Positions 1 through 64,000 of a stretch of 64,000 nt of DNA are shown one piece after another. Origin of the DNA: Vulcanimicrobiota bacterium (lineage in GTDB: Bacteria > Vulcanimicrobiota > Vulcanimicrobiia > Vulcanimicrobiales > Vulcanimicrobiaceae). The stretch spans positions 288,001-352,000 of the forward strand of contig CAWETW010000001.1 of NCBI GenBank assembly GCA_963812155.1, given 5' to 3'. Positions within the stretch are counted from its first letter, which is position 1. Each line of letters begins with the position of its first letter. The translations under genes were made by a program, and so were the position numbers. A model generated the notes under the pieces. That model did not search any database and was not told the DNA's origin. It was given only the letters and a program-made list of their open reading frames with translations.

Positions 1-2
1 GA

Positions 3-770
3 TTGGTCTACGCAAGCGGCGAGCGGATCGCGATACGCCGCAGCGACCTCGGCCTTCTGGTCGTCTGCGCCGCCTTCGGCTATGGCCTCTATCAATACTT
101 ATGGATTTTCGGTCTGGCAAACACCAGCGCGTTCGCTTCGGCGCTGCTGGGCGCCACCGCGCCCATCTTCACCATCGCCGTCGTCGCGCTGCTCGGTCAC
201 GAACGCGTGCGCAGCGTGCGCTGGATCGGCGCGGGCATCGCGCTGTTCGGCATCGCCGTGTTCGAAGGCGGCTTCGCGGCTCGCGCGACGTTCCGCATCG
301 GCGATCTCCTCACGCTGTTCTCTTCGATATCGTTTGCGGGCTATAACGTCGTCACCGCGCGATTGACGGAACGGTATTCGCCGATCGTCTTGGTTGCAAT
401 CACGATGACGATGGGAATGCTGATGATCCTTCCCGCCGGCATCCCGCGGCTCGTGCATACCGATCTCTCGCACATGGGTTGGCCGGTATGGGGCCCGTTT
501 CTCTTTGCGGTGTTCTTTCCGATCGTGCTCACGTGGCCGGTTTGGAACTACGGCATCTCGGTCATCGGCGCCGCTCGCGCCGGCCTTTTCGGTTTTCTCG
601 TACCGATCGTCGCGGGCTTTGCGAGCATCTGGGTGCTCGGCGCGCATTTCGAAGGGCATCAAATCGCCGGCGCCCTGATCTGCATCGCAGGGATGGTGCT
701 GGCCAGCCTTTTCGGACGCTACTCGGTGAGCGCGATCTGGGCGGAGCGCTCGCTGCCGCTCGAAAGGTAG
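3..770 (+). CDS. DMT/EamA family transporter (5' truncated by window edge)
   Basis: Multiple TM helices with EamA-type motifs (LLGATAPIFT...LLGHER; WNYGISVIGAARAGLFGFLVPIVA). Confidence 0.85.
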   Translation: MVYASGERIAIRRSDLGLLVVCAAFGYGLYQYLWIFGLANTSAFASALLGATAPIFTIAVVALLGHERVRSVRWIGAGIALFGIAVFEGGFAARATFRIGDLLTLFSSISFAGYNVVTARLTERYSPIVLVAITMTMGMLMILPAGIPRLVHTDLSHMGWPVWGPFLFAVFFPIVLTWPVWNYGISVIGAARAGLFGFLVPIVAGFASIWVLGAHFEGHQIAGALICIAGMVLASLFGRYSVSAIWAERSLPLER

Positions 771-810
771 GCCTGTCTCGCCCGCAAAACGTCGCGCTCG
801 AAGGAACCTC

Positions 811-1008
811 GTGTTGCGGAAGTATGGCTGGTACGCGCTCCTGATTCTTCCATTTGCCGGAACGCTTTTTCCCGGGCTCTACAATCGCGCCGATCCGGCA
901 CTCTTCGGGCTGCCGTTCTTCTACTGGTTCCAAATGGCATGGGTCGTCGTGACGTCGCTGGTCCTTGCGGCGATCGCGTACGGGACGCGGACGCGCGACG
1001 ATGTCTAG
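811..1008 (+). CDS. DUF3311 family small membrane protein (SSS partner)
   Basis: YNRADPALFGLPFFYWFQMAW motif; AAGGA SD; overlaps start of downstream symporter. Confidence 0.85.
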   Translation: MLRKYGWYALLILPFAGTLFPGLYNRADPALFGLPFFYWFQMAWVVVTSLVLAAIAYGTRTRDDV

Positions 1009-2503
1009 CGGCGCTTGGGTCCTGTTTGCACTCGTCCTCGCGGTCTGCGTCCTGGGATTTCTGGGCCGCCGATGGGGGAACGCGAACCTCACGGAGATCG
1101 ACGAATGGGCGCTGGGCGGCCGGCGGTTCGGAACGCTCCTGTCGTGGTTTCTGGTGGGCGGCGACATTTACACCGCGTACACGTTCGTTGCCGTCCCGGC
1201 GCTCGTCTACGGGATCGGCGCGCTGGGCTTTTTCCCGCTCTCGCTCAACTTTGTGGCCTATCCGGTTGCGTTCATCTTCCTCGTGCGCTTTTGGGGCATC
1301 GCGCGGCGCCGAGGTTACGTTACCGGCGCCGATTTCGTGCGCGACCGCTTCGGCGACCGCACGCTCGAAATCGCGGTGGCGCTCACCGGCGCGATCGCGC
1401 TCATGCCGTACATCGCGCTGCAGCTCGTCGGCATGCAGGCAGTGTTCGCGCAACTGGGCGGCATCTTCGCGATCGACAAGAGCATGCCGGCGCTCACGAT
1501 CGCCTTCGTGCTGGTCGCCGCCAACACGTACGTCAGCGGCTTGCGTGCGCCGGCGCTGATCGCCGTCGTAAAGGACACCCTCATCTACGTCACCGTGATC
1601 GTCGCCATCACGGTGATCCCGGCCAAACTCGGCGGCTGGCCGCACATCTTCGCTTCGGTGCAGACGGTGCTCGCCGCGCGCCCGAAGCCGGCGTCGGTGC
1701 TGCTCGCGCCGCCGCAATACTTCACCTATGCGACGATGGCGATCGGTTCGGGCATCGCGCTCTTTCTCTATCCAAGTTCGATTACGACCATTCTGGCCGC
1801 GAGCAGTAAGGACGTGTTGCGCCGCAATGCGGTGCTACTGCCGATCTACACGCTGCTCCTCGGATTCCTGGCACTGCTCGGCTACTGCGCGATCGCCTCG
1901 GGAATCACCGTCGCGCACGGCAGCAGCAGCGTCATCCCGCTGCTCTTCGCTCGTTATTTTCCCGGATGGTTCGCCGGCGTGGCGGGTGCCGCCATCGTGA
2001 TCGGCGCGCTCGTGCCGGCCACGATCATGTGCATCGGGGCGGCCAATCTGCTGGCCAGCAACGTCGTGCGCGAGTTCTCGGCCGATCGGAAACCACTGGC
2101 CGTCGGTGCGGTGAAAGGGTTCACGCTGCTGATGAGCGCCGGCGGCCTTCTGTTCGTTTTCTTTTTTCCGGTGACGTTCGCCATCGATTTTCAACTCCTC
2201 GGCGGCTCGCTGATCGTCCAGACGTTTCCGGCCTTTGCCTTGGGACTCTTCACGCGCTGGTTCCATCCCCGCGCGCTGCTTGCGGGATGGGCGGTCGGGA
2301 TCGCCGCAAGTTGCGCGATGGCCTACGCCGCCGGTTTCGCCTCGACGTTCACGATCGACATCTTCGGCGCGCATCTCAACGGATTCATCGCCGTCTACAG
2401 TCTGGTCGCGAACCTCGCGGTCGCAGTCGCCGCGACGCTGCTCTTCCGCGTCTTCGGCGTGCCGGCGGGCAACGACCGGACGCTCGCGGGAGACTACGCG
2501 TGA
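1001..2503 (+). CDS. Sodium:solute symporter (MctP/YhjB-like monocarboxylate transporter)
   Basis: EWALGGRRFG...WFLVGGDIYTAYTF motif, about 13 TMs; ATG at 1001. Confidence 0.9.
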   Translation: MSSGAWVLFALVLAVCVLGFLGRRWGNANLTEIDEWALGGRRFGTLLSWFLVGGDIYTAYTFVAVPALVYGIGALGFFPLSLNFVAYPVAFIFLVRFWGIARRRGYVTGADFVRDRFGDRTLEIAVALTGAIALMPYIALQLVGMQAVFAQLGGIFAIDKSMPALTIAFVLVAANTYVSGLRAPALIAVVKDTLIYVTVIVAITVIPAKLGGWPHIFASVQTVLAARPKPASVLLAPPQYFTYATMAIGSGIALFLYPSSITTILAASSKDVLRRNAVLLPIYTLLLGFLALLGYCAIASGITVAHGSSSVIPLLFARYFPGWFAGVAGAAIVIGALVPATIMCIGAANLLASNVVREFSADRKPLAVGAVKGFTLLMSAGGLLFVFFFPVTFAIDFQLLGGSLIVQTFPAFALGLFTRWFHPRALLAGWAVGIAASCAMAYAAGFASTFTIDIFGAHLNGFIAVYSLVANLAVAVAATLLFRVFGVPAGNDRTLAGDYA

Positions 2504-2892
2504 GCGAGACGGTCAATCCGCCGCAGTGGCCGCGTCCGAGCGGGTACGCCAACGGCATCGTCGCGCAAGGACGGTTCTTAGCCGTATCCGGACAGATCGG
2601 CTGGAACGAACGGGCCGAGCTCGCCGGGGACGATTTTCTGACGCAGGCCCTGCAGGCGCTGCGCAACGTCGTTGCGGTCGTTCGCGCCGCGGGCGGCGAG
2701 CCCGCGCACGTCGTGCGCTTGACGTGGTACGTCGTCGACACCGACGAGTACCGCGCCGCACTGGCGGGATTGGGACGCGGATACCGCGAGATCTTCGGCG
2801 ATCACTATCCGGCGATGGCGCTCGTATGCGTCGCCGGATTGCTCGAAGCGGGGGCGCGAGTCGAGATCGAAGCGACGGCGATTCTTCCTTGA
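2500..2892 (+). CDS. RidA/YjgF family enamine deaminase (AbmF-like)
   Basis: PPQWPRPSGYANG...SGQIG...HYPAMALV...VEIEATA; GTG overlaps the upstream TGA. Confidence 0.9.
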   Translation: MSETVNPPQWPRPSGYANGIVAQGRFLAVSGQIGWNERAELAGDDFLTQALQALRNVVAVVRAAGGEPAHVVRLTWYVVDTDEYRAALAGLGRGYREIFGDHYPAMALVCVAGLLEAGARVEIEATAILP

Positions 2893-2902
2893 ACGCGCGT
2901 CC

Positions 2903-3566
2903 GTGCCGTTAGAAATCGATCATCTCATCATCTGCTGCGATCGCGGCGCTCCCGAAGGGAAAGCGCTGATCGCGCACGGCCTGCTCGAAGGCTCGTCGAA
3001 CGTGCACGCGGGGCAAGGCAGCGCGAACCGGCGCTTCTTCTTCGAAAACGCGTATCTCGAACTCTTATGGATCGACGATCCTGCTGCGGCCAAACGCGAG
3101 CCCGCACGCCGCACGCGCCTGTGGGAACGCTGGCGGCGGCGCGACGCGTCGGCGTGTCCTTTCGGGATCGCATTTCGTCCGCTCGACCCCGCGGCCGAAA
3201 CGTTGCCGCCGTTTCCGACGTGGGCGTATCACGCGCCGTACCTGCCGGCGCAAGTGTCGATCGGCATCGCATTGGCGACGCCGCTGAGCGAGCCGGAGTT
3301 CCTGTACCTTCCGTTTGCCACGCGACCCGATGCCAAAGGTCGCGAGCCAATCGCGCATCCCGCCGGCCTGCGCCAATTGACCGGCGTGCGCATCGGACTT
3401 CCGCCGAGCACCATGCGCTCGCAAGCCGGCGCAAGCGGTTGCCGGTCTCGGATTGCTCGCGTGGTTCGATGCGCCGGCATACGTGATGGAGTTGACGTTC
3501 GGCGAGGGTGCGGCCGGGCGCAGCATCGACTTTCGCCCGGTGCTACCTCTGCTCGTTCATCGGTAG
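2903..3566 (+). CDS. VOC/glyoxalase-like family protein (frameshift near 3428)
   Basis: IDHLII...HAGQGSANRRFFFENAYLELLW; plausible C-terminus AQAVAGLGLLAWFDAPAYVMELTF...[12 protein letters not shown] lies in another frame ending at 3566. Confidence 0.75.
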
Positions 3567-5192
3567 CGGCTCCCCCGCAGCACGCGAGCGCAGTTTGTAA
3601 CGCTGCAGTTTGCCGGTTTCGGTACGCGGCAGTTCGGCGACGAACTCGATCTCGCGGGGCGTCTTGAACGGTGCGATGCGTTCGTTGCAAAACGCCTGCA
3701 GTTCGCGAACCTTCGTCTCCCCGGGCGCAGCTGCACCGTCGAGCACGACGAAAGCCTTGACGATCTGCGTCTGCTTCTCCGCATGCGCCTTGCCGACGAC
3801 GGCAACTTCTTTGACGTCGGCGTGCGCGATGAGGACTTGCTCCACTTCCGGGCCCGAAATGTTGTATCCGGCCGACACGATCATGTCGTCGGTGCGCGCG
3901 ACGTACCAGAGGTACCCGTCCGCGTCGGCCCGATAGGCGTCGCCCGGATAGTTCCAGCCGTTCTGCACGTAGCTGTGCTGGCGCTCGTCGTCGAGGTATT
4001 TACACCCCGTCGGCCCTTTGACGGCTAATCGTCCGACGCTGCCTTCGGGCACTGGACGGCCGTCCTCGCCGTGAACTTCGGCAACGTAACCGGGAACCGC
4101 GCGGCCGGTCGCGCCCGGACGAATTTCCGGCTCGGGCGAACCGACGAAGATGTGGAGCATCTCGGTGCTGCCGATACCGTCGAGAATCTTCAACCCGGTC
4201 TTATCGCGCCACGCCTCCCACACCGCCAACGGAAGCGTCTCGCCGGCCGAGACGCACGAGCGCAGCGTCGAAAGATCGTACCGATCGGCGGCGGCGCACA
4301 TCGTGCGATAGGCGATCGGCGCGGTAAATGCCGTGGTCGCACCGTACTCGGCGACGGCGCGCAGTAAGTCTTCCGGCCCGGCTTTCTCCAACTGCAGCGT
4401 CGCGGCGCCCACGGAAAACGGAAAGAGCACGTGACCGCCCAGACCGAACGTAAATCCAAGCGGAGCGCTGCCGCAAAAGAGATCGCTCGGCCGCGGCTGC
4501 AACACGCGCGCGCCGTAACTGTCGCAGGTGGCCAGAATATCGCGATGATAGTGCATCGCCGCCTTGGGCTTTCCGGTCGTTCCCGAGGTGAAGGCGATCA
4601 GGGCGACGTCCTCGGCCGCCGTCGCAACGGCTTGGAACGCATCCGGTTGCCGCGCCATCGCCGCTTCCAGCTCGGAGTCGCCCTCGGAACCGAACGTCAC
4701 GGTGGCGATGCCCTCGGCTCCATCGCAGGCCTTCGAGAGGTCATCGAACAGCCGGACGTCGCACAGCGCGAGCGTCACGCGCGCCTTTTCGAGAATGACG
4801 CGAAGTTCGGTCGAGCGGTAGAGCGGCATCGTGGTGACCGCAATGCCGCCCGCTTTCAGGACCGCCAGCCAGCAGGCAACGAGCATCGGCGTATTCGGCG
4901 CGCGCAAGAGCACGCGGTTTCCCGGGCGCAGACCGTAGCGCACCGTGAGCGCGTTGGCGATCCGGTTCACCGTCTCGAAGAGCCGGCGGTACGTCCAACT
5001 GACGCCGCCGGGCGCGACGATGCAGCGCCGTTCGCCGTTGCCGATCTCGAGATTGCGGTCGAGCAGCCAGGCCGCCGCGTTGATGCTTTCGGGATACGGC
5101 GTTTCCGCAAGCGTGAAGAGCTGTTCCGGCATCGCGTCGCGCGCCGGCAAGTGGCGTTCGGCGAATTCGTCGACGTGACCGGTATGCTTCAC
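3543..5192 (-). CDS. Benzoate/2-aminobenzoate-CoA ligase family (AbmG-like)
   Basis: AMP-binding motifs [36 protein letters not shown] at 5192 overlaps the upstream stop. Confidence 0.9.
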
Positions 5193-6349
5193 GGCGCGGG
5201 AACGCGTGCCAGCATCTGCTTGGCGATGACTTGCTGCTGGATCTCGCTGGCGCCTTCGTAAATGCGCAGCGCGCGTACGTCGCGATAGAGCCTCTCGACG
5301 ATCTCGCCCCGCGTCACCCCGCGCCCTCCGAAGAGCTGCACGGCACGGTCGCAAATGCGCCCGGCCGCTTCGGTGGCAAACCACTTTGCCATCGCCGCTT
5401 CGGCGGTGACCCGCGCCGCGCCCGAATCTTTCGTCCACGCCGCGCGATACACCAGGAGCGCGGCCGCGTCGGCATCGGTCGCCATGCCGGCGATGGCCGC
5501 CTGCGTCAGCTGCAGCGACGCCAGCGGCGCGCCGAACAGTTTTCGGGAGCTCACGTGCGCGAGGGTTTCGTCGAGCGCGCGGCGCGCGAATCCGACCGCG
5601 GCGGCGCCCACCGTACTGCGGAAAACGTCGAGCACCGACATCGCGACTTTGAACCCTTCGCCTTCTTCACCGATCCGTTGCGACGCGGGGACGCGAACGC
5701 CGTCGAACCGCAGCGTCCCCAGCGGATGCGGTGAGATCGTTTCGATTCGCTCCGAAACGACAAGGCCGGCAGCGTCTGCCTCCACGACGAACGCGGACAG
5801 GCCGCGCGTACCGGCCGCGCCCGTTCGCGCGAACACGACGTAGAAATCCGCCAAGCCGGCATTCGAGATCCACGTCTTCTCGCCATCGAGCACGTAGGCG
5901 TCGCCGTCGCGGGCGGCGCGGCTGGCGATCGCCGCGACGTCGGACCCGGCCTCCCGTTCCGAGAGCGCAAACGCTGCAATCGCCCGGCCTTGCGCGACCG
6001 CCGGAAGAAAGCGCCGCTGCAACTCCGCCGATCCAAAGAGCGTCAGCGCCCCGCTGCCGAGACCCTGCATCGCAAATGCGAAGTCGGCAAACGCGCTGCG
6101 GTAGGCGAGCGCTTCGCGCGCGAGACAGAGCGTCCGCACGTCGAGCGCGGTGCGCACGCCGCCGTAGAAATCGGTAACGCAGGCGCGCAGGATGCCGGCG
6201 CCGGCGAGCTCGCGCACCCATGCGCGGCAACTTGCGTCGGCATCGTGCTCGTCGTCGAGCGCGCCGGCGCTTTTAGCAAACCCTTCGACCAGCGCCGCGA
6301 ACGCGCGGTGCTCCTCATCGAAAAACGGCCACGCCAGCGCGCCGTTCAA
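5189..6349 (-). CDS. Acyl-CoA dehydrogenase (AbmD-like)
   Basis: [42 protein letters not shown] start coupled to the hydratase stop. Confidence 0.9.
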
Positions 6350-7137
6350 TTCCCTTCGAACTCCGGTGCGCGCTTCGCAGCGAACGCTTCGTAGGCGCGG
6401 CGGAAGTCGCTCGACTGCATGCACTCCGCCTGGGCTCGCGCTTCCGCATCGATGGCTTCGTCGAGCGGAAGCGCCCACTCGCGATGCAGCATGCGTTTGG
6501 TCGTGGCATGCGCGAGCGTCGGGCCGCTCGCGATCGCCGCCGCCCACGCTCGCGCGCGCGCGAGCAGATCGGCGGGCTCGCAGAGTTCGTTGTAAAATCC
6601 CCACTCCAGTGCGCGCTCGCCGGGCATCGCCTCACCCGTGTAGAGCAGCTGCGACGCGCGTCCGAGCCCGACGATGCGCGGCAACATCGCGCACGCCCCC
6701 ATGTCGGCGCCCGACAAGCCCACGCGCACGAACAGAAAGGCCACCTTCGAACGGCGCGTGCCGAAGCGGATGTCGGAAGCCATCGCCAAAATCGCGCCGG
6801 CGCCGGCGCAGGTTCCGTCGATCGCCGCAACGATCGGCTGCGGACACGCACGCATCGCCTTGACGAGATCGCCGGTCATCTGCGTGAACTCGAGGAGCTC
6901 TTGGGGCGTAGCGCCCGTCAGCGGACCGATGATGTCGTGCACGTCGCCGCCGGAACAGAAGTGTTCGCCGGCGCCCGTCAGCACGATCGCCGCGACCGTT
7001 GGGTCGTGCCGTCGTTGCCCGAACCAGTCGCGCAACTCCGCGTACAGCGCGAACGTCAGCGGATTGCGCCGTTCGGGCCGATCGAGCGTCACGGTCGCGA
7101 CGCGACCGGCCATTTCGTAACGCGCTTGCGTGGACAC
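6346..7137 (-). CDS. Enoyl-CoA hydratase/isomerase (AbmC-like)
   Basis: [28 protein letters not shown] crotonase motifs. Confidence 0.9.
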
Positions 7138-7148
7138 TGCCCAACCCT

Positions 7149-7589
7149 TTATCGAATTTGAAACGGAAGGTCCTGTTCGAACTCGATTCCGGCGCTGTTA
7201 CGGGCGATCACCCGCAGGCGATAGGGCCGGATGAAGATCGGCGGTGCGTCGAGGACGTCGAGCTGGAACGCAAAACGGCCGGCTCCGGTGTGCGGCACGT
7301 CGATAGAGAACAAGTTCGTGCGCACCTCGATGCTGGCGACGTTCGTGCTCGTGACGAACTCACCCGAAAAACGTTCGCCCCGGCGCACGTCGAGCGACGA
7401 GAAGTGCATGCCGAGAATTTGCGGCAGCGCATCTCGCGATGCGACGCGCGGCGTCGGTAACGCGCGCGTCGCGCCGATCTCGACGCCGGCCGGCACGCCG
7501 GGAAGATGTGACGCACAACCGAGCGCAGCCGCCACGAACGCGAGTGCGGCGGCTCCGAACATCGCCGGACGTGCGCCGGACGCGTGCAT
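7149..7589 (-). CDS. Hypothetical lipoprotein with Ig-like beta domain
   Basis: Hydrophobic stretch and lipobox-like [16 protein letters not shown]...LRVIARN; start uncertain. Confidence 0.65.
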
Positions 7590-7668
7590 CACGCAAGTGA
7601 GGTAGCGGCACGGCGACGGTTTTCCTGCCGCAGAGGGCGCTCCCGCCGCTTGCGCGTAAGGCCATCCC

Positions 7669-8710
7669 ATGCACGGCGTCCGGACCGCTCCTCGCAGTGT
7701 TGCGTTCGATTATGCCGTGGGCGCGTGTTGCGTTTGGGTTTCCGGCGGTTTCTTTCTCGACGCGTGGGCGCACGGCCACGTGCCCGTCGAATCGTTCTTC
7801 ACGCCGTATCACGCGGCATTTTACTCGGGCATGCTTGCGCTCATGCTCGTCTTCGCCGGATTTGCGGCGCGCAACCACAACCGCGGGTATGCCTGGGGCG
7901 ACGCTCTTCCGCGGCCGTATCGCGTCGCACTCATCGGCATTCCGATTTTCATCGGCGCCGCTTTCGGCGACATGCTGTGGCACCGGCTGCTCGGACTCGA
8001 GGAAGGCGTCGACGCACTCTTGAGCCCGACCCATCAAATTCTCGGGCTCGGCATTTTCTTTCTCGCCAGCGGCCCGATCCGCAGCGTGCTCGCCGACCGG
8101 GCGCGCTCGACGACGCTGGCGCTGCAGGCGCCGCTCGCGCTCGGCCTGGCGACGTGGCTGCTTGCTGGCGCACTTCGGCACCGCTTACGCGATCGATCCC
8201 GCCGGCGGCCGCAGCGACGCACCGCCGCCGATCGCGCCGTTCACGCCCGACTATCTCACGGCGCTGAGCATCGGCTATTACAAAGTCTCGGTCGGCGTGC
8301 TCGTCATGATTTTCCAGAGCGCGCTGATCGGCGGCTTCGCGATCTGGACCGTATCGCGACTTCGTCCCGCGCCCGGCATGTTCACGCTGCTCTACGTCGT
8401 AGGCGGGCTTCCGCCGGCGGCCGCCTTCACCAACCATTCGAACCTGCTCGCCGTCGCCGCGGCGCAAGCGCTGCTGACCGGCATCGTCGCCGACGTCTTC
8501 GTTGCCCGGCGCGATCCGCGTCCCGAACGCGTCGCAGTCTTTCGTACGTTTGCAGCGACGGTTCCGATGACGTACTGCGGCGTCTACTTGGTCGTGACGG
8601 CACTGCGCGGCGGCTTGTGGTGGGATTGGAACATCGCATTGGGCACGTGGCTGTGGTCGGGCGTCGTGGGCTACGTGCTCAGCCTGCTGGCGTCCGCGCG
8701 CCGGGCGTGA
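7669..8710 (+). CDS. Multi-pass membrane protein of unknown function (frameshift near 8162)
   Basis: LDAWAH...ESFFTPYH...DMLWH...E..DALLSPTH; C-terminal half is in ORF 8162-8710. Confidence 0.7.
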
Positions 8711-10236
8711 CGCCGGCTCGCACGCTGCCGGTCTGCGCGGCGCTGCTGCACCTCGCGACGTCGTGGCGTTACGGCTACTTTCGCGACGAACTCTACTTTA
8801 TCGCCTGCGCCAAACATCTCGCGTGGGGATACGTCGACCAGCCGCCTTTCGTTGCGCTGGCGGCATGGCTTTCCGCGCCGGCGGGTTACCATCTCGTCGC
8901 ATTGCGCCTGCTGCCGGCGCTGGCGGCCGGCGCGACCGTCTACGTCGCGATTGCACTCGCGCGAGAACTCGGCGGCGGACGGTACGCGGCGCTCCTCACG
9001 GGCATCGCGACGATGCTGCTCCCGGCATACTTGCTGCTCGGCAACGTGTTGACGACGACGTCGTTCGAGCCGCTGTCGTGGACGCTGACGATCTACGCCG
9101 CGCTGCGAATCGTTCGCGCACGTTCCGAAAACGCACGCCGCTGGTGGCTGCTGCTCGCGGGCGCGCTCGTCTTCGGAGCGTACGGCAAGTATTCGATCGG
9201 GCTGCTCGCCGCCGCGCTGGTCGCCGGCACGTTGCTGACGCCGCAACGGCGCGCGCTCGCGTCGCCGTGGCCGTGGGCGGTTGCCGGCATCGTGGGGCTG
9301 TGTCTCCTTCCCAATCTCGTGTGGCAAGGCGCGCACGGCTGGCCCTTCGTCGAGGTGCTGCGCGGCGACGCGACGCACCGCCCTGCGCTCCAAATCGGGG
9401 CCGCACTGGAGTTCACGGATCTCGCGCGCAATGCCGCGGCCTTCATCCTGGAACAGGTGGTGTATACGAACGTTTTTGCGGTTCCGATCTGGATTGCCGG
9501 GATCGTCGCGCCGTTTCGGGTGAGCGCGCTGCGCGATCTGCGCTTCGTGCCGATTGCCTATGCCCTAGTCGCCGTTACGGCGGTGGCATTGGGCGCCAAA
9601 GGCTACTACGTCATCGGCATCTACGCGTCGCTCGTCGCGATCGGAGCGGTCGCGCTGGAGCGCGCGGCCGCGGCCTGGCGCGTTGCACTACCGTCGGCAC
9701 TGCTGCTGACGGCCGCTGTGGCGTTACCGCTGTCGTTGCCGATCCTGCCGGTCGACGGGCTGATCGCCTATTCGCAACGGCTCGGTTTGACGGGCCGGGG
9801 CGGGACGCCGCCGCATCTCGTGCAGCCGGTCTTCGCCGAAGAGTTCGGCTGGGAACGATTGGCGCGTGACGTCGCCGCCGTCTACCGGTCTCTGCCGCCG
9901 CGCGTGCGAGCGGAGACGGCGGTGTATGCCGACACCTACGGCGACGCCGGAGCGCTCGATTTCTACGGTCCGCGCTTCGGATTACCACCCGTCATCTCGA
10001 GTCAAAATTCGTACTATCTCTGGGGCACGCGCGGCTACGACGGGCGCACGATGGTGGCGGTCGGGGCGACGCGCATCGATCTGTTGCGCGCGTTCTATCG
10101 CCACGTGACGCTGGTGCGCACCTCGAGCGAACCCTACAAGTGGATCGTCGAAGGGCCGGCGCCGATCTATCTCTGCCGCGACCCCGTCGCGCCGCTGACG
10201 ACGATCTGGCCGCATTTGCGCTGGTACGGCGCCTAA
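8707..10236 (+). CDS. Glycosyltransferase family 39 / ArnT-like GT-C protein
   Basis: YGYFRDELYFIACAKHLAWGYVDQPP signature, many TMs; GTG overlaps the upstream TGA. Confidence 0.85.
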   Translation: MTPARTLPVCAALLHLATSWRYGYFRDELYFIACAKHLAWGYVDQPPFVALAAWLSAPAGYHLVALRLLPALAAGATVYVAIALARELGGGRYAALLTGIATMLLPAYLLLGNVLTTTSFEPLSWTLTIYAALRIVRARSENARRWWLLLAGALVFGAYGKYSIGLLAAALVAGTLLTPQRRALASPWPWAVAGIVGLCLLPNLVWQGAHGWPFVEVLRGDATHRPALQIGAALEFTDLARNAAAFILEQVVYTNVFAVPIWIAGIVAPFRVSALRDLRFVPIAYALVAVTAVALGAKGYYVIGIYASLVAIGAVALERAAAAWRVALPSALLLTAAVALPLSLPILPVDGLIAYSQRLGLTGRGGTPPHLVQPVFAEEFGWERLARDVAAVYRSLPPRVRAETAVYADTYGDAGALDFYGPRFGLPPVISSQNSYYLWGTRGYDGRTMVAVGATRIDLLRAFYRHVTLVRTSSEPYKWIVEGPAPIYLCRDPVAPLTTIWPHLRWYGA

Positions 10237-10260
10237 CGACCGCGGGCACTTGCCCGCGAC

Positions 10261-12005
10261 ATGAACGATTCCTCGCAACAATCCGGCTTCACCCTCGCGG
10301 AAACGGTTGTCACGCTCGGGCTGCTCGCACTCTTCGCCGGGGGCGTGGTATGGATGCTCGGCTCGCATCCCGGTTCGCTGGCGCGGGCGACCGCCGATTT
10401 CGATGCGGCGCTGACGAGCGCGCGTGCGATCGCAGCGACCAGCGGCAACGGTGCGACCGTCGTTTTCCTGCCGCGCGGCAACCCGTCGCACGCGTTGGCC
10501 GGATTCACGCTGCGCGTCTTTAGCGGACGTCCCACCGCGGCCAGCGAGGTTCGCGCCGACACGGTGATGCCCGTGACATCCGACGCCGGCGTTTCCGAGA
10601 CGACGCTCGGCTCGCCGCCGTTCTCGCTCTTTTTCGGCGCGTCGGGCGACGTGAGCGGAGCGAGCCGTTATCCGCAAACCGATGCGCACGGCGACGTACG
10701 CTTTCCCGCGATCGCAATCGAGCCGCCGTGTCCGCGCGCCGGGTTCGTCCTCACGTTCGTCAGCGCCCAGCATACGGTAACGCGCCGCCTGCCGTGCGCG
10801 TCGCCGGTGGCCGCGACCGCCGCTCCCAATCCTTCGCCGACGCCGAACGTGCCGCTGATCACGCCCGCGCAGCTGCAGTATCGTTGGCCGGCCGACGCGC
10901 GTCAAACGTTCGTGGCGACCGAGTGGGGGTATACGCATTGGTTTGCCGCCGATGGTTTTGCGTGCGGTAGCGGGGTCGCCGAATTCCCCAACGTCTTGCC
11001 GTCGCCCTACTCGCCGCCGTACGACGCGCACGAAGGCGACGCCACGCCGCCGCCTCCGCCGCATGCGCCGTATTCGTATCCCAACTCGCGGCGGTCAAAG
11101 CATGAACGATGCGCCGGCGCCGTTCCCGCTCGATCCGGTGCGCGAGGGCCTCTGCACTGCGACGGTGGTCGACGCTTGGGGACAGCCCGCGCGCGTCGCG
11201 GTAGACGTCATGGGATGGCTCACGGCGTCGTATGGCGGCAACGCGTACACGCATCGCTCGCGCCGCACGCTTTCGCTGCCGGCGACGACGTTTCCGAACA
11301 AAGGCGCGACGGTAACGATCGCGCTCTCGAAAACCTACGACGCGCAACCGCTGCAGGGACTGGTCGAGTTCGACGGAGCGTGTTCGCCGTATCTGTCGTT
11401 TGCAAGCCTGCCGGGCAAGACGCCGCCTTCACCGGCTCCGGCGCCGGCGACCGCCGCCGTTACGCTGACGCTCGTCACACAGCCCGCAGCGAAGACGCGA
11501 TGCGGCGGCGTCATCTACGATCAGTACGCGGGCGCGCTCGGCGGCGAAGGCATTCCGTTTAACGCGACGCTCGGCGCGCAACGCTGCGCGAACGAGCGCA
11601 ACGTGTGGCAGGGTCCGGCCGACGGTGCGTGTTACGACTTATACTTCGTCGTCACCGGCACGACGCAGACCGGCGGCTGGACCGAAGAAAGCGTGATGGG
11701 CGTGTACGCGCCCCACGGGACGCCGGGTATGTCGATCTACAGCTGGATCGTCGACGACGGCGTCTGTTCGGTGCGCAACTCCGGCGGCGTCGGCTTCGCG
11801 CAGTGGGGCGTTCTTCTCGGCAACGGCGACCCCACGCCGCCGCCGGTCGCGACGCCGCAGCCGATGCGCGAATCAAGCCGGGTTCGGAGTGACCTTTGCG
11901 TCGGACACGGTTGCCGTCACGTCGGCGCCCGACCCGAACCCGACGCGTCCGCCGCCGCTGCAGTGCGGTTCCGGCGGAATCCCGACGCCGAGCCCGCCGC
12001 CGTAG
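10261..12005 (+). CDS. Large prepilin-type (N-terminal cleavage/methylation) protein, two frameshifts (about 11088 and 11866)
   Basis: Class III signal QSG|FTLAETVVTLGLLALF; frames 10261, 10943 and a third join to a P/T-rich, Cys-containing protein ending PTPSPPP* at 12005. Confidence 0.65.
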
Positions 12006-12023
12006 TACCCGGTTTAGGCCGCG

Positions 12024-12067
12024 CTTCGACTTCGCGTGCTGCGGCACGCTGCGCTCAGCGTGACACA
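12024..12067 (+). repeat. REP-like palindromic repeat copy
   Basis: CTTCGAC-hairpin-CGCTCAGCGTGACAC, matching copies at 31722, 41539 and 43719. Confidence 0.75.
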
Positions 12068-12072
12068 CATGA

Positions 12073-12825
12073 CTACGCTTCGGAGCCGCCGGGAACGACG
12101 ATTGCCACGCCGTTGCGCGAACCCGCGACCAAATCGAACACGGCTTGCGCGACCTCCTCGACGCTTGCGATGCGACCGAGCGGATTTGTTTGTGCGAGCC
12201 GCGCGCGCGCCCCGTGCTCGTCGGCGCCGGTGTGCTTCGACACGTTCGCAATCGCTTTGCGCATCATGTCGGTTTCGGTATAGCCGGGGCAAACGGCGTT
12301 GGCGGTGATGCCGGTGCCGTCGAACTCGGCGGCAATCGCGCGCGTGAACCCGACGACGCCGTGTTTGCTCGCGCAATACGCCGCCAAGTAGGCCGCGCCG
12401 GCGAGCCCGGCGGTGCTCGCGACGTTGACGATGCGGCCCCACTTCGCGACGATCATGTCTTCGACGGCCGCACGCGTACACAGAAACGTGCCGGTCAGGT
12501 TGGTCGCGACGATCTGGTTCCACATCGGCAGGCTGGTCCGGAACAGCGGCGCCGATTCGGCGATGCCGGAGTTGTTGACGAGCACGGCAATCGGACCGTT
12601 TGCATCGCGGCACGCATCCAACGCGGCGGCGACTTGCGCTTCGTCGGTGACGTCGCCTTCGACGCGAAAGAGCCGTTCGTCGTGATGCGGTGCGCGCGCA
12701 GAACGGCTGACGACGCTCACACGCAAGCCGCGGTCGGCAAACAACGCGGCAATGCCCAAGCCGATGCCGCGCGCTCCGCCGGTGACGACCGCGTGTTTCC
12801 CGCGCAGCCCGTCGTCAGATGGCAC
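12073..12825 (-). CDS. SDR family oxidoreductase (3-hydroxyacyl-CoA dehydrogenase-like, AbmB-like)
   Basis: [23 protein letters not shown] motifs. Confidence 0.9.
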
Positions 12826-15089
12826 CGGCTGCCTGCTCCTGCGCGCGTGCGATCAAACGCTCCAACTGCTGCTTTCCCGGAAGGTATTGCACCGGCCACG
12901 GCGCGTCCGCGTACCCCAGCTGCGCCGCTGCATGCTGCGTCCAAGCGGCATCGGCAAGGTGCGGCCGTCCCAGCGCCACGAGATCCGCGCGTCCCGCCGC
13001 TAAGATGGCATTGGCCTGGTCCGCGTCGGTGATGTTGCCGACGGCCATCGTGGCGATGCCGATTTCGTTGCGGATTTTATCCGCGTACGGCGTTTGGTAC
13101 ATGCGGCCGTAAACCGGCTTGGCATCGGGCGACGTCTGTCCGGTCGAGACGTCGATAAGATCCGCACCGGCGGCTTTGAAGGCACGCGCGATCTCCACGG
13201 CGTCGTCGCCGGAGATGCCTCCGTCGACCCAATCGGTCGCCGAAATGCGGACCGAGATCGGCCGCTGCGCCGGCCACACGCCGCGCATCGCGTCGAAGAC
13301 CTCGAGCGGGTAGCGCAAACGGTTCGCCAGCGTCCCGCCGTATTCGTCGGTGCGCCGGTTTCGCAGCGGCGTGATGAACGACGACAGCAAGTAGCCGTGC
13401 GCGCAATGCAGTTCGAGCATATCGAAGCCCGCTTCGATTCCCATGACGGCGGCGCGCACGAATGCATCGCGAATCTCGTCCATTTCCGCGCGGCGTCAGC
13501 TCCAGCGGTATCTGATTGATGGGAGCATACGGGATCGCCGACGGCCCGACCACCGGCCAGTTTGCAACGTCAAGCGGCTCGTCCATGCCCTCCCACATCA
13601 GTTTCGTAGAACCTTTCGGCCCGGAATGTCCGAGTTGCAAACAGATCTTCGTCGGGGAATAGGCGTGTACGAATTCGACGATGCGCCGCCATGCGGCCGC
13701 GTGCTCGGGCAGATACATCCCGGTGCAGCCGGGGGAGATGCGGCCGTCGCGCGTGACGCACGTCATCTCGGTGAAGACGAGACCGGCGCCGCCGAGCGCG
13801 CGCGCTCCCAGATGGACGAGGTGAAAATCGTTGGGCATTCCGTCGACCGCGCTGTACATATCCATGGGAGAGACGACAACGCGGTTGCGCAACTCGAGGC
13901 CGCGCAAGCGAAACGGCGTGAACATCGGTGGGATCTGGACCCCGCCGGCGAACCAGCGCTCGATTCGTTCGACGTACGTCGTATCGCGCAAGCGCAGGTT
14001 TTCGTGACCGATGCGTTGGCTGCGCGTCAGCAGGCTGTACGCGAACTGCTCGGGCGGGAGACCGGCGTAGCGAGCGACGTTTTCGAACCACTCGGTCGAA
14101 TTACGTGCCGCGTTTTGGAGTTTGAGCACCTCGATTCGGCGCGATGCCTCGTATTCGGGCAACGCTTGCTCGATGTCTCCATCGCTCGCCGCGAGCGCAT
14201 CGGCCAAGCCGATCGCATCCTCCATCGCCAGTTTCGTACCGGATCCGACCGAAAAATGCGCGGTGTGCGCGGCGTCGCCCACGAGCACGACGTTTTCGTG
14301 CACCCACCGTTCGTTGCCGACGCGCGTGAAGTTGAGCCATTCGCGTCCGCGCAGATGCGGCGCGTTGCTCATCAAGCGGTGGCCGCCCAAATACGGCGCA
14401 AAAAGCCCTTCGCAAAACGCAATCGACTGCTCGCTCGAAGCGCTATCCAATCCGTGCGCGCGCCAAGTCTCTTCGCGGCATTCGACGATGAACGTGCTCA
14501 GGTCGCGATCGAAGCGGTAGGCATGGACGGTGAACCAACCGTGTTCGGTGCGCTCGAAAATGAAGGTAAACGCGTCGAGCGGCAGCGTCGTGCCGAACCA
14601 GACGTAACGGCAAAGCCGGCGATCGAGATTGGGCCGGAACGTTTGCTCGTAGGCCGCACGCGTGCGGCTGTTCGCGCCGTCGGCTCCGACCAGCAGATGG
14701 CAGTCGCGATAGGCGTCGACGTCCTCGATGTCGGTTTGAAAGCGCAGATCCACGCCGACGCCGGCCGCTCGCTCCTGAAGAATTGCGAGTAGCCGCTTTC
14801 GCGCGATGCCGGAAAACCCGTGACCGCTGGAGGTGATGGTGTGCCCTCTGAAGTGCACGTCGATATCGTCCCAGTGGGCGAACGCTTCGACGATTGCACT
14901 ATGCGTGGGTTCGTCGGCGCGGCGCAGCGCGTCGAGGGTCGCATCCGAGAAGACGACGCCCCAGCCGAACGTGTCGAGCGGGCGATTGCGCTCCAGCACA
15001 CTCACCTGCCATTGCGGAAACCGTTGCTTGGCAAGCAGCGCGAAGTAGAGTCCCGCCGGGCCGCCGCCGATGCAAACGACGCGCTTCAC
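12815..15089 (-). CDS. Bifunctional salicylyl-CoA 5-hydroxylase / 2-aminobenzoyl-CoA monooxygenase-reductase (AbmA-like), frameshift near 13491
   Basis: N-terminal flavin monooxygenase ([29 protein letters not shown]) plus OYE domain ([10 protein letters not shown]); removing one base restores [11 protein letters not shown]. Confidence 0.88.
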
Positions 15090-15748
15090 TCGCGCTTGCG
15101 GGCGATCAAGATGCCGTCGCACATGGCGACGAGCGAAACGTCGACGCGTTCGTCGCGTCCGGCCTTGGCGTTGAGCGCGCGCAACGCCGCCGTGCTAGCG
15201 TCGCTTTCCTTGCCATCGAGCACGCGTCCACTCCACAGGACGTTGTCGACGAGAATCAAACCGCCCGGACGCATCAGCCGCAACGCCGCCTCGTAGTAGT
15301 TGTCGACGTTGGTCTTGTCGGCGTCGATGAATGCCATGTCGAACGGATCGACGCCTTCGGCCTCGAGCGCCGCCAGCGTCTCCAGTGCCGGGGCGATGCG
15401 CAAGTCGATTTTGTGCGCGACGCCGGCTCGTTCCCAGTAACGGCGCGCAACCGCCGTATACTCCTCGCTGACGTCGCACGCGACGATACGTCCGTCGCCG
15501 GGAATCGCCAGCGCCATCGCTAGCGACGAATATCCGGTGAAGACGCCGATTTCCAGATATCGCTTGGCGCCGATGGCACGGGCCAGCAACTGCATGAACG
15601 CGCCTTGATCGGGTCCGATTTCCATCTGCGCGTCGGCGTGATGCGACGTCTCTTCGCGCAGCGCGGTAAGCACCGGGTCTTCGCGCACCGTTTGCGCGAA
15701 AATATACTCCTGAACGGCTCGGTCGACGAACGTGCTCTTTGCGGTCAT
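15086..15748 (-). CDS. Class I SAM-dependent O-methyltransferase (CCoAOMT/COMT family)
   Basis: [28 protein letters not shown]. Confidence 0.9.
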
Positions 15749-17281
15749 AGGCCTTCCTTCGCCTTCGCGCGCAGGTCTTCTTCGATTGCTGCGGCGGCGC
15801 GTTTGCCGGGAAATCCGCTCACGCAGCCGCCGGGATGCGCTCCCGAGCCGCACAGATAGAGATTCTGGACCGGCGTACGCGTCGGGAAGCGCCGCTTCGT
15901 AGATTTGGCCGGGCAAGAGTTCGCCGTGGAAAATGTGGCCGCCGATCAGGCCGAAGCGGTCCTCGAGATCGGGCGGCGCCAGCACGAGCCGGTGCTCGAT
16001 TGCGTTGGGAAGATTCGGCGCGAGGCGCCCGAGCATCGCAACGATCGTGTCGGCCGCGGCCTCGCGCTTGGCGTGCGTCCAGCCATCGGCACGGTCGTAC
16101 GGATAATACTGCGCAAAGACCGAGAGAATGTGTTTGCCGGGCGGAGCCAGCGACGGGTCGGTCGGCGTCTGCAGGAAGCACTCGATCAGCGGTTCGTCGC
16201 TCTCGCCGCGCGTCGCGGCGTCGTCGTAGGCTTTTTGCAAGTAGTCGATCGACGGCGCGACGTGGATCGTCGCACGGTGGTGCGGTTGCGCGTGCGTGCC
16301 CGGCCGGGCGCTGAAGTTCGGCAGTTCGCCCAGCGCCAAGTTCAGTTTCAACGACGGACCGACGCTCTTCCAGCGTTTGACGCGTTCGGCGAATTCGGCA
16401 GGCACCGCACCGGCGTCGAGCAAGTCGAGAAACGTCGTGCGCGGATGCGCGTTGCAGGCGATGGCGCGCGCCGAGATCTCGCGTCCATCGCTCAACAAGA
16501 CCGCCATCGCGCGATCGTCGTAGGTGACGATGCGCTCGACGCCCGCGCCGGCGAAAATCTGTGCTCCGTGGGCGCGCGCCGCGTCGGCGAGCGACGCCGA
16601 CACCGAGCCCATGCCGCCGCGCACGAACGCCCACGCACCTTGAATGCCGAGCACGCGTCCGGCCAAATGGTGCGCGAGCACGTAGCCGGTGCCGGCATCG
16701 CGCGGGCCGAGATTCGTGCCGATAAGCCCGTCGTTGACGAGTTCCGCGGCCAGCACCGGCGTCCGCACGTAGCGCTCGACGAGGTCGGCAGCCGAGCCGA
16801 GCAGCAACGACTGCGTGCCGGCATCGAATCGCTCGAAGCACGGGTCGGGATCCGAGAACGAATCGAACAGCGCGCGCCCCGCGCGTTCGACGCGTTCGCC
16901 GTATGCGTCGAACCCATCGACGTCGGCCGGATCGAAGGCCGCGATCTCGCGCGCGTTCGCGGCCGCGTCGCTGCCGAGCAGCAGCGAGCGTCCGTCTTCG
17001 AGCGGCGTAAACGCGTACGGATCCTTGCGATAGAAATCGAGGCCGCGTTCGCGCAACTCCAGGGTTTCGACGAGCCACGGATCGAGCAAGCTGCACACGT
17101 AGGACGCTGCCGATAAGGTGTAGCCGGGCCAAACGCTCGTATCGCTGACCGCGGCGCCGCCGATCTCGGCATTTCGCTCGAAGACCGCGACCGACAAGCC
17201 GGCTTTTGCCAGCAGCGCCGCGCACGCCAAGCCGTTGTGGCCGGCGCCGACGACGACGGCATCGTAGGAATAGGATTCCAC
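15745..17281 (-). CDS. Phytoene desaturase-like FAD oxidoreductase (PYROXD2-like), frameshift near 15895
   Basis: VVGAGHNGL, GGHIFHGEL; canonical tail RTPVQNLYLCGSGAHPGGCVSGFPG in another frame ends at 15745, overlapping the OMT ATG. Confidence 0.85.
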
Positions 17282-17306
17282 AAACGCTCTATACTACTAC
17301 GAGGCG

Positions 17307-17492
17307 GTGGTTTCTTTGCGCGTGTTCGTCGCGGCCATACCGTTTGCCGCGCTGACGGTTGCGGTACCGTTGGTCAACCGCGTCGAGCCCCGCATTCTCG
17401 GTTTACCGTTCGTTCTGGCCTGGATCGTCGCGTGGGTGCTTCTCACGCCCGCGTTCCTGTGGTGCGTCGGCCGCATCGAGCGCCGCTGGTGA
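17307..17492 (+). CDS. DUF3311 family small membrane protein
   Basis: VNRVEPRILGLPFVLAWIVAW; stop overlaps the symporter ATG. Confidence 0.8.
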   Translation: MVSLRVFVAAIPFAALTVAVPLVNRVEPRILGLPFVLAWIVAWVLLTPAFLWCVGRIERRW

Positions 17493-18928
17493 TGAGCCCG
17501 CCGTTCGTCGCACTCACGATCGTCGGCGCCGTGCTGATCGGCACGATCGTCTTTGCGCTGTTCGGCGTGCGCCGCATCGCCATGGACCCGCAGCAGTTTA
17601 TCGTCGGCGGACGCTCGTTCGGGACGCTGCTGCTCTGGGTGTTGCTGGCCGGAGAAATCTATACGAGTTTTACGTTCCTGGGCGCTTCGGGGTGGGCGTA
17701 CGGGTTCGGCGCACCTTCGTACTACATTCTCGCCTACGGCTGCTGCGCGTACATTATCGGATACTTCCTTCTGCCGGCGATCTGGCGCGTCGGCAAGGAG
17801 CGATCCCTGTTGACGGCGGCGGATTTCTTCGCCGACCGTTACGGCAGCCGCGCGTTCGGCGCGTTCGTCGGAGTAACGCAGTTCGCCGTCTTGATCCCAT
17901 ACGTCGCGCTGCAACTGAGCGGACTCCAACTGCTGCTGCGCATCGCGGGCTACGGGCACTTCGACGCGACGGTCTCAGTCTGCGCTGCATTTCTGGCCAT
18001 CGCCCTGTTCGTCTTTACGGCTGGGTTGCGCGGCACCGCGTGGGCCAGCATCGTCAAAGACATCCTCGTTCTGGGCGCGGTCGTCTTCGCCGGCATCGTC
18101 ATTCCGGTACAATTCTTCGGGTCGCCGGCACACGTTATCGACCGCGTGCTGCACGCCGATCCCGGCCATCTGGTACTGAGCGCCGGAATAGGCCCCCACG
18201 GAACCGTGTGGTACGTCTCGACCGTCGTTCTCACCGCAGCCGGCTTCTTCATGGCGCCGCACGGCTTCAGCGCGATATACAGCGCGCGTTCGGAGGCGAC
18301 GCTGCGCCGCAACGCGATGCTGCTGCCCTTCTACCAGATCATCATGCTGCTCGTTTTTTTCGCCGGGCTCACGGCGTTGCTCATCGTTCCCGGACTGAAA
18401 GGGACCGCGGTGGACCAGTCGTTTCTGCTGGTCGTGCAGCGATATTATCCCGCGTGGGTCGTGGGCATCGTGGCCGCGGCCGGCTGCCTGGCCGCGCTGA
18501 TTCCCGCCAGCGCGCAATTGCTCGGCGCGGCCAGCATCTTTTCGAAAAACGTGCTGGGCGAACTGGGAATCGCTACGAGCGACCGGGCGCGCACGCTCGC
18601 GACGCGCGTCCTCGTCGTGGTCGTGGCGCTTTTCGCATTAGGATTCTGGCTCGACGAGCAAAGAACGCTCGTCGAGCTCATCCTCATCTACTACAACGGC
18701 GTCACGCAGTTTTTGCCCGGCGTCGTTGCCGCGTTCGCATTTCCGCGCGTGTCGGCGTGGGCCGTCGCGGCGGGAATCGTCACCGGATTCGCTCTCGCCT
18801 TGACGTTCACGCACGCGGCCACGCCGCTGCTGGGCGTCAACCCGGGGCTCGTCGCGCTTGCCGGTAACGTCGCCGTGACGCTTGTCGTCGCGCTCGTATT
18901 TCCGAGAAGCTTGCGAACCGCTAACTAA
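17492..18928 (+). CDS. Sodium:solute symporter (YhjB-like)
   Basis: FIVGGRSFG...LLAGEIYTSFTFLGASGWAY. Confidence 0.9.
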   Translation: MSPPFVALTIVGAVLIGTIVFALFGVRRIAMDPQQFIVGGRSFGTLLLWVLLAGEIYTSFTFLGASGWAYGFGAPSYYILAYGCCAYIIGYFLLPAIWRVGKERSLLTAADFFADRYGSRAFGAFVGVTQFAVLIPYVALQLSGLQLLLRIAGYGHFDATVSVCAAFLAIALFVFTAGLRGTAWASIVKDILVLGAVVFAGIVIPVQFFGSPAHVIDRVLHADPGHLVLSAGIGPHGTVWYVSTVVLTAAGFFMAPHGFSAIYSARSEATLRRNAMLLPFYQIIMLLVFFAGLTALLIVPGLKGTAVDQSFLLVVQRYYPAWVVGIVAAAGCLAALIPASAQLLGAASIFSKNVLGELGIATSDRARTLATRVLVVVVALFALGFWLDEQRTLVELILIYYNGVTQFLPGVVAAFAFPRVSAWAVAAGIVTGFALALTFTHAATPLLGVNPGLVALAGNVAVTLVVALVFPRSLRTAN

Positions 18929-19244
18929 AAGAGGGTCGCGTTTGGAAACAGTCCCGGCAGTAGACCGGCTTGTCGCCGCGCGGATTGAACGGCACCTCGG
19001 CCACGCCGCCGCATTGGCTGCAGGTCGCGGTGAACATTTCGCGCGGACGTCCGCCGCCCATGCGATCGCCGCCGCCGCCCCCGCCGGGAGTGCTGGCACG
19101 CATCGCTTTGCGGGCCTGCCGGCAGTCCGGACAGCGATTGGGTTTGTTTTGGAAGCCCTTTTGCTCGTAGAAGCGCTGCTCGCCCGAGCTGAAAATAAAC
19201 TCACGCCCACAATCGACGCACGTGAGCGATTCATCGACGTACAC
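18921..19244 (-). CDS. Zinc-ribbon / CxxC-x17-CxxC domain protein
   Basis: CVDC..F.FS.GEQ.FY..KGF.N.P.RCPDC plus CSQC...PVYCRDC; AAGGAG SD before GTG. Confidence 0.9.
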   Translation of the reverse strand: MYVDESLTCVDCGREFIFSSGEQRFYEQKGFQNKPNRCPDCRQARKAMRASTPGGGGGGDRMGGGRPREMFTATCSQCGGVAEVPFNPRGDKPVYCRDCFQTRPSFS

Positions 19245-19601
19245 GAATTAAAAACTCCTTCGGCTTGCTACCTTCGAGATTGTGCCCAAAGAATCGGAAG
19301 CCCCACCCGAAGATAAAGGCTCCAAGACTGACCTCCCAAGACAGCCGAGTCGAAAGATAAAGACGACCAGAACGACCAGCGAGATCAGGGCGCCGCGCGG
19401 ATCGAGCGCGGCGTAAAAAATGAGGACGGCGACGGCGGCCGCGGCCGCAAGATCGAACGAGACCGCTCGCAGAACGCGAGCGAACCCCAGAATCCCCAGG
19501 ACGAGGTGCGGAATCACGAGGGCGCAACGGACGCGGTCGTACCGGTCCGCCTGATACGGCGCATGCTTCCGAAAGAGAACGGATTCATTCACTGTCGCCA
19601 T
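19231..19601 (-). pseudogene. Degenerate, truncated Mpo1/DUF962-like gene
   Basis: Residual GWGFRFFGHNLEGSKP (cf. GW..QF.GH..EG.KP), frameshift near 19350, conserved N-terminal His residues lost. Confidence 0.55.
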
Positions 19602-19690
19602 TAACCCCGTAATCGTCTGCCCGCTTCTGCGACCTTACCGCGGCGAGTCCTGCCGGGGCGGCGCCCGCGGCGGCGCGAATGACGCGCGCA

Positions 19691-20869
19691 ATGAGCCCCC
19701 TCATCACGATCCCGCGCGAGCTTGCCGACGACGTCGTCGCGGTCCGGCGCGACCTGCACATGCACCCCGAGACGGCGTTTGCCGAGCATCGAACCGCCGC
19801 ACTGGTGGCACGGCGCCTGCGCGATCTCGGGTACGAGGTGCACGAGGGCGTCGGCAAGACGGGCGTCGTCGGCGTGCTCGACGGAACGCGCCCCGGCCGA
19901 ACGATCATGCTGCGCGCCGACATGGATGCGCTGCCCATCAGCGAGGAGACGGAGCACGACTACCGCTCGCGCTCGACCGGCCGGATGCACGCGTGCGGCC
20001 ACGACGGACACGTCGCGATTCTGCTCGGTGCGGCCGCGCTGATTGCGGCGCGACGCAGCGAGGTGGCCGGTCGCGTGTGCCTCGTATTCCAACCGGCCGA
20101 GGAAGGCGCCGGCGGCGCCAAGGTGATGCTCGACGACGGATTGTTCGAGCGTTTTTCCATCGAGCGCGCGTACGGGCTGCACTTGTCGTCGAAGTATCCG
20201 ACCGGGACGCTCGGATTTCGCGACGGCCCGATGTACGCATCGAGCGATTCGATCGAGATCGAAGTGTGCGGCGTCGGCGGACACGGTGCGGCACCGCACG
20301 ATGCCGTCGATCCGATTTATGCGGCCGCAAGCTTCGTCACCTCGGTGCAGCAAGTCGTTTCGCGCCAGATCGATCCGCTCGAGCCCGCCGTGGTGACGAT
20401 CGGCGCGATCCACGGCGGCACGATTCACAACGTCATTCCACGGACGTGCCGGATGATGGGAACCGTGCGGGCCTTTTCCGAAACGGTCCGCGCCACGATG
20501 GCCGAACGCATCGAACGCGTGCTGCACGCCTGCTGCGACGCTTCGGGCGCGACGTACGATTTTACGTATTTCGATCGCTATCCGGTGACGGCCAACGATG
20601 CCGCTCAAACGCAGTACGCGCGCGAGTTGGCGCGCCGTGCGTTCGGCGACGAGCGCGTGATCGAAACGGCGATGGTCATGGGGGCCGAAGATTTTTCGTT
20701 TTACGCCCAGCGCGTGCCCGCGTGCTTTTATACGCTCGGATGCAGCGGCGGGCCGCAAACCAGCCATCCGCATCACTCCAGCCTCTTCGATATCGACGAA
20801 GCGGCGCTGCCGGCAGGCGTTGCCATGATGGCGGCGCTCGCATTCGACGCACCGCGCCACGCACCGTGA
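19691..20869 (+). CDS. M20 family amidohydrolase
   Basis: RRDLHMHPE, LRADMDALP, MHACGHDGH, FQPAEE, GAEDF. Confidence 0.92.
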   Translation: MSPLITIPRELADDVVAVRRDLHMHPETAFAEHRTAALVARRLRDLGYEVHEGVGKTGVVGVLDGTRPGRTIMLRADMDALPISEETEHDYRSRSTGRMHACGHDGHVAILLGAAALIAARRSEVAGRVCLVFQPAEEGAGGAKVMLDDGLFERFSIERAYGLHLSSKYPTGTLGFRDGPMYASSDSIEIEVCGVGGHGAAPHDAVDPIYAAASFVTSVQQVVSRQIDPLEPAVVTIGAIHGGTIHNVIPRTCRMMGTVRAFSETVRATMAERIERVLHACCDASGATYDFTYFDRYPVTANDAAQTQYARELARRAFGDERVIETAMVMGAEDFSFYAQRVPACFYTLGCSGGPQTSHPHHSSLFDIDEAALPAGVAMMAALAFDAPRHAP

Positions 20870-21387
20870 GCGCGCCGGTGATTCCCGGCGTCGTGAACCC
20901 TGCGACGCCGCGCGACTTTCTCGAGGTGATGACGCGCGCCGTCTTTCAAGCCGGCGTGAGCTGGAAGCAGATTGCCGAGCGGTGGGATGCCTATCGCGAG
21001 GCGTTCGCGCAGTTCGATCCCGCGCAGGTCGCGAGATACGACGATCTCGACGTGGAGCGCGTGCTCGCGACGCCCGGCGTGATGCGCACGCCGCGCAAGG
21101 TCCGCGCGACGATCGCCAACGCTCGCACGCTGCTCGAAGTCGATCGCGAGTTCGGCGGCATCGCCGCGTATCTGCGGGGCTTTTCGTCGTATCCGGAACT
21201 CGCCCAAGACTTCAGACGCCGGTTCGCCTTCATGGGCGAGATGAACGTGTGGTACGTGCTGTTTCGCACGGGCAATCCCGTGCCGCGTTTCGAGCCGTGG
21301 GTCCGCGGCATCAAGGGCGAGCATCCCCGCATGCGCGAGATGGTCGAGCTCGCCCGCACCGACGGAAACTCGCCCGAACGCGAGTGA
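20866..21387 (+). CDS. DNA-3-methyladenine glycosylase I (Tag)-like protein
   Basis: VFQAGVSWKQI...YREAFAQFDP...RKVRATIANA; GTG overlaps the upstream stop. Confidence 0.75.
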   Translation: MSAPVIPGVVNPATPRDFLEVMTRAVFQAGVSWKQIAERWDAYREAFAQFDPAQVARYDDLDVERVLATPGVMRTPRKVRATIANARTLLEVDREFGGIAAYLRGFSSYPELAQDFRRRFAFMGEMNVWYVLFRTGNPVPRFEPWVRGIKGEHPRMREMVELARTDGNSPERE

Positions 21388-21396
21388 ACTACGCGC

Positions 21397-22018
21397 TCAG
21401 CATTCGTCGCCGGTACTTTTACCGGGATAAATTTCGATGACGCCCGCCGCTCCGCCGGAACGCTTTGACCTTTGAGCAGCGAGCCGACGCCGCCCAGCAC
21501 GCCGCCGTACTTGCCTGCGTCGCGACGGCGTAGCACGGCTTGAAGTTGATCGGAAAGCCGTCGATTTGGCCTGCGCGTACGCGGTATACGTGCTGCCGGC
21601 AGGATCGGTTTTCCGGTAACCCGCCGCCGGCCTTGACCGCATTGCCGAACGACGTGCTGCCTTTGACCGACAGTTGAATAGAAAATCGGCGTTCCGCTAT
21701 GCAGCGACGGCAGTTTGTGGTTGTAGTTGGTCGTACTGCTGGTCAGCGAAATGCTCGTCGAAGGATTCGCGGGCGGATACTTCACCGAACCGCCGAGGCC
21801 GCCGAATGCCGGAATGCAGAGCTTCCGCCGCCGTCAATAGCGTTTCAGTGATGCTGGCGTACTGTTGGGTGGTCTGCTGCCCTTTGCACGCCGGAGGCCC
21901 GCGTCGGGCACGATCGCCGCGCCTTGCATCGCTTGCGGGAGAGCGCTCCGGCCGAGCGCGAGGAACACGCCGCCAGCAACGCTGCGGCAAGCAACGAAAG
22001 CGCAACGATGCAACGCAT
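21397..22018 (-). CDS. Hypothetical lipoprotein broken by several frameshifts
   Basis: ATG 22018 gives MRCIVALSLLAAALLAAC (lipobox); coherent segments in alternating frames end VIEIYPGKSTGDEC*. Confidence 0.5.
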
Positions 22019-22063
22019 CTTCAGGCGCGTTTCGCCTACGGCGCAAGCGCGTCCTGCGCGGGA

Positions 22064-25000
22064 CTACGGCGCGCGAAGGCGACGGACCGGCGCCGCCGCG
22101 ACGCGAGCCTGGGGCGGGGCGCACGAGGTAGAGACCGAGCGGCACGGCGTAGTTGAGTTCGGGAACCGGCATGGCATCGAAGCCGCGCGCCTTGATGTCG
22201 TCGGCCGTCGCCCCGGCCAAACGTCCGCACTGCAACAGCGCCGGAACGACGCTCGGATCGGCCGGATCGAGTTCGTACCACGTCCCGGCGGAGGCCAAGT
22301 GCGGCGTAATCGTCCAGTTCGCCGTCGCGCTGCCGTTGGCAAAGTGATGCTGCAGCTCCGCGAGCGCTTGCGTCGCGACCCCGTGCGCGTCGTTCGTGCA
22401 CAGCGCGCCGATTGCGTGCACTTCGAACGGCGTCTTCGGCGCCGCCGACGGCAGCGCGTAGATGCGGAACGATTCTTGTCCGGCTTGCTGCTGGCGCGCG
22501 ACGAAGTAGAGGCCGACCGAGGGCATGAACGTCAGTTGCGGTACGAAGAAGAGCGTGCTCGACGGCGCGTACAAATGCCGCGTGGTGAGATCGTCGCTAC
22601 GTGCAATGTGTAGCGGCAGGCACCCCGCGACCGAACGGAGTCCGGCCGCGCCTTTGACGATAATCGTGAGCGCGTAGGTCGTGCCTAGGCCGTGATAGGT
22701 GACGGCCGCGCCGGTCACCACCGGTGCCGACATCGAAGACGGATAGCCCGCGGCGGTTTTGGCCGCTTCGATCCGCGCGACGTACGCTTTCAGTTCGGAC
22801 GAGAGCGTCTGCGCTTTGGTCATCGCGTCGCCGCTGCAGCGCTGCGCATCGGCGTTGACGGCGAATGGATCCGGCGGCGGCGACGCCGGCAAAGGCGCGA
22901 AGAACCCGCGGCCGCCGCCGCCGCCGCCGCCAGGGCCTCCCGGGCCGCCGGGCCCGCCCGGGGGTCCGCCTTCTCCGCGCGCGCCACGCGGCAAGTTGAA
23001 GGCCGAACCGGTTTGCGACGACGCCAGGCCCTGACCGAACTTCATTCCATAGGTCATCGAGTACGAACGCGGCGTCAACGGTCGCGCGATCGTTGGGATC
23101 GTTGCCCCGTAGAGCGTTTGGTAGGGCACCGCATTGGCCGGGCCGGCAAAAATGCCCCCGAACGTGTTCGTGATGTTGCTGGCGGCAAAGGTCAACGTTC
23201 CGCGGGAGAGCGCGGCGGTCACGCCGGCATCGAACGTCGTGTATGCCGGCAAGTTGTTCGGATTGTTCTTTGCAGTGTATTGCGCGTCGGCGAGCCACTC
23301 GAGCGCCGAATGCGGCGCTTTATAGTCGAAGACGATCCCGGCTCGCTGGAGCGGTTGGTTCGGCAACTGCTCGCCCGAAATCGTAATCGAGTACGGGTTC
23401 GAAAAGTACGGCGAGCCCGATTCGGCCGTCGAGACGGTGACGTTGTAGTACGGCTGAACGACGAGATTCCCGAAGGTTGCGTAGCCGGTCAACTCGGCGC
23501 CTTGGTAGACGCGCTTCACGCCCGAGATCGGCGTGGAGAAATACAACTGCTGCGGCCCGAACGCGGTGCCGGCCTTGAGATTACAGCCGGCCGCCGAATC
23601 GTAGATCTGTTCGACCTGCGCGAAGTATCCCGGCGGGAAGAGGCCTTGGCCGAGCAAGGCGGAGCCGTTGACGAGCACCGGGAGCAGCACGCCGGCTTGG
23701 ATTTGCCGGTAGAGCTGGAGCGATACGTTGCCGCCGTGCATGGAGTGCGTGTAGCCGGCGCGATACGAGATCGACGAGCTCGGGCCGGGCTCGTCGCCGG
23801 GCGCGCTGCCGTAGGCGGTGTCCTGCGGCGGATTTCCCGAACACGTAAAGCGCAGCGACGCCGGATCGCTGAGGATATTGACGCGCCCCGGATTGCCGGC
23901 CACGCCGCCCACGGCATACGAGGCGCTGTAGCTGTCGAATGGCGTCGGACGCCACGTCGCTGCCAAGCTTCCGAGTGCGGTGACGCCCTCGGAACCGGTT
24001 GCGCTGCTCGCGCCGGCCGACGCGGCCAACGTCAGCCGATCGCTCGAGTGCATCGTGTCGGTGACCGTGATCGCGCCGTAGTCGCTGGTGACGCTGCCGT
24101 TGTAATACGGTGCGGACTGCGGAACCAGCGGCGAGGTGACGTTCTGCGACGAGGTCCCGTAGGCTTGGAGCGAGATCGTGTGCTTCTGTTTGGCCGGCAA
24201 CGTCGCGTTGACGACGAAGCCGGTCGTTTTCGTCAGCGTATTGAACCCGTTCGGATCGCTCGTGGGCTCGGGAAGCGGACCGGTCGAGACGTCGATGTAG
24301 CGGTTGAGCTGGTCGAGATCGTTCGTCGACGTGCTCGAAAAGAGCGACGCTTGCAGCTGCGTCGCGCCGAGCAGCGCGTTGTCGGTCAGCGAGTAGAGCT
24401 GGACGCTGCCGTTGTTCCAGTTATCGGGACCGTAGCCGCAGGGCAACGCCGGCGAAGCGCCCTGGCGCAGGCAAACGATCTCGGTGTTGCGCGCCGAGTT
24501 GAGGAACGTTCCGGTCAACGCCTCCGCATCGCCCAACTCGTAGCGCAGTTTCAACAGGTTGCCCGAATAGTCGGTGTCGCCGTCGTGATTGTACGCAAGT
24601 CCGCTGGCATCGAGGAAGTACTGTCCGTCGACGAGGCTCGGGACCAGCCGGTACACCGTCTGCGCGGCGATTCCCAGTTTCCCGATGGATCCGGTCTCGC
24701 CCACCGAGTAGTTGTACTTGCCGTTGCTGCCGACCGACGTCGTCAGTTGCGAATTCCAGCTCAGGGTCGGCTCGAGCGTCGTAAAGTTCACCGAGCCGCC
24801 GAGCCCGCCGACCTGCGCGCCCATGATGCACGGAGGCACCTTGGAACAAGTCGCTCGCGAAGCCGCGCAGGTTTCCGGCCGTTCCGGGTGCGTTGAGCGG
24901 AATGCCGTCGAGCGTCAGCGCGGTTTGGCTCGCGTCGTGGCCTTCGAGCGAAATCGTTTGTGTCGCGTCGCTATCGTCGCTGCTGGTGGTCACGCTCACG

Positions 25001-25461
25001 CCCGAGAGTTTGTTGAGCGCGCCGGCGAGGTCGTCCGAAAGCCGTCGCTGCGGCGAGTTCTGATCGATACTCGTCGACGAGATGACGGCCGAAGCTTTGA
25101 CGCTGACCGTTCCGATGACTTTCAGACCGCCGGTATCTTGAACGAGCGCGACCGCGACGTTGACGAGCCGGCCGTTGACGACCTCGAACGAAGTCGACGT
25201 GAGGCTCTGGTAGCCACGCTTGACGATGCGCGCGCGATAGATGCCGTCGGGGACGTCGGTGAACTTCACGGTGCCGTTGGCGCCGGTGATTTCCGACGTG
25301 ATGACCGCACCGTCGAGCAACACCCGGGCGAGTCCAATCGGTTGTTTGCTTGCGGCGTCGATCACGACGATCGTAATCTCGCCCGAATCGGATTGCGAGA
25401 ACGCGGGTACGGCCAACAGCGCGACGGCGAAAGCCAGTCCCGCGGCAATTATCCGGAACAT
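22064..25461 (-). CDS. TonB-dependent receptor-like protein with carboxypeptidase-regulatory N-domain and long C-terminal extension (frameshifts near 24826 and 22072)
   Basis: Signal peptide, CarboxypepD_reg-like domain, plug motif ISLEGH...LTLDGIPL...GGSVNF, barrel end LPAYTTFDAG...SNITN...PRSYSMTYGMKF; 3' end approximate. Confidence 0.75.
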
Positions 25462-25533
25462 GCTCGCCGGGAATTGTAAGCGGCGGATCCTCAAGAGTCC
25501 CTGTGACCTACGGCGCGCGTCGTGTGAAGGCGA

Positions 25534-26922
25534 TTAGAGTCTGATGGTGACGGCCGTGCCGTGCCCGGGAGCGCTATCGATCGCGATGTCGCCGCCGGCG
25601 CGCTCGACCGCGCGCTTGGCGATGGCGAGTCCAAGCCCCGTCCCCGCAATTTCGCCGCGTTCGTCGCCGCGATAGAAGCGCTCGAAGGCGTGCACGCGCT
25701 CCGATTCGGACATCCCCGGCCCTTCGTCACGGACCGTGATGATGGTGTGGCCGTTGGTTCGCGCTGCGCCGAGGTGAATCGGTGCCTCAGGCGCGTACTT
25801 GAGCGCGTTCTCGACGATGTTCCAGATGGCTTCGCCGAGTTCGCTGCGGTCGGCTTCAATCGTACGGACGCCTTGAATGCTGTAGTCGATGACGCGGTGG
25901 TCGTCGAGCCGGCGCGCAGCTTCGCACTGTCCGCGCAGGAAGTCGCCGACGTCGATCTCTTCCACGCGCGGCACTGCTTCCGAATCCAGGCGCGCAAGCC
26001 GCATGAGCCGGTCGATGAGGCTGCGCATGTGCTCCTTCTCGAGCGACATGGTGGAGAGGATCTGTCGCGCGATGGTCGGCTCTTCGATCGCGCCCCGGCG
26101 CAAAACGTCGATATAGCCGCCGATGACGGTCAGCGGCGTACGCAGTTCGTGCGACGCGTCGGCGGCAAACTGTCGCATCCGCTCTTCCGCCCGGCGCCGG
26201 TCGTCCATCACCGCGGCGACGCTCGCGGCCGCGTCGTTATACGCCTGCGTGAGCGACGCGACTTCGTCGCCGCCTTTCATGATGAAGCGGCGTTGCGTAT
26301 AGTCGCCGCCCGCCAGCGCTTCGAGCGAGCTGCTGACTTCCTCGATCGGCTGGAGTGCTCGCGACGCGAAGAGGCGCCCGGCATACCACGAGATGCCCAT
26401 GGCGAGAATCGCGATCGTCAAGACGATGCGCCAGTACGGCACGAGCGACACGAACAGCAGCGGCGTCGACGAAACGAAGGCGACGTATCCGCCGTTGACG
26501 GCGGCCAGTGAGAGCGGATCGAAACGCGTCGGATCCGGAGGAGGCGGTCTTCCGGGCCCGTGTGGAGGCGGGCGGGGAATGAAGTGTTCCATGCCGCCGA
26601 GTGCGAGCACGCGATCGAGCACCTTCGGCCGAAGATCCTTATCGCCGGCGAGATAATGACCTTTCGCATCGAAAACGGTGACGCGCAGGCCGATGCCGCT
26701 CAGAGCCCCCACGATCTCCGGAGCGGCCTGTGCGAGCGACATCCCCTCGCGATGGAAGCGATCCGCGAGAATGCGAGCCTCTTCATGCTTGGCGATCACT
26801 ACGTCCACGGTGAACCTGGACAGCTCCAGGACGAGCGCGCCGGACGACGCAAGGATGACGATCAGCACCGTCACGATCAACAGCACCGCGTACAGCGCGG
26901 AGAGTCGTGAGGCAAGCTTCAT
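25534..26922 (-). CDS. HAMP-domain sensor histidine kinase
   Basis: FAADASHELRTPL, NIVENALKY, DEGPG, GTGLGLAI; two TMs. Confidence 0.93.
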   Translation of the reverse strand: MKLASRLSALYAVLLIVTVLIVILASSGALVLELSRFTVDVVIAKHEEARILADRFHREGMSLAQAAPEIVGALSGIGLRVTVFDAKGHYLAGDKDLRPKVLDRVLALGGMEHFIPRPPPHGPGRPPPPDPTRFDPLSLAAVNGGYVAFVSSTPLLFVSLVPYWRIVLTIAILAMGISWYAGRLFASRALQPIEEVSSSLEALAGGDYTQRRFIMKGGDEVASLTQAYNDAAASVAAVMDDRRRAEERMRQFAADASHELRTPLTVIGGYIDVLRRGAIEEPTIARQILSTMSLEKEHMRSLIDRLMRLARLDSEAVPRVEEIDVGDFLRGQCEAARRLDDHRVIDYSIQGVRTIEADRSELGEAIWNIVENALKYAPEAPIHLGAARTNGHTIITVRDEGPGMSESERVHAFERFYRGDERGEIAGTGLGLAIAKRAVERAGGDIAIDSAPGHGTAVTIRL

Positions 26923-26937
26923 CGCGTTAAGGCTTCG

Positions 26938-27615
26938 CTATTGCGAAAGGCCGTACCCCACACCTCGAACGGTTCGGATGAACGACCCGGGCTCGCCGGG
27001 CCGATCGATCTTGGCGCGCAGGTATGAGATGTAGGTTTCGACGATGTTCGGGCCGCCCTCGAAATCGTGCCCCCACACGATCTCCAGCAGATGGTCTTTG
27101 CTGAAGACCCGCCGCGGTTCGCGCAAGAAAACTTCCAACAGATCGAATTCACGCTGGGTAAATTCGAGCGGCTCCTTCCCGCGCCATGCCTCACGCGTTC
27201 CCGGATTGATGGCGATATCGCGCCAACGAAGAACGTTCTCCTCGATGAGCTGGGGCCGCCGCAGTTTGGCCTGAAGCCTCGCGATCAGCTCCTCAAAGAC
27301 GAACGGCTTCACGAGATAGTCGTCGGCCCCCGAACTAAGGGAGCGGACCTTGTCGTCGGTGCCACCCTTGGCCGTCAGCATGAGGATCGGCGCTTGCGTG
27401 ATTTCCCGCAGTCGCGGCAAGAGCGTCACGCCGTCGATCTTCGGCATCATGATGTCGAGAACGATGAGCTCGGGGTCGAACGCCTTGACGAGTTCCAGTG
27501 CAGCAAAACCGTCGGTTGCCGTCTTTACTTCATAGCCTTCTCGCGAAAGGCCCAATTCGAGCATTTCCCGGACCATTCGGTCGTCGTCAATGACCGCTAC
27601 ACGAGCGTTAGGCAT
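26938..27615 (-). CDS. OmpR/MprA family response regulator
   Basis: VIDDD, LDIMMP, GADDYLVKPF, IRTVRGVGY. Confidence 0.93.
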   Translation of the reverse strand: MPNARVAVIDDDRMVREMLELGLSREGYEVKTATDGFAALELVKAFDPELIVLDIMMPKIDGVTLLPRLREITQAPILMLTAKGGTDDKVRSLSSGADDYLVKPFVFEELIARLQAKLRRPQLIEENVLRWRDIAINPGTREAWRGKEPLEFTQREFDLLEVFLREPRRVFSKDHLLEIVWGHDFEGGPNIVETYISYLRAKIDRPGEPGSFIRTVRGVGYGLSQ

Positions 27616-27673
27616 AGTATACATCTACGTTGCATCCTGGGGCCGGGACCTTGGAGCGCGCTGAACCAGGGTG

Positions 27674-28129
27674 CTACGCCGCTCGCAAAGGGGACCGCCA
27701 GCGCGAGACCCGCTGTCCGCAAACCAGCGACGCCTGTTCGATGCTTTCCAAGGGGTGGATCATCATGCAGACGCCGGCCGCTGCAAGTTCCGCGTCCATC
27801 CGAGCATCCGGCGACCAACGGGCGAACAGGTGGATTTCCGGCGTCCCGGCCGCCCGGGCGACCTGGCCGATCACCTCGGCAAGGGAGCATTCGCGCCGTT
27901 CCAAGAGCGGCTCGACCACGGCCTCGCGGAAGTACCGGCGGCTTGATCCCGAGATCATCGCGATGATCCGGGAGAGCTCGGCCGGATCGGCCGCCTCGAA
28001 GTCGATGATGGCTGCCTTCACGATCTCGGCGAGACGCCGGTCGGTCTGCGCGTGAAGCGTTGCGCCGGCGATCGACGCCTCGGGCCCGGCCGTCAGGAGC
28101 GCTCCAGCCCCAATCAAATACTCGTCCAT
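27674..28129 (-). CDS. Hypothetical protein
   Basis: GGGAG SD before ATG 28129; globular-looking composition, no family recognised. Confidence 0.55.
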   Translation of the reverse strand: MDEYLIGAGALLTAGPEASIAGATLHAQTDRRLAEIVKAAIIDFEAADPAELSRIIAMISGSSRRYFREAVVEPLLERRECSLAEVIGQVARAAGTPEIHLFARWSPDARMDAELAAAGVCMMIHPLESIEQASLVCGQRVSRWRSPLRAA

Positions 28130-28186
28130 ACTCCCAGTTTGGGACCCAAGAGTGCCAACTGGCTGGCTTTCAAGTTCTGAGGGCAC

Positions 28187-28217
28187 AAAAATAGAGGCGC
28201 CGCAGATGCGGCGCCTC
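28187..28217 (-). terminator. Rho-independent terminator
   Basis: Perfect 10-bp stem GAGGCGCCGC/GCGGCGCCTC followed on the minus strand by TATTTTT. Confidence 0.75.
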
Positions 28218-28354
28218 CCGCCCACAACCCGGTTTGTGGAGGTTCCCGTGCCGTCGATGGGCCGGTACGGGAGAGCTGAGAGCCCGGGTTGTTTCGCTCG
28301 GGTGTGGGCACTCGAGCCTTTCCTTAGCAGTAGATCGTTAGGGCTTGTAACGCC

Positions 28355-28426
28355 TCACGCGATGAGCGTGGGTGGCGTCACGATGCTTACGATCAGCCCT
28401 AAGAGCATGAGGAGCATGTGATGCAT
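28355..28426 (-). CDS. Unannotated 23-aa hydrophobic peptide MHHMLLMLLGLIVSIVTPPTLIA
   Basis: GGAGG SD at 28436-28440, 9 nt before ATG; hydrophobic core; lies between the LuxR stop and a terminator. Confidence 0.6.
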   Translation of the reverse strand: MHHMLLMLLGLIVSIVTPPTLIA

Positions 28427-28492
28427 AGTTGCCAACCTCCCAAGAAACGGTGAACATGGGCCTAGGTTAGCCCGTATAGCCTCGTCAGGTCC

Positions 28493-28510
28493 CTAGGTCA
28501 AATTACCTAG
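28493..28510. promoter_or_regulatory. Candidate operator palindrome CTAGGT-N6-ACCTAG
   Basis: Perfect 6-bp-arm inverted repeat; another CCTAGGT half-site at about 28461. Confidence 0.45.
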
Positions 28511-31014
28511 TCCAGAATGCCGGCGCGCCGGCTCAGAACGAGCGCTTGGACACGACCGTTGCAACGCAGTTTCGAGATCACGTTGCCGATGTGGTTTCTG
28601 ATTGTTTTCACTGTACAGTTCCGACGAAACGCGATCTCTTTTGGGCTGAGTCCTTCTGCCAATAACCGAATTGTCGCTATCTCTGCTGCAGTTAGCTGTT
28701 CTCCGGTTGATCGCTTCGTCTTCGCGCTCAAAGCAGCAAATGTCGCCCGCAGCAATCGAGTCAAATGCGCATAGCCCAATGGTTCCAGCCGATCGAGTAA
28801 AGGTGCGCCCGTCTCGATCGTTGCCATATCGCTGGAACGTATTTTTGAAACGGTTTCAACGCCGATACGCCTGATAAGCGCCGTGACCGGGTCATCTGTG
28901 TCCGTTCCAATTCGCCCACAAATGCGTTCAGCGTGAGCGAGCCTACCATTTGCTGCTTCGGCTAACGCGCAGCAAAGTAGAGCCGTCGCAACGGATCTAT
29001 GCGAAAAAGGACCTTCAGTCGTAAGCCCTGCCGTAAGACAAAGTATCTCTTCCGTCAAGGTTACAGATGCCGCACGTTTATCATCAATTGCTAAGAAGAG
29101 CGCACACTCTGCGCCGGAAACGACGCGATCAATATCGTGATGAAGCATGCGCCATGAACCGGCCAGCAAGCGGTGTGCCTCTGCAAACTTACCCTCCCAG
29201 GCGAGCCTAAGGGCCGCGGGCGGTACGAGATAGTGGCTCCGGGACTGGTCTCTAGCCTTTGCGCTAGCCAAGCGATGCTCAATATCGACGCTTTGCTGTA
29301 GATTTCCACAACGCAACTCTGCAACGAGTAATTGTAACATTGACGTTTCTATATCGAACGCATCTCCAGCCTTGTTCGCCTCTTCAGCCGCCTTTTGTGC
29401 GTACCAGAGTTGCCATTCGACATCATCGAATGCGTGAAGCATGAGATTAGAAAGGTTGGCATATGCCCTGCTCGCCAAACTAAACAACTCCAGCTCGCTC
29501 GCGAGTTCTGCGGCTTGTGAGAGGAGCTTTCTAGCCGAGCCGTTCTCGCCGACGTACATTGCGGCAACGCCCAAACGCTGGAACACCTTTGCACGAACCG
29601 AATCCGGTTCCAACCTGCGAAGAATCGCTTTTACCCTCCGCATCGCCTGCATTGCTGCGCCACGCTGTCCTGATCGCGCGAAGTGGGCGGTCAGTATTGA
29701 AAGCGCTTCCGCTCTTTGAGCGGCCGATTGGCGCCTATCAAGCGAAATGGGATTTAGTAGCTCCGTTATGTCTTCACCCCGATTTGCCATTAGAAGTGCA
29801 AGCCTGAACGTAGCAGTCGCGACGAGCTCGCGGTCGTTTTTGGCGTGAGCAATTGAACGACGTAAGAGCGCTTCGGCGCGGACGGGTTTACCGGCCAGGG
29901 ATTGCAGAACGCCACGAAGCGCAAGTATGCGCGGATTCGTGCGGCGCGAGGGTTCATCCAGCGCCACAACGGCATTGGAAACGCATTCCGCGCGCCCGCG
30001 CTCCAGCAGATCGAAGCCGCTCGTTTCCAGAATACGGAGAAGGTCGGGCTGCGATCGCGCAGGTCCGTACGTGATGAGTGCGGCTTCCATCTGTCCGGCG
30101 GATTCGAGCGCTTTTGCCGCCCGGAGGTTAACCGCGGCATACCGGTGACTGCCGGCGAGAGCCGTCTGACGGCGCAAGAAATCGCGAACGATGGTTGACG
30201 TGCGAAAGCGACGATTCTCCTCAAAGAGAAGCCCCGTATGCTTTCGCGTCACTTCCAAGGTTTGCAAGGCGTCGGGAAATCCGGCGATCTCGAGTATGCC
30301 GGCGTCTATTTCGGGCAGAGCGGCCGCGACCTCGAGCAACTCGCGCTCGCGGTCGCCCAGCACCGGATAAACTTGATCGCGCAGATAGTCCATCGCGGTT
30401 TCCCGAACGAACGTCCGAACGTCGCGCTTTGCCATTCCGCTCTTCAGCGCTCTGACGGCTATTGCGACGGCTGCCGGCCAGCCCTCGGTAAGGGCGGCGA
30501 TTTCAGCGATGTCATCGGCTTCAAACCCTACACCCGAAAGACGGCACGCCTCCGCAATTTCCTCATCGGTGAAGCGCAAATCGCAAACGCCGATCGGCAA
30601 TTCGCAGTTGCCTTGCGCGAGCCACGTGCCCACCGGCAGCGCGTCAACCGCTCGCGTCGCGACCACCCAACGCGCTTGTACGTTTTCAGCGATGAGCTCA
30701 ACCAGGCCGCGAGCCGTTTCGGCGGAAGCCCGCTCGAATGCGTCGACGACGACGGTGCCGCGAAACTGTTTCGAGATAACCGATGTGTCGAACGCTTCGT
30801 TCGTCACGTCGATGGCGATCGTTTCTTCGGAATGTTGGGCGAGATACTGTTGCAGCGCTATCGACTTGCCGTAACCGGCAGATGCAGCAACCAATACGAT
30901 CCGCCGCTCACTCGCTTTGGCGAACCGCTCGACCACTCGCGGGCGCGCCACGATCTCGGCATCGATTCTGCTTTCCCGAAACGACGATGCACCTCGATCT
31001 GAAATCGAACGCAT
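28507..31014 (-). CDS. MalT-like ATP-dependent LuxR-family regulator (AAA + TPR-like + HTH)
   Basis: Walker A ASAGYGKS, LRFTDEE, EGWPAAV, helical TPR-like middle, C-terminal LTAAE...GLSPKEIA...KTIRNHIGNVISKL. Confidence 0.88.
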   Translation of the reverse strand: MRSISDRGASSFRESRIDAEIVARPRVVERFAKASERRIVLVAASAGYGKSIALQQYLAQHSEETIAIDVTNEAFDTSVISKQFRGTVVVDAFERASAETARGLVELIAENVQARWVVATRAVDALPVGTWLAQGNCELPIGVCDLRFTDEEIAEACRLSGVGFEADDIAEIAALTEGWPAAVAIAVRALKSGMAKRDVRTFVRETAMDYLRDQVYPVLGDRERELLEVAAALPEIDAGILEIAGFPDALQTLEVTRKHTGLLFEENRRFRTSTIVRDFLRRQTALAGSHRYAAVNLRAAKALESAGQMEAALITYGPARSQPDLLRILETSGFDLLERGRAECVSNAVVALDEPSRRTNPRILALRGVLQSLAGKPVRAEALLRRSIAHAKNDRELVATATFRLALLMANRGEDITELLNPISLDRRQSAAQRAEALSILTAHFARSGQRGAAMQAMRRVKAILRRLEPDSVRAKVFQRLGVAAMYVGENGSARKLLSQAAELASELELFSLASRAYANLSNLMLHAFDDVEWQLWYAQKAAEEANKAGDAFDIETSMLQLLVAELRCGNLQQSVDIEHRLASAKARDQSRSHYLVPPAALRLAWEGKFAEAHRLLAGSWRMLHHDIDRVVSGAECALFLAIDDKRAASVTLTEEILCLTAGLTTEGPFSHRSVATALLCCALAEAANGRLAHAERICGRIGTDTDDPVTALIRRIGVETVSKIRSSDMATIETGAPLLDRLEPLGYAHLTRLLRATFAALSAKTKRSTGEQLTAAEIATIRLLAEGLSPKEIAFRRNCTVKTIRNHIGNVISKLRCNGRVQALVLSRRAGILD

Positions 31015-31105
31015 GCACGTCGATTCTCACCGGAGCAAACGCGCGCCTCCGTTTACTGTTGCTGAAGCTCGGGCTGCCGTACCGCGCAACCGGTTACGCA
31101 ACGCT

Positions 31106-31651
31106 TTACGCTGCGACGAGTTCCACCGCATACGCACCGCAGCGCAGCATTCGAATCGTTCCGGTGCAAAAGTCGTACACGAGCACGCCGCGCAGGCCCT
31201 TACCGCGGTACGCTCGAGCGGCATTGCGAATGGCGCGCATCGCGTCGAGCCGCTTTCCGTCGTTCGCGAGCCGGCGGAATACGACGCCGTAGAGGCCGCC
31301 TCGGCGCCCGTAGAGCACCGCGTCAAACGGACGCGCGGCGGCGCCGAGCGCGACGACGTCGTGTCGCCGAATGGCAAATAGCCGCGACGCTAAACGGCTA
31401 CGGACGAACGTCTGCAGATCGTTGAGAATACGGTCGCGTTCGGCAAACAGGAGGGCGGGACGGATCGCCTGCCCAGCGCGACGCACGAGCCGTTCGAAGC
31501 GGACGAGGGCGTCGTCGGCGAGGACGCGCGGACCGGGAGTGCCGGCGCCGCGCTCCCGCGTCAGGCTCACGCTGGCGATCGCCTCCCGCATGGCGCGTTC
31601 GCTGAGTTTCGGAAGGCGCTTCGCCGCGAGGATCGAGTCCATTGGCGGCAT
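31106..31651 (-). CDS. Hypothetical protein (basic)
   Basis: Open frame filling the gap between rpoC and the regulator; start uncertain. Confidence 0.5.
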   Translation of the reverse strand: MPPMDSILAAKRLPKLSERAMREAIASVSLTRERGAGTPGPRVLADDALVRFERLVRRAGQAIRPALLFAERDRILNDLQTFVRSRLASRLFAIRRHDVVALGAAARPFDAVLYGRRGGLYGVVFRRLANDGKRLDAMRAIRNAARAYRGKGLRGVLVYDFCTGTIRMLRCGAYAVELVAA

Positions 31652-31721
31652 CGTACGCACCGGAAGTGCCATATGGCTGGCACGATGCGTACGCTGCTGC
31701 TAAGAATCTCGAGTGGCGGCG

Positions 31722-31761
31722 CTTCGACGTCGCGCCTTCGGCGCTTCGCTCAGCGTGACAC
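31722..31761 (+). repeat. REP-like palindromic repeat copy downstream of rpoC
   Basis: CTTCGACGTCGCGCCTTCGGCGCTTCGCTCAGCGTGACAC. Confidence 0.75.
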
Positions 31762-31789
31762 CGTGAGCCGCCTCGGCCTCCCGCCGAGG

Positions 31790-35584
<3,795 letters not shown>

Positions 35585-35715
35585 GGGGTTGGGACTCCGT
35601 CGTTCGTGCTGCCGCAGCCGCCGCTGACGCAGGGAGCGCGGCTCACGTTGTCACGTAAGCGGTCCCACCGTTGCCGCTGGCCGCGAGGCGCCAAGACGCC
35701 CGGGCACGGTTTATG

Positions 35716-35744
35716 ATTATACTCGGGGGCCGCCTCGGGGGCAA
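35716..35744 (-). promoter_or_regulatory. sigma70-type promoter of rpoC
   Basis: TTGCCC-N17-TATAAT about 130 nt upstream of rpoC. Confidence 0.75.
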
Positions 35745-35858
35745 GGGCCGAGCAGGGTTAGGTAGCGGAACCCGTTCAAAAGTCGCAGGGCGTCTGGGAG
35801 CGGGCCCGCGGCTAGTCTAGATTGCCAGTCTGGGTCGGCAAGATCCGCGCTAGAGCTT

Positions 35859-35957
35859 TCAATGATGCTTGGCCCAGAGAAAAGAAACCAGGACTACCAG
35901 CAGGACGGTGCCGCAGATCATTCCCGTAGCGATGACTATGGCGGTCGGCAAGCTCAT
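35859..35957 (-). CDS. Unannotated 32-aa single-TM protein MSLPTAIVIATGMICGTVLLVVLVSFLWAKHH
   Basis: AAGAGGG SD, TM helix followed by KHH. Confidence 0.5.
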   Translation of the reverse strand: MSLPTAIVIATGMICGTVLLVVLVSFLWAKHH

Positions 35958-36099
35958 TAAAGACCCTCTTTCAGGCTACCCCCTGCTTACGGATTGCGAG
36001 CCTTTCGGGTTTCGGTGCGCGCTGACCACTTCCGCAGGGCCAGACGGAGCTCGGGTTTGGACGGTTGCTTGCATGGGCTGGCGGAAAGTGTGCATTGAC

Positions 36100-36267
36100 T
36101 CCTGTCACGGACGACGCGGTGTGACAACCGAGATGGCGCTGCGGCTCGCACATGCCTTCCAGACCTCCGCGCAGTATTGGCTCAACCTGCAGATCGCCGT
36201 CGACCTCTACGACGCCCAGAAATCCGACGTTTTTGCGGAGATCGAACGCCGGCCGGTGCTCGTCTAG
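36100..36267 (+). pseudogene. HigA/VapI-family antitoxin C-terminal remnant
   Basis: GRRGVTTEMALRLAHAFQTSAQYWLNLQ..DL; N-terminal HPG/HTH part and toxin gene absent. Confidence 0.75.
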
Positions 36268-36316
36268 CGCGAGGCGCTCGGAGAGTTATCGTACCGCGAC
36301 GCTGGCGTCGCCGCTC

Positions 36317-36863
36317 TCAAACGCTACAGCTTTGCAGATGGAGGTGCACGCGCTCGGAATCGATTGTGTTCGGCTCCAGTGTGAAACGCAGCGGTTCATC
36401 CGCGACGGCCGCCGCTGACAGGAATCGCCTGCAGCTTACACGCGGCCAGACGATCGCGCAGGACGAGCGCCGCGCTTGCGACCGATTCTCGATCGTGCCG
36501 ATTGAGTTCGAGCAGAATGCACGCGAAGCGCGCGCGGGTCGGGTCGTTTACGGTGCAGTCCCAGCCGTGAAACTCGACCGCGCTCGGTGTGCGCGAGCAT
36601 CCAGTTCATCGCGGGCCGGGAGAACTCGGCGTAGGTGCGCATGCCGGCGTGCGTGAGCACATCGATCGCTCGCAGGTTGCCGGGCGTTTGGCATGCAGCG
36701 CGCCGTGATAGACGGCGTAGTTGTCGAGGCCGCGGGGGTAGGCGGCGTAGACCATCGGCGTGCCGCCGAAATGCCGCAGCATCAGCGGCTGCGCGATGCG
36801 GTAGTACTCGAGATTGCGCTCGCAATCGGCGTGCGATATGTGATGGATGGGGGGGGTGAGCAT
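36317..36863 (-). pseudogene. Divergent LigD polymerase (AEP primase) domain-like gene, frameshifted and internally deleted
   Basis: LEYYRIAQPLMLRHFGGTP...YPRG; AVEFHGW...DPTRARFARILLE...AALVLRDRL; RVHLHLQS in different frames. Confidence 0.5.
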
Positions 36864-37192
36864 CGTTATGTTCCTGCAAGGCTCGTGCACTCCGTGTATT
36901 CGGAGCCCACGAAACGCGGCATCGCGCATGCAAACCCTATTTCACGCTCGCCTATGCGTGCGATGCCGCAATCGGTACTACGGTACGGCGCCACGTGCAC
37001 AGAAAATCCGGTCCCTTACCCCATTAAAGGCTTACGTCGCCGCTAACGGCCTTACGCTTTTCTCACGCTAGCCGCTCCCGCAGCCGCGCCGCCGGCGGCC
37101 GTGGGAGTTCGGCGATAGGTGTAGCCGGGAGCCCGTTCGATGCTGCCGAAACCCTCCGCGTACCTGAAACGTCAGGGTGAAAGGTAGGGTGT

Positions 37193-38110
37193 ATGCCCAC
37201 TCTTACGATCAATTACGTTTATTTCGGCGCGTCCGGGGCGCACACGCGCCAGCCGCGCGTCGTCAGCTCTTACGGCGGATTCACGCCCATCCCGGGTCTT
37301 AATCCCGGCGGCACCGCGACGCTGATGGCGGGAACGCCATATGAGCCCGGTTATCCGCCCGACCTCGACTCACAACACCTCGCTTACGCGTTCACGAACG
37401 TCTCCGGCTGTTTGGAGGGTCCGCGCACGTCGTACGTCGCGACCATGCTTCCTCCGGTCGGCACAGTTGGTAGCAATCCGATCGTCGTCAACTACGTCTA
37501 CGTTCCCACCGGCCATAACGGAAACGGCGGAACCGGCGCCGTCATCGATGCGTTCGACGCGAGCATCAACTCGCTGATCGATAACAACTTCGTAACGTGC
37601 ACTCCGGATCCGGGCGGCACCATCACGACCGAAGCGAACGTCGACGGTTGGGTGGATACGTCAAGCTCAGGACGCACCATCACTGCAGACCATCCGAATA
37701 TCGGAGGCTATGGAACGTGGTCGACCCTCCCGCTCTTCGATCGCTGGGTCGATCTCACCGATCCCGCGCCGCCATCGTCGCTGATTAGCGGTGCCAATCT
37801 TACGCCCGGACAAGGCGCCACCGTCTACGCACTCGCGTTCTATCACGATCCGATAAAAACCAAAGAGCACAAGGAGTACTTAGAAAAGAATCCGGCCGAG
37901 TACCTGAAGTCGATAGCCGAATACTTCAAGGGGCCGAAGGAATCGGTCGAAAATCCCGGATTCGGCAACATCGGCGATCCCGCGGAGGTGATCGGCGAGT
38001 TACGGACGCTCACCGTGCGGCTTGCCGGACTCGAGGCGCGCCTCGAGGCGTTCGGCTCGGCATTCATCAAAGCCGAAGACCGGCCGCAAACCCGGAAGCA
38101 GCAGCGGTAA
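37193..38110 (+). CDS. Hypothetical protein with beta-rich body and Lys/Glu-rich C-terminal tail (candidate ATP-grasp substrate)
   Basis: SD-like AAGGTAGG; tail KTKEHKEYLEK...FKGPKE, coiled coil, AFIKAEDRP. Confidence 0.8.
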   Translation: MPTLTINYVYFGASGAHTRQPRVVSSYGGFTPIPGLNPGGTATLMAGTPYEPGYPPDLDSQHLAYAFTNVSGCLEGPRTSYVATMLPPVGTVGSNPIVVNYVYVPTGHNGNGGTGAVIDAFDASINSLIDNNFVTCTPDPGGTITTEANVDGWVDTSSSGRTITADHPNIGGYGTWSTLPLFDRWVDLTDPAPPSSLISGANLTPGQGATVYALAFYHDPIKTKEHKEYLEKNPAEYLKSIAEYFKGPKESVENPGFGNIGDPAEVIGELRTLTVRLAGLEARLEAFGSAFIKAEDRPQTRKQQR

Positions 38111-38128
38111 CAGTGAGCGCGAGGAGCG

Positions 38129-38833
38129 TTGTTCCTCGTCCTTAGCAACTTGGCCAACGAGGCGGCGCGAGAAATGGTGGAGACGTTTCCACCTGGCGCC
38201 GCCTCGCTGGTCACCGCTTCCGAACTCGATCGTTCGTTTAAAGCGTCCGTTCGGTTCGGCGATTTTTCGTCCGCGACGTTGACGATCGACGGCGTCGAGA
38301 CGTCGCCACGCCAGGTCGAAGGCGTCGTTTCGACGATTGCCTATTTCCTGCCGCAAGAGTTTTACTACGTCGAGCCCGCCGATCGCGAGTATGTGCGAAG
38401 CGAAACCACGGCCTTCTTCATCTACTTCCTCTCGCAGCTTGCGTGCCCGAAACTCAATCCGCCGACGGCCAAGACGCTTTGCGGCTTGGGCATGCATCGC
38501 ATCGAATGGATGCGGGGCGCGCGTAACGCCGGCGTTCCGTTGCAGCGGGTGCGGACTCACGACGGACAAACGACGTACGACGATGTGCCGGATGCGAGGC
38601 AACGCGTGCGCGCGACGTGCATCGGCGACGCGATCGTCGAAGACCGCGTCCCCGACGCGGTTCGAGCGCACCTGCTAGCGCTATCCGAGGCCTTTCGAAT
38701 GCCGTACCTGTGCGCCGATTTCATTGCACCCGGCGACGGCGACTACCGCCTGGCCGATCTGTGGTCGGTTCCCGACGTCCGCGTCCCGGCAAATCGCGCG
38801 GCAATCGTGCGCTTCATGCGGGGCCGGCCGTGA
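38129..38833 (+). CDS. Degenerate ATP-grasp-like protein
   Basis: GAGGAG SD + TTG; DREYVRSE..AF...LNPP, but no FQE or EVN motifs; coupled to the next gene. Confidence 0.65.
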   Translation: MFLVLSNLANEAAREMVETFPPGAASLVTASELDRSFKASVRFGDFSSATLTIDGVETSPRQVEGVVSTIAYFLPQEFYYVEPADREYVRSETTAFFIYFLSQLACPKLNPPTAKTLCGLGMHRIEWMRGARNAGVPLQRVRTHDGQTTYDDVPDARQRVRATCIGDAIVEDRVPDAVRAHLLALSEAFRMPYLCADFIAPGDGDYRLADLWSVPDVRVPANRAAIVRFMRGRP

Positions 38834-39783
38834 TTTTGCTTTGGGGCTCAATGACGGACGAGCCGATGGTGATGGCACGCGCCGCATTGTTGCAGGCGGG
38901 CTACGAGCCGGCCTTTCTAGATCACGAAAAGGTCTTTACCTCGGTGCTTGATTGTGAAATCGACGACGCAGGCAGCCGCTGCACGGTGACCGCCGGCGAG
39001 GCGGTGGTCGAGATGGCGGCGGTCTCGGTTGCCTATGTGCGCGGCGCGAACTTCTACGACTACGACGAGATGCGCGACCTGCCACGCGATGCGCCTCTCG
39101 CGCAACGGGCAGCCGCGTTCGAAATGCAGTTGATGGCATGGCTCGACGCCTCGGATGCGGTCGTCATCAATAAATCGGGCCCCGCGGCGGCGAACAATTC
39201 CAAGCCCTATCAGCTGACGGCGGTCCGCAATGCCGGGTTTCACGTTCCAGAGACCTTCCTTACCAACGACCCCGCCGCCGCGCGCGCGTTCGTGTCGGCA
39301 CGTCGCGACGTCATCTACAAGTCCATCAGCGGAACCCGGAGCATCGTGCGCCCGCTCGACGAACGACAACGCGCCTTTCTCGACGACGTAAAGTGGTGTC
39401 CGACGTGTTTTCAGGAGCGACTTACCGGAATGAACTATCGCGTCCACGTGATCGGCGATCGCGTTCTCGCGCTTCGCATCGAATCCGACCAACTCGATTA
39501 TCGCTATGGCAACACCCGAATGGCGGAGACCGAGTTGCCCGACGACATCGCGCAGCGCTGCCGAGACATGACCGGCGCGATGGGACTGCATTTCTCCGGT
39601 ATCGACCTCATGCAGACCCGCGACGGCGAGTGGTTCTGCTTCGAAGTGAATCCGTCACCGGCGTTTTCCTACTTCGAGGCGGCCTCCGGACAGCCGATCG
39701 CCGCGGCACTGGCCCGGTTCCTGCTGGACCAACTCGCGCGCGCTGAAGATGCGGCGGCAAAGCGCGCGCTCCAGACCCACTAA
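38830..39783 (+). CDS. ATP-grasp ligase, RimK/MvdC-D (graspetide maturase)-like
   Basis: NNSKPYQL..GFHVPETFLTNDP, YKSISG, FQE..G..YRVHVIG, DYRY, FSGIDL, FEVNPSP. Confidence 0.88.
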   Translation: MILLWGSMTDEPMVMARAALLQAGYEPAFLDHEKVFTSVLDCEIDDAGSRCTVTAGEAVVEMAAVSVAYVRGANFYDYDEMRDLPRDAPLAQRAAAFEMQLMAWLDASDAVVINKSGPAAANNSKPYQLTAVRNAGFHVPETFLTNDPAAARAFVSARRDVIYKSISGTRSIVRPLDERQRAFLDDVKWCPTCFQERLTGMNYRVHVIGDRVLALRIESDQLDYRYGNTRMAETELPDDIAQRCRDMTGAMGLHFSGIDLMQTRDGEWFCFEVNPSPAFSYFEAASGQPIAAALARFLLDQLARAEDAAAKRALQTH

Positions 39784-39889
39784 TGCTGGCGGGCTCGGCG
39801 CACTGCGCTTAGGGTGACACAGGGGCGGTGTGCGCCTCCGCCCGGGGTCACCGCGCATGACCGGCGCGATTCGCGGGTACGACAAAGGC

Positions 39890-40402
39890 ATGAAGATAGG
39901 AATCATCGGCACCAACTCCCGCGCGGTCGCGATCGGCCGGCTGCTCGCATCGGGCGGCCATGACATTAGCTTCAGCGACGCCCAAAACAGGCAAGCCGCC
40001 GAGCGCGCGGCAAGTGACATCGGCGTGGCAGCGGAAAACGCCTACGACCAAGCAGTGCGCGACATTTTGGTATTCGCGTGTGCACGTTCTCAAATCGACG
40101 CGACCCTCACGGCTATAGGCTCGGGCGTTCACTGCATCGTGCTAGATGCGTTGGACGGCGGACCTGACGAACCGCATCGCGGCGCCGAGCTGCTTGCACG
40201 GAAGCTCGACACGCACGACCTCGTGCGCGCACTGATCGTGCTGCCGCAAACCGGCGCCAACATTCCGCTTTGTGGCGACGATCCCGCAGCCAAGGCCGTC
40301 GTGCAGCAGGCATTCGAAGCATGCGGCTGCATCACGAGCGACCGCGGCCCGCTCTCCAACGCAGCCGAGCTGGAACCGCACCTGACGAGCATCGCCGCGT
40401 AA
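39890..40402 (+). CDS. F420-dependent NADP oxidoreductase-like protein (short, degenerate Rossmann motif)
   Basis: MKIGIIGT..., LCGDDPAAKAVV...DRGPLSNAAELEP. Confidence 0.65.
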   Translation: MKIGIIGTNSRAVAIGRLLASGGHDISFSDAQNRQAAERAASDIGVAAENAYDQAVRDILVFACARSQIDATLTAIGSGVHCIVLDALDGGPDEPHRGAELLARKLDTHDLVRALIVLPQTGANIPLCGDDPAAKAVVQQAFEACGCITSDRGPLSNAAELEPHLTSIAA

Positions 40403-40436
40403 AGGCGAGCCTTTTCGCTTCGTCAAAAATGCCCGC

Positions 40437-41525
40437 ATGGGCAGAATGGTCAAAATTGCCGCATTCGCAACGGTTTCGGCCCTTGCGGCGTGTTCCAGCC
40501 CCGTAAGCCAACCTTCGGTTCCCGGCAGCCTGCAAGCAAAGAACGCAAAGGTTGCCGCGCCGTCAACGACCGGCCACTTGTTCGTTCGACGATCCGTGTC
40601 GCGCAACGCGCCGGCGGGATACGGTCCGGCCGATCTTCAAGCCGCCTACAATCTTCCGTCGAGCAGTAAAGGCAGCGGACAAGTCGTTGCGGTCGTCGAC
40701 GCCTACGACAACCCGAACGTTGCATCGGATCTGGCGACTTATCGCTCGACCTACGGTTTACCGTCCGCGAACTTCACGAAATATAACCAGGCGGGGCAGA
40801 CGAAGAACTATCCGCAGGCCGACTCGGCTTGGGGCACGGACATCGACCTGGCCGTCGAAATGATTTCCGCCTCATGTCCGAACTGCACGATCGATCTCGT
40901 CGAAGCGAACTCGAGCAGCGTTTCGGATCTCGAACAGGCTGAATCGGAAGCCGTCGCGCTCGGCGCGCACGTCGTCACCAATGGATTCGCCGGTACCGGC
41001 TTCGATCAATCGTATTTCGATGCCAACGGTGTGACCTATCTTGCGGCTTCGGGCGACGGCGGATTCGGGTCCGTTCCCGAACCGGCCGCATTCGGCAGCG
41101 TCGTGGCGGTCGGAGGCACGACGCTCACGCGCGGCGGCGAAAGCCGCGGATGGAAAGAAACCGTTTGGCCAGACGCAGGCAACGGTTGCACAACGTTCCC
41201 CAAGCCGCCGTGGCAGCATGACAAGACGTGTGCGTATCGCTTAGCCAACGATGTCTCGGCCGTCGCGGCTCCGACGCCGGGTGTTGCCGAGTACGACAGC
41301 TACGGTGCCGGCAGATGGTTCCTCGTGGGTGGCACCAGCGTAGCGACGCCGCTTCTCGCCGGTGTCTTCGGCTTAGCCGGCAATGCGAATAAACAAAACG
41401 GTGGCAGGACGTTTTGGCAATCGTCCCACCACCAATATTTGTATCGTTTGAAGAGCGGAGGGAAGTTCGTCCGCTATTCCGAGGCCGGTGGCTGGGGCAG
41501 CCCCGACGGCATCGGCGCGTTTTAG
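40437..41525 (+). CDS. S53/S8 family peptidase-like lipoprotein
   Basis: Lipobox LAAC; GYGPADLQAAY, VAVVDAYD, ASGD, VGGT, GGTSVATP, GWGSPDG. Confidence 0.85.
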   Translation: MGRMVKIAAFATVSALAACSSPVSQPSVPGSLQAKNAKVAAPSTTGHLFVRRSVSRNAPAGYGPADLQAAYNLPSSSKGSGQVVAVVDAYDNPNVASDLATYRSTYGLPSANFTKYNQAGQTKNYPQADSAWGTDIDLAVEMISASCPNCTIDLVEANSSSVSDLEQAESEAVALGAHVVTNGFAGTGFDQSYFDANGVTYLAASGDGGFGSVPEPAAFGSVVAVGGTTLTRGGESRGWKETVWPDAGNGCTTFPKPPWQHDKTCAYRLANDVSAVAAPTPGVAEYDSYGAGRWFLVGGTSVATPLLAGVFGLAGNANKQNGGRTFWQSSHHQYLYRLKSGGKFVRYSEAGGWGSPDGIGAF

Positions 41526-41538
41526 CGCACTGCGCGTC

Positions 41539-41685
41539 CTTCGACTGCGCGCCTGCGGGCGCTCCGCTCAGGATGACACCAAGTGGCTTCGCTTAGGATG
41601 ACAGGGGAAGTCCTTCGCTCAGGACGACACAGGGGGCGCGCGCTCCTCTTAGTGTGACACAGAGGAGCGCTGCGCTCGGGTGATG
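41539..41685 (+). repeat. Cluster of REP-like repeats (one full, several partial copies)
   Basis: CTTCGACTGCGCGCCTGCGGGCGCTCCGCTCAGGATGACAC, then CTTCGCTTAGGATGACA, CTTCGCTCAGGACGACAC, CTTAGTGTGACAC. Confidence 0.8.
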
Positions 41686-42132
41686 CTAGGGGCTGTGGAC
41701 TTGTTTGTGGAGTTCGTGAAGATCTTCGAGCGAGTTTAGGGTTACCGCATCGTTCACGGACTCGTTCTTTAGCCCCATCTCCGAGCGCATGCTCTTGGCG
41801 AGTTCGGGCGCATGGTTGTATCCGTGAATCGACGCGTTATGCTTGCGAATCGTCTCCGCGTCGGTCTTACCGTTGCTGACGACGTACTCTTCGAACTGCA
41901 CGTACGTCGGCTTGTGCGTGCGCACGTACTCCATGACTTTCTCGCGGTCGAGGCCGAGATTGTCGATCGTCATCTGATCGAAGCCGGCGCCGCAATGGTC
42001 CCAGCCGTCGGCCAGTTGGTCTGAATATCCCAGCGTGAGCTTCGTCCACAAACGCGGCAAATGCGCTGCGCCGATCGGTCCGGTGGTCTGCGAACTGATG
42101 TAGGGAATTTGTTTTTGCGCGGTGCTAGGCAT
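41686..42132 (-). CDS. DUF5069-like protein
   Basis: PYISS..GPIGAAHLPRLW.K...G.GFDQM....LGLD...KPTYVQFE. Confidence 0.65.
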   Translation of the reverse strand: MPSTAQKQIPYISSQTTGPIGAAHLPRLWTKLTLGYSDQLADGWDHCGAGFDQMTIDNLGLDREKVMEYVRTHKPTYVQFEEYVVSNGKTDAETIRKHNASIHGYNHAPELAKSMRSEMGLKNESVNDAVTLNSLEDLHELHKQVHSP

Positions 42133-42136
42133 GAGT

Positions 42137-43024
42137 TTACTGGTCCTTTCCATGACGCGAGATGAAAGTGAGTTCCGACACGCCGGATTTATCGAGTTCG
42201 CCGAGCCCGAGGCGTTTCATGCGTTCGAATTGTTCGTACGTGGCGCGGGCCAACGGCAAACGCAGGCCGGCCTCTTCGGCCAGGCCCAGCGCGATGCCCG
42301 AATCCTTGGCCGCGTGCGCTGCTGAAAAGTAGACGTCGTGTTCTCGATTCTGCATATCGGCGCCGTCTGTTTCCAGAACGCGCGAATTGGCTCCGGTCTG
42401 CGAAAAGATTTCCCGGACGACCTCGAGATCGAGCCCGAGGGCGTCGGCGAGGCCGAGCCCTTCGGCCAGGCCGGCCGTGTTGACGTTCATCACCATGTTA
42501 ACGAGCGCTTTGACTTCGGCGGCCTTACCCGCCGGTCCGACGTATTTCAGCGACGAACTCATCGACTCGAGCAACGGTTTGACGGCAGCGAACGCTTCCT
42601 CGCGGCCGGCGACCATCAAATACAACGTGCCGTTGCGCGCCTGCGGAATCGAACTGGCCATGCAGGCTTCGAGCGCCCGCGCTCCGCTTGCCTCGGCGCG
42701 CCGCTCGACTTCGACGTGGACCTTCGGTGCAATCGTCGCGCAGTTGACGAAGATTTTTCCCCGCGCGCCTTCGAGCAGCGAATCGCCGGACGTTGGGAAG
42801 ATTGCATACATCGCATCGTCGTCGCTCACGACGGTAATCACGACGTCGGAGAGTTCGGTGACGCGCGCGAGCGACGTCGCGACTTCGCCACCCGTTAGCC
42901 GTGCCGTTTCGGCAGCCGCTTGCGGCCGGACGTCGTAGAGCGCCGCCACCGTGTAGCCCGTATCGTTGAGCCGTTGGGCGATATTGGCGCCCATGCGCCC
43001 GGTGCCGACGATGCCGATCCTCAT
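42137..43024 (-). CDS. 3-hydroxyisobutyrate dehydrogenase family NAD(P)-dependent oxidoreductase
   Basis: GIVGTGRMG, KALVNMVM, AAKDSGIA. Confidence 0.88.
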   Translation of the reverse strand: MRIGIVGTGRMGANIAQRLNDTGYTVAALYDVRPQAAAETARLTGGEVATSLARVTELSDVVITVVSDDDAMYAIFPTSGDSLLEGARGKIFVNCATIAPKVHVEVERRAEASGARALEACMASSIPQARNGTLYLMVAGREEAFAAVKPLLESMSSSLKYVGPAGKAAEVKALVNMVMNVNTAGLAEGLGLADALGLDLEVVREIFSQTGANSRVLETDGADMQNREHDVYFSAAHAAKDSGIALGLAEEAGLRLPLARATYEQFERMKRLGLGELDKSGVSELTFISRHGKDQ

Positions 43025-43096
43025 GTCGACGGGGAGGTTCCCCTCGTATTTGCGAGCAACCTTCGAGCTATTCTGCTACTACAGGAGGAGGATCTC

Positions 43097-43654
43097 ATGC
43101 GCATTCATTGGGGCTTAACGATGGTGGCCGCCCTCGCCGTTGCGGCGCTTCCGCTGCACGCTCCGGCTCAGATCGAAAGCACGCCGGTGCCCGCACCACA
43201 GAAACCCAACCTTTCTTCGATGGCGTTTTTGGTTGGCTCGTGGTCTTGCAGCACCAAGAGCGCCCGCCGGCCCGCGGCGTACATGACGACGTCCACGTAC
43301 ACGATGGACCCGTCCGGCTACTGGCTCGACGAAACGTCGGTCACCACTCCGAATTCGTGGATCCCGGCGAAGATCACCGTTAACGATAAGTACACCTACG
43401 ATTCCGACGCGCATCGCTGGGTCGACCTCACCTACGGACAAGGCGGGGCGTACGGATTGGCGTTCTCATCCGGCTGGAACGGCGACAAAATCAGTTGGCA
43501 CGACGTAAGTTTTGCGCCGACCGCCGAAATTTCGTCGCAAACAAACAACACGATTACGAAAGTCAGCAGCTCGAAAGTAACCTTCGCATCGTCATTTACC
43601 GAAGCAAAGACCGGCCGGCACGTCGCCGTCACCGGAAGCTGCACGAAGCAGTAG
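43097..43654 (+). CDS. Secreted hypothetical protein (DUF1579-like beta barrel)
   Basis: GGAGGAGG SD, signal peptide, FLVGSWSC...GSCTK. Confidence 0.75.
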   Translation: MRIHWGLTMVAALAVAALPLHAPAQIESTPVPAPQKPNLSSMAFLVGSWSCSTKSARRPAAYMTTSTYTMDPSGYWLDETSVTTPNSWIPAKITVNDKYTYDSDAHRWVDLTYGQGGAYGLAFSSGWNGDKISWHDVSFAPTAEISSQTNNTITKVSSSKVTFASSFTEAKTGRHVAVTGSCTKQ

Positions 43655-43678
43655 CTGACACCCTGTGCGGCACGGGTT

Positions 43679-43710
43679 AAAAAAGTAGCCCCGCTTTACG
43701 CGGGGCTACT
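43679..43710 (-). terminator. Rho-independent terminator of rpoB
   Basis: 11-bp stem AGTAGCCCCGC/GCGGGGCTACT with a T run on the minus strand. Confidence 0.85.
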
Positions 43711-43718
43711 CCTTCGTC

Positions 43719-43786
43719 CTTCGACTGCGCGCCTGCGGGCGCTTCGCTCAGGATGACACCCTGTGCGGCTTCGCTCAGGATGACAC
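43719..43786 (+). repeat. REP-like repeats downstream of rpoB (full + partial)
   Basis: One mismatch to the 41539 copy, then CTTCGCTCAGGATGACAC. Confidence 0.8.
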
Positions 43787-43793
43787 CGTCTGA

Positions 43794-47660
<3,867 letters not shown>

Positions 47661-47818
47661 GAATCTCTTTCTCTAGGGAGCGTGCGTTAGTATAAGAACG
47701 CTGGGGTCGGGCTGGGACGCTTCGGGCACACCAAAAAGACGAGCGCACGCTCTGACCGATGCAGAGGTGACCCGCCTAATCTTTTAGGTGGCCTATTCGC
47801 CGCGGGGCATAGGAAACG

Positions 47819-47847
47819 AGTCTAGCACCCGTCGAGGCGAGCGTCAA
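47819..47847 (-). promoter_or_regulatory. sigma70-type promoter of rpoB
   Basis: TTGACG-N17-TAGACT with extended TG, about 160 nt upstream of ATG. Confidence 0.7.
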
Positions 47848-47892
47848 GGAACCCTTCCGCGAATCTTAGATTTAAGTCGGAATGGGTCGGGT

Positions 47893-48384
47893 TTACCGAT
47901 AGACGCGCTGCCGGTCGCCGACGATCGTGCGCCCTTCCGGGAGCCCGGCGGCAGGCACCGGTTTGGTGCCGACCAGGTCGACGTAAACGAGGTGGCCGCC
48001 ATACCAGCCCGAGGCGACCAGGATGCCGAGCGCGACGTAGGTCAAGACGTAGCCGAGCGGCGAGACCGGCGCCGAGTACCGCACGGCGAACGCCGCGATG
48101 TAAAAGGCGACGACGATCAGGTTGAGCACCATGTGGGTCGTGGCGATGCGCTTCGTAGCCGGCGGCATGGGCGCCGTGAGGTAGTCGGTGAAACCGAAAA
48201 CGGCGGCCAGCAGGGCCGCGACGACGCCGAACGCGATCAGCCAGACGCTGAGTTCCGGCCAGAACGTTTTGTCTCCCCAGATGGAGATGACGTCCGAGAC
48301 GAGCACCCCGCCGAATAAGCCGATGGGAAACGAGACGAGCATCGGGTGGATCGGGTGACCAAGGATGGTGGCTTTCCCTTGCAT
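47893..48384 (-). CDS. DUF2231 membrane protein
   Basis: GHPIHPMLVSFPIG...GWYGGHLVY. Confidence 0.88.
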   Translation of the reverse strand: MQGKATILGHPIHPMLVSFPIGLFGGVLVSDVISIWGDKTFWPELSVWLIAFGVVAALLAAVFGFTDYLTAPMPPATKRIATTHMVLNLIVVAFYIAAFAVRYSAPVSPLGYVLTYVALGILVASGWYGGHLVYVDLVGTKPVPAAGLPEGRTIVGDRQRVYR

Positions 48385-48446
48385 CGCTGCCTCCTATCGA
48401 AAACCAGATGCTCGACCTTTTCCCAGGCCGGAAGGAGGTTACGCCT

Positions 48447-48704
48447 CTATCCCACGAGGTCGTGCCAGCTCTTGGCGCCGACCGTGACGCCGAAATACGC
48501 CGCGGCCGCCTTGATGTTGGCGAAAGCCTGCGCTCGATCGCCGTCGCTCACGTCGCCGACCTGGGCGAACCGGGCAACGGCGCTGCGAACGTGGGCCGCG
48601 TCGGTGAGCGGCTCCTTGCGTTCGGCCGGAAAGGCGAAGGCGCTGGCCGGAAGCCGCCCGCGCGGCACGTCCTGAGTACGCAGGGGTTTCCAGGTGACGT
48701 CCAT
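48447..48704 (-). CDS. Small conserved protein (DUF6582-like)
   Basis: LPASAFAFPAERKEPLTDAAHVRSAVARF. Confidence 0.75.
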   Translation of the reverse strand: MDVTWKPLRTQDVPRGRLPASAFAFPAERKEPLTDAAHVRSAVARFAQVGDVSDGDRAQAFANIKAAAAYFGVTVGAKSWHDLVG

Positions 48705-48719
48705 GCGGGCGCAAGTGCC

Positions 48720-49103
48720 CTAGCGGCAGGGCGTAGCGACCGCGATATTTGCCAGGTATTCGACGCCGGCCGAAAGGTCGACGAAGTTGCCGACATCGTT
48801 CCATCCGTGGGTCGCTCGCGGCGCTACCGCCGCGGCACCGGTGACGTTATAGGCGGTCGTGGTCGCGATCAACTGATACTCGCCCGGTAACAGCGTCAGG
48901 AATGCGTAGCGGCCATGGCCGTCGGCCTGCGTTTCAGCAACCTCGGAGTCCGAAATCGCTACCACTTTTGCATTCGGTACCGGCTGCGAATGCACGTAGC
49001 ACGACACCCTCCCGACGACTCGCGTCGAGTCGCCGGAGCCCGTTTGCGTCAGACCGACGAAGAGGGTGAGTTCGGCCAACAAGATCGCCGCCAGCATACT
49101 CAT
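48720..49103 (-). CDS. Carboxypeptidase regulatory-like domain secreted protein
   Basis: PVPNAKV...ADGHGRYAFLTLLPGEY. Confidence 0.7.
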   Translation of the reverse strand: MSMLAAILLAELTLFVGLTQTGSGDSTRVVGRVSCYVHSQPVPNAKVVAISDSEVAETQADGHGRYAFLTLLPGEYQLIATTTAYNVTGAAAVAPRATHGWNDVGNFVDLSAGVEYLANIAVATPCR

Positions 49104-49150
49104 TCCAGCGCCCGGCAGTGCCCGGTCGTGACGCCGCGAAAGCCACTGCG

Positions 49151-50833
49151 ATGCAGCCACTGTGGGCGCTCCCCGTCTTGGCGCTCGCCGCGCTGACCGC
49201 CGGGCCAACCTCGACGACGCAGGGCTCTACGACCGTCGCCACCGCAGCGGCGGTGCGCGCTCGCATCAAGCACGTGTTCGTAATTTTCCAAGAGAACCAC
49301 TCGTTCGACAACTACTTCGGCACGTACCCCGGGGCGGAGAACTTATCAACCCCGCTCGCGCAGGCGCACGGTTTCCGGCAGTTCGATTCCATCGGCAACA
49401 CGTGGGTGACGCCGTTCCGCATCACCGACCCCGACGTCGAGTCGCTGTCGCAAGCGCGTCCCGTCCTTTTGCAGAAAATCAACGGCGGAAAAATGGACGG
49501 CTTCGTCTCGGCGCAGGAGACCGTCTCGCGCCAACGATTGGGTGACGACGCGGCCGCGCGAGCGATGGGTCTTCAGACGATGGCGCACTACGATTGCGAC
49601 ACGGTTCCGTTTCTTTGGAAATACGCGCACGCGTTCGTGCTCTTCGATCACATCTTTCAGGCGATCATTTCGCCTTCAACGCCGAATAATATCGCCGTGA
49701 TCGCGGCGCAATCGGGTCAGAGCCAAGCGGCGCGCGACCCGTCGACGTCGGCCACCGGTACGGGAGCGGGCGTTCCGGTGCTCGACGATCTCGATCCGGC
49801 GTTCGGTCCGTACACCGATACGAGCCAGACCTTTCAAGTCTCGCAAGCGTACGCGACGCTTCCGCTCACGCTCAACGGCACGGCGAACGCGCAGGTAACG
49901 CAGAATACGGCCGGCGTCGAACGCGATCTTGGCGCACTAATCGCGCTCGGCCATGCACCCGTGCCGTGGGGCTGGTATCAGGAGGGCTACGTGTCTTCCG
50001 ATCGCGCATTGCCCGGGTACGAAGCGCATCACAACGCACCGCAATACTTCGGCTACCTACGCAATAACGACGTGTTCTGGAACGGCGTGCACGCAGTGCA
50101 GCCATTGCTTGACGCGCTGCGCAACGGCACGCTTGCGGACTCCGGCGTCTTCTACGTCAAGGGCGCATCCCAGAACGAGTTCGGGTGGAAGCCCGCCAAC
50201 GCCGATCCATACGTCCAGTCGAATTACGTCGGCGACGACGACCACCCCGGCCCCGGAGACAGCGACCATCAGATCGGCGAATCGTTCGTGGCGACGTTCG
50301 TCAACGCGATCGCCCGAAGCAAGTATTGGAGCGATTCGGCAATTCTCATCACGTGGGACGATCCCGGCGGACAGTACGATCACGTCCCGCCGCCGCAGTT
50401 CGAGCGCTGTCCCGACGGACAGCCGTGCGGCGACGGCGGGCGGTTACCGTTTCTTCTGATCTCGCCGTTCGCGCGTAGCGGCGGCATCGTCAGCGATCCC
50501 GGTGACACCGCCTCGGTGCTCAAGTTTGCCGAGGCCGTGTTCGGGCTTCCAGCGCTGGCGTCGCTTCCCGACGAACAACCCTATCTGCCGGAGGGTCCAC
50601 GCGACGGCAATTCCGCGATTACCGATCTACTCGGCGCGTTCGATCCGGCGCGACTCGATGGATCGGCGCCGCCGATTCCGGCGACGGACGCGCAGATTCC
50701 CGACGACGTCGTCAATGCGTTCCCGCCGGCGATGAGCTGCGGTTCGCTCGGGATCACGCCGGTTGCGCTGCCGAATGCGCCCTCGACACCTCCGCCCGGA
50801 TTCATACCGCGCGTCAGACTTCCGCGCCGATAG
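49151..50833 (+). CDS. Phosphoesterase (phospholipase C / acid phosphatase family)
   Basis: IKHVFVIFQENHSFDNYFG, ITWDDPGGQYDHVPPP, RLPFLLISPF; signal peptide. Confidence 0.9.
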   Translation: MQPLWALPVLALAALTAGPTSTTQGSTTVATAAAVRARIKHVFVIFQENHSFDNYFGTYPGAENLSTPLAQAHGFRQFDSIGNTWVTPFRITDPDVESLSQARPVLLQKINGGKMDGFVSAQETVSRQRLGDDAAARAMGLQTMAHYDCDTVPFLWKYAHAFVLFDHIFQAIISPSTPNNIAVIAAQSGQSQAARDPSTSATGTGAGVPVLDDLDPAFGPYTDTSQTFQVSQAYATLPLTLNGTANAQVTQNTAGVERDLGALIALGHAPVPWGWYQEGYVSSDRALPGYEAHHNAPQYFGYLRNNDVFWNGVHAVQPLLDALRNGTLADSGVFYVKGASQNEFGWKPANADPYVQSNYVGDDDHPGPGDSDHQIGESFVATFVNAIARSKYWSDSAILITWDDPGGQYDHVPPPQFERCPDGQPCGDGGRLPFLLISPFARSGGIVSDPGDTASVLKFAEAVFGLPALASLPDEQPYLPEGPRDGNSAITDLLGAFDPARLDGSAPPIPATDAQIPDDVVNAFPPAMSCGSLGITPVALPNAPSTPPPGFIPRVRLPRR

Positions 50834-50843
50834 GAGCGCCGTT

Positions 50844-51755
50844 ATGCCGACGATCGTCGCCGCACCGCCCGTTCGCGTCCCGGTCTTCGGCGGGTTCGAC
50901 TACGTAACCATCGACGAGGCGCGCCACCGCGCGTTCGCCGCGCATACGCGGAGCAATCGTCTCCTCGTCGTGGACACGGGCTCGGGCGCGGTCGCAGGTC
51001 AGGTCGAGGTCGGACCGATGCACGGCGTCGCGGTCGATCCGCAGACCGGCAACGTCTTCACCGGAAACGGCACCGTCGACTCCCTCTCCAGCGTGGACGT
51101 CACGACGATGAAGGTGATCGCATCCGTATCGGTCCCCGGACATGTCGACGCGATTGCCTACGATCCCGGACGGCGCCACATCTACGCGGATCAAGCCGGC
51201 GGCGGAAACGTCTACGTCGTCGATGCCGCAACCATGAAAGTGGTGGCGACGATGGCGATGCCCGCAACCGTTTTGGAGTCGCCGGCGGTGGATCCCAAAA
51301 CGGGAACCTTCTACCAGAATCTCGCCAACGGCGGCGGCTTCGCTATCGTCGACCCGCAGACGCTGCGCGTGACGTCGGTCGTAAAGACGCCGGAGTTAGA
51401 AAACAATCACGCGCTCGTCTTCGCTGCCGGCGCGAATCAAGTCGCGGTCTCCGGAGTGAACGGCGTTTTATCCGCCTATACGCGCGACGGCGCATTGGCC
51501 GGCAGCGTGGCGGTACAGCCGCACATCGATCAATGCAACACCGGGTCGAAAGGCCTTCTCGTCGCCTGCGCCGGACGCGGCATCGTGACCGTCGTGGCGA
51601 TGAACGCCGGAGCAGCGCCGACGCTCGTCGGCCGCATCGACACGGGCCACACCGGCATCCACACCGTTGGCATCGACGAAGCGACGAACGATCTGTGGGT
51701 CGTGTGGTCGGATGCTACCGGAGATTGGGTACAGCGGCTCCGCCTTGCGCTATAG
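50844..51755 (+). CDS. YncE/YVTN-like beta-propeller protein
   Basis: GGFDYVTID, HGVAVDP, DAIAYDP repeats; AGGAG SD. Confidence 0.8.
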   Translation: MPTIVAAPPVRVPVFGGFDYVTIDEARHRAFAAHTRSNRLLVVDTGSGAVAGQVEVGPMHGVAVDPQTGNVFTGNGTVDSLSSVDVTTMKVIASVSVPGHVDAIAYDPGRRHIYADQAGGGNVYVVDAATMKVVATMAMPATVLESPAVDPKTGTFYQNLANGGGFAIVDPQTLRVTSVVKTPELENNHALVFAAGANQVAVSGVNGVLSAYTRDGALAGSVAVQPHIDQCNTGSKGLLVACAGRGIVTVVAMNAGAAPTLVGRIDTGHTGIHTVGIDEATNDLWVVWSDATGDWVQRLRLAL

Positions 51756-51775
51756 CGCTTCGCCCGTTCGTTCAG

Positions 51776-53689
51776 TTATGCGGAGCGGACGGCGGCGGAG
51801 CGGAGCGGAGCCACCGCGGCGATGCGCTCGGCGATGGCTGCGCCGCTGAGCCCGAACATCGCGCGCTGTTTGTCCTGCGAGTCGTGCTGCACGAGCACGT
51901 TGGGAACGCCGACACGCTCGAGGGCAAAGCGCAGGCCGCGATCGGCGACGCACTCCGCGACGGCCGAACCAAACCCGCCGGCCACCGAGTGTTCTTCGAG
52001 CGTGATCAGCCGGTCGTGTTCGCGCTGCAGATCGACCAGCAACGCTTCGTCGAGCGGCTTCGCAAAGCGTGCGTTGACGACGGTCGGGAGATCTTCATAA
52101 CCGGCGTCCCGCAGTTTTTCGTGCGCGTCGAGCGCCAAATCGACGGCCGTGCCGTACGCGAGAATTGCGACACCGCGCCCTCGCCGAAGCACTTCGGCTT
52201 TGCCCTGCACGATCGGCGCAACGGCATCGCCAATTTGGCAGCCGCTGCTCGAGCCGCGCGGATAGCGAATTGCGGCCGGCGCGTTCAGGGTCAGAGCGTG
52301 TTCCATCATCGGAAGCAGCTCGTCTTCGCAGCGCGGCGCCATGACGGTGACGTTGGGAAGCGTCCGAAGGTACGCGATATCGTAGAGACCCATGTGCGTC
52401 GGGCCATCGTCGCCCACGAATCCCGCCCGATCCATGCAAAAGACGACCGGAAGATTCTGCACGACGACGTCGTGCACGATCTGATCGTATGCCCGCTGCA
52501 AAAACGTCGAATAGATGGCGCAAACCGGGCGCAAGCCGCTGGACGCGAGCCCCGCGGCAAAACAGACGGCGTGCGCCTCCGCGATGCCCACGTCGAAGTA
52601 GCGTTCCGGAAACTGCTTTCCGAATTTCGAGAGGCCGGTTCCGTCGGGCATGGCGGCGGTGATCCCGACGACGCGGGGATCGCGTTCGGCAACGGCGATC
52701 ATCGCATCGCCGAAGACGTCTTGAAACTTCGGACGTGCGCCTTGACTGCTCTTCTTCGAGCCGTCTTTGGGCTCGAACGCATTGGCACCGACGCCATGAA
52801 AGGTGCGCGAATCGCGCTCGGCGGGTTCGTACCCTTTGCCTTTGACCGTGCGCACGTGCAGCAGCACGGGGCGGTCGAATGCGCGCGCGGTGCACAGCGC
52901 GTCGACGACCGCGTCGAAGTTGTGCCCGTCCACGGGGCCGATGTAGCGGAACCCGAGCTCCTCGAAAATGACCGCCGTTTTTTCGGTCGGCGAAATGAAG
53001 CGCATCGCCCCGAGCTCGGCCGACTCGATGGCCTTCTTCGCCGCGCTCCCCAGCGGAATGCGGTCGAGCACCATTTTTCCGGTGCGCCGCGCCAGGTTTG
53101 CGAACGGCTTGGTGCGCAGCACCGAAAGATACGACGCGATCGACCCGACGTTGGGCGCGATCGACATTTCGTTGTCGTTGAGAATGACGATGAACTGGCT
53201 TTTCAGCGCGCCGGCGTTGTTGAGCGCCTCGTAGGCGAGGCCGCCGGTAAGCGCGCCGTCGCCCAAGACCGCAACGACCGTTTCATCGCCGCCGGTGAGA
53301 TCGCGCGCGTGCGCCATTCCGAGCGCCGCCGACACCGCCGTGCTCGCGTGGCCGGCGCCGAACGGATCGTACTCCGACTCGCTGCGCATCGCAAAACCGG
53401 AAATTCCACCGCCCTTGCGGATCGTACCGAAGCGATCGCGGCGGCCGGTGAGAATTTTGTGCACGTACGTCTGGTGGCTGACGTCCCAGACGAGTTTATC
53501 GTGAGGAAGATCGAGCACGCGATGCAGCGCGAGCGTCAGTTCGACCACGCCGAGGTTCGGCGCCAGATGGCCGCCGTTACGGGCGCAGGTTTCGACCAGC
53601 ATTTCTCGGATTTCGCGGGCGAGGGTTTCGATCTCGGGGCGCTCGAGGCGCTTGACGTCGGCCGGTGAGGCGATTCGTTCGACAATCAT
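51776..53689 (-). CDS. dxs: 1-deoxy-D-xylulose-5-phosphate synthase
   Basis: GGHLAPNLGVVELT, WDVSHQTYVHK, GDGALTGG, FDVGIAEAHAV, YSTFLQRAYDQ. Confidence 0.97.
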   Translation of the reverse strand: MIVERIASPADVKRLERPEIETLAREIREMLVETCARNGGHLAPNLGVVELTLALHRVLDLPHDKLVWDVSHQTYVHKILTGRRDRFGTIRKGGGISGFAMRSESEYDPFGAGHASTAVSAALGMAHARDLTGGDETVVAVLGDGALTGGLAYEALNNAGALKSQFIVILNDNEMSIAPNVGSIASYLSVLRTKPFANLARRTGKMVLDRIPLGSAAKKAIESAELGAMRFISPTEKTAVIFEELGFRYIGPVDGHNFDAVVDALCTARAFDRPVLLHVRTVKGKGYEPAERDSRTFHGVGANAFEPKDGSKKSSQGARPKFQDVFGDAMIAVAERDPRVVGITAAMPDGTGLSKFGKQFPERYFDVGIAEAHAVCFAAGLASSGLRPVCAIYSTFLQRAYDQIVHDVVVQNLPVVFCMDRAGFVGDDGPTHMGLYDIAYLRTLPNVTVMAPRCEDELLPMMEHALTLNAPAAIRYPRGSSSGCQIGDAVAPIVQGKAEVLRRGRGVAILAYGTAVDLALDAHEKLRDAGYEDLPTVVNARFAKPLDEALLVDLQREHDRLITLEEHSVAGGFGSAVAECVADRGLRFALERVGVPNVLVQHDSQDKQRAMFGLSGAAIAERIAAVAPLRSAAVRSA

Positions 53690-53801
53690 CGTGTTGGGCC
53701 GGCGTCTTCGGCACGGCCCAGGTTATCTCCGTCTTAACCGGCCTTCATAGCTTCAGCCATTTTTCACGATCGCCCGCTACCTTGTCGGCGGAGGGAATCA
53801 C

Positions 53802-55181
53802 ATGGACGTTCGTCGCGCCTTATTGTCGGCTACGGCTTCGCTTTCGTCGCTCGTTTGGAGTGGCTGTTCGGGTTCGGGCGGAGGCGCCGGCCTTCCGACG
53901 GCTTCGGCGCGCGCGCTGGTCGCGCAAGCGGCAGGCGGCGTCAACTGGCCCGAGTTTCGATTCGACGATCACCGCACCGGCGTCAACCCTCACGAGACGC
54001 AGATTACGAAAACGAACGTGCGGTCACTGCAACTCGCGTGGGAGGACCAACTCGGAAAACTCGTCGACTACTCGTCGCCGGCCGTCGTCAACGGCACCGT
54101 CTATATCGGCTCGACCGACGGACGGCTGTGGGCCTACGATGCCAACGGCTGCAGCCAAAGCTTGTGCACCAAACCGGCCTGGTCGTCCACGACGATCGCG
54201 CAAATCATGGATTCACCGACGGTCGCCAATGGTTTCGTGTACATCGGATCGCAGACGTCGCGAACGTCCAACGACGGAAAGCTGGACGTGTTCTCCGCGG
54301 CCGGCTGCGGTCAACCGCAATGTCCGCCGCTCTGGCAAGGCTTAGCCGGACACGACGCGATCCTGCAATCCGCTCCGGCCGTTGCCGCAGGCAGCGTGTT
54401 CGTCGGCGCGTACGACGGCAAGCTCTACGCATTCTCCGCAAACGGCTGCGGCGCGTCCACGTGCGCGCCGCTGTGGACCGCAACGACGGGCGGGTCCATC
54501 GAATCGTCACCGACCGTCGCGAAAGGCGTCGCGTACGTCGGCTCCGACGACGGAAACCTCTACGCGTTTCGCGCCACCGGATGCGGAGCCCAGACGTGCG
54601 CGCCGCTGTGGAAGGGCACGCTCGGCTATTCCGTCTTCGATTCGTCGCCGGCGATCGCCAACGGCAACGTCTACATCGGATCGCAGCACGGCGTCGCGGC
54701 CTTCAAGGCCGCCGGCTGCGGACAGAGCACCTGCGCGCCGCTCTGGCAAGCGGCCAACAGCGCCGATTTCTTCAACGGCTCGCCTGCCGTGACGAAAAAG
54801 CGGGTGTACGTCGGCGTCGAGGACGGGTTGGCCGTGTACGCTGCGGCCGGGTGCGGCGCCTCGAAATGCAACCCGCTATGGACCGATTCCGGATCCGGTT
54901 TCCAAGCAGCGGTGGTCTCTTCACCGACCGTTGCCAACGGCGTCGTGTACGCCGGGCGCAACACCGGCGAACTTCTCGCATGGCTGGAAGGGCCGTGCGG
55001 CTCGTCCAACTGCACGAACATCTGGAGCGGAGCGATCAACGAAGAAGTCGTCAGTTCTTCACCGACCGTCGTCAACGGTCACATCTATATCGGCAGCGCG
55101 GACAAGTTCTTTCCGGAAGACTCAGCAGGGCGCATCTACGTGTTCGCCTTACCGCACGGGAATCGCCCGCAGCATCGCTAG
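53802..55181 (+). CDS. PQQ-like (BamB-type) beta-propeller lipoprotein with Cys-pair repeats
   Basis: Lipobox-like WSGC; repeated SSP.V.NG.VY.GS.DG.LYAF and GCG...C.PLW. Confidence 0.82.
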   Translation: MDVRRALLSATASLSSLVWSGCSGSGGGAGLPTASARALVAQAAGGVNWPEFRFDDHRTGVNPHETQITKTNVRSLQLAWEDQLGKLVDYSSPAVVNGTVYIGSTDGRLWAYDANGCSQSLCTKPAWSSTTIAQIMDSPTVANGFVYIGSQTSRTSNDGKLDVFSAAGCGQPQCPPLWQGLAGHDAILQSAPAVAAGSVFVGAYDGKLYAFSANGCGASTCAPLWTATTGGSIESSPTVAKGVAYVGSDDGNLYAFRATGCGAQTCAPLWKGTLGYSVFDSSPAIANGNVYIGSQHGVAAFKAAGCGQSTCAPLWQAANSADFFNGSPAVTKKRVYVGVEDGLAVYAAAGCGASKCNPLWTDSGSGFQAAVVSSPTVANGVVYAGRNTGELLAWLEGPCGSSNCTNIWSGAINEEVVSSSPTVVNGHIYIGSADKFFPEDSAGRIYVFALPHGNRPQHR

Positions 55182-55199
55182 CGTGCGCGGAAATCGCGC

Positions 55200-55928
55200 T
55201 TACACGTTTGCGAGCGCGACCACCTGCGCTGCGCGACGGGCGTAGCGCGGCGCATGCCGCGCCAGCCACAGCGCTTGCGGCCAGTTGCGCGGGTTGCGCA
55301 GTGCTCGCGCCGGCGCAATCCACTCCTGCGAGAGTTCGCGCTGCGGCGTATCGAGCACGACGCGCACCGCCGCAACGCGTGGAGCGTCGAGCAAACCGGT
55401 CTCCATGTCGACGCCGGCGTAGCCCAAGCGCGCCCACTCATCGCGGGCTTCGCCGTTGACGATCGACGGCGCGGTAAGCATCGGATCCATCACCGGGTCG
55501 AAACCGAGGCGCCGCGCCGCGTTGGCCAGACGTTCGACGAGATTATCATCGCACTGCAGCGTCCGTCCATCGGGGCGACGCACTTCTTTCGGTACGAGCA
55601 CGGTGCCGCTGGGCAGATCGCGGCGCAGGCCGCCGGCCAACCCGCAACTCACGACGCTCTCCCCGAACGGGCCGGCGCGCGAAGCCAAACCGACGCCCGT
55701 TTCGCACACGCGCGCACCCGGCATCACCCGGCTCACGGCCAGCGCTTCGGTAGCGGTTGCAACGGCGATGGTCGCACGCATACGGTCGAAGAGTATTCCG
55801 CCGCAGTTGGGACAACGAAAGCCGAGCGCGTCGGTACAGGCGCGGCAAAACGTGCACTCATGCGTGCATGCAAAGGCCGGCGTTTCTTCGGAAAGCGGAG
55901 CACTGCAGCGCTCGCACGCCGGTTTCAT
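55200..55928 (-). CDS. hpnG: DUF1272 zinc-finger fused to hopanoid-associated phosphorylase (HpnG-like)
   Basis: CERC...CTHECTFCRAC...CPNCGG, then SCGLAGGL...GVDMET...VRVVLD; last gene of the hpn operon. Confidence 0.7.
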   Translation of the reverse strand: MKPACERCSAPLSEETPAFACTHECTFCRACTDALGFRCPNCGGILFDRMRATIAVATATEALAVSRVMPGARVCETGVGLASRAGPFGESVVSCGLAGGLRRDLPSGTVLVPKEVRRPDGRTLQCDDNLVERLANAARRLGFDPVMDPMLTAPSIVNGEARDEWARLGYAGVDMETGLLDAPRVAAVRVVLDTPQRELSQEWIAPARALRNPRNWPQALWLARHAPRYARRAAQVVALANV

Positions 55929-56923
55929 TGCCACGTATGCTCGTTTGCGTCGCGATACCACGCGACGGCGCGCTCGATGGCGACTTGCGCCGGCGATGGG
56001 CGGAACCCCAGTTCGTCGATCGCTTTCGATGAGTCGGCATACATGCGCTCGCGCGCGAGGCGCACGCCTTCGAGCGGTGCGAAGGGCACGGCGCCGGGTT
56101 GGACGCGGCAGCGAATCTCGTCCACGTACGCGGTTGCAAGGGCGAGCGGATAGGGCGCGCGCCACGACGGCATCGGTTTGCCCGTCGCGCTCGCGAGCAG
56201 CTCCCAAATCGCGTCCATCGAAAGATTCTCTCCGCCGAGCGCGTAGCGTTCTCCCGGGCGCCCGCGCGTCAATGCCGCAACGTGGGCGGATGCAACGTCC
56301 TCGACCGCCACAAGATTCATTCCGCCGCTGCCGGGTGCTTTTGCGGTGATTCTTCCGCGAAGAAAATCGAGCACGAGTTTCCCGGTCGGGGTCGGCTTCC
56401 AATCGCCGGGACCAATCGGCGCGGTCGGCAGCAGCGCGACGACCGGCACGCGGCTGGCAAAGGCCGTGCGCTCCTGCACGATCTTCGACGCGTGATAGGC
56501 GTCGCCGTGCGGCACCTCTGCCAGCGTCGAGGAACTTGAGGTCAGCACGGCACGCTCCACGCCGGCGAGATGTGCGGCGGCGAGCAGGCTTTCCGTGCCG
56601 GTGACGTTCACGGCGTGCATCGCGCTACGATCGCGCGGTGTAAACGAATAGAGCGCCGCCGTATGGACGACGTAGCGGCATCCCTCGAGCGCTTTTGCGA
56701 AGGCTCCGGCGTTTCGCAGATCGCCCTCCACGATTTCGAGGCGTTCGTCGCGCGGAAGACTCGGTGCGCGCGGCGGAAGCGATCGGCTGCGCACGAGCGC
56801 GCGCACGCGGTAGCCCGCATTGAGGAGTTCGCGCAACACGTGCGCGCCCACGAAGCCGCTCGCGCCGGTGAGAAAAACGCGTCCTTCGACTACGGCGCTA
56901 CGCGCCTCCGCTCTGGATGACAC
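55925..56923 (-). CDS. hpnA: Hopanoid-associated NAD-dependent epimerase/dehydratase
   Basis: TGASGFVG, HTAALY, PIGPGDWKPTPTG; operon context. Confidence 0.85.
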   Translation of the reverse strand: MSSRAEARSAVVEGRVFLTGASGFVGAHVLRELLNAGYRVRALVRSRSLPPRAPSLPRDERLEIVEGDLRNAGAFAKALEGCRYVVHTAALYSFTPRDRSAMHAVNVTGTESLLAAAHLAGVERAVLTSSSSTLAEVPHGDAYHASKIVQERTAFASRVPVVALLPTAPIGPGDWKPTPTGKLVLDFLRGRITAKAPGSGGMNLVAVEDVASAHVAALTRGRPGERYALGGENLSMDAIWELLASATGKPMPSWRAPYPLALATAYVDEIRCRVQPGAVPFAPLEGVRLARERMYADSSKAIDELGFRPSPAQVAIERAVAWYRDANEHTWQ

Positions 56924-56926
56924 ATT

Positions 56927-57934
56927 CTAGTTGCCGAATGCGGCGCGCACGGACTCCTTGAACGAACCGGTGGTGCGCAGGACGGCGGTCGGCTCGTAGC
57001 CGCAGTGCGCCATGCAATTCTCACACGATTCGTGCTTCCCGCGGCCGTATTTCGACCATTCGGTTTCCTCGAGCAGCTCCTTATAGGTCTTGGCGTAGCC
57101 TTCTTTGCTCATGAGGTAACACGGGCGCTGCCATCCGAAGACCGTGTAGCACGGGATGCCCCACGGCGTGCACTCGAAATCGACTTTGCCTTCGAGGAAG
57201 TCGAGATAGAGCGGGCTGTGGTTGAGCCGCCATTTCTTGCGTTTGCCGTCGGCGAAGGCGGCTTTGAACACCTCGTTCGTACGCTTGACGCCCAAAAAGT
57301 GTTCCTGATCCGGAGCCTTTTCGTAGGCGTAGGCCGGCGAGATCTGCATCATGTCGACCTTGAGCTCGTCGTTGAGATAATCCAAGACCGCGCGCACCGA
57401 TTCGGGGCCGTCCTGATCGAAGAACGTCGTATTCGTGTAGACGCGGAAGCCGCGCTCCTTTGCGTCTTTGATGGCGTCAACGGCCTTATCGAAGACGCCG
57501 TCCCGGCAGACCGATTCGTCGTGCCGCTCGCGCATGCCGTCGAGATGAATCATCCACGCGAAGTAGGGCGTCGGCTTGAACTGCGCGATCTTCTTCTTGA
57601 GCAGCAGCGCGTTCGTGCACAGGAAGACGAACTTCTTGCGCTTGACCAGCTCCTCGACGATTTGAGGCATTTGATCGTGCACGAGCGGCTCGCCGCCCGC
57701 GATCGACACCATCGGCGCCCCGCACTCCTCGACGGCCGCGATACATTCCTCGACGCTGAGGCGACGGCGCAGGATATCGTCGGGATGCTGGATCTTGCCG
57801 CAGCCCGCACAGGCGAGGTTGCACTGCAGCAGCGGTTCGAGTTCCAGCACGAGCGGATAGCGTTTCTCACCGCGCAGCGTCTTGCCGGCGATGTACTTCG
57901 CTACCGCGATTTTCTGCTGCAGGGGCATGCTCAT
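56927..57934 (-). CDS. hpnH: Adenosyl-hopene transferase (radical SAM)
   Basis: LEPLLQCNLACAGCGKI, YAYEKAPDQEHFL, CMAHCGYE. Confidence 0.95.
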   Translation of the reverse strand: MSMPLQQKIAVAKYIAGKTLRGEKRYPLVLELEPLLQCNLACAGCGKIQHPDDILRRRLSVEECIAAVEECGAPMVSIAGGEPLVHDQMPQIVEELVKRKKFVFLCTNALLLKKKIAQFKPTPYFAWMIHLDGMRERHDESVCRDGVFDKAVDAIKDAKERGFRVYTNTTFFDQDGPESVRAVLDYLNDELKVDMMQISPAYAYEKAPDQEHFLGVKRTNEVFKAAFADGKRKKWRLNHSPLYLDFLEGKVDFECTPWGIPCYTVFGWQRPCYLMSKEGYAKTYKELLEETEWSKYGRGKHESCENCMAHCGYEPTAVLRTTGSFKESVRAAFGN

Positions 57935-57943
57935 TCTCGTCGG

Positions 57944-59833
57944 TTACCCTTTCGTGGGTGCTGATGCCTTCATAATGACGGCGTCGGTGGCGAGGGCCAT
58001 CATGGGGAAGACGTGGCGATACAGGTGATAGTTGATGTAAAAGTCGCGGGGAAAACCCGTTCCGGTGCACTCTCGCTCGTCCCAGGTGCCGTCGGGCCGC
58101 TGCCGATCGCACAGGAAAGCAAGACCCCGCTGGGTCGCCGAATGTTGCGGCATACCGGCAAGTTGCAGGGCGTTGACGGCCCAAGCCGTCTGGGACGCCG
58201 TGCTCCGGCCGACGCCGGCGAACGACTCGTCGACGTAGGAGTGGCAGCTCTCGCCCCAGCCTCCGTCGGCGTTTTGAACCCTCACCAGCCAACCCGCGGC
58301 GCGCTCGATCATTGCGTCGCCGGTCCGCAGCGCGCGCAGTGCGGATATCACGCACCACGTCCCGTAGACGAAGTTCACGCCCCAACGCCCGAACCACGAT
58401 CCGTCGGGACGCTGAGTTTCGCGGAGAAACTCCAGCCCGCGCGCGACGTACGGATCGCCGGTCCCGCACCCGAGCGCGGCCAGCATTTCGAGGACGTGCG
58501 CGGTGACGTCTTCGGTCGGCGGATCGATCATCGCGCCGAAATCTGAGAAGGGCATGCGGTAGAGCAGTTCGCGCGTGTTGTCGCGGTCGAATGCCGCCCA
58601 CGCCCCGTTGCGCGAGCGCATCGCGAGCGTCCAGCGGCGCGCGCGTTCGATCGAGTCGCGCGTCATGCCGGAGTCGCCGCCTTCGAGCAATGCCAGCACG
58701 ACGATGGTCGTGTCGTCGATGTCGGGATACGCATCGTTGTCGAACTCGAACGCCCAGCCGTTTCCGTGCTTCTCGTCGCACTTCACGCGCCAGTCGCCCG
58801 GTGCGTCGTCGGGAATTTGTTCTTGCAGCATCCACTGGGTCGCGCGCGCCATCGCAGGATGCGTTCGCTCGAATCCGGCCAAGGCGAGCGCGCGCATCGC
58901 CCACGCCGTATCCCAGACCGGCGACATGCACGCCAGAAAACGCCGCCCGCCCACCTCGGTGCGCCGGTCGCCGTCGTCAATCGTAAAACGCGCGAAGCCG
59001 CCGATGCCCTTGCGCATCACCGGATGCTCGAGTCCGTATCCCATCAGGTCGAGCGCGATTAACGAGTACACCCACGGGGGTTGAATGCCGCCCCAGCTGC
59101 CGTCGGCTTCTTGCCGGTCGATCACCCATCGCGCGATGCGCCGCTGCGCGCTGCGCCGAAACGGCTGCCAAGGCAGCCGTTCGTACAGTTTCTGGAGACG
59201 CTCGACCGTCATCAACCAGCCGCTGCCGCGCACGCGCTCCAGTTCGTCCTCCGTACCGGGCAAGACGATTTCGCCGACGTCCACTCCGAGATCGCGAACC
59301 GGCTTCTTCGACACGACGATGGTCAGCGGCGCGACCGTACCGCGCGCCCAACACGCGAAATCGTAGACGTTGAACGGCACCCACAACGGAAAGTAGACGA
59401 TCTCGGGCGGCAGCGAGGGCACGCCCTTCCACGGATATTTGCCGAAGATCGCCAGCCAAATCTTCGTGAAGACGCGTGCGTGCGCGACGCCGCCCAAACG
59501 GTGGATCACGGCCAGCGCGTCGCGCATTTCCTGGCGCTGCGGATCGACGCCGAGGACTTTCAGCGCAACGTAGGCTTCGATCGTGGTGCTGAGATCCGCC
59601 GGTCCGTCGTAATACAGCGACCAGGATCCGTCGTCGCGCTGGTTCTGCAAGATGTGCGCGATCGCGCCGCCGGCAATCGCGTCGATCGGTAGTCCGAGAA
59701 AGCGAAACAGCAGGACCTGTTCGGCCGTCATGGTGACGTTCGTCTCGAGTTCGCCCGACCACCAGCCTTCGGGCGACTGTTCGGCGAGCAGCCATTCGAC
59801 GCTCGCGGCGAGCGCTTCGCGGGTGGTTTTCAC
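57944..59833 (-). CDS. shc: Squalene-hopene cyclase
   Basis: DXDD motif YPDIDDT, QW repeats, WFGRWGVN, GTGFPRDFYINYHLY. Confidence 0.96.
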   Translation of the reverse strand: MKTTREALAASVEWLLAEQSPEGWWSGELETNVTMTAEQVLLFRFLGLPIDAIAGGAIAHILQNQRDDGSWSLYYDGPADLSTTIEAYVALKVLGVDPQRQEMRDALAVIHRLGGVAHARVFTKIWLAIFGKYPWKGVPSLPPEIVYFPLWVPFNVYDFACWARGTVAPLTIVVSKKPVRDLGVDVGEIVLPGTEDELERVRGSGWLMTVERLQKLYERLPWQPFRRSAQRRIARWVIDRQEADGSWGGIQPPWVYSLIALDLMGYGLEHPVMRKGIGGFARFTIDDGDRRTEVGGRRFLACMSPVWDTAWAMRALALAGFERTHPAMARATQWMLQEQIPDDAPGDWRVKCDEKHGNGWAFEFDNDAYPDIDDTTIVVLALLEGGDSGMTRDSIERARRWTLAMRSRNGAWAAFDRDNTRELLYRMPFSDFGAMIDPPTEDVTAHVLEMLAALGCGTGDPYVARGLEFLRETQRPDGSWFGRWGVNFVYGTWCVISALRALRTGDAMIERAAGWLVRVQNADGGWGESCHSYVDESFAGVGRSTASQTAWAVNALQLAGMPQHSATQRGLAFLCDRQRPDGTWDERECTGTGFPRDFYINYHLYRHVFPMMALATDAVIMKASAPTKG

Positions 59834-61119
59834 GCGGCGCTGAGCGCGTGGGCGGCGCGGGTGCCGCTGCGAACGGCCGACTCCATCGTATCGGGCCAGC
59901 CGCCGGTGTCGGTCCATGCGCCGGCAATGGCGACCGCCGCCGACGCCGTGCGCTGGCTCGGGCGTCGCACGCCCGGACGCGGCAGGTACGTCGCCTCCGG
60001 GTTACGCGTCACGGCGCTGCGCGTGAGCGTCGCGCCGCGCAGCACGGGCAGGTACGCGCGCACTTCGTCCCAGGCCAGCGCTTCGAGTTGCGCGGTGGGA
60101 AGCCGCAAATACTTATCGGCGGCGCTGCAGCTGCAGCACAGATAACCGCGCGACTTTTCGAAGATCCATTGCAACGGCGAATCGAGCGCCGCGGCGAAAT
60201 CGACGCCGATGCTCGGACCATCGTGCCACAGATGCACGTCCACGATCGGATACGGTTCGAACGCATCCAAGCCGGCGACGCCGTAACGGCCGGGATCGCC
60301 GAGCAGTTTTGCCACCGCAGGCGGAGGCACCGCCAGAACCGCGGCATCGAAGCGGCGCGGCGCCGGATCGCCGAGCAGATGCAGCGTCACGCCGCGATCG
60401 CCCGCGTCGACCGCAACGACCGGCGTCGCGAGGTGCACGCCGTCGAGACGGTCGGCCGCCGCCGTCGCGAAATGTGCGAGCGGAACCGTCGAAAATCCGA
60501 AACGCGCCGCGCCGGCATCCTTGAGAAAGGCGGTCGTCAGCACGAACATCGCATCCTCGCGGCTGATGCGATCGAACGGAGCGTTCAACGCCGGAATGAA
60601 AAACGGATCCCAGAACGCGCGCCGCGTGCCCGCATCCTGCCCGGTGCGCACCAGCCACGTTTCGAAGGTTTCCTCCGGAGGGCCGGACGAGCGGCCATTC
60701 TTTGCGAGCAGCGCGCCGGCGAGCGCGCGGGCCACGCGCAATTTTCCGCTCGCCTTCAAATGCGGATACTTCGCGAAGGACGCGAGCAGATGGAACGGAG
60801 GCCGTCCGTTGCCGGCCCTTAAGTGCCCCGCCTTCCCATCGCGTGCCAGCACGAGCGCGTCGAAGCGTTCTTGCACGTGGAGGTGCCGCTCCATGCCGAT
60901 GCGGCGCACGAAGCCGGTGAACTCCGTGCAGCACGCGAGAAAAACGTGCTGACCGTTATCCACCTCGCAGCCACCGACCACAAACGACGTGGCGCGCCCG
61001 CCGAGCAGGCGGCTGCGCTCGTAGACCTCGACGTGCGCACCAGTTTCTTTTAACTCGAGTCCGGCGGCCAGACCGGCAAGGCCCGCGCCGACGATCGCTA
61101 TCCGCTGCTGCTCAGCCAC
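59830..61119 (-). CDS. hpnE: Hydroxysqualene dehydroxylase
   Basis: GAGLAGL, DNGQHVF, AGAWTDT..PDTMESAVRSG. Confidence 0.9.
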   Translation of the reverse strand: MAEQQRIAIVGAGLAGLAAGLELKETGAHVEVYERSRLLGGRATSFVVGGCEVDNGQHVFLACCTEFTGFVRRIGMERHLHVQERFDALVLARDGKAGHLRAGNGRPPFHLLASFAKYPHLKASGKLRVARALAGALLAKNGRSSGPPEETFETWLVRTGQDAGTRRAFWDPFFIPALNAPFDRISREDAMFVLTTAFLKDAGAARFGFSTVPLAHFATAAADRLDGVHLATPVVAVDAGDRGVTLHLLGDPAPRRFDAAVLAVPPPAVAKLLGDPGRYGVAGLDAFEPYPIVDVHLWHDGPSIGVDFAAALDSPLQWIFEKSRGYLCCSCSAADKYLRLPTAQLEALAWDEVRAYLPVLRGATLTRSAVTRNPEATYLPRPGVRRPSQRTASAAVAIAGAWTDTGGWPDTMESAVRSGTRAAHALSAA

Positions 61120-62006
61120 GATCTGACCACCACGCGCAGCTTCTCGGTCTTTGACAGGGCCGCGCGTTCGCGTAGCGGCAGAGCCGGATCGCGTTCGATT
61201 TTCTTGAGTAACTCTTCGTAGATGCCGGCCATCGTGTGCACGCAGGCCGCCGGCCGACGCGGTATGTACTGCAGCACTTCGTACCCCGTTAGGAAATACG
61301 CGCGAGCGCGCTCGACCTGATAGGCGACCAGATCGTTCCAGCCGGGCTCGATTTCGCCGCCGAAGAGTGCCGACTCGGAGACGCCGAAACGCTCGAGTTC
61401 GGCTTGCGGCAGGTAGACGCGCCGCATGTCGACCGCGTCTTCGCGAACGTCGCGCAGAATGTTCGTCAGTTGCAGCGCCAAACCCAAATCGTCGGCGCGC
61501 TGGAGCGCGACCGGATCGCTAAAGCCGAAGATCCGCACGCACATGCGCCCCACCACCGACGCTACGAGCGTGCAGTACTGCCGCAAATCGTCGAACGTCG
61601 CATAGCGCGAGTGACTAAAATCCATCTCGACGCCATCGATGAGCATCTGCAGTTCCTGCTCGGGAATCCGATACCGTTCGATCGCTTCGGCGAGCACGCG
61701 CAGAATCGGATCGTCGCCGTACTCCCCACGGACGGCGCGCGTGATGCGCTCGCGATGGTGTTTCAAGCGCTCGGGAAGCGCTGCGACGGTGTCGGTCTCC
61801 TTCATCCCGTCGGCTTCGTCGTCGACCTGGCGCGCAAAATTGTACAGCGCGTAGATCGCCATGCGCTCGTGGTACCCGAGTGAAATGAAGCCCCAGTAAA
61901 AGTTCCCGGCCTCGCGGCGCGCCATGTCTCGATTGAAGCGCTCGGCCCGGTGCTGATCGGATTGCTCGGGAGTGATTCCGCGCAGCGCCTTCGGTAAGTG
62001 AATCAT
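61098..62006 (-). CDS. hpnD: Presqualene diphosphate synthase
   Basis: NFYWGF...YNFARQVDDEAD, LQLTNILRDVRED. Confidence 0.88.
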   Translation of the reverse strand: MIHLPKALRGITPEQSDQHRAERFNRDMARREAGNFYWGFISLGYHERMAIYALYNFARQVDDEADGMKETDTVAALPERLKHHRERITRAVRGEYGDDPILRVLAEAIERYRIPEQELQMLIDGVEMDFSHSRYATFDDLRQYCTLVASVVGRMCVRIFGFSDPVALQRADDLGLALQLTNILRDVREDAVDMRRVYLPQAELERFGVSESALFGGEIEPGWNDLVAYQVERARAYFLTGYEVLQYIPRRPAACVHTMAGIYEELLKKIERDPALPLRERAALSKTEKLRVVVRSWLSSSG

Positions 62007-62944
62007 TTGGTCGTATGCGGCGTGATGGAAACGCTCGCCGCCCCGTCGTGAGTCCGGCGAAGCGCCGCACCGAGCGCGCGCGCAACCAATGAGACTTTGA
62101 CGGCGGCCGTGACGCTGGGCCGCTTGCGATCGGTGCGGTAGCCGATGCGCTCGATCGCGTCGCAGATCGCTTCGCCGCCCATGCGATAGAGTGCGAGCTG
62201 CATGCGCAGCGCCGTCGCTTCGATCCGCCGCTCGAGCACGCGCCCCGATTGCAGCAACACGCGAGCGCGTTCCACGAGGCCGCGCACGCCCGCCTCGACC
62301 CCGCCGCGCGCAAGATCGGATTGCAGCAGGTAGGTACGTCCGAGCACGGCGTCGCGGCTGACATCTTGTGCGTGATTGGCCAACTGGAGCCCGATGCACA
62401 CGTCGTCCGAGAGGCGCTCGCAGGCGGCGTCGGTCACGTCGAAGACGCGCAGCACCATGCGGCCGACCGGCGCGGCCGAAAGCGTGCAGTAGCGCTCGAG
62501 TTCCTCCCATCCGGCATAGGTCTTCACGTGCTGATCCATCAGGTTGGCTTCGATCAGGTTCAAAAACGGCGCCGCCGGAATTCGCCGGCGCTCGATCGTA
62601 CGCGCAAGCGCCTGCAGAACGGGATGGACCGGCGGGATGCCGGCAAACATCGCCTCGACTTCGTCGCGCCAAAGCGTGAGACGCGGTTCGGCACTGCCGT
62701 TGGGACTTTCGTCGCCGAGATCGTCGGTCGAACGGCAGAACGCGTAAATGCGGCTCAAATCGGCGCGGCGCTCGCCATCGACGAAGCGCGACGCTACGCT
62801 AAAATTTTCGTAGTGTCGGTTCGTTAAGAAACGGCAATAGGCGTCGGCTGCATCCAGGGTGAGGTCGGGCGCGGCCGCGGCTCGGTCTCTCCGCATGGCA
62901 CCCACGGTCTTTCCCGTTACGGCCTGGGTCCCTGCGGCATTCAA
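62003..62944 (-). CDS. hpnC: Hydroxysqualene synthase
   Basis: HYENFSVAS...YAFCRSTDDLGDE, LQLANHAQDV; start may be 62897. Confidence 0.88.
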   Translation of the reverse strand: MNAAGTQAVTGKTVGAMRRDRAAAAPDLTLDAADAYCRFLTNRHYENFSVASRFVDGERRADLSRIYAFCRSTDDLGDESPNGSAEPRLTLWRDEVEAMFAGIPPVHPVLQALARTIERRRIPAAPFLNLIEANLMDQHVKTYAGWEELERYCTLSAAPVGRMVLRVFDVTDAACERLSDDVCIGLQLANHAQDVSRDAVLGRTYLLQSDLARGGVEAGVRGLVERARVLLQSGRVLERRIEATALRMQLALYRMGGEAICDAIERIGYRTDRKRPSVTAAVKVSLVARALGAALRRTHDGAASVSITPHTTK

Positions 62945-62987
62945 AAGCGCCGGCGAGCGAACCCGCCGGCGCTTGTCTTCAATCGGT

Positions 62988-64000
62988 TTACTGACCGACG
63001 CGCAGTTGCAGCGTTTGTTGCGAGACTTGCGACGTATTCGGATCGGTCGCGGTCACCTTTAACGTAATCGCCTGCAAACCGGGCATCGAGCGCAGCGTCA
63101 CGGTGAGCTGGAAGTTGCCTTTGGACCCGGCGGTGGTGCTGCCGGCGTAGAGCCCGATCGGCGCACCCGCCGGACCGGCCGTGACGTTGACCTTGGCATA
63201 GGCGGCGGTCGAACCGGCAACGGTAAACGACATCCCGACCGCCTGATCGGCCGCCGGCTGATCGACCGTCAGCGACATTCCACCACCCGAACCGGCTACG
63301 GAGAACGACCACGAGCGATCGAACGTGACGCCGTCGGCGGCCCGCCCGGAAACGCGCACCGTATGCGATCCGTACGACAGCGGCGCGGGCGGTTTATACG
63401 AGAAGTTCGTCCGCGAAATCCCGGACTGTCCGGTGCGGTCGGCGCCGTCGAGCCAGACGCGAATCGAACTCGGCTGCACCTGGGCGGTGAACTCCGCGGC
63501 GATCAGCGCGAAACGGTTGGTGACGCGCGAGCCCGGAGCCGGCTGTTGCACGCGCAACTGCACCATGCCCGACGGGGGATACGGCCGCGGCGGCGGATAC
63601 GGCCGTGGCGGCGGGTACGGCGGCGCGCCGCCTCCGCCACCGGTATGCGTGATCGCGACAACGTTCGTCGACGAGTTGTAGTCAACGGTCGCCCCGAGCG
63701 ATTGCGCAATGAACCGCAGCGGCACGTACGTCGTCGCACCGACGATGAACGGCGCTACGTCGACGAGCTGGGATTGACCGTCCACCGTCGCCTGAGTCGA
63801 GCCGATGGTCAGCGAGATGGTGCGCTGGCCTCGGGTTGCGTTAATCGTCCCGTTCTGATAGACGACGCTCGCACCCATCCGCTCGAAGATGCTGCGCAGC
63901 GGCACGAAGACGCGCCCGGCCCGTTCGATCGGTCCGGGGTTCAACGACATCTGAGAACCGTTTACCATGACCGTCTGTGCCTGCGCCGCAGGGGCAAAGG
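62988..64000 (-). CDS. Copper amine oxidase N-terminal (stalk) domain protein, 5' truncated by window
   Basis: GRVFVPLR.IFE.MGA.V...TYVPLRFIAQSLGA.V; Pro-rich linker and Ig-like domains. Confidence 0.85.
   Translation of the reverse strand, partial: FAPAAQAQTVMVNGSQMSLNPGPIERAGRVFVPLRSIFERMGASVVYQNGTINATRGQRTISLTIGSTQATVDGQSQLVDVAPFIVGATTYVPLRFIAQSLGATVDYNSSTNVVAITHTGGGGGAPPYPPPRPYPPPRPYPPSGMVQLRVQQPAPGSRVTNRFALIAAEFTAQVQPSSIRVWLDGADRTGQSGISRTNFSYKPPAPLSYGSHTVRVSGRAADGVTFDRSWSFSVAGSGGGMSLTVDQPAADQAVGMSFTVAGSTAAYAKVNVTAGPAGAPIGLYAGSTTAGSKGNFQLTVTLRSMPGLQAITLKVTATDPNTSQVSQQTLQLRVGQ

Follow-up and report, generated by a model that had tools for sequence, protein, structure and literature searches.

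A conserved small peptide gene behind a STAND–TPR–LuxR regulator forms a candidate peptide-signalling cassette

A 23-aa peptide gene lies directly behind a regulator with a TPR sensor in the 64,000-nt stretch of DNA analysed here (the window), and the pair is conserved and would be an apparently undescribed form of peptide signalling built around a STAND protein. We consider it probable that the tail of the peptide is secreted, processed and re-imported, and that it acts on the TPR sensor of the regulator with autoinduction. An earlier note on this DNA had proposed such a peptide-sensing module on a STAND ATPase–TPR–LuxR scaffold, and the proposal is supported by genomic evidence, namely conservation, selection and co-movement of the peptide with the TPR half of the regulator.

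The regulator, the small gene and its tail

The regulator (835 aa; positions 28507–31014, minus strand) comprises a STAND-type NTPase, a helical arm, a TPR sensor (about residues 290–770) and a C-terminal LuxR/GerE HTH. The HTH is detected by Pfam (E 6e-11), the NTPase region gives weak AAA_22/nSTAND matches below the cut-off, and no Pfam TPR match was obtained with the window regulator alone. The predicted structure (pLDDT 87) has an NTPase fold at the N-terminus, a long stretch of helical repeats and the HTH, and its best Foldseek matches are 6mfv, a TPR-sensor STAND protein, and 8bob, from the MalT system. The TPR profile matches the TPRs of Pins, LGN and KLC at E 2e-7 and shows a weak likeness to RapF (E 0.02). 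The HTH, the helical-repeat model and the two fold matches agree with the earlier description of a MalT-type TPR–LuxR regulator, and both sequence and model point to the NOD–arm–TPR–LuxR architecture of MalT-type STAND activators. The protein is not a MalT equivalog, scoring 88 bits (E 4e-25) against the NCBIfam MalT model, whose cut-off is 537. In the alignment its NTPase domain is shortened, Walker A reads ASAGYGKS (family form APAGYGKS) and Walker B reads VDAFE (family form IDDLH). A relative with 91% identity (L143) comes from Candidatus Eremiobacterota; a search for related loci with the single regulator protein returned one true relative among three loci.

The small gene (28355–28426, minus strand) has the ORF MHHMLLMLLGLIVSIVTPPTLIA, with a hydrophobic core and a Pro-rich tail. 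The arrangement claimed for it was found in place: a GGAGG Shine–Dalgarno sequence (28436–28440) is followed by a 9-nt spacer and an ATG at 28426, 80 nt separate the regulator stop from this ATG, and the stop codon ends at 28355. An alternative in-frame TTG start would yield a 26-aa peptide, and the counterpart of the Shine–Dalgarno sequence in locus L002 is GAAGG. Relative to locus L004, the window peptide (L001) carries 14 synonymous codon changes and one non-synonymous change, and the peptides of L003 and L007 differ by 16 and one, respectively. Across 22 disjoint peptide pairs, nucleotide changes number 97, 73 and 189 at codon positions 1, 2 and 3, with 131 synonymous and 136 non-synonymous codons. 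The 14-to-1 synonymous bias and the third-position bias in the 22 pairs show that the ORF is coding, a real gene under purifying selection. The only amino-acid change relative to L004 (S14A) affects the residue directly preceding IVTPPTLIA, which fits the suggestion that this fragment is the mature form; the predicted mature peptide is probably about IVTPPTLIA, presumably released by cleavage.

Peptides of the 90 curated loci range from 19 to 68 aa; 69 have PP among their last 11 residues and 13 carry a lipobox-like motif. Most of the 84 short precursors contain an uncharged stretch of 14–20 residues and none contains Lys or Arg. Since a basic n-region is thus lacking, it is doubtful that the N-terminus serves as a canonical Sec signal.

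The regulator family is present in 272 of 296 genomes of family f1, four of five of f2 and five of 30 of f3; a search of 69 further genomes found it in none. DNA behind the regulators was taken from the best-scoring of 453 matches; nine duplicates, loci lacking an HTH or scoring below 150, three STAND–HD loci and two loci with less than 250 nt were excluded, leaving 115. In these we counted SD-led ORFs of 18–70 aa that are hydrophobic and have Pro in the last nine residues, a definition fixed after inspection of the same 115 loci. Such an ORF stands behind 85 of them; in the window's own genome 13 of 956 long genes have one (the window ORF itself being among the 13), and shuffles give 94 of 5750, a background of 1.4–1.6%. 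Metagenome loci fetched later contain it in 18 of 23 cases; two of these loci, L151 and L158, duplicate genome loci, and L164 and L165 are identical. The absence of a conserved small ORF next to homologous regulators had been named as a finding that would speak against the idea; the ORF recurs, and the idea stands.

The 30 misses are of several kinds. Five are clear peptides failing a single clause (three leaderless, one without Pro, one with a distant SD), and five are individual cases: L063 with a triple repeat, L026 with a lipoprotein (from the unpublished genome G022, which supports none of the claims made here), the divergent L014, L017 with a broken regulator and the distant L050. Four are repeat-bearing protease lipoproteins, five are NHL lipoproteins, three loci have the candidate operator described below and RNA only, and eight loci of genus g23 are without operator and peptide. 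At the genus-g1 loci L009–L011 the regulator is intact and the operator and an RNA-like element are kept, with no peptide, and L157 has a 13-aa form that lacks a hydrophobic core and a leader. A plasmid search with the TPR region gave no match, and the TPR profile found two weak partial matches, to 1060-aa proteins, in five class-level genomes.

The tail also travels on other carriers. It is present in three copies at L036 and L063 and ends five lipobox precursors, and four S53-like lipoproteins encoded behind paralogues of the regulator have Pro-Gly repeats in their tether; these lipoproteins carry S53 motifs, and Pfam assigns them to no family. In three of the eight g23 genomes with a peptide-less regulator, the same core recurs in a separate, stand-alone gene, which suggests that the pair can work at a distance. 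Two of them (G138, G191) have a 20-aa peptide gene elsewhere in the genome. The third (G153) encodes a 63-aa precursor, L188, in which an acidic leader is followed by DAVTPPDPF twice and a hydrophobic core is lacking. In the remaining five, a search found no peptide, and the regulator is intact. None of the leader models of Pfam and NCBIfam matches the leader of L188. Among five genomes tested only G153 has a C39-peptidase ABC exporter, and long C39 proteins occur in 11 of 151 family genomes; the exporter beside the L188 precursor, being one case, lends mild support. A search with a loose pattern gave matches as frequent as in the control. Taken together, the stand-alone, repeat and lipoprotein variants speak against a leader acting in cis and against an exclusively membrane-bound function, and on sequence grounds the tail is the functional unit of the peptide.

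Joint exchange of the TPR half and the peptide

Within genus g1, different parts of the locus have different histories. Among four loci, 60 regulator sites pair L001, the window, with L003 against L004 with L006, and 56 of them lie no further than residue 390; another 40 sites pair L001 with L004 (tail PPTLIA) against L003 with L006 (tail PPGPxG), and 39 of these lie beyond residue 390. Over the N-terminal 393 residues the window groups with L003, and L004 groups with L006; from residue 399 onward the window groups with L004 and L005 (PPTLIA) and L003 with L006 (PPGPxG). Trees of the two regulator halves are incongruent, with bootstrap values of 99–100. Peptide DNA sides with the second grouping (75% vs 58%), and the 3' RNA (82% vs 69%) and the next gene (74% vs 67%) return to the first, so that the exchange tract ends just past the peptide stop. 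The next-gene row of L031 was left out of the analysis. This pattern indicates that the C-terminal TPR half, the HTH and the peptide moved as one bounded block, and such blocks are, by these comparisons, swapped between genomes. Of the 26 allele-specific residues, 14 cluster at positions 518–567.

Co-variation of the tail with the TPR region had been suggested as a check, and it is observed. Tail distance correlates with TPR distance at a partial rho of 0.36, as against 0.02 with NTPase distance (83 full-length pairs), and the hydrophobic head shows nothing of the kind (-0.03). Most of this correlation is shared ancestry, as 0.24–0.32 of the 0.36 remains in within-clade shuffles; an excess survives the shuffling, the observed value being reached in 1, 4 and 0 of 300. 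When the TPR-nearest and the NTPase-nearest locus are compared, the former is closer in 21 of 30 cases for the tail and in 17 of 30 for the head. Physical linkage alone can also move the TPR half and the peptide together.

Candidate operator and transcript output

De novo motif search upstream of the peptides yielded an 18-bp palindrome, CTAGT-N8-ACTAG, followed by AGAC or GGAC. In the window it reads CTAGGT-N6-ACCTAG, then GGAC (28489–28510, minus strand), and overlaps the regulator stop codon; a -10 box, TAACCT (28464–28469, minus strand), follows 19 nt after the motif, with the palindrome centre near -44. In the 75 high-scoring of 85 sites (the 10 low-scoring ones omitted), palindromic pairing averages 6.8 of 9 pairs and TANNNT follows after 18 or 19 nt in all 75. 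Three leaderless peptides (L090, L093, L098) have their ATG 6 nt past TANNNT, which identifies TANNNT as the -10 box and places the palindrome centre at -43.5 or -44.5, the position of a class II activator site. We infer that the HTH of the regulator binds this palindrome. With a matrix built without the window and L002, the window operator is the top-scoring site of its own genome. Among the 12 sites above 12 bits in that genome only the window site has a -10 box, and a wider regulon is therefore not supported. At eight g23 loci the peptide is kept and the operator lost; none of the stand-alone peptide genes of g23 has an operator.

Downstream of the 90 curated peptides lie a gene with an HD-GYP motif (62), a degenerate HD_5 gene (5) or a 151-aa gene of no recognised function (22), the one remaining case being truncated, and the HD gene is within 60 nt of the peptide at 52 of 66 loci. 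A second cassette in the window's own genome, L051, is of the HD type. Five paralogous regulators are followed by NHL-repeat lipoproteins and no clear motif. In the genus of the window, a structured 3' RNA stands where most cassettes have the HD-GYP gene. The operator with its promoter, the HD-GYP gene of most relatives and the 3' RNA do not figure in the earlier note.

This genus-restricted RNA (28191–28317, minus strand) comprises a small hairpin (28317–28296), a stem with an internal loop, an inner hairpin and the terminator. The internal loop is symmetric, C-rich and 11–12 nt long, and carries ACCUCCAC. The folding z-score of 28180–28470 is -4.87, and seven of 25 pairs in the alignment show double-sided change. 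A model of the element, R1, recovers the held-out L146 at 88 bits and matches eight of 15 genus genomes, seven of which, along with the own genome, supplied training sequences. Rfam returned no match to 28190–28350 even at E 5, and a scan for anti-SD targets of the second RNA loop gave generic SD matches only. The element is a possible 3'-derived regulatory RNA. It lies in the gap of about 140 nt between the peptide stop and the intrinsic terminator (28187–28218, minus strand), which had been placed at 28187–28217 and consists of a stem (28218–28193), invariant in eight genus loci, and a T run.

The next gene (28129–27674, 151 aa), together with an upstream motif, GCCA-N6-TGGCAC (28167–28152), occupies 27674–28167 on the minus strand. 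Its product has no match in Pfam above the cut-off, in NCBIfam or in Atlas. The gene and the TGGCAC-type motif are kept at loci without peptide and operator, and this syntenic, family-less neighbour probably lies outside the cassette. A sigma-54 reading of the motif was discarded: the GG–GC spacing is 11 where present, and in sigma-54 promoters it is 10.

Proposed mechanism, rival readings and known systems

In the mechanism we propose, the small gene would give a pro-peptide that its hydrophobic part directs into or through the membrane, and cleavage would release a Pro-rich tail of 7–10 residues, about IVTPPTLIA here. The tail might be re-imported through an oligopeptide ABC system; the own genome encodes 13 family-5 solute-binding proteins, which are common and give weak support for this step. 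Inside the cell it would bind the TPR sensor of the neighbouring regulator and release autoinhibition, by analogy with maltotriose and MalT. The LuxR HTH would then bind the palindrome near -44 and activate the peptide promoter, a putative positive feedback. Output would come from the same transcript, as an HD-GYP gene of the cyclic-dinucleotide phosphodiesterase type in most lineages and as the structured 3' RNA in the genus of the window, and joint exchange of TPR half and peptide between genomes would create specificity groups. Autoinduction and specificity groups are likewise features of RRNPP systems. A bolder version, on which our opinion is evenly divided, is family-wide peptide quorum sensing in diderm Eremiobacterota: an NLR-like STAND ATPase would be the receptor for a self-made peptide, specificity cassettes would be exchangeable, one core would travel on three or more export tags (a bare hydrophobic leader, a lipoprotein/protease tether, a C39-type leader), and output would alternate between the breakdown of c-di-GMP and a dual-function RNA like RNAIII. 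Against signalling, going by the loci compared, stand the missing basic n-region of the precursors, linkage as a source of the co-movement, regulators that persist without a found peptide, peptides without an operator, the paralogues followed by NHL-repeat lipoproteins, the 13-aa form of L157, the single operator with a -10 box in the own genome and the altered Walker B of the window.

The lack of positive charges and the uncharged stretch of most short precursors would also suit a peptide that stays in the inner membrane of its producer, its cytoplasmic tail tethering or inhibiting the regulator through the TPRs, as negative feedback with no cell-to-cell step. MalK and MalY control MalT in a parallel manner. 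TPR–tail co-variation fits any direct contact, and the peptide is transcribed from the regulator's candidate operator. However, the tail of lipobox precursors lies outside the cytoplasm, so these and the protease lipoproteins place it on the wrong side; L188 lacks a hydrophobic core and yet has the tail core duplicated, and tandem copies suit the release of several mature peptides. We regard such a cell-autonomous modulator as fairly unlikely. It is unlikely, too, that the peptide is an output rather than the ligand, the regulator sensing some other small molecule and co-variation arising from linkage. The operator directly upstream of the peptide, paralogues controlling unrelated lipoproteins and regulators persisting without peptide are all compatible with this, and a single exchange tract would carry TPR half and peptide alike; but that tract ends just past the peptide stop, the tail rather than the head tracks the TPR after within-clade shuffles, and in g23 the PPDP core is retained after the gene has left the locus and lost the operator.

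We give very little weight to a leader or attenuator, in which Pro-Pro before the stop would stall ribosomes and control the downstream gene in cis. The frequent terminal PP and the closeness of the HD gene are what it would predict, and an alternative pairing in the window could overlap the 5' arm of the terminator. Yet stand-alone copies have no coupled gene, internal repeats and lipoproteins carry the tail, tails diversify along with the TPR, and the window's downstream gene has its own motif, kept without the peptide. The conservation of the 3' RNA in the genus might suggest a chance ORF inside a regulatory RNA, a reading of negligible probability that is refuted by the synonymous bias and by family-wide recurrence far above background.

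The favoured reading, in which the tail returns to the cell and acts on the TPR sensor, invites comparison with RRNPP systems, whose criteria, in the accessible part of PMC10075063, include a small pro-peptide adjoining a cytoplasmic TPR receptor. Of the five criteria given there, the cassette shows three (a propeptide of 10–100 aa, direct adjacency and TPRs), and its receptor lies outside the size range of 250–500 aa. On export, for which a Sec signal or the SHP/PptAB route is the criterion, the precursors show no Lys or Arg in the 84 short forms and a lipobox-like motif in 13 of 90. As in Rgg/SHP, PlcR/PapR, NprR/NprX and Rap/Phr, a small pro-peptide sits beside a TPR receptor, and the precursor is short and hydrophobic, as in SHP. 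Unlike these, the receptors have 835–890 aa and a STAND NTPase, their HTH is of the LuxR type and C-terminal instead of N-terminal, the precursors lack Lys and Arg, and the TPR likeness to RapF is weak. The host phylum also differs, since its sole cultured member is Gram-negative according to the accessible part of PMC9758169. As proposed, the cassette works like an RRNPP system, yet it does not belong to that group.

The order of NOD, arm, TPR sensor and LuxR HTH is that of MalT and other TPR-sensor STAND activators (PH0952-type 6mfv, AfsR, GutR). MalT differs in its inducer, maltotriose, with no adjacent cognate peptide described in the accessible part of PMC6468293, and the regulator scores far below the MalT cut-off; its presumed target here is a transcript that joins the peptide to the HD-GYP gene or to the RNA. 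As in LuxR autoinduction, a palindromic operator abuts the -35 region of the promoter of the signal gene, but there is no autoinducer-binding domain or synthase, and the sensor is a TPR region. The lux box itself lies near -42.5. Staphylococcal agr RNAIII is a quorum-induced transcript that combines a short peptide ORF with structured RNA whose loops are C-rich and anti-SD-like. The window's transcript likewise joins a short peptide ORF to structured RNA with a C-rich loop, but it has no sequence or Rfam match to RNAIII and its RNA is limited to one genus. Signals carried by export tags are known from enterococcal pheromones derived from lipoprotein signals and from double-glycine-leader peptides. 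Here, too, the core rides on lipoprotein precursors, and an acidic leader and a C39 exporter occur in the same genome; unlike in the enterococcal pheromones the core follows the lipobox instead of lying within the signal, and the L188 leader fits no leader model.

The full-text literature searched, a scope outside which most subscription papers and supplements fall, contained no description of the cassette, and the words LuxR, quorum and Eremiobacter do not occur in the accessible main text of a 2026 STAND survey (PMC13581612). The RRNPP_detector tables are unlikely to hold it because they are limited to Firmicutes and to receptors of up to 500 aa. Cytoplasmic peptide–TPR signalling is known from Firmicutes, and sugars or phage proteins are known signals of STAND regulators; if the favoured reading is true, a STAND receptor that responds to a peptide secreted by the bacterium itself, in a soil phylum that is Gram-negative, would unite both known kinds. 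About 100 natural receptor–peptide pairs, with allele swaps within one genus, would make STAND–TPR ligand specificity testable with synthetic peptides. As a rule, ligands of the many orphan MalT-like regulators might then be sought in the 100 nt of unannotated DNA that follow their genes. A representative profile search returned 21,743 proteins at E<=1e-30, as matches without gene context.

Base composition and neighbouring genes in the window

Across the TPR/HTH half of the regulator (window 28500-29500), GC content drops to 48-56% compared with 63-64% genome-wide, in line with this half having been exchanged as a block. Beyond the peptide gene, a GCCA-N6-TGGCAC motif (window 28167-28152) and a 151-aa gene that belongs to no known family (window 28129-27674) are both conserved, with an OmpR-type two-component pair downstream of them. 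A further group on the + strand (window 37193-39783) encodes a 305-aa protein of no known kind followed by two genes, one of which has a RimK-like ATP-grasp domain; this group is possibly a peptide-modifying cluster.

Peptide–regulator pairs within single genomes

The window's own genome contains a second cassette at locus L051 (sequence G000:C3, all - strand), composed of a distant STAND-TPR-LuxR regulator (L051:7269-9641), a 28-aa peptide ending in PPYLPNP (L051:7003-7086) and an HD_5 gene (L051:6187-6993). The operator matrix, modeled on the 18-bp palindrome upstream of peptides, gave no match in this cassette. A third peptide–regulator pair in this genome, also on G000:C3 but on the + strand, is built differently: a small ORF of 47-50 aa (L173:2045-2197) lies immediately upstream of the gene for a 490-aa helical-repeat protein with a LuxR HTH (L173:2328-3800), for which no NTPase match was found. 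The ORF starts with a hydrophobic N-terminus and contains two DTPGGP repeats, and the pair adjoins a polysaccharide export gene.

In assembly G011, both peptide types are present (loci L005/L032 and L031). The corresponding regulators share the same N-terminus, and two of them sit on short contigs; the co-occurrence may reflect a mixture of strains.

Alternative outputs and atypical peptide loci

In one paralogous regulator subfamily (L052, L037-L039, L045), the genes that come next encode NHL-repeat lipoproteins, and a motif particular to this subfamily, about CCTAAAGTGGTCATGG, lies past the regulator stop codon. At L025, L035, L040-L042, L044, L048 and L049, STAND-TPR proteins are devoid of the HTH, and their genes are fused to or overlap HD-GYP genes, an enzymatic output on the same sensor that the regulators use.

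Four loci (L009-L011 and L166) retain the operator and -10 box, yet the peptide is absent; what follows instead is another element, rich in hairpins and C, which was not matched by model R1 of the genus-restricted structured 3′ RNA. Among the peptides themselves, that of L150 has an apparent ATT start codon, and the L157 form is 13 aa long and lacks the hydrophobic core.

Follow-up and report, generated by a model that had tools for sequence, protein, structure and literature searches.

A portable cassette of a tagged protein and two ATP-grasp proteins: a candidate system for stapling the tails of whole proteins

Gene layout, genomic setting and anatomy of the tagged protein

The window, i.e., the whole stretch of DNA analysed, comprises 64,000 nt of contig CAWETW010000001.1 from the Vulcanimicrobiota bacterium genome GCA_963812155.1, and all coordinates are positions within it. 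Three genes, here named A, B and C, are located on the + strand at 37193–39783 (Table 1) and form a portable cassette. The original observation on these genes was confirmed: B and C overlap by GTGA, as stated in the preliminary description, although the gap between A and B measures 18 nt and not 19 nt. The placement between rpoB and rpoC was correct only in a loose sense, as the two genes lie 8.2 kb apart, on the other strand and with several further genes in between. This position is not conserved and is incidental; together with the separate location of the cassette in a genome of the same genus (G180), this led us to reject a functional tie to rpoB/rpoC. The cassette itself contains no protease, as previously noted, but a subtilase gene (PF00082) follows 654 nt downstream on the same strand. 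In G180 the subtilase remains in the rpoB-rpoC block without the cassette, so it belongs to this older block, and it was rejected as a dedicated protease. Scans for promoters and terminators at the cassette gave chance-level results, and a plasmid search with C at E 1e-30 was negative.

Table 1. Features of the cassette and its surroundings (positions in the window)
Feature	Position	Strand	Description
Gene A	37193..38110	+	305 aa, ATG start; tagged protein, predicted substrate; lacks a signal peptide
A domain 1 (aa 1-109)	37193..37519	+	beta-grasp module with a weak fold likeness to MucBP / InlB B-repeat / SraP stalk domains
A domain 2 (aa 112-220)	37526..37852	+	beta-sandwich, weakly like pilin CnaB-type domains
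Lys/Glu tract (aa 222-253)	37856..37951	+	predicted core; 6/7 Lys with Glu at +4; length hypervariable among homologues
Amphipathic helix after GDP (aa 263-286)	37979..38050	+	heptad pattern; packing against B predicted
C-terminal tag GSAFIKAEDRP (aa 288-298)	38054..38086	+	predicted recognition sequence; family consensus FIxx[EQ][ED]RPxVG
Gene B	38129..38833	+	234 aa, TTG start; fold of a graspetide synthetase; lacks the lid region and the catalytic residues
Gene C	38830..39783	+	317 aa, GTG start; intact graspetide-type ATP-grasp ligase (from sequence)
Stretch shared with G180	37124..39741	+	at another chromosomal place there, 78% identity
Subtilase gene	40437..41525	+	downstream of the cassette

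Protein A consists of two surface-protein-like beta domains, followed by a Lys/Glu tract, a helix and a FIxxxDRP tag. It gave no match in Pfam, NCBIfam or PHROGs and none in Foldseek at E 0.001 or better, and the likeness of its body to MucBP, InlB B-repeat and CnaB modules is a weak match with a best Z of 6.8. This value was obtained with VIA for domain 1 (rmsd 2.2, 68 aligned; AlphaFold2 model pLDDT 81.9, Atlas lead 0.76), while domain 2 reached Z 5.2 against BcpA (rmsd 3.5, 89 aligned). The abrupt switch in composition described earlier is real, with no Lys in residues 1-221 and 7 Lys and 6 Glu in residues 222-251. A Lys-free run of 221 residues is by itself common (found in 100 of the 979 genomic ORFs that are long and poor in Arg), whereas a 30-residue window with at least 7 Lys and at least 13 Lys+Glu occurs in one of these 979. 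Self-cleavage at the Asp-Pro of GDP was rejected, as GDP is absent from many cyanobacterial tails and suits a helix cap. A reading of A as a tail fibre of an eCIS is unsupported: the protein has no Pfam or PHROG match, and its neighbours are not tail genes; the DUF6519 cluster of the same genome lies on another contig and is untagged, and no sheath (PF04984) was found in this genome, which is 84% complete. Of five distant loci tested, only one showed Baseplate_J within 10 kb by genome search, and a direct scan added one at a second locus.

The two ATP-grasp proteins and predicted docking of the tail

Judged from its sequence, C is an intact graspetide-type synthetase. The preliminary description had left the choice between a graspetide (MvdC/D)-like and a RimK-like ligase, and the former is nearer: the closest solved relatives are PsnB (E 1.9e-35), then MdnC, CdnC, PruB, MdnB and AMdnB, with RimK at 1e-4. 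The residues R71, K125, K164, Q195, R204, D223-Y-R225, D259, E272 and N274 are kept, and R71, R204 and D223-Y-R225 are equivalent to Arg72, Arg213 and the D(F/W)R loop of PsnB (roles as given in the available part of bioRxiv 10.1101/2021.03.09.434688), being invariant in 51/51 aligned homologues with Tyr as the middle residue. C nevertheless scores below the cut-off of every curated graspetide maturase model (TIGR04187 148.7 vs 350, TIGR04185 84 vs 425 and TIGR04184 80.5 vs 475 bits) and passes the Pfam RimK cut-off (PF08443, 27.5 vs 21 bits). The latter result, together with the acid-rich tract of A, would suit a RimK- or amidoligase-like enzyme that couples the tract carboxylates to free amino acids or to a different amine, or joins A to a second molecule, with no rings formed. 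We consider such a reaction very improbable, since C and B are both nearer to graspetide synthetases in sequence and fold, C stays far below the RimK-family models (TIGR00768 49.8 vs 143.4, NF007764 21.5 vs 331 bits), and the concentration of Lys in the tract (19% vs 0.4% in the body) would be unneeded.

The degenerate ATP-grasp of the preliminary description was recovered as B. By sequence it had no match in Pfam, NCBIfam, PDB or PHROGs, and a shallow B profile gave no alignment to C (0.6%), but a deep B profile matched C in profile-profile comparison (97.5%, E 5.3e-12). Its fold resembles PruB (Z 18.1, rmsd 2.9, 224 aligned), MdnC (17.6) and PsnB (17.5) and, at a lower score, RimK (14.6). 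The lid and the equivalents of D259, E272 and N274 of C are lost, and an invariant patch (D85 R86 Y88 E92) is predicted to grip the tag. B is found upstream of C in 79/80 loci, and the remaining locus ends at a contig edge.

In a three-chain model of B, C and the tail, which scores 0.73 (best of 3 controls 0.00), the tag lies between B and the pocket of C that corresponds to the leader pocket of PsnB; contacts cover 6/7 PsnB leader-pocket positions, the partner pLDDT is 55-58, and at least 44% of contacts recur between runs. In the calibration of this score, from which the present job differs in having three chains and its own alignments, 116/157 solved pairs and 2/215 mismatched pairs reached the mark. 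The model places the helix and the tag, not the tract. It supports the role in docking that had been proposed for the C-terminal FIxxEDRP, and predicts that B and C form a heterodimer clamping helix and tag, in which the Phe-Ile of the tag would fill the PsnB-type pocket for the leader Phe. The solved MdnC and PsnB leader complexes may have contributed something to the complex score.

Linkage of the tag to the enzyme pair and range of tagged bodies

The preliminary description had predicted that homologues of the tail would be tied to paired ATP-grasp genes and would follow variable N-terminal domains, and both were observed. B lies directly downstream in 34/36 tagged loci of A homologues and in 0/9 untagged ones, counts that include kin and in which the untagged, ligase-free homologues represent only two or three places on the tree. 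In 702 sampled genomes, all nine matches of the tail profile that cover the motif adjoin B. Among the 80 genome loci found via C, 76/78 genes preceding B encode the tag, as opposed to 3/1280 other ORFs, and the tagged bodies are unrelated to one another, including subtilases, an M6 protease, Kelch, tyrosinase and eCIS fibre anchors. In 76/76 the conserved motif follows the tract on its C-terminal side, with no case of an N-terminal leader position, and Lys makes up 12.8% of residues before the tag vs 2.3% in the bodies (76 loci). These counts are drawn from A homologues, loci found via C and sampled genomes rather than from all protein representatives; a word-indexed tail search retrieved A-family proteins only, out of 8000 scored candidates. 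There is one tag per genome in 5/5 genomes as well as in the genome studied here, and no further tagged proteins that could act as trans substrates were found in these six genomes. Hardly any tract is present in a few tagged proteins (L109 and L142), and two tagged A genes persist without ligases (L028 and L030). Because dozens of unrelated proteins carry the same tag beside the same enzyme pair, it is likely that the pair staples the tails of whole proteins, and the earlier interpretation, i.e., cross-linking of a protein-sized tailed substrate, is largely supported.

Known graspetides are mostly released peptides, and A could likewise be a carrier-fused RiPP precursor. After cyclisation, a protease from another locus, or the body itself in those cases in which it is a protease, would excise the tract from its place between body and follower and so set free a multicyclic peptide. 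The hypervariable, core-like tract, the proteases among the tagged bodies and the stand-alone tract-plus-tag precursors of about 120-160 aa in RODEO group 32, apparently of the same clade (as listed in the available part of PMC13097080) are in line with this. We find it unlikely, given that bodies from three phyla still share 34-81% identity, in contrast to the drifting tract, that no conserved cleavage motif flanks the tract, that many bodies have functions of their own (tyrosinase, fibre anchors), and that untagged homologues retain the body. Moreover, no GG motif, C39 peptidase or peptide exporter is present in the cassette or among the 95/197 neighbour ORFs scanned (E 1e-8), a lack that many graspetide loci share (PMC8939145).

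Repeated donor (Lys/Ser/Thr) and acceptor (Asp/Glu) residues are present in the substrate adjoining the ligase genes. The Lys-Glu spacing of the A tract was reached in 0/20000 shuffles, and in the A family an acid stands at +4 of Lys in 209/456 cases vs 19%, and at +3 in 14% vs 19%, a depletion on which the KxxE spacing of MyxF was rejected for this family. Acid at +1 is as enriched as at +4. In tagged proteins with bodies other than A, a Lys-acid-x repeat accounts for the acid at +4 (without Lys at +3, 60/268 = 22% vs 27% shuffled), so the i to i+4 spacing is perhaps not a general rule.

The amides may also form between chains, with the helix bundling two or three copies of A and C cross-linking their tracts into covalent oligomers or a polymer, which would be apt for trimeric fibres. 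A heptad pattern precedes the tag in 52/77 tagged proteins, tract periods range from 2 to 5, and ThfB, in the accessible text of PMC13003496, can make cross-linked protein dimers. In addition, DUF6519, which the available part of PMC12923769 identifies as the eBAP5 anchor in trimeric fibres of eCIS, is present in six tagged proteins, and some others stand last in tail-like operons. However, the heptad pattern is absent in 25/77, the DUF6519 fibres among them, the helix serves as part of the B-binding surface in the complex model, and the strict +4 spacing in A suits rings within one chain. Cross-links between chains thus appear to us a minor prospect.

Proposed reaction and comparison with known systems

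We propose, with about equal weight for and against, that C, with B, grips A by its tag and joins Lys to Glu in the tract, and that the resulting lactam staples stay on the folded protein. B, lidless and devoid of catalytic residues, and C would together hold the tag, while C would use ATP to join the side chains: an acyl-phosphate would be formed on Glu and attacked by the Lys four residues ahead, leading to up to six lactam staples retained on folded A, which would make the tail stiff and resistant to proteases. As the tagged proteins lack a signal peptide, the reaction would take place in the cytoplasm. The wider reading, which we hold as plausible but slightly less secure, is a portable system of bacteria and an archaeon, in which a C-terminal cassette of ~80 residues (Lys/acid tract and FIxxxERP tag) marks any protein for an active/dead ATP-grasp heterodimer that introduces isopeptide cross-links while the protein stays folded. 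The stapled tail would have one shared role, be it stiffening, covalent bundling or leaderless release, in proteases, oxidases, adhesin-like proteins and injection-system fibres.

The tag names a substrate at nearly every locus of a branch left without a predicted precursor (PMC8939145). If the proposal is true, the listed enzyme group gains its missing substrates, graspetide chemistry extends from released peptides to the natural modification of folded proteins, a dead-paralogue adaptor becomes a further type of partner, and enzymatic Lys-Glu stapling can be directed by a genetically encoded tag. It would also provide a natural C-terminal follower; those described so far, in the accessible part of PMC13003496, are engineered, and one works with ThfB, which also cyclises proteins.

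The enzyme clade has apparently already been catalogued, as branch 8 and as RODEO group 32, and is uncharacterised as far as the available texts go. For branch 8, Makarova et al. 2022 predicted no precursor, noted a truncated inactive ATP-grasp, which here is B, and unrelated peptidases, and supposed that the latter cut other proteins (PMC8939145); at our loci, by contrast, the peptidases and other bodies themselves bear tract and tag. Lyngbya aestuarii BL J (L140) and Ca. Nitrosopumilus salaria BD31 (L104) are common to branch 8 and the tagged loci, and Nostoc parmelioides FACHB-3921 (L132) and Nostoc sp. PA-18-2419 (L146) to group 32 (Carter et al. 2026, PMC13097080); in these four organisms, matched by name and not by accession or tree, C homologues have 36-39% identity. 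Branch 8 also lists Nostoc PCC 7120, a tractable organism. Our own identifiers were not found in Makarova Table S2. In the accessible part of PMC13097080, group 32 is described as having diverse neighbouring proteases and no characterised member; a tract-plus-FI..RP peptide or fragment appears in 12/43 rows and other short ORFs are named in 31/43, with no long tagged protein as precursor among the 43, and some group 39 precursors in the supplement have the FI..RP motif N-terminally, ahead of a Lys/Glu tract. We found no description of the C-terminal tag on folded proteins in the texts consulted.

PsnB/PsnA2 (plesiocin), MdnC/MdnB (microviridin), CdnC and PruB resemble C in sequence and catalytic residues, and B shares their fold; a Phe-centred recognition motif and repeated donor/acceptor residues likewise recur here, with the tag predicted by the model to lie in the PsnB leader pocket. 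Unlike in these systems, the motif is C-terminal, the substrate is a folded protein of 200-1300 residues, the synthetase is paired with a dead paralogue that lacks the lid, no PCAT was seen and C falls under the curated cut-offs. RimK alpha-L-glutamate ligases share the ATP-grasp fold, the PF08443 match and a protein substrate, but C is far under the RimK-family cut-offs and has graspetide-type residues, and its substrate has internal Lys/Glu repeats. In the available part of PMC12848669, the myxomiditide system (MyxF/MyxD1/MyxD2) likewise has Lys-Glu lactams on repeats and ATP-grasp paralogues active only as a complex, but with KxxE spacing, an N-terminal PFF leader and a catalytic MyxD2. Corallotide (group 15) and rosaritide (group 21), as presented in the accessible part of PMC13097080, differ in that their partners are an oxygenase and a SurA-like chaperone instead of a dead synthetase, and in that the N-terminal part binds the enzymes, within one genus and without swapped bodies. 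They resemble the present system in having lactam repeats of the Lys(i)-acid(i+4) type, a precursor that is large and folded in its N-terminal domain, and a synthetase that needs a partner protein; corallotide, with KxxxD lactams on a 22 kDa precursor that has a helical N-terminal domain and with partner-dependent synthetases, shows the same i to i+4 spacing as the Lys-Glu pairs of the A tract.

The cassette and its enzymes

The window carries a cassette of three adjacent genes: A, the tagged predicted substrate, B, a lidless degenerate ATP-grasp, and C, an intact ATP-grasp ligase. The three-gene layout of the preliminary description, including the overlap of B and C, was recovered, while the gap that it gave as 19 nt between A and B measures 18 nt. 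The closest named homologues belong to Eremiobacterota.

Genes of the cassette, in window coordinates
Gene	Position	Length	Start codon	Relation to preceding gene
A	37193-38110	305 aa		
B	38129-38833	234 aa	TTG	18 nt past A
C	38830-39783	317 aa		GTGA overlap with B

The genes rpoB and rpoC lie 8.2 kb apart (gap at window 35584-43794), on the strand opposite to the cassette. This spacing is a few hundred bases in relatives from other genera, and in the window's genus the gap is a hot spot where accessory genes accumulate. The location of the cassette is incidental, since a genome of the same genus (G180) has the remainder of the rpoB-rpoC block and carries the cassette elsewhere, and only one (G143) of the five full loci checked shares the position. 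Two remnant-like ORFs in the gap, which we take to resemble a HigA-type antitoxin (window 35869-36267, forward strand) and the first part of a polymerase domain as in LigD (window 36606-36929, reverse strand), had no match in Pfam. Two short interspersed repeats (window about 41530-41680 and 43710-43795) occur in many copies in this genome and genus.

The nearest solved relatives of C are PsnB (E 1.9e-35), MdnC, CdnC, PruB, MdnB and AMdnB, with RimK at 1e-4; TIGR04187 was the top-scoring curated model, yet C stays under every curated cut-off. Residues R71, K125, K164, Q195, R204, D223, R225, D259, E272 and N274 do not vary among 51 C homologues, and the available part of the PsnB preprint gives the counterparts of R71, of R204 and of the DFR loop roles in core binding and catalysis (bioRxiv 10.1101/2021.03.09.434688). 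C had been described as an intact MvdC/D- or RimK-like ligase; the intact residues and the kinship to graspetide synthetases stand, RimK proved distant, and a RimK-like addition by C would be very improbable. B has no sequence match to known families and aligns with C along its own length (profile-profile 97.5%), with the lid region and catalytic residues missing, in agreement with its description as degenerate. Its predicted model (pLDDT 93.7) is nearest in fold to PruB, MdnC, PsnB, AMdnB and CdnC (Z 16.5-18.1), with RimK behind the graspetide synthetases (Z 14.6).

Protein A and the linkage of tag and ligases

Lysine is absent from A residues 1-221, followed by 7 Lys and 6 Glu within 30 residues, the abrupt switch already remarked on from the sequence; a comparable Lys/Glu window was present in 1 of 979 long Arg-poor ORFs genome-wide. 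A matched 82 proteins. Conservation in these homologues covers residues 1-220, the following tract varies in sequence and length, and the C-terminal end is constant (GDP, a helix and AFIKxxDRPxVG), the tag being found in 73 of 80 classifiable homologues and a different tail in seven. The predicted structure of A (pLDDT 81.9) has two beta domains, one weakly like MucBP/InlB B-repeat modules (68 residues aligned at Z 6.8 and rmsd 2.2) and the other weakly like CnaB-type domains of pilins (89 residues aligned at Z 5.2 and rmsd 3.5), neither likeness rising clearly above background. A hydropathy screen found no signal peptide in A.

Of 53 metagenome loci of A homologues, 10 were set aside: eight truncated within A, one carrying a frameshift and one having 19 nt of downstream sequence. 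In the 43 retained, B lay directly 3′ of 34/36 tagged vs. 0/7 untagged homologues, and two further untagged ones from genomes, also lacking B and C, bring the latter to 0/9, which upholds the link between tail and ATP-grasp genes proposed in the preliminary description. The untagged homologues occupy at least three places on the body tree, two with known context, so few independent events lie behind these counts. The tagged exceptions (L028:6001-7023 and L030:6001-7026) hold A alone, flanked by argF and argG; L028 probably retains a decayed start of B. A tail profile searched in 401 genomes of the window's phylum and 301 of that of locus L119 gave 13 matches in the 702 genomes; all nine that span the motif adjoin B, as had been anticipated for the tail, and the remaining four, weak and covering only the helix, are without B. 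Each of 6 genomes examined had a single tag. Locus L018:7764-8149 (genome G097) is a deletion remnant in which the first 42 codons of A are joined to the last 70 of C.

Species genomes were also scanned with C, and the best 80 of 174 loci were kept. B is upstream of C in 79 of these best 80, the 80th being cut by a contig end. The motif [FY][IVL]x4RP occurs near the end of the gene preceding B in 76/78 readable cases of the same best 80, and in 3/1280 other ORFs of these loci, a background that serves as control as the candidate genes were chosen with preference for the motif. In one of the two misses, L151, the tagged gene sits after C. In L151:5102-7390 / L179 this 3′ tagged gene has behind it a large VRP1-domain gene that resembles an A-type subunit of a Tc toxin. 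In Pseudomonas sp. PIC25 (L148:6165-7241) an additional, more distant ATP-grasp follows C.

The tagged bodies (34 scanned) are mutually unrelated and many have no family; the others include two subtilases, an M6 protease, three Kelch proteins, a tyrosinase, Ig repeats and six DUF6519 proteins, so that the variable N-terminal domains foreseen earlier do bear the tail. The tyrosinase is archaeal (Ca. Nitrosopumilus salarius, L104:2656-4293), bears both tract and tag, and has B and C behind it. One of the tail-profile matches, in a genome of the window's genus (L172/L180, genome G131), has the tail before B on a 660-aa Kelch-type body. Four cyanobacterial cassettes (L095, L099, L132, L139) are preceded by a 358-aa rubrerythrin-domain gene; their body, which matched no Pfam family, may correspond to Makarova's cluster 948. 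The trio is a real, conserved and portable system of graspetide type.

Tract spacing and predicted docking

Glu is at +4 for 6/7 tract lysines of A (0/20000 shuffles). Across 49 non-redundant A tracts an acid is at +4 for 209/456 Lys (shuffled 19%), and for 110/354 Lys without Lys at +3; in 38 non-A tracts the +4 excess was gone after removing the period-3 repeat, and acid at +1 was equally enriched in all tract sets. Corallotide, in the portion of Carter et al. available (PMC13097080), has Lys-Asp lactams at exactly the Lys +4 acid spacing of the A tract. The two spacings together favour intra-chain lactam staples in A, which we consider about evenly balanced against everything else; cross-links between chains would be an unlikely outcome of the same tract, and its excision as a peptide would be likewise improbable.

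C, B and A242-304 were folded together, giving a complex score of 0.73 (best of 3 controls 0.00, C-replaced control included), partner pLDDT of 55-58 and contact agreement between runs of at least 44%. The mark for this score is reached by 116/157 solved and 2/215 mismatched pairs, counts only roughly valid for this three-chain job, and resemblance to solved leader complexes may contribute to the score. The prediction puts A269-298 (helix and tag) between B 74-92, which contains B's most conserved residues, and C 163-192, and leaves the tract unplaced. C 163-192 includes 6/7 positions equivalent, by C-PsnB alignment, to the PsnB pocket that binds the leader Phe of LFIEDL in the preprint text available (bioRxiv 10.1101/2021.03.09.434688).

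Injection systems and the catalogued clade

The tagged bodies look extracellular, and a hydropathy screen found no signal peptides in them. A subset of tagged proteins is linked to contractile injection systems: the tagged gene follows a Tail_P2_I gene in L117 and precedes an eCIS-core gene in L149, Baseplate_J is at 9 kb in L106, and locus L131 is the end of a sheath-baseplate operon. DUF6519 is the eBAP5 fibre anchor in the part of the source available (PMC12923769). In Myxococcus, Amycolatopsis and Kribbella (L176, L177, L178) divergent tail-like operons terminate in a tagged gene with B and C; only L177 had Baseplate_J and sheath matches, and the genes of L176 and L178 are similar-looking. 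No injection-system tie was seen for the window's cassette. The DUF6519 cluster of its genome is on a different contig (C3, about 522000-545000) and is eCIS-like, with the DUF6519 gene untagged and seemingly frameshifted; the remaining genes there carry tentative labels, and no tail sheath was found in this genome, which is 84% complete.

Branch 8 of Makarova et al. 2022 combines, in the text available, a truncated ATP-grasp with unrelated peptidases, and no precursor could be predicted; two of our loci derive from organisms of this branch (PMC8939145). The accessible part of Carter et al. 2026 characterises group 32 solely by diverse neighbouring proteases, and 12/43 of its group-32 rows examined hold tract-plus-tag peptides or fragments, some being short stand-alone proteins (PMC13097080). 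In the consulted portion of supplement si_004 (PMC13097080), a few group 39 precursors have the motif of the tag in a different arrangement, as FI/FV..RP at the N-terminus, with a Lys/acid tract next and a Pro-Gly-Asp or GDP linker and a helix last. With these entries, the enzyme clade and some short precursors are already catalogued. In the literature surveyed, a C-terminal tag on folded proteins is undescribed and no member was tested; an engineered follower functional with ThfB is termed unnatural by its authors in the text available (PMC13003496). The catalogued enzyme clade would gain a class of predicted substrates as yet unassigned in that literature.
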